This document shows, in pieces, positions 1 to 20,000 of a stretch of 20,000 nucleotides of DNA. Location of the stretch: assembly GCA_040387495.1 (NCBI GenBank), contig JAZKDQ010000003.1, forward strand, positions 175,182 through 195,181. Direction: 5' to 3'. Under the pieces are notes generated by a model. It was not told where the DNA came from, did not search any database, and saw only the letters and a list, made by a program, of their open reading frames with translations. The DNA comes from Pseudomonadota bacterium. GTDB taxonomy: Bacteria; Pseudomonadota; Alphaproteobacteria; Paracaedibacterales; CAIOTO01. The translations under genes and the position numbers were made by a program. Position 1 is the stretch's first letter; each line of letters opens with the position of its first letter.

Positions 1-510
1 GCACTCACTGGGCGTTTAACACTTGCGCGTGCTTCTAATACGCCTGGCCGCACACAAATGCTTAATTTTTTTCAGCTTTATCACGAACTGATTTTGGTTG
101 ATATGCCGGGATATGGTTATGCGGAAGCACCAAAAGCATTGGTTGCGCAGTGGCAGCAACTGGTGCGTCAATACTTGCTTGGCCGTCCTACACTAAAACG
201 TGTATATGTGCTGATAGATAGTCGTCACGGTATAAAAGTGAACGATATAGAAATGATGAAAATGCTAGATGAAACAGCTGTATCATATCAAGTTGTGTTG
301 ACTAAAACTGATAAAATTAGCATGGCTGCTTTGGTGAAAGTACAGGAAGAAACGCAAATTGCAATTAAGAAGCATGGTGCAGCATTTCCTGTGCTAGGTG
401 TGACAAGTTCGGAAAAACGTCTTGGTATTGCAGAGCTGCGCGCTGAAATCGCAAAGCTCTGTCCTGGTCATAAAATGCTTGGTTTTACTGAGACCGTGTT
501 CGGGGAGTAG
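1..510 (+). CDS. engB: Ribosome biogenesis GTPase EngB/YihA (5'-truncated by window edge)
   Basis: Frame 1 is open from base 1 ([25 protein letters not shown]2 region), followed by G3 DMPGYG, LIDSRHG, G4 TKTDK and G5 TSS. Stop TAG at 508-510. Confidence 0.95.
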
Positions 511-514
511 GGCA

Positions 515-1426
515 TTACTCTCTCAATAATGCTTCAGTCATAAATGACGTATTATGCTTCATCAAGGCTATGTAATCGTATGCAACTCCGCCTTCTTCCG
601 ATAATGAATCTGCATAGAGTAGATCATCTGCCTGGATTTTAATGCCTGTTTCATCGGCAATCTGACGAATGATATTACGGTTAGCCAGATTTTCAAAAAA
701 AATTGCCTTTATATTCTCAGCTTTGATTTGATTGATGAGTAGAGCCACGGTTTTTGAATCAGCTTCTGCTTCAGTGCTAAGACCAACTGGCGCATTGAAC
801 GTAACACCATATGCTTTTCCATAGTAATAAAAGGCATCGTGTGTTGTTATGATTTTTCGCTTTTCGCGAGGTGTCTTTGAAATTTTACTTCGTATCCAAG
901 CGTCAAGCTTAACTAATTCTGCGTCATAGGCGCGTGCATTATTGCTAATAATAGTGGCAGCCTTGGGAAGTTTTTCACATAAAACAGAACTTATGTTTTT
1001 GATCATTTGCCGAACTTTTTGAACATCATGCCACAGGTGAGGGTCTGGCGCTGGTAAAAGCCTTGCCTCAACGCCCTTCGACGCTTGGAAAAGTGTTGTA
1101 TGTGCAGAGGAGGGGGATGCAAAATTGCTCATCCAGCATTCAAAAGATAAACCAATTGTAATAATTAAATTTGCTTCTTCAAGTGCCTTTGCATCCATTG
1201 GAGTGATTTGATACACATGTGGATCGCTTTTTATAGGCACAAGGCTTTTCGTTGAAATAACTGCTACTTCTGCAGGAATATTACGCGTTAATATATTAAT
1301 CCAGTTTTCAAGCAATGAAAAACTGGTCACAATCTTAAATTCAGATGGACCATTTGACGAGAAAGTACTAGAAATTTGGGTGCAAAATACGATACAAATA
1401 AATAGAACGTAAATAATTCGCATCAT
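515..1426 (-). CDS. Metal (Zn/Mn/Fe) ABC transporter substrate-binding protein, ZnuA/TroA (cluster A-I) family
   Basis: Motifs DPHVY, DPHLW, THDAFYYY and DSLS give a 3His+Asp metal site. The start is placed at ATG 1426 (or 1423) because MMRIIYVLFICIVFC looks like a signal peptide and the longer ORF-track start would overlap ybgC. Confidence 0.9.
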   Translation of the reverse strand: MMRIIYVLFICIVFCTQISSTFSSNGPSEFKIVTSFSLLENWINILTRNIPAEVAVISTKSLVPIKSDPHVYQITPMDAKALEEANLIITIGLSFECWMSNFASPSSAHTTLFQASKGVEARLLPAPDPHLWHDVQKVRQMIKNISSVLCEKLPKAATIISNNARAYDAELVKLDAWIRSKISKTPREKRKIITTHDAFYYYGKAYGVTFNAPVGLSTEAEADSKTVALLINQIKAENIKAIFFENLANRNIIRQIADETGIKIQADDLLYADSLSEEGGVAYDYIALMKHNTSFMTEALLRE

Positions 1427-1444
1427 GTGCTTGAACCTTATAGT

Positions 1445-1834
1445 ATGAACGTATATAACGTAACAGTTTTTCTTGAAGACACCGACGCGGGTGGAGTGGT
1501 TTATCACGCGCGTTATTTGAATTTCATGGAACGATGTCGTACACGATTCTTTTACCACAAAGGGATTGATCATGCACAGCTTATTACATCACATACAGGG
1601 CATTTTCTTGTAAGTAGAGTTGGCATTGATTTTATTAAGCCTGCTTGTTTGGGAGATGAGTTAGCTGTTACACTCGAACATATCGATATCCGAGGTGCTT
1701 CAATTGAGTGTGTTCAGCGAATTACGAGGCAAGAACAACTTCTTGTGAAAGCAACGGTCACACTGGTTTTTGTAAATCCAGGAACAGGAAAGCCAATACG
1801 GATGCCTGAATTATTAAAAGCAAAGATGCACTAA
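1445..1834 (+). CDS. ybgC: Tol-Pal-associated acyl-CoA thioesterase YbgC
   Basis: EDTDAGGVVYHARYLNFMER is the YbgC hot-dog fold signature, and the gene sits directly upstream of tolQ. ATG 1445 is preferred over GTG 1427. Confidence 0.92.
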   Translation: MNVYNVTVFLEDTDAGGVVYHARYLNFMERCRTRFFYHKGIDHAQLITSHTGHFLVSRVGIDFIKPACLGDELAVTLEHIDIRGASIECVQRITRQEQLLVKATVTLVFVNPGTGKPIRMPELLKAKMH

Positions 1835-1875
1835 GCGCGCATTAACATTGACAAAATATAAGGACTGAAATTTTT

Positions 1876-2625
1876 ATGGATACTTCTCAAATGGCACAAA
1901 TACCCAACGCTGTTGCAGGACAAATGTCCCACATGCCAGGGGCGCTTAATACGAGTATGTGGGATATGTTTTTAGGTGCTGAGCCCATTATTATACTTAT
2001 TATGATCGGGTTGATGGTGGCCTCCATTTGGTCATGGACAATCATTCTTAATAAAGTATATCGTTTGCGTCGTATGAATTCGGCAGCTGATAAATTTGAA
2101 GACGCTTTCTGGTCTGGCGGTGCACTTGATGATTTATATGAGCGGATTCACAAAAACCCAAAAGATCCATTATCAATGATTTTTTGTGCTGCAATGCGTG
2201 AATGGCGCCGCACCCTTTCAAAAGGCAAAGTTCATACAAATGAATTTCGTGGTACTCTTGAGCAACGAATTGATCGCGTGATGCAGCTTACACTTGGTCG
2301 CGAGATGGAACAACTTGAACGCTACATGACGTTCCTTGCGTCTCTCGGTTCAAACGGAATGATTGTTGGTTTATTCGGAACAGTTTTGGGTATTATGAAT
2401 AGCTTCGGCGCGATTGCCGCACAGCAAAGTGCAAATTTAGCCGTTGTTGCACCTGGTATTGCTGAAGCACTATTTGCTACAGCGATTGGCCTCATTGCAG
2501 CCATTCCTGCAGCAATAGCCTATAACAAAATATCAAGTGATTTGAATCGGTATGCGAATCGTCTCGACGCTTTTTCTAGTGAATTTATTTCTATAATCTC
2601 GCGTCAACTTGAAGAGAATGTGTAA
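1876..2625 (+). CDS. tolQ: Tol-Pal inner-membrane motor protein TolQ
   Basis: SIWSWTII TM1, FEDAFWSG, GLFGTVLGIMNSF and VVAPGIAEALFATAIGL. AGGA RBS near 1861. Confidence 0.95.
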   Translation: MDTSQMAQIPNAVAGQMSHMPGALNTSMWDMFLGAEPIIILIMIGLMVASIWSWTIILNKVYRLRRMNSAADKFEDAFWSGGALDDLYERIHKNPKDPLSMIFCAAMREWRRTLSKGKVHTNEFRGTLEQRIDRVMQLTLGREMEQLERYMTFLASLGSNGMIVGLFGTVLGIMNSFGAIAAQQSANLAVVAPGIAEALFATAIGLIAAIPAAIAYNKISSDLNRYANRLDAFSSEFISIISRQLEENV

Positions 2626-2631
2626 GACAAT

Positions 2632-3231
2632 ATGGCAGGAAATCTTTCTTCAAATAATACTGGTCGTTCTAATAGACGCCGACGCAGTTTTCGTCCAACA
2701 AGCGATATTAATGTAACGCCACTCGTTGACGTTATGTTGGTGTTATTAATTGTCTTTATGGTAACAGCGCCGATGTTAACTGTTGGCGTTCCCGTGGATT
2801 TGCCAAAAACACAAGCTGCACAAATGAATGACCAAGTTGAGCCGCTTGTTGTATCAATTGATGTGAATGGTAAGACATATTTTCAAGAAAATGAATTACC
2901 ATTGCCTGATATTTTGAAAAAATTAACCGAAGCTTCGGATGGTAAACCAGACACGAAAATCTATGTGCGTGGTGATAAAAAACTGCCTTATGGGCAAATT
3001 ATGGAAACAATGGGCGCAATTGCGGCAGCAGGTTTTTCGCGTGTTTCTTTAATTGCAGAGCTCCCTATGCCAAATCATGCTGCGCCTAAGGTTGAGCATC
3101 AAAAACAAGAGAAACCTATGACACCGGCTGTTACTACGTCTCAGAAAACAACAGTGGAGCGACCAAAACTTTTGATTCCTAAGGCGACACCACCTGCCGC
3201 TGCATCAAATAGGACAAGGCCGCCCTTATGA
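2632..3231 (+). CDS. tolR: Tol-Pal protein TolR (ExbD family) with long C-terminal extension
   Basis: DINVTPLVDVMLVLLIVFMVTAP TM motif and IYVRGDKKLPYG periplasmic motif. Lies between tolQ and tolA. Confidence 0.95.
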   Translation: MAGNLSSNNTGRSNRRRRSFRPTSDINVTPLVDVMLVLLIVFMVTAPMLTVGVPVDLPKTQAAQMNDQVEPLVVSIDVNGKTYFQENELPLPDILKKLTEASDGKPDTKIYVRGDKKLPYGQIMETMGAIAAAGFSRVSLIAELPMPNHAAPKVEHQKQEKPMTPAVTTSQKTTVERPKLLIPKATPPAAASNRTRPPL

Positions 3232-4199
3232 AACGCGCTGCTATTGTCTCATTACTCATACATATTTTTATCTTTATTCTTATTTTAGTAGGAATAGGTG
3301 ACCCCTTTAATCGTTTGATTAAAGACAATAGTCCTATGGTCATTGATTTTGTAAACGTGGCAGAGACATCAGCAGCACCAAAGCTATCCCCAATAAATCA
3401 GAAAAAGCAGGATGCTGTAAAACCACTTGCTGAAACAAAACCTCAAGAAACGACGCCTCCACCACCAGAGGAAAAGAAGGTTCTTGAAGAAACTAAGATA
3501 AAGTCAGAACCAAAGCCTGAGCCAAAATCAGAACCGAAAAAGGAAGAGCCAAAAGTTGATCCTGACGCTGCACCTATCTTGAAAAAAGATCCAAAGAAAC
3601 AAGAGCCTAAAAAAGATAATAAAAAAGATAATAAAAAAGATGACAAGAAAAAAGATATTGTAAAACCAAAAGCGGACAAGCAAAAAGAAACCTTGAAAGA
3701 TCAAAAGAAAACAAAAAAGACAGATGATAAAGCCCTTGTGAATTTGCATAAGGCAAAGACAAACGATAAAAATAAAAAACCAGATGCGAAAGCTAAAAAT
3801 TCAGCGAAGGCTATGGATGATCTTTTAAATAAACTAGTTGATGAGGATGGTAGTGATCAGCAGGGGGCGCCTGCAGATTCGGTTGGTGCGACTTTAACTG
3901 CTAATGAAATTGATGCTGTGCGCCAAGCAATTCGAAAATGTTGGACGTTCCATGCAGGGTCTCAAGGTGCTAAGGATATTGTCGTTGATATCCAGATGGA
4001 GCTTGAACCTGATGGAACTGTCAAAACAGCAGAAATTATGGATAAAGATCGCATGGCAAAAGATCCTGCGTTTAGAACAGCAGCAGAAAGCGCAAAGCGT
4101 GCAGTGCTAGACAAAGATTGTAGTCCATTACCATTTCCACCTAAGAAATATGAACAATGGAAGACAAGCGCATTCCGCTTTAATCCAAAAGATATGTGA
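3228..4199 (+). CDS. tolA: Cell envelope integrity protein TolA
   Basis: N-terminal TM with S-x3-H motif (SLLIH), a long K/E/P/D-rich linker, and an alphaproteobacterial-type C-domain (IRKCW...AAESAKRAV...CSPLPFP...YEQWK...FNP). ATGA overlap with tolR. Confidence 0.88.
   Translation: MKRAAIVSLLIHIFIFILILVGIGDPFNRLIKDNSPMVIDFVNVAETSAAPKLSPINQKKQDAVKPLAETKPQETTPPPPEEKKVLEETKIKSEPKPEPKSEPKKEEPKVDPDAAPILKKDPKKQEPKKDNKKDNKKDDKKKDIVKPKADKQKETLKDQKKTKKTDDKALVNLHKAKTNDKNKKPDAKAKNSAKAMDDLLNKLVDEDGSDQQGAPADSVGATLTANEIDAVRQAIRKCWTFHAGSQGAKDIVVDIQMELEPDGTVKTAEIMDKDRMAKDPAFRTAAESAKRAVLDKDCSPLPFPPKKYEQWKTSAFRFNPKDM
3609..3644 (+). repeat. 12-bp tandem repeat in tolA linker (KKDN-KKDN-KKDD)
   Basis: AAAAAAGATAAT twice, followed by AAAAAAGATGAC. 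Confidence 0.8.
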
Positions 4200-4216
4200 T
4201 AATATTTTTATTATTC

Positions 4217-4243
4217 TCGTGCTTGAGTTACGACTCTGTACGA
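4217..4243. terminator. Stem-loop between convergent tolA and amidase genes, possible terminator
   Basis: TCGTGC-TT-GAGT-TACG-ACTC-T-GTACGA forms an interrupted 10-bp stem with a 4-nt loop, flanked by AT-rich sequence. No clean U-tract. Confidence 0.4.
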
Positions 4244-4296
4244 ATATTAATTGGAATGTTGTAATCTCCCGTCATGGCATAGCGTAATGATGGCCA

Positions 4297-4833
4297 TTAA
4301 GATGCGTAGCTTTTAAGCCTCGCCCTTAAATCATCCCAATCGAAATGTGGTCCCGGATCAATTTTTCTTGTCGGCGCAATATCATTGTGGCCAACGATAT
4401 GGTCTGTAGGAATTGAAAATCTAATCTGTAAATCACGCACTAGGTCAGCCAACGCCTGCATTTGAACACTAGGGTAGGGTGGCCATTCCCCAAATTGTTC
4501 TTTATAGGTCATCCCGCCATTGTGCAATTCAATTCCAATAGAATTATTATTTACATTATCACATCCATTCCAATGGCTGACGCCGGCATGCCATGCACGC
4601 TTATCATCAGAAACCAATTGGTATATAGTTCCATCATCATCAATAAGGTAGTGCGCGCTAAGTTGTGATGCTGGGTCAAGATGACACGCAAGAAATTCTT
4701 CAAAAATCAAATAATCCGTATAATGTACCACTATGCAATTAATAGGCTGACCCTCAGGGCGATCATTAAAATTCGATGATAGTCGTGCAAGGATTGTGCG
4801 ACCGGAGGGCAGTGTTCGAGTTTTAAGTGTCAT
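4297..4833 (-). CDS. N-acetylmuramoyl-L-alanine amidase, Amidase_2 (AmpD-like)
   Basis: VVHYT, SAHYLI, RAWHAGVSHW, NNNSIGIEL and VGHNDIAPTRKIDPG, with Zn ligands and catalytic Glu intact. No signal peptide or PG-binding domain seen. Confidence 0.92.
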   Translation of the reverse strand: MTLKTRTLPSGRTILARLSSNFNDRPEGQPINCIVVHYTDYLIFEEFLACHLDPASQLSAHYLIDDDGTIYQLVSDDKRAWHAGVSHWNGCDNVNNNSIGIELHNGGMTYKEQFGEWPPYPSVQMQALADLVRDLQIRFSIPTDHIVGHNDIAPTRKIDPGPHFDWDDLRARLKSYAS

Positions 4834-5444
4834 ACAAAGAAGAACCCCATTTTTTTAAATCCTTGTGGATTAGACATTTTATTAATAGATTGTAATACAT
4901 AGTTTGCTGCTTGAAATGGTGAAACGTTGGTTGTATCAATTTTAATATCGTATTCTCGGATGCCATCATGAACGCGATTAATTTGACCATTTGCTAAGCC
5001 AAGGGCACGATCACGTCTTAGTATTTCTCTCTCTTGCATTTGCTTTAGATCGCAAAAAATGCCAATGAAATAAACGGTGTGTTCTTTAAGTTGATCGACA
5101 TACGTTCTTAAAACAGAATCGCCAAATAAAACTTCATCAATGATCATGTCATTACCTTGGTCTGCGAGTGTTTTTGCAATGGTTGGAGCTTTGCCAAAAA
5201 CACGTTCCCCGAGGGCCCCTTCTTTAATATTTATAAGAGGACCATTTTCATTTTGACTGGGTACAAAAGAAAAATATCCTTCATGCACTTTTTCGCCACC
5301 AGCAATGTATTGAGTTGGCAGCATATCGATAAGCATATCCATACTGAAATGTAGCAAAGCATTTGGACTTAAGTGTTGTAAGCTATGTGCTATAGATGTT
5401 TTTCCTGACGAACCACATCCATTTAAAAAAATGATTAAACTCAT
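4830..5444 (-). CDS. Chloramphenicol phosphotransferase (CPT)-like P-loop kinase
   Basis: IIFLNGCGSSGKTSIA P-loop, GNDMIIDEV, ERE..RRDR..GLA and YDIKIDTT match the CPT family pattern. 204 aa. Confidence 0.85.
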   Translation of the reverse strand: MSLIIFLNGCGSSGKTSIAHSLQHLSPNALLHFSMDMLIDMLPTQYIAGGEKVHEGYFSFVPSQNENGPLINIKEGALGERVFGKAPTIAKTLADQGNDMIIDEVLFGDSVLRTYVDQLKEHTVYFIGIFCDLKQMQEREILRRDRALGLANGQINRVHDGIREYDIKIDTTNVSPFQAANYVLQSINKMSNPQGFKKMGFFFV

Positions 5445-5510
5445 TTCTTCACAAAATCCTTAATAAACTATATACTATTATAAAATATCATAATATGTGA
5501 GCCTTGTATC

Positions 5511-5600
5511 GTGAAAATTTTATCTCAATAAGCCCAGTTCAGGGCAAAACCTAAGGCGCACCAAATCTGGTTGAGCCGTTGTTTTAAGTTCCTTTGACTT
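5511..5600 (+). promoter_or_regulatory. Putative structured leader of ABC-F gene (short uORF plus hairpins)
   Basis: GTG AAA ATT TTA TCT CAA TAA (5511-5531), followed by GC-richer hairpins GCCC/GGGC (5532-5545) and GGC..ACCA/TGGT..GCC (5555-5577) in an otherwise AT-rich spacer. Confidence 0.3.
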
Positions 5601-5615
5601 ATTTGAGAGTTTTTT

Positions 5616-7052
5616 ATGACACATATTACAATTAAAGACCTATGTCTATCGTTCCCCCATAAAGTTTGTTTTGAATCCTTTTCTGCGCATGTTCCGTCTG
5701 GCAGTCGTATTGGTATTATTGGCGTAAATGGCAGTGGAAAATCTACTTTGCTGAAGATACTTCAAGGAGAGGTGTTGCCGACGGATGGTGTTATCAAAAT
5801 GCCTGATAATGTTCAAATAGGTTATGTGCCGCAGCTGATCGAAGGTTTTGATTCACTTAGTGGTGGACAAAAATTTAATGCAGCGTTGACCGAGGCTCTT
5901 GCACAAAACCCAGATGTATTGCTCCTGGATGAGCCAACAAATCATTTGGATGCTAATAACCGAAAATCGTTAATGCGTTTGCTTCATAGTTATAATGACA
6001 CGCTGATTATTGTTACACATGATGTGGAACTGCTGCGCACTATAATTGATACGATCTGGCATATTGATCAGGGTGAAATCCAAGTGTTCACTGGCAATTA
6101 TGATGATTATATGCGCGAATGTGGAATTAAACGTGCAAGGATTGAACATGAATTAAATCAGTTTAATCAACAAAAGAAAGACGTGCATCAATCATTGATG
6201 AGAGAGCAAGCGCGTGCTAAGAATAGTTCTCTACATGGTGTGAAAATGATAGAGCAACGAAAGTGGCCAACTGTTTCTTCTGCTGCCAAGGTACGAAGAG
6301 CTGTTGAAACATCTGGTCAGAAAAAAAGAACAATAAGTGATGAACGCGAGGATCTTATTAAAAAATTACGCGATGTACGTTTGCCAGAACTAATCAAGCC
6401 TACATTTTCGTTAAACGCAGATGATATTGGTGTTCGGACTCTTGTTGCTATAACCGATGGAAGTGTTGGATGTTGTGCTGATCAGCCAATTGTTTCGGAT
6501 ATACATTTGTCAATTCTAAGTGGCGAGAGAATTACTATTTCCGGTGATAATGGCTCAGGAAAAACAACGCTTATTAAAGGCATTTTAAATAATTCTGCTA
6601 TTATACGTTCTGGCAGTTGGGTTGTACCAAAAATGGGCGATATTGGATATCTTGATCAAAGCTATGGCACCCTTGATCCAACACAAACAGTCTTTGAAAC
6701 GATCCATTTATTAGTGCCAGATTGGACGCATGCAGAAATTCGAAAACATCTGAACGATTTTCTTTTTCGTAAGAATGAAGAAGTAAATTCACGCGTAGCA
6801 AAACTTTCAGGTGGTGAGCAGGCAAGATTATCGCTTGCACAAATAGGTGCAAAGACGCCGAAGTTGTTGATTCTTGATGAAATTACAAACAATCTTGATC
6901 GAGAAGCGCGTGCACATGTAATTGATGTTTTAAATGTGTACCCTGGTGCAATGATTGCTATTTCCCATGATGAGAATTTTTTAGCGAGAATTGGAATCTG
7001 CACTGTTTATCGTGTGGATAATGGAAAACTAAAAAGGATCTTATTATCTTGA
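5616..7052 (+). CDS. ABC-F family ATPase (two NBDs, no TMD), ribosome-protection-like
   Basis: NBD1 GVNGSGKST/LSGGQ/LLLDEPTNHLD and NBD2 GDNGSGKTT/LSGGE/LILDEITNNLD, joined by a helical linker starting GNYDDY. No hydrophobic segments. Confidence 0.9.
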   Translation: MTHITIKDLCLSFPHKVCFESFSAHVPSGSRIGIIGVNGSGKSTLLKILQGEVLPTDGVIKMPDNVQIGYVPQLIEGFDSLSGGQKFNAALTEALAQNPDVLLLDEPTNHLDANNRKSLMRLLHSYNDTLIIVTHDVELLRTIIDTIWHIDQGEIQVFTGNYDDYMRECGIKRARIEHELNQFNQQKKDVHQSLMREQARAKNSSLHGVKMIEQRKWPTVSSAAKVRRAVETSGQKKRTISDEREDLIKKLRDVRLPELIKPTFSLNADDIGVRTLVAITDGSVGCCADQPIVSDIHLSILSGERITISGDNGSGKTTLIKGILNNSAIIRSGSWVVPKMGDIGYLDQSYGTLDPTQTVFETIHLLVPDWTHAEIRKHLNDFLFRKNEEVNSRVAKLSGGEQARLSLAQIGAKTPKLLILDEITNNLDREARAHVIDVLNVYPGAMIAISHDENFLARIGICTVYRVDNGKLKRILLS

Positions 7053-7106
7053 TTATCTTTCTGCTTTTTAGGTACTGTGAGTAAACTATTTTAAACTGAG
7101 TGTTTT

Positions 7107-7802
7107 ATGAAATTAGCTATCCATCACTTTGAATCCGTCGTGAGCACAAATGAACTTTGCAAGCATTATGTAAATGAAGGTGCTGGTGAAGGTGCTATTA
7201 TTTTAGCTGATATGCAAACTGCTGGTAAAGGGCGGCACGGCCGTGTGTGGGCATCACCAGTAGGCAATTTATATACATCGATCTTGTTGACACCATCGGT
7301 TTATGAGGATGCACCGCCGATAAAAGCATACGCACAACTGGCATTTATGACTGGGCTAGGGGTGATAAAAGGATTGGAATCACTTGGTGCATCAGGCGTT
7401 CAATTGAAATGGCCCAATGATGGTCTCGTTAATGGGCAAAAGCTATTTGGTATTTTGGTTGAATGTGTGGATGATGCTGTCATTGTGGGGATCGGTGTCA
7501 ACGTCAATCATGCGCCTGAAGATGTTGGTCAGGCAACAACATCATTGAAAGCGCTATTGGGTTCAGAGCTCGATGTTGCGGATGTATTCCATGCTGTATT
7601 AAAAAGTTTTTGGCAGGTTTATCGCCAGTGGATATCTGAAGGATTTGATGCTATTCGTTCTGAATGTATGACGCACGCGCTTGGGCTCAATACAGAAATG
7701 ACGTTTGAGGATAAGACGGGTGTATTCACTGGTGTTTCAGATGATGGTGCCTTGTTGTTAACGGCAATAGATGGGACTGTGCATGCAATTGTAACGGTTT
7801 AG
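7107..7802 (+). CDS. birA: Biotin--[acetyl-CoA-carboxylase] ligase (no N-terminal HTH)
   Basis: STN, QTAGKGRHGRVW, KWPND, KLFGILVE, GIGVN and C-terminal GVSDDGALLL. Confidence 0.93.
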   Translation: MKLAIHHFESVVSTNELCKHYVNEGAGEGAIILADMQTAGKGRHGRVWASPVGNLYTSILLTPSVYEDAPPIKAYAQLAFMTGLGVIKGLESLGASGVQLKWPNDGLVNGQKLFGILVECVDDAVIVGIGVNVNHAPEDVGQATTSLKALLGSELDVADVFHAVLKSFWQVYRQWISEGFDAIRSECMTHALGLNTEMTFEDKTGVFTGVSDDGALLLTAIDGTVHAIVTV

Positions 7803-7823
7803 TACTCCGTTACATATTTTTAA

Positions 7824-8909
7824 TTAAGCATCGCCAATATAAATTCCAAGGCTTTTGGCTGTTTTAATTAAAACATCATCCAATGAAACTGCTTGATAAT
7901 GATCAATTGCGTCTTGTATTGGAATATCAACAACTTGACGGTGTTGCCATGCAACCATACGGTCAAATTTTCCTTGAGAAATAAGATCAACAGCGCACAC
8001 ACCAAAGGATGAAGCGATAAGTCGATCAAGTGCATTTGGCCTTGCACCACGTTGAACATGACCTAATACAGTTACACGTGTTTCTGCGCCAGTCATTTTT
8101 TCAATTTTTTCACCAAGATATTGCCCGATGCCGCCGTACCGAGGGCGGCCGCCAGGTTCTGATACGATCGTTGCTGATTCACCATTTTCTTTTCGGGCGG
8201 CTTCCGCAACAATGATGATTGCAAAATTACGACCGACGCTTGCTAGGCTTTGGATTTTTTTACAAATATTGGAAAGTGTATATGGAATTTCGGGGATAAT
8301 AATAGCGTCAGCACCACCTGAAATGCCAGCGCCAAGAGCGATATGGCCAGCATCACGTCCCATGACTTCAAGAACCATGACGCGTTGATGGCTTGCCGCT
8401 GTTGGTTGTAGGCGATCAAGTGCTTCTGTTGCTACTTCAAGCGCCGTGCTATACCCTACAGCAATTTCTGTATGTCCAAGGTCGTTATCAATGGTTTTTG
8501 GTATGGTGACAAGATTTAAATTACCTTTTTGAGCAAGATCTCTCAAAATCTTCATGCTACCGTCTCCGCCGATACCAATCAGTGCATCAAGACCAAGTTC
8601 ATGATAACCAGCAATAAGGTCGTCTGATCGATCAGTACGTGTGCCGTCTGTATTTGGAAAATCAAATGGGTCAGCTTTGTTGGTGCTACCAAGCATGGTG
8701 CCACCACTGCGTAACATCGCGCTGTCACACATTGCTGGTGTAAGTATTTGAGTTTCAAGTGGACGGGTTATTAAGCCAGTTGTGCCATTTCGAATACCTA
8801 CAACTTCCCAGCCATAGGTTTGGCATGCATGATGAGTAATAGCACGTAGTGTGGCATTTAGGCCAGCGCAGTCGCCGCCACTTGTAAGGACGCCAATTCG
8901 TTTGATCAT
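7824..8909 (-). CDS. pfkA: 6-phosphofructokinase, PfkA family (group III-like, GGDG + PKTIDND)
   Basis: LTSGGDCAGLN, GGTMLGS, IGGDGS, PKTIDND, EVMGRDAG and LGHVQRG. Confidence 0.93.
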   Translation of the reverse strand: MIKRIGVLTSGGDCAGLNATLRAITHHACQTYGWEVVGIRNGTTGLITRPLETQILTPAMCDSAMLRSGGTMLGSTNKADPFDFPNTDGTRTDRSDDLIAGYHELGLDALIGIGGDGSMKILRDLAQKGNLNLVTIPKTIDNDLGHTEIAVGYSTALEVATEALDRLQPTAASHQRVMVLEVMGRDAGHIALGAGISGGADAIIIPEIPYTLSNICKKIQSLASVGRNFAIIIVAEAARKENGESATIVSEPGGRPRYGGIGQYLGEKIEKMTGAETRVTVLGHVQRGARPNALDRLIASSFGVCAVDLISQGKFDRMVAWQHRQVVDIPIQDAIDHYQAVSLDDVLIKTAKSLGIYIGDA

Positions 8910-8997
8910 AAAGGATATTATTTCGATTCACTTGAAAATAAGAGTAGGTGATTTGATTAAGTTTGTACAGATTCTTGTTTGTTTTAAGAATGTTTTC

Positions 8998-11583
8998 TCA
9001 GTTGTTTAAAAGGAACCATGTTGAGCCCGTAAGTATTTCGGTGTTGGTATTTGCTTCGTCTTGTACAATTACATTTGTCCCTCTTCCTGAAAGAATAATA
9101 GCAAAAGTCCCTATGTGTTTACCCTTTAAGGTCACTGTGTGTCCACCACTAATGATTAATACACCTGTTGTTCCACTAGGTGCATGGCATGTTATTGCCC
9201 CTGAGAAGGTTGTTGGTTGATTCACATTAATTGTAGCAATTGCATTGCCATCAGTTTCACTTGAACCGAAAGTGATTGGGTTTGTTATGATTGGCGTTCC
9301 CTTAGTACTAACTGAAAGCGTTGTTTTTTTGGAAAGGTCAATTGTGCCGCTTAGTGCACTTGTATTTGTTAGTGCAAGTGTGCCGGTTGATACAGTGACT
9401 GTGCCTGAGTAAGGAGTTGTCCCAGAAAACGTTAATGTACCTGGTCCTTTCTTCGTTACGTTATTAATAGAGCTTGTTATTCTTCCAGAGAAATTTGAAC
9501 CATTTTGAGCCGTAACTGTAAGGGTTGCTGTCTTGTCGCCTGAGCTGTGAATGGTTCCCCTGCCACTTGGATCAATCAATGTGCGTGCAGTTCCATTTAA
9601 GTCGTAAGTGCCTGACACAGTTACACCACTGGAGGCAGCAATGTCCCCGATAAGAGTGCTACCACTGTTAATGTTTATCATTCCTGTGTATGCATTTGCT
9701 AGGGATAATGTTAATACTTTAGATCCATTTATTGTTAAATTTTTAATTGTGTTGGCTATTATTCCAGAAAAAGTTGAACCATTTTTTGATGTAAGTGTAA
9801 GTGCTGCATTGGCGTTCGAGCTTTGAATTGTTCCTGTGCCGCTTGGATCAATTAATGTTCGTGCGGTCCCGTTTAAATCATAAATACCTGCTATTACAAC
9901 CCCAACAGATGTCCCTATGTTGCCAATGAGTTTCTTTCCAGAATTGATTGTTGTGGTACCTGTGTATGTATTGGCCGCTGGTAATGTTAATGTGCCAGAT
10001 CCAATGTGCTGTAATGCACCTGTTCCACTGATAACACCTGTATATGTATAAGAATCTGACCTATTGAATGAAAGTGTTGCATTATTGACGATATTGCTGC
10101 TTGCAATGCTACCTGTTGTGGCTCCTGCACCGATTTGCATTGTGCCGGTATTAATTATTGTTTTTCCCGAGTAGGTGTTTGCTCCAGATAGTATGATTGT
10201 TCCAGCACCAGATGTTGTGAATGTCCCTGTTCCAGCAATCACACCTGGATAGGTAGTAGCATCTGAACGATTGAATGTGAGCTTATCATTGTTAACGATA
10301 CTATTACTTGCAATACTGCCACTCGTAGAGCCTGAACCAATTTGTAAGGTACCATTCGTGATTGTTGTTGTGCCGGTATAGGTGTTTGTGCCAGTCAAGA
10401 TGAGTACACCCTTTCCATTTTTACGTAATGAATTGGCACCCGTTATATTGCCAGAGACTGTGAGTGAATAGGTAGATGTAGCTATGGTGCCTTCTGTTGT
10501 TAGAGTGATTGGCTGACTTAATATTAAGTTAGCATTTGCTTGAAGTATGCCTCCAGCAAGGATAATCATGCCAGACCCCATATTATTTGTAGATGCAATA
10601 TTTAGTGTTCCTGCCCTGATAATTGTGTTGCCGGTATATGTATTGGCACCTCTCAAAAGAGTTTTTCCAGATCCGATCTGTGTTAAAATACCTGTTCCAC
10701 TAATAACACCTGAATAGGTGTATTCATTTGATCTATTAAAAGAAAGTATTCCATTATTAACGATGCTGTTGCTTGTGATGCTGCCAGTTGTGGATCCTGC
10801 GCCAATTTGGAGGGTTCCTGCGCTTATAGTTGTAATTGTGCTGCTTGTCATATTATTAGTTCCTGACATGATAAAAGTGCCAGGCCCGGTTTTTGTCAAT
10901 CCATTAATTGTACTTGCTAATGTTCCAGAAAAAATTGTGGATTTTTCAAATGCAGATGATGCAAGTATCAATGCAGCAGAAGTGCTGCCTGAACTTCGAA
11001 TTGTTCCTGTACCACTAAGATCGATGAGAGTGCGTGCAGTTCCGCTTAAATCATATGTACCTGACACGGTTACACCGACAGACTTAGAAATGTCTCCGAC
11101 AAGTGTGCTGCCAGCATTAATGCTTGTTGCGCCTACATATGAGTTTGTTCCAGACAATATAAGAGTTTTAGATCCATTTACGGTTAAACTGTTAATTGTA
11201 TTTGCAATCGTTCCAGAAAAAGTCGAACCGTTTGTTAATGTGATTGTTAATGCTGCATTCGAATTTGAACTTTGAATGATTCCAGAACCGCTTGGGTCAA
11301 TTATTGTGCGCGTAGTCCCATTTAAATCATATCCAGCATTTGTTGTTACAACACTTGTTATTGCTGCTGGAGTAGTAATGGTTGCTGACACCGCCGTCGT
11401 TGTCTTTGCTGATGCACTTTGTGTGCCTGCACTTTTAAGATCTATATTTAAAAATATTGAACAAAATATAATATATTTCAAGAATAATTTGCTTAATAAA
11501 TATTGTTTGCTTTTAGCTATGTTGGTGTTTTTTTCTGAGTTTAAATCATAATTCGAGATAAGATAAGATGATTTAATACTCAT
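8998..11583 (-). CDS. Autotransporter-associated beta-strand repeat (PATR-type) protein, putative adhesin, no beta-barrel
   Basis: T/S/G/N/I-rich, with repeated (K/Q)xGxGTLxLSGxNTYTGxTxIxxGTL motifs and a hydrophobic segment at about aa 29-47. No C-terminal barrel. Confidence 0.85.
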   Translation of the reverse strand: MSIKSSYLISNYDLNSEKNTNIAKSKQYLLSKLFLKYIIFCSIFLNIDLKSAGTQSASAKTTTAVSATITTPAAITSVVTTNAGYDLNGTTRTIIDPSGSGIIQSSNSNAALTITLTNGSTFSGTIANTINSLTVNGSKTLILSGTNSYVGATSINAGSTLVGDISKSVGVTVSGTYDLSGTARTLIDLSGTGTIRSSGSTSAALILASSAFEKSTIFSGTLASTINGLTKTGPGTFIMSGTNNMTSSTITTISAGTLQIGAGSTTGSITSNSIVNNGILSFNRSNEYTYSGVISGTGILTQIGSGKTLLRGANTYTGNTIIRAGTLNIASTNNMGSGMIILAGGILQANANLILSQPITLTTEGTIATSTYSLTVSGNITGANSLRKNGKGVLILTGTNTYTGTTTITNGTLQIGSGSTSGSIASNSIVNNDKLTFNRSDATTYPGVIAGTGTFTTSGAGTIILSGANTYSGKTIINTGTMQIGAGATTGSIASSNIVNNATLSFNRSDSYTYTGVISGTGALQHIGSGTLTLPAANTYTGTTTINSGKKLIGNIGTSVGVVIAGIYDLNGTARTLIDPSGTGTIQSSNANAALTLTSKNGSTFSGIIANTIKNLTINGSKVLTLSLANAYTGMININSGSTLIGDIAASSGVTVSGTYDLNGTARTLIDPSGRGTIHSSGDKTATLTVTAQNGSNFSGRITSSINNVTKKGPGTLTFSGTTPYSGTVTVSTGTLALTNTSALSGTIDLSKKTTLSVSTKGTPIITNPITFGSSETDGNAIATINVNQPTTFSGAITCHAPSGTTGVLIISGGHTVTLKGKHIGTFAIILSGRGTNVIVQDEANTNTEILTGSTWFLLNN
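9421..11331 (-). repeat. Internal repeats of the adhesin: about 155-aa block A x2 (11331-10861, 9882-9421) and 69-aa block B x3 (10830-10624, 10365-10159, 10158-9952)
   Basis: Block A starts YDLNGT(T/A)RT(I/L)IDPSG and ends TKxGPGTxxxSG in both copies. Block B is xIxxGT(L/M)QIG(A/S)GxTxGSIxSxxIVNNxxLxFNRS...NTYxGxT. Confidence 0.88.
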
Positions 11584-11625
11584 TATAATTTTTTTCCATA
11601 CAATTTTATATATTGCTGTTTTTTT

Positions 11626-11658
11626 ATTATAAGTATTAAATAATTAATATTACGTTAA
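11626..11658 (-). promoter_or_regulatory. Putative promoter of the adhesin gene: TATAAT -10 with CtrA-like box over the -35 position
   Basis: TTAA-N7-TTAA at 11644-11658 (minus strand TTAACGTAATATTAA). Minus-strand TATAAT at 11631-11626. A 17-bp spacer puts the -35 at 11654-11649, inside the box. Confidence 0.45.
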
Positions 11659-11693
11659 ATGTTTTGGTTCTTATTTCCAATATTCTTGTAAGA

Positions 11694-12872
11694 TTAGCTA
11701 ATCCACCGTTTTTCTGCTGCATCTAGAGTGCTATCAACTAGGGCTTTACGAATTTCAGTTAATAATTGATTCATAAAATGAATGTTGTGTATGGAAATGA
11801 GTGTGCTCGCAATCATTTCCCTTGCTTTGAGCAGGTGATGTATGTATCCGCGTGAATAATTCTTGCACGTTGAGCATGTGCAATCGGGATCAATTGGATT
11901 GTTATCCAAGCGAAAGCGTAGGTTGCCTAAATTTATGTGCTCCTTTGTGTTTCCCTCGACAGATGATGGTTTTACAAGTGCGCCACCATGGCGTGCAAGT
12001 CTCGTTGGGTGCACGCAGTCAAAGGTGTCAATCCCAGCGCGAACACCATTAAATATATCCCTGATTCCACCAATGCCAAGCAAATGAATAGGGCGAGCCC
12101 GATCAAGTTTGGATGCTGTGAAATTAACAACATCATACATTTGTTCTTTTGATGCACCAAGGGAGCCCCCAATTGCATGACCAAAGAAATTTTGTGAATT
12201 GACAAAATCACAACCTTGCTCACGCAGGTCTTCATATACGCCGCCTTGGATAATCCCATATAAACGTTGTTGGCCGTTTTCGTTGAGATTAACAAATTCA
12301 GTCAAGCAGCGCTTTGCCCAACGATGGCTCATCTCCATAGAATCTTTTGTATATGTTTTTTCGACATGAAATGGTGTGCATTCATCCAACACAACAATCA
12401 TATCAGCGCCTAATTTATGCTGTATGCGAATTGACTCTTCTGGAGTAAGCATCCATGAACTACCATCAATATAGGATTTAAAACGTGCGCCTTCTTCTGT
12501 AATGCGAAGCAATGTTTTAGGACGCTGATTATTTTGACGCCCTTTAATTTCATTGGCAATAGAGCCATGACCAAGGCTAAAAATTTGAAAGCCACCAGAA
12601 TCAGTCAACATAGGCCCACGCCAACCGGTGAACTTTTGAAGGCCACCATGATGTGCAACAACGTCAGCGCCTGGTTGTAACATCAAATGATACGTATTTG
12701 ATAAAATAATTTGTGTGCCCGCTTCACGCATTTGCTCTGCAGTAACACTTTTGATTGCGGCTTTTGTGGCGCAAAAAATAAACGCAGGGGTTTCAACGAC
12801 GCCGTGTGGGGTTTCAAGTCGACCGATACGTGCGCGATCTGTTGTGGTTTCTTGATAGGTAAATTTAAACAT
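11694..12872 (-). CDS. tgt: tRNA-guanine(34) transglycosylase
   Basis: ETPAF, ILSNTYHL, LTDSGGFQIFSL, LDEC, GIIQGG, HLLGIG, DTFDCVHPTR, Zn site CTCSTC...HN. Confidence 0.96.
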   Translation of the reverse strand: MFKFTYQETTTDRARIGRLETPHGVVETPAFIFCATKAAIKSVTAEQMREAGTQIILSNTYHLMLQPGADVVAHHGGLQKFTGWRGPMLTDSGGFQIFSLGHGSIANEIKGRQNNQRPKTLLRITEEGARFKSYIDGSSWMLTPEESIRIQHKLGADMIVVLDECTPFHVEKTYTKDSMEMSHRWAKRCLTEFVNLNENGQQRLYGIIQGGVYEDLREQGCDFVNSQNFFGHAIGGSLGASKEQMYDVVNFTASKLDRARPIHLLGIGGIRDIFNGVRAGIDTFDCVHPTRLARHGGALVKPSSVEGNTKEHINLGNLRFRLDNNPIDPDCTCSTCKNYSRGYIHHLLKAREMIASTLISIHNIHFMNQLLTEIRKALVDSTLDAAEKRWIS

Positions 12873-13262
12873 TGGTTGAATAGAATGAATTTTTAAAAGA
12901 TGACTTATGAACTTATAGCAGGAATAAGGATATAAACCAATTGTTTTGAGTCACGTTGAAATGCGAATTAATTTGATTCTCTCATCTGTGAAAGATGAGC
13001 AGCCTTCTTTGTAAAACAAAGTTTATTTTATATATTATTCTGCTAGAGAAAAAAATCAAAGGGTTATATTCAAATTAAATCAAAATAATTTGTGCCTTTT
13101 AAATCTCATTTTGGTGAACTCGCTTGTTTCTTTATTGCTATTTATTTATTAAATCAGCATTATTAATATAAAATTATTTGTAATGAATTATGAATATTTA
13201 TCGTAATATGTAAATTAAATATCTACCTATTTATTTATTTGCACCTGTGAGGAAGTTTTCGA

Positions 13263-13298
13263 TTGACGCAAATTAACTAAATCTTTACCTTTTATAGT
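13263..13298 (+). promoter_or_regulatory. Putative sigma70-type promoter of the four-gene operon
   Basis: TTGACG (13263-13268), 17 bp, TACCTT (13286-13291). An alternative -10 TATAGT lies at 13293-13298. GAGAGA RBS-like sequence at about 13313-13318. Confidence 0.4.
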
Positions 13299-13326
13299 GT
13301 AAGGTTGAATTAGAGAGAAAAAGTGT

Positions 13327-14199
13327 ATGTATGTACCTATGCGTAATTTATTAAAATGTTTATCACTCTTGTTTGTTATGATGCTTCCTTTATCGATAAG
13401 TTATGGTGAAGCTCTGGATGCAGCAATGCAGCAAATGCAAACTCTAGCAATACCTGAAATACAACGTATTACGGAAAAAGGTAAGATTGTCGTATTGATG
13501 ACAAATACTGATTACAATCCGTTCTTTAGGATGAAAAGTTCGGATGGTAGCTATAAAGGCATTGATATGGAGATGGCACAGGCAGTTGCGGATTCTCTTG
13601 GTGTTAAACTTGAAGTTAAGGCAATTTACAAAAGCTATGATGATGTTGTAAATGCCATTGCAAAAGGTGAGGGCGATATTGGTATATCCAAAATGAGTTA
13701 TACCATTGAGAGATCAAAGAAGGTTTTGTTTTCTTCCCCATATGTAATATTTAAAAAATCACTTCTTATTAATCGCGTTCAGCTTTCCAAGATTGATAGT
13801 AAGAATTCATTAAAAGAAATAATGAATTCTGGTACACTTCCTATTGTTGTTGCGCCAGGTTCATATGATGACTTTTCCCTTGCATTGTTTCCTAAATCAA
13901 AACCAGAAGAAGTTGAGAAATGGGACTCTGATGGGATAAAAAAATTGTTAGAGGGTAAATATTTTGCTGCTTTCCGTGATGAATTGCGTATCAAGCTTGT
14001 ATTACGGAAAAATCCACAAGCAACATTGCACTTGCTCCCTGTTATTCTTAAAGATGAAGACGACCCTATCCGTATGATCGTTAACAAAGAGTGCTTTGGT
14101 CTTTGGCTGTGGGTAAATAGTTATCTTAGCAACAATATAAAGCCTTACACTTACGATGAGCTCTTTGCACGCTTTGGTCACCTTTTGAAGAATGATTAA
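13327..14199 (+). CDS. Periplasmic amino-acid-type substrate-binding protein (SBP_bac_3 family)
   Basis: Signal-peptide-like N-terminus, DYNPFF, GIDMEMAQAVADSLGVKLEV and GDIGISKMSYTIERSKKVLFSSPY. Alternative start at 13339. Confidence 0.88.
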   Translation: MYVPMRNLLKCLSLLFVMMLPLSISYGEALDAAMQQMQTLAIPEIQRITEKGKIVVLMTNTDYNPFFRMKSSDGSYKGIDMEMAQAVADSLGVKLEVKAIYKSYDDVVNAIAKGEGDIGISKMSYTIERSKKVLFSSPYVIFKKSLLINRVQLSKIDSKNSLKEIMNSGTLPIVVAPGSYDDFSLALFPKSKPEEVEKWDSDGIKKLLEGKYFAAFRDELRIKLVLRKNPQATLHLLPVILKDEDDPIRMIVNKECFGLWLWVNSYLSNNIKPYTYDELFARFGHLLKND

Positions 14200-14202
14200 T
14201 CC

Positions 14203-16599
14203 ATGGAACGGTTGAAAAATAGAAAATTAAAAATTGATATTGTTTCGTATTTTGTTGTGTTAATGACTATTACCATAACAATTATTTCGACAATCAATTT
14301 TCGCGAAAGTAAGAATAATACGTTCGTTTTGACAGGGAAGATTTTTGAAAAGTCCTTTTTGTTTGCTTCTACGAAAATTGGAAATTTATTCGCGGATGCC
14401 GAAGACAGTGGTAGTATGCTCGTTGATTATGTTGCACCAAAGATGGAGCAATTGGAAACAAGCAAGCCTTCGGAATTCTCTCAATTTGCACGTGCCCTTG
14501 AAATCAATCCTTATTTATTGAGTATATATGTTGCAAAAAGTGACGATCATTTTGTGCAAATGCGTCGTGTGCCTGCTGCAAGGTTATATCAACACGCACA
14601 AAGGGGGGAGCTTCCAGCGAATGCAACATACATATGGCGTTCAGTTGCACCGAATTCAAAAACTGAAAATTGGTCATATTTGAGTAAAGATCTTCGCGTA
14701 ATAGATGAGGAACAAGTTAAAGTAACATCAACTTCCAATCCCACTGAACGAGATTGGTATAGTAGTGCAGTTTATAAGAAAGCAAAATCATGGTCTGATG
14801 TCTATATATTTAAAACGTCGCAAACGCCTGGGTTAACGCTTTCGTTTCCTATAAAAGAGACTTACAGTCCTAATAAGAATACGAATAAAGGTCTGGACAA
14901 AGACGCGGACAAAGACGTAGATACAGATACAGATAAAGACAAAAATAAAGATGCGCCTAAAAATACCAGGGAGCATTTAGGCGTTTTGGCTATGGATATG
15001 ACAGTTGATTCTGCAAATTCATTTCTTAACACAATTAAAATTTCAGAAAATTCATCTATCATTGTTTTGAATGACGCTAAAAAAATAATTGCTTCTACAC
15101 AAAATGCAACGGTAGAGCAACCAACTAAGGCCCCAAGCTTGGCTATTAAAAGCACGACGATAGAAAATACAAAAGCAAAATTAAAAGACACTTCTTCTAG
15201 CAAAAAATCAGTAACTAAAGAGACGCTCGTTGCTGATGCTAAAAAAGAAGCCACAGAGGACAAAGAAAATCTACCAGAACCTAAGCTAACAGCAGTACAA
15301 GTGAAAACAATTGATACTATTTCTGATCCGATAGCAAAGTATTCATATTACAATTCTTTCCTTGATAATAAACATATTAATATTTTTACTATTGATAATG
15401 TTGATTATATATCATACACACATTCATTTGGTGCAAAAGATCGAAAGCTTTATTTTTCGATGCACGCCCCAATTTCTGATTTCTTATATGAAGTGCAGCG
15501 TGCAAATCAAAAAAGTTTACTGATTACGTTGGCTATTTCTATAGCGGCTATGATTATTCTTTATATATTTGCACGAAAAATTTCAGATCCAATTGCAAGA
15601 CTTGCAGAAGATGCGCGTAAAATTTCACAGTTGGATTTCCCTGGAACGAGTGTTTGCAAAACTAATATACGTGAAATACAAGATTTATCTAATTCAATGA
15701 ACACATTGAATCATAGTATAGGTATGTTTAGTAAATATATTCCTAAAGATCTTGCACTTAAATTGTTAGAAAAAGACGGTGATATTACAATTGGTGGTTC
15801 GAACCAAACAATTACAGCTTTATTCTCGGATATTGAAGGATTTACAACTATTTCTGAAGATGTCCCTGCAGAGTATTTGGTTTTACATCTATCTGAATAT
15901 TTCGAAGGATTAACAAATATTATTATAAATAACAAAGGAAGCATTGATAAATATATTGGGGATGCGATTATGGCCCTTTGGGGCGCGCCTTATGCAGATG
16001 AAAATCAGGTCCCGAATGCCTGCCGTGCAGCTTTACTCTGTCAACATAAACTGACAGAGCTTAATGAAGGCTGGGTTAAATTAGGTAAGCCAGCGCTTAA
16101 AACGCGCATTGGCTTGCATACAGGAGACGCTATTGTTGGAAACATAGGATCAAGTGATCGAATTAATTTCACGGCACTTGGAGACAGTATTAATCTTGCT
16201 GCACGTCTCGAAGGTCTAAATAAATACTACAATACCTCTATTATGGTATCACAGTCCATTTATGAGATTGCGCATTCACAATTCTTATTCAGAATTCTAG
16301 ATAAAGTTTCCGTAAAAGGAAAAAATAAAAGCATCTTAGTTTATGAATTAGTGTGCGAGACCGCGCAAAATAGCCCTGACTATATGAAGCATGTCCAATA
16401 CTCGGTTCGCGCGGGAGAAGCTTTCGAAGCTTATTTAGCTCGTGATTGGGAAAAGGCAATTGAATTTTATACGCGTATGCAAAAAGAATTTGTATGGGGA
16501 AGAGTGGCAAATGAGTTAATTATCAATCGTTGCCTGAATTACATACAAACGCCACCAAGTGATTCTTGGCAGGGCGAATATCAAATGACAGAAAAGTAA
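14203..16599 (+). CDS. Membrane-bound class III adenylate cyclase: TM-dCache-TM-HAMP-cyclase-C-terminal helical domain
   Basis: Two TM segments flank a Cache-like domain (PTERDWY, WSDVY, GVLAMD). HAMP (ISDPIARL...EIQDLSNSMN). Catalytic motifs FSDIEGFT, DKYIGDAIMA, RIGLHTG and FTALGDSINLAARLE; the Lys/Thr specificity pair indicates ATP (class IIIb). Confidence 0.92.
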   Translation: MERLKNRKLKIDIVSYFVVLMTITITIISTINFRESKNNTFVLTGKIFEKSFLFASTKIGNLFADAEDSGSMLVDYVAPKMEQLETSKPSEFSQFARALEINPYLLSIYVAKSDDHFVQMRRVPAARLYQHAQRGELPANATYIWRSVAPNSKTENWSYLSKDLRVIDEEQVKVTSTSNPTERDWYSSAVYKKAKSWSDVYIFKTSQTPGLTLSFPIKETYSPNKNTNKGLDKDADKDVDTDTDKDKNKDAPKNTREHLGVLAMDMTVDSANSFLNTIKISENSSIIVLNDAKKIIASTQNATVEQPTKAPSLAIKSTTIENTKAKLKDTSSSKKSVTKETLVADAKKEATEDKENLPEPKLTAVQVKTIDTISDPIAKYSYYNSFLDNKHINIFTIDNVDYISYTHSFGAKDRKLYFSMHAPISDFLYEVQRANQKSLLITLAISIAAMIILYIFARKISDPIARLAEDARKISQLDFPGTSVCKTNIREIQDLSNSMNTLNHSIGMFSKYIPKDLALKLLEKDGDITIGGSNQTITALFSDIEGFTTISEDVPAEYLVLHLSEYFEGLTNIIINNKGSIDKYIGDAIMALWGAPYADENQVPNACRAALLCQHKLTELNEGWVKLGKPALKTRIGLHTGDAIVGNIGSSDRINFTALGDSINLAARLEGLNKYYNTSIMVSQSIYEIAHSQFLFRILDKVSVKGKNKSILVYELVCETAQNSPDYMKHVQYSVRAGEAFEAYLARDWEKAIEFYTRMQKEFVWGRVANELIINRCLNYIQTPPSDSWQGEYQMTEK
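14896..14955 (+). repeat. Degenerate 12-bp tandem repeat x5 inside the cyclase Cache domain (DKDA DKDV DTDT DKDK NKDA)
   Basis: GACAAAGACGCG GACAAAGACGTA GATACAGATACA GATAAAGACAAA AATAAAGATGCG. Confidence 0.7.
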
Positions 16600-16614
16600 G
16601 AGAGAGTGTGCATT

Positions 16615-17889
16615 ATGAAAAATCAATTTATTAAAAAAAACGGACCTATTTTTGGCGCAATTTTTTTGGGCGTATATCTTGGTATTTATCAGAAAGCTTT
16701 CAGTCAAAATCTGGAAATTATTTCAGAGATTTATTTATCCACCATTTCTTTTACAATTATACCAATTACTTTGACTCTTCTTGCTTTTAGCATAAGCTCT
16801 CTTATGACAACAACAACACTTTCTATGTCCGCGCGTCGTGTGTGGATGATTATTATAGGAGCTTTGTTTGTTGGCACAGGTATTGCGGTGGGGACAGCGT
16901 CGCTCTGGATTCACTTACAACATTTGTACGCAGCAGGCGCACCGTTAGTACCTAATTTGTCAACGAATGCAGCGAAAACGATTCATTATTTGTCAGTAAA
17001 CGACACGTTGGGCGATCTTAATAACATTCGTTTTGATACTTTTATTGCTACTTTGATACCTAAAAATATCTTCAACTCATTAGCGACAGGCAATAGCTTA
17101 CAAGTTTTTGTCATTTCAGTAATGATTGGTATGGCAATAAGCACACGAACTCCAGAACAACGAGCATCAATTTTAAATAGCTTTTCTTCAATTCGATCAA
17201 TTTTTACTGCTATTTTACAAGCTTCTCTTAGTATTCTTCCAATTGGTTTGGTGGCTATTATATCTACGAGTTTGCTAAAAATAGAGGCATCACTTTTCTT
17301 AGCTATGCTGCCTTTTGTATATTGGCTCTTCGCTGCTTATGGGATTTTAGCTATTATTTCTTTGATTATTTTAAAATGTTATAGTCCTCTTTCCATTACA
17401 GAAATGCTAAAAGCAACTCGCGAAGCACTCTACGTATCTTTTTCAACAGGCAGCAACCAAGCTGCATTACCTCTCCTTATGGATGCCCTTGAAGAAAAGG
17501 TGGGTTTTAAGAAAGCTCAAATTGAAACCATAATCCCGTTATTTGTTATCGTATGTCGCGTAACGAGTGCTTCGTACTTTGCTTTTACCAGTGTTTTTAT
17601 TGCTGCTGTTTATAATATACCACTTGAACCTATGCAATATCTTTTCATCATGTTTGCCGCAGTTTTGGCGAGCTTGGCTTCATCGGGGTCAAATAGTTTA
17701 GTTGGATTTTCCATGATTACACTTATTCTCAATCCCTTAGGAGTTCCTTTAGGTGAAGTTGGTGCAATTCTTTTGATATTGGAACCATTTATTGATCCAT
17801 TTCGTACAGCACTTTCTATGCTTATTGTGACCAGTCTTTCCTGCGTAATTTTAGACAAAAAAGGCGAGCTTAAAGAGGTTGCAGCATGA
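16615..17889 (+). CDS. Dicarboxylate/amino acid:cation symporter (DAACS/SDF) family protein, divergent
   Basis: Polytopic membrane protein with IPKNIFNSL..GNSLQV, HP1-like FSTGSNQAALP, TM7 IIPL...ASY..SVFIA and TM8 DPFRT. ATG 16615 is preferred over GTG 16606 because GAGAGAG lies 8 nt upstream. Confidence 0.85.
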   Translation: MKNQFIKKNGPIFGAIFLGVYLGIYQKAFSQNLEIISEIYLSTISFTIIPITLTLLAFSISSLMTTTTLSMSARRVWMIIIGALFVGTGIAVGTASLWIHLQHLYAAGAPLVPNLSTNAAKTIHYLSVNDTLGDLNNIRFDTFIATLIPKNIFNSLATGNSLQVFVISVMIGMAISTRTPEQRASILNSFSSIRSIFTAILQASLSILPIGLVAIISTSLLKIEASLFLAMLPFVYWLFAAYGILAIISLIILKCYSPLSITEMLKATREALYVSFSTGSNQAALPLLMDALEEKVGFKKAQIETIIPLFVIVCRVTSASYFAFTSVFIAAVYNIPLEPMQYLFIMFAAVLASLASSGSNSLVGFSMITLILNPLGVPLGEVGAILLILEPFIDPFRTALSMLIVTSLSCVILDKKGELKEVAA

Positions 17890-19001
17890 TAAGCACTCTG
17901 CAGCCATTTGATGCATTTTGTGCCTGGGGATATGATTCCTCAGTCATAAAGATGTTGGATCGTTTGACTTGGAGACAGAAAAAAATAGATGTAGTTGCAA
18001 ATAACATTGCTCAGATTAAAGGTATTATAGAAAAGAATAAGGATGCTTCTTCTTTAGGAACATCCATTATTTTCTTAAATGTAACATCTTTGAATACAGA
18101 CTATTCGTGTTCATTTTTTATTGGTCTTTTGCCATTTGCGAATCATAAAATTTATAAGCATGAACGTACACGTATTAGTAAAACAGAAGCTTATGAAAAG
18201 TTAATGAATCAATATCAATTGCAAGTGTCCCCCATTATGCTGTTGCGCGAAAATTCAACGGTTTTTGACCATTTATCGATGGATATTCTAAAGACACCTC
18301 CTATGCGTACGTATAGCGAGAATGATTTGCGATTTGATATATATGCATGCACGGATGCGAATCAACTTAAAGAAATTCAAGAGCTATCTTCTGAGGACGA
18401 ATGTTTTTTTCTTGCTGATGGACACCATCGTTATTCATATTTTGAAAAGCATGCAGATAAGCACCCACTGTGTATGGTCGCGATGACAACAATTGATCAA
18501 CAACAAATGACTGTATGCCCTCGTGCGTTGCATTGTCCGTCTCGGTATTCAACGGAAGAGATTTTACATCGGTTGTCTCACTATTTTCATATTTCTGAAT
18601 CAGCAGAGGATCCATCGAATAATTATGTACTTATTTGGGATAAAAAAGAATTTACTTTGCGTTTAAGAGATACGTTTAAAAATGAAGATCCACTGTGTTT
18701 CTTCTCATCTTTTATCACAGATGAACTTATTTTCAAGCATGCATTTGGACACGATGCTCTGCAAGATCGTGAGATTCGGGGCATTGCAGGTCATTGTAAA
18801 ATCCAAGATGCAAATGAAGTCCTTGTAAAGCTGAATGGTAAAGATGAAGTTCTTGTTTTTCCTCCCCTTTTTGACAAACATTTATTGTTAGATCATGCGA
18901 CGGATAATTTTTTCTTGCCAACTACATCCACTTGTTTTTCACCAAAAATACCTGATGGGCTTATTGTTTTTGACTCATCCTTTGGGCTAGGCATAAGATA
19001 A
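17886..19001 (+). CDS. DUF1015 family protein (ParB/Srx-like GHHR motif), divergent
   Basis: IYKHERT, SPIML, FLADGHHRY and C-terminal STCFSPKIPDGL match my recollection of the DUF1015 motifs (HExT, ADGHHR, STxFxPKxxxGL). ATGA overlap with the DAACS gene. Confidence 0.78.
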   Translation: MISTLQPFDAFCAWGYDSSVIKMLDRLTWRQKKIDVVANNIAQIKGIIEKNKDASSLGTSIIFLNVTSLNTDYSCSFFIGLLPFANHKIYKHERTRISKTEAYEKLMNQYQLQVSPIMLLRENSTVFDHLSMDILKTPPMRTYSENDLRFDIYACTDANQLKEIQELSSEDECFFLADGHHRYSYFEKHADKHPLCMVAMTTIDQQQMTVCPRALHCPSRYSTEEILHRLSHYFHISESAEDPSNNYVLIWDKKEFTLRLRDTFKNEDPLCFFSSFITDELIFKHAFGHDALQDREIRGIAGHCKIQDANEVLVKLNGKDEVLVFPPLFDKHLLLDHATDNFFLPTTSTCFSPKIPDGLIVFDSSFGLGIR

Positions 19002-19081
19002 AACAGAAATTTGAATTAAGATGTGCCTGAAAAGTTTAGCCCGGCGCCATTACTCTCTCTTTCTAATGTAGTAACCAAAAT

Positions 19082-19103
19082 AGAGATTGAAGAATCTCTT
19101 TTT
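19082..19103 (+). terminator. Possible intrinsic terminator of the four-gene operon
   Basis: AGAGATT-GAAG-AATCTCT followed by TTTT. The stem is AU-rich. Confidence 0.45.
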
Positions 19104-19107
19104 ATAC

Positions 19108-19968
19108 GGGTTTGTTGCACGAATAGAAATTACATAAAACTTGGTGTACGCTTGGCTGTAAATCATTATAAATGATCACTTTCATGTCTTATACTCTTAA
19201 AGATCCTGTTCGCCATAAATTCACAAAGAAATCTTACAATGTACGTGATTGGGCAAAATATGATGAAGGTCTTAAAAACCGTGGAAGCTTGACGACTTGG
19301 TTTTCCGAAGATGCCATTTCTGCATGGAATCATGTCAAACCTGACAAAATGAAACGTGGAGGACAGCGTGTTTATTCAGATCTTGCGATTGAAACTGCCC
19401 ATACTCTTCGTTTGGTTTACAAGCAACCCTTGCGTCAAACGGAAGGATTGCTCACATCGATTATGCAGCTTCTTAGCATAGATTTACCCATTCCAGATTA
19501 TACAACCTTATCCAGGCGCGCCAAACGGATTGTCCTTTCAAAACAACCAAAAGCTTCATCGGATTCACGTGTCGTTATTGTAGATAACACCGGTTTGCAA
19601 GTTGTTGGAGAAAAGGAATGAATGAACCACAAACACGGTACAAAGCAGCGGAAATTCTGGCGTAAACTACATTTAGCCATTAATGAAGACGGTGAAATCT
19701 TAAGTGCAACCCTTACAACACATCATGAGAGCGATGTAAGCCAAGTACCTAATTTGCTTGCCGAAATTGATTCGCCAATCGATACATTTTATGGAGATGC
19801 TGGCTGATATGATCATCCAGGAACATACGCAGCTCTTGATAATCATGAACAACGTTTTAATCAAGAAACATCTATTCGAACGGTGATCCCTCCGAATCTT
19901 GGTTTTAGGCCACTCCAGGAAAGTGATTCTGAAAAGCGCGCCTCGATTTTCTTTTGTGCAACATGTAT
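19108..19968 (+). mobile_element. Decayed IS5-family (IS903 group) insertion sequence
   Basis: Left end GGGTTTGTTGCACGAATAGAAAT resembles IS903-type GGCTTTGTTG. A partial inverted copy (ATTTTCTTTTGTGCAACA) lies at 19946-19963. The two enclose a transposase remnant. No target duplication seen. Confidence 0.8.
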
Positions 19969-19975
19969 CTGGTAA
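19172..19975 (+). pseudogene. IS5/IS903-group DDE transposase pseudogene
   Basis: DWAKYDEGLKNRGSLTTW, YSDLAIET, LRQTEG, PDYTTLSRR, IVDNTGL, WRKLHLAI, GDAG*YD and VIPP, all in one frame. In-frame TGA stops at 19619 and 19805. Similarity is lost after about 19940 and the C-terminal catalytic Glu region is missing. Confidence 0.9.
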
Positions 19976-20000
19976 TTAAGCTTATAAAGGAGTAGCTATT

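Follow-up and report, generated by a model that had tools for sequence, protein, structure and literature searches.

A conserved pair of a binding protein and a non-canonical DAACS-fold carrier, frequently linked to a dCache adenylate cyclase, in an alphaproteobacterial locus

The window analysed, a stretch of 20,000 nucleotides of contig JAZKDQ010000003.1, carries four consecutive genes on the + strand. A gene for a solute-binding protein (SBP; 13327-14199, 290 aa; SBP_bac_3, Pfam PF00497, E 3e-20) is followed by a cyclase gene (14203-16599, 798 aa; Guanylate_cyc, E 5e-20), a DAACS gene (16615-17889, 424 aa counted from the ATG; SDF, PF00375, E 7e-48) and a DUF1015 gene (17886-19001, 371 aa; PF06245, E 3e-21). 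The SBP and cyclase genes lie 3 nt apart, the cyclase gene is separated from the DAACS ATG by 15 nt (an alternative in-frame GTG start lies at 16606), and the last two genes share an ATGA overlap. Upstream lies an AT-rich intergenic region of 454 nt without assigned strand (12873-13326), presumed to be the promoter region, with a divergent tgt on its other side; GC is 27% at 13001-13500 and about 39% in the contig. Promoter matches were at chance level (28 seen, 28.9 expected). On the + strand 3' of the DUF1015 gene, a weak hairpin with a T run (19082-19105) may be a terminator. Its 7-bp stem (19082-19099) has only two G-C pairs, the folding energy of 19075-19110 is -7.7 kcal/mol, and a broken transposase gene adjoins it. 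The preliminary description had listed four genes with spacings and domains as well as the AT-rich gap, all of which agree with the ORF coordinates, the Pfam matches and the base composition. The terminator-like hairpin that it proposed does exist as a stem with a T run, but it is weak and is absent from the output of the terminator scan. A recent foreign origin of the module was rejected, since GC and GC3 are lowish yet within the range of the genome (14th-45th percentile).

The carrier scored 163.9 bits against PF00375 (cut-off 27.9), and its predicted model was similar to GltTk and AncInt in Foldseek (TM about 0.7; best structural match 9bgz). Profile and predicted GltPh-type fold together assign it to the DAACS/SLC1 family. 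According to the available part of PMC12668577, sodium-coupled members are marked by N310, M/S311, D/E312 and D/E405, and proton-coupled members by L311 and N405. In the alignment the canonical NMDGT is represented by C314-R-V-T-S318 in the locus carrier, which shows neither the sodium signature (C314, R315, V316 and V405) nor the proton signature (R315 and V405). D394, R397 and T398 are retained and N401 and D405 are gone; among the positions typical of acidic-amino-acid DAACS proteins (T314, D394, R397, N401), D394 and R397 are present and the other two are both Ser. The change from NMD to x-R-x is clade-wide: NMD or NLD was seen in 0/49 rows of the tally described below and Arg at 311 in 44/49, with N405 common in relatives. 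Among the best 150 profile matches, Arg occupies 311 in 114, and D394 and T398 are mostly retained; R397 is found in just 84, which counts against the reading preferred below. The proposed loss of the ion-coupling signature was thus borne out, and the carrier probably operates without sodium or proton coupling. Uncoupled glutamate-transporter homologues still transport and adjoin genes of amino-acid enzymes, as described in part of PMC12668577.

The N-terminus of the SBP is a hydrophobic segment by hydropathy, and its closest solved structures are amino-acid SBPs. In alignments it retains S124, R129 and D218 and has additional clade-typical K122, R150 and R217. We rejected the idea that it is the orphan partner of an ABC permease, as the single polar amino-acid permease found comes with its own SBP.

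The cyclase has the TM-dCache-TM-HAMP-like-catalytic architecture of a membrane class III enzyme, with hydrophobic segments at 13-31 and 439-457. Class III adenylate cyclases use two metal-binding Asp, a Lys and a Thr/Asp that specify ATP, and an Asn and an Arg for the transition state. The corresponding D543, D587, K583, T657, N664 and R668 are intact and invariant in 11/11 aligned sequences, so that the protein is predicted to be an adenylate cyclase of this class; the genome yielded no second class III cyclase. In the sensory domain the PDC match was under the cut-off, and PF02743 matched the DAACS-cyclase fusions described below and not the locus cyclase. The dCache_1AA motif comprises Y121, R126, W128, Y144 and D173 of PctA (PMC8915833, in part). 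Four of the five residues are present here (R183, W185, Y201, D265), the first Tyr is S178, and a low-complexity insertion stretches the distance from Y to D to 64 residues (G025: 30). All five occur in three DAACS-cyclase fusions and many relatives, and the motif is gone from two aligned cyclases of the same genus (L231 and L233), which stand beside an MFS module instead. Apart from S178, amino-acid-binding residues are kept in both the SBP and the dCache domain, in line with the amino-acid binding proposed earlier. Only two cNMP-domain proteins were found in the genome, one being an MscS-cNMP channel and the other a cNMP protein that stands alone. A search for a cAMP phosphodiesterase identified none and gave one metallophosphoesterase match.

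The DUF1015 protein scored 76 bits against PF06245 (cut-off 25.8). A PDB sequence search gave no significant match; structure comparison returned SerK and SbnI at Z 13.2, with the next match at 5.5. The protein keeps H92-E93, DGHHR (178-182) and R213. In the SerK-type entry 1vk1, His29-Glu30 falls opposite the HE of the profile, the aligned segment being non-significant by itself. By profile, SerK/SbnI fold and HE plus DGHHR it is a member of the SerBK/DUF1015 family, in line with the GHHR motif and its occurrence in ParB/Srx-fold enzymes such as SerK/SbnI noted earlier. In the PPKST motif of the family the Lys is replaced by Thr. In the 10 genomes with the DUF1015 module, several of them incomplete or of unstated completeness, a serA family match was found in 0/10 and a serC match was lacking in 9/10; on these counts a role in feeding SerC/SerA was rejected. 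Around canonical DUF1015 genes, serA/serC was found at 0/30 loci (1.5 kb flanks, one query each). A homoserine kinase feeding ThrC was likewise discarded, with thrC in just 2/5 module genomes. Complementation of E. coli serB has been reported for one member of the family (10.1101/2024.10.14.618325, in part). The SerK/SbnI fold and the lack of serA in these genomes suggest that DUF1015 may convert imported phosphoserine to serine.

The four-gene order was identical in 10 small-genome alphaproteobacteria, whose loci form one clade in the SBP, DAACS and cyclase trees. For a wider view, non-canonical DAACS genes were tallied in 49 rows from 42 genomes; many of the loci are close kin and the counts are non-independent. 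From a contig scan with a narrow SBP pattern, which gave 18 loci of close lineages, eight repeat loci (L102, L105, L106, L114-L118) and two without a DAACS on the contig (L101, L107) were left out. An SBP lay within 3.5 kb in 43/49 rows, five of the six misses being at contig edges, and in 35/41 once the eight rows obtained by SBP query were removed. Within 1.4 kb, a clade SBP or cyclase accompanied 43/49 non-canonical DAACS genes; of the canonical ones compared, 2/20 had an SBP, which was unrelated and convergent. A cyclase of the module type was within 3.5 kb in 25/49 rows. Among 60 metagenome loci located by the DAACS motif alone, an SBP was present at 47, a cyclase at 26, an Asp/Glu racemase at 16 and DUF1015 at none. 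SBP and DAACS also occurred without a cyclase, in one case beside a DcaP porin and in a single genus beside an RpiR regulator and a racemase. In four of the loci scanned, the gene after the module encodes a dCache chemoreceptor.

Gene fusions gave a similar picture. The best 150 profile matches included three DAACS-dCache-cyclase fusions, three signal-SBP-TM-DAACS fusions and five carriers with a C-terminal SBP-like domain. DAACS-cyclase fusions were in frame and of compatible topology in three clusters (50% identity) and three metagenome loci; one has 16 cluster members, one of them named Treponema. L158, L160 and L162 show both fusion types with an adjacent racemase. A homologue search limited to 901-2570 residues had found no fusions, a false negative that the profile search corrected. 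Linkage and fusion of the SBP gene to the carrier gene across lineages is the genomic hallmark of an SBP-dependent secondary transporter, for which this carrier is a candidate. Taken together, these results indicate that the SBP_bac_3 protein and the x-R-x DAACS clade are a conserved core, that the dCache cyclase is a frequent but optional third member, and that DUF1015 is an add-on of one clade whose slot is taken elsewhere by an Asp/Glu racemase. Racemase loss was rejected as the reason for the module, the family being missing from 24/27 genomes tested, with or without DUF1015, and hence non-specific. Of the earlier proposals, conservation of the cluster beyond the source genome held, and the link between transporter and cyclase is backed by the fusions; a fixed four-part unit did not hold, nor did a general role in sensing host entry, as the core is also present in larger genomes of other lineages.

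On balance we favour, with modest confidence and from sequence comparison, an SBP-fed, ion-uncoupled acidic-amino-acid carrier that is physically partnered with an amino-acid-sensing cyclase and served by a cytoplasmic enzyme removing the cargo. The periplasmic SBP would capture an acidic amino acid and pass it to the DAACS-fold carrier, as co-occurrence, fusion and pocket residues suggest. At the position of Met311, the Arg may replace the cation, and consumption of the cargo by DUF1015 here, or by Asp/Glu racemase in the majority of lineages, would keep an inward gradient. The cyclase would bind an amino acid through the pocket of its dCache domain and, as the fusions suggest, be complexed with the carrier, whose state would gate or tune it as DctA does for DcuS/DctS; cAMP may then act on the MscS-cNMP channel and the stand-alone cNMP protein. 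As cargo in the DUF1015 clade we tentatively favour O-phosphoserine, made into serine by DUF1015, and put Asp/Glu level with it; some other compound is a possibility of a slightly lower order. A bolder version remains speculative: across several phyla, an SBP-loaded DAACS fold with Arg for the sodium site would directly gate a cyclase by elevator movement, and the present endosymbiont clade would have been retuned to host phosphoserine, which a SerK-fold enzyme turns into serine, with the signal going to the cAMP-binding MscS-like channel without CRP.

Several observations count against the favoured reading. The PPKST Lys is present in 27/27 complete canonical motifs listed, DUF1015 is the least conserved part of the module (32% to G025, compared with 40-54% for the other parts), and the kinase in its reverse direction is thermodynamically unfavourable (10.1101/2024.10.14.618325, in part). 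The SBP pocket is almost identical between DUF1015-linked and racemase-linked modules, so that a change to phosphoserine is not clearly indicated. The cyclase is near only about half of the tallied carriers and has no match at all in 2/5 larger genomes tested, and MscS-cNMP-sized proteins are present in module-free relatives too.

It may be asked whether the carrier and the cyclase interact at all. Related cyclases are solitary in 2/5 relatives and beside a different transporter set in 3/5, which also counts against our reading, as does the consideration that the dCache pocket could function without a carrier. With the largely kept dCache motif, the SBP-DAACS pairs beside a porin or a racemase and the chemoreceptors that follow some modules, this would fit two co-transcribed, physically independent devices, one a DAACS importer that depends on the SBP and works with a catabolic enzyme, the other a dCache cyclase directly sensing the same amino acid. 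We consider this rather unlikely, given the in-frame DAACS-cyclase fusions of compatible topology and the agreement of the three trees on the DUF1015 clade. The missing ion signatures, the lost N401 and the variable R397, together with operons that hold two DAACS copies, one of them cyclase-fused, could also mean that the DAACS does not transport and serves as a receptor subunit relaying the liganded-SBP signal to the cyclase as a conformational change. However, the DAACS also stands beside a porin or racemase without any signalling neighbour, D394 and T398 are mostly retained, and uncoupled homologues still transport (PMC12668577, in part), so that this appears quite improbable. Least probable of all is docking of the SBP on the dCache domain to activate the cyclase, in the manner of ScrB/ScrC or NspS/MbaA, with the DAACS as an ordinary neighbour. 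SBP_bac_3 proteins are known to activate dCache-like receptors (PMC8050422, in part) and the two genes are adjacent at the locus, but the SBP tracks the DAACS, persists without the cyclase and is fused to the carrier, and cyclases remote from a DAACS lack such an SBP.

The SBP-fed carrier that we prefer bears on several broader points. SLC1/DAACS is a model elevator, and the x-R-x clade is thus a direct test of whether only elevator-type carriers are compatible with a binding protein. That question is posed as open, with new classes needed as a test, in the available part of PMC12344293. For ion coupling in glutamate-transporter folds the clade amounts to a natural experiment, being large, devoid of NMD and with Arg at Met311, and the DAACS-cyclase fusions would allow transporter-gated cAMP signalling to be approached in one polypeptide; the table of an SBP review lists no cyclase among SBP-linked receptors (PMC8050422, in part). 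If true, the Arg-for-sodium reading would combine a new class of SBP-dependent carrier with a transporter-gated cyclase. Retention of the module in genomes of 0.7-1 Mb suggests importance for host-dependent life, and DUF1015 is placed in a setting outside the serA/serC pathway.

In the open-licence literature we found no description of an SBP/x-R-x DAACS/cyclase unit, although the supplements of PMC12668577 and PMC8915833 may list clade members; the three proteins apparently form a widespread, sometimes fused and unstudied uptake-and-signalling unit. Its parts resemble known ones. DUF1015 shares family, SerK/SbnI fold, HE and DGHHR with SerBK and the free serine kinases SerK/SbnI (10.1101/2024.10.14.618325, in part), but it is about 40 residues shorter than canonical SerBK, with 17-20% identity, a substituted PPKST Lys and no serA/serC context. 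Compared with dCache_1AA receptors (PMC8915833, in part), the cyclase has all motif residues but the first, which is a Ser, and a stretched Y-to-D spacing. The uncoupled AncInt/ExtInt homologues have the same fold, an incomplete ion signature and amino-acid enzyme neighbours, but AncInt retains NMD where the module clade has x-R-x (PMC12668577, in part); the main text of that paper does not contain the term "binding protein". In TAXI-GltS of Bordetella pertussis and in TRAP/TTT, an SBP is likewise tied by gene order and fusion to an elevator-type secondary carrier on the same kind of evidence, and the available part of that report mentions no SBP-dependent families before it other than TRAP and TTT (PMC12344293). 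The module has none of their components (DctP, TctC or TAXI; DctQM, TctAB or GltS), its Pfam matches being SBP_bac_3 and SDF only; its SBP and carrier come from different families (DAACS/SLC1, not ESS/TRAP), the ion-coupling residues are lost and a cyclase is linked. The closest logic is that of DctS/DctB/DctA of B. subtilis and DcuS/DctA of E. coli, in which a membrane sensor is assisted by a binding protein (DctB) and by a transporter of the DAACS family that acts as co-sensor (PMC6978683, in part). Within the open-licence literature, the claim that no system of this composition had been described stands for the composition and not for the logic. Unlike DctS/DctB/DctA, the module signals through cAMP from a class III cyclase (Guanylate_cyc) and not through a histidine kinase and response regulator, its binding protein belongs to family 3, its DAACS has neither NMD nor NLD and occurs in some genomes as a fusion with the SBP or the cyclase, and an amino-acid enzyme is attached.

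The four plus-strand ORFs of the window, encoding an SBP_bac_3 binding protein (SBP, 13327-14199), a dCache cyclase (14203-16599), a DAACS carrier (16615-17889) and a DUF1015 protein (17886-19001), were confirmed by an ORF and domain check with the domains and spacings of the preliminary description, as was the AT-rich upstream region of 454 nt. A terminator-like hairpin had also been reported 3' of the operon; it is present but weak, and absent from the terminator scan list. The proposed cluster was found again in one match from a different family, with the four genes in identical order and other surroundings. The gene cluster is real and conserved, and the discovery is the three-gene core with its fusions, the four-gene form being a clade variant. 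The mechanism as a whole is one that we infer from genomes and models. The gene directly 3' of the operon (19172-20000) encodes a DDE_Tnp_1_5 transposase whose reading frame is broken by stop codons. The host genome is 1.66 Mb and 99.9% complete. Since it contains four TLC nucleotide-translocase matches, and records of related loci are titled Holosporales, the host is likely an intracellular alphaproteobacterium. Elsewhere in the window (8998-11583), an 861-aa protein carries passenger-associated transport repeats, with no autotransporter barrel matched in a Pfam-type domain search.

Across 42 genomes, 49 rows with a non-canonical DAACS were tabulated, and their neighbours were compared with those of 20 canonical controls. 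A matching SBP was found ≤3.5 kb from the carrier in 43 of the 49 rows, and in 35/41 once rows retrieved via the SBP query were left out; five of the six misses lie at contig edges. A cyclase was found ≤3.5 kb away in 25/49 rows, in shuffled gene orders. At ≤1.4 kb, the only flank taken for the controls, an SBP or cyclase was present in 43/49 non-canonical rows versus an unrelated opposite-strand SBP in 2/20 controls. The 60 metagenome loci retrieved by the DAACS motif alone, many of them close kin and many on short contigs, contained an SBP in 47 cases, a cyclase in 26, an Asp/Glu racemase in 16 and DUF1015 in none. Both cysteine motifs are visible in 13/16 listed racemases, and racemases also adjoin the module in five scanned genome loci; serC, glutamate-cysteine ligase and a DcaP porin are each neighbours in single cases. 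SBP and DAACS distances were correlated (r 0.81, 51 pairs), as common descent alone could produce. At two loci (L157 3383-8567, L156 4453-8684) SBP, DAACS and racemase lie near an RpiR regulator and anmK, surroundings that hint at D-Glu or cell-wall recycling. At four others (L192, L194, L195, L199) the next gene after SBP-DAACS(-racemase) encodes a dCache chemoreceptor, possibly a second output.

Among the best 150 profile hits of the DAACS clade, three proteins (1154-1206 aa) are DAACS-dCache-cyclase fusions, three are signal-SBP-TM-DAACS fusions and, in five, the DAACS ends in an SBP-like domain at its C-terminus. Names attached to fusions include Treponema and Candidatus Wallbacteria; elsewhere in the clade the labels are Spirochaetota, a cyanobacterium and Saccharophagus. 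Both termini of DAACS family proteins are cytoplasmic, and the first two layouts are thus compatible with the family topology, while the C-terminal SBP-like domains are probably on the cytoplasmic side and degenerate-looking. The latter architecture was seen in representative proteins P0035, P0093, P0055, P0029 and P0077 and at loci L158, L160 and L162, where it occurs together with another DAACS that is joined to a cyclase; a heterotrimer is possible.

The DAACS carrier of the window is modelled with the GltPh fold. It meets neither the sodium nor the proton signature of the family as defined in PMC12668577, which also describes uncoupled homologues that adjoin amino-acid enzymes and may depend on them for the gradient. 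In the alignment the NMD position reads CRV; D394, R397 and T398 are retained and N401 is lost. Arginine occupies the middle NMD position in 44/49 rows and 114/150 representatives. In other transporter folds arginine can stand in for a cation, and by this analogy the arginine of CRV may substitute for the cation here. The aligned SBP retains the family 3 residues for binding of amino and carboxyl groups; the additional K122, R150 and R217 suggest a ligand with an anionic side chain. The SBP pocket is near-identical between racemase-linked and DUF1015-linked modules.

All six catalytic residues are present in the aligned window cyclase, the only class III cyclase detected in its genome. Its dCache domain has four of the five residues of the amino-acid motif as defined in PMC8915833. 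Two low-complexity insertions, Lys/Asp-rich and Lys/Thr-rich, interrupt the periplasmic domain (14862-15290) and are missing from 10 aligned relatives. Five relatives without a detected DAACS have one similar cyclase each, alone in two and beside a different SBP and a sensor-MFS fusion in three; cyclases away from DAACS speak against obligate coupling. The motif is lost in both MFS-linked cyclases aligned (n=2), which suggests that it is in use when DAACS is the partner; two stand-alone cyclases retain its R, W, Y and D. As an output, the cyclase appears exchangeable between various SBP-linked carriers. Three same-genus genomes (L231 3417-9598, L232 3348-9512, L233 163-6414) combine a related cyclase with a binding protein of family PF04392, a sensor-MFS fusion and a small membrane protein that lacks annotation. 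A cNMP-domain search of the window's genome returned two proteins, one an MscS-cNMP channel and the other a stand-alone domain of 116 aa; nothing of CRP size was matched. MscS-cNMP is the cNMP protein in 4/4 other DUF1015-module genomes checked; similar-sized matches also occur in relatives without the module.

DUF1015 matched 4/61 genomes (own genome counted) in a protein search and 42/401 in a class-wide search, and the module was present at three of eight fetched low-scoring loci from the latter. In all, DUF1015 lies directly 3' of a non-canonical DAACS in 10 genomes. The six of these taken into the trees form one clade for DAACS, SBP and cyclase (support 1.0, 0.995 and 0.999, respectively). 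Because this clade also includes loci without DUF1015, the gene probably joined the module once and was then lost in places. At a contig end of genome G031 (L007 4876-8267), a canonical DUF1015 appears foreign to the remaining contig, possibly a chimeric assembly.

SerK and SbnI were the sole structural matches of the DUF1015 model (pLDDT 88; 9 Foldseek hits, E <0.001), with Z 13.2 and rmsd 4.2-4.9 over ~218 residues. The family is named SerBK in the GapMind 2026 preprint (10.1101/2024.10.14.618325), where one member is reported to complement serB and a serine-kinase function is proposed. Among the 10 DUF1015-module genomes searched, serA had no match in 10 and serC none in nine; judged by length, none of the three PALP matches in the window's genome resembles a cysteine synthase. 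Nine module-bearing genomes (G011, G024, G025, G032, G086, G265, G394, G405, G451) have serC and no serA-family match. Since phosphoserine produced by the module DUF1015 would find no obvious consumer, the best-fitting direction would be phosphoserine to serine, supplied by an acidic-ligand importer. Against this direction, the reaction is unfavourable in reverse, the module DUF1015 has another residue in place of a conserved Lys, and the SBP pocket has no clear shift. Another operon (L060 5758-12474) includes a short DUF1015 gene alongside genes for a PALP enzyme, an ornithine cyclodeaminase-like protein, a carbamoyltransferase, a methyltransferase and AurF. This DUF1015 may act as the counterpart of SbnI in an SbnA/SbnB-like pathway, which, if true, would back serine-kinase activity for the family. 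A very divergent DUF1015 adjoins SelA-like, aldo-keto reductase and JmjC genes (L064 7900-12194).

The module is apparently undescribed, no description being found in the open literature, to which the search was largely confined. It works in like manner to DctS/DctB/DctA (PMC6978683), yet is not a member of that system, and it resembles TAXI-GltS (PMC12344293) in uptake, again without being a member.
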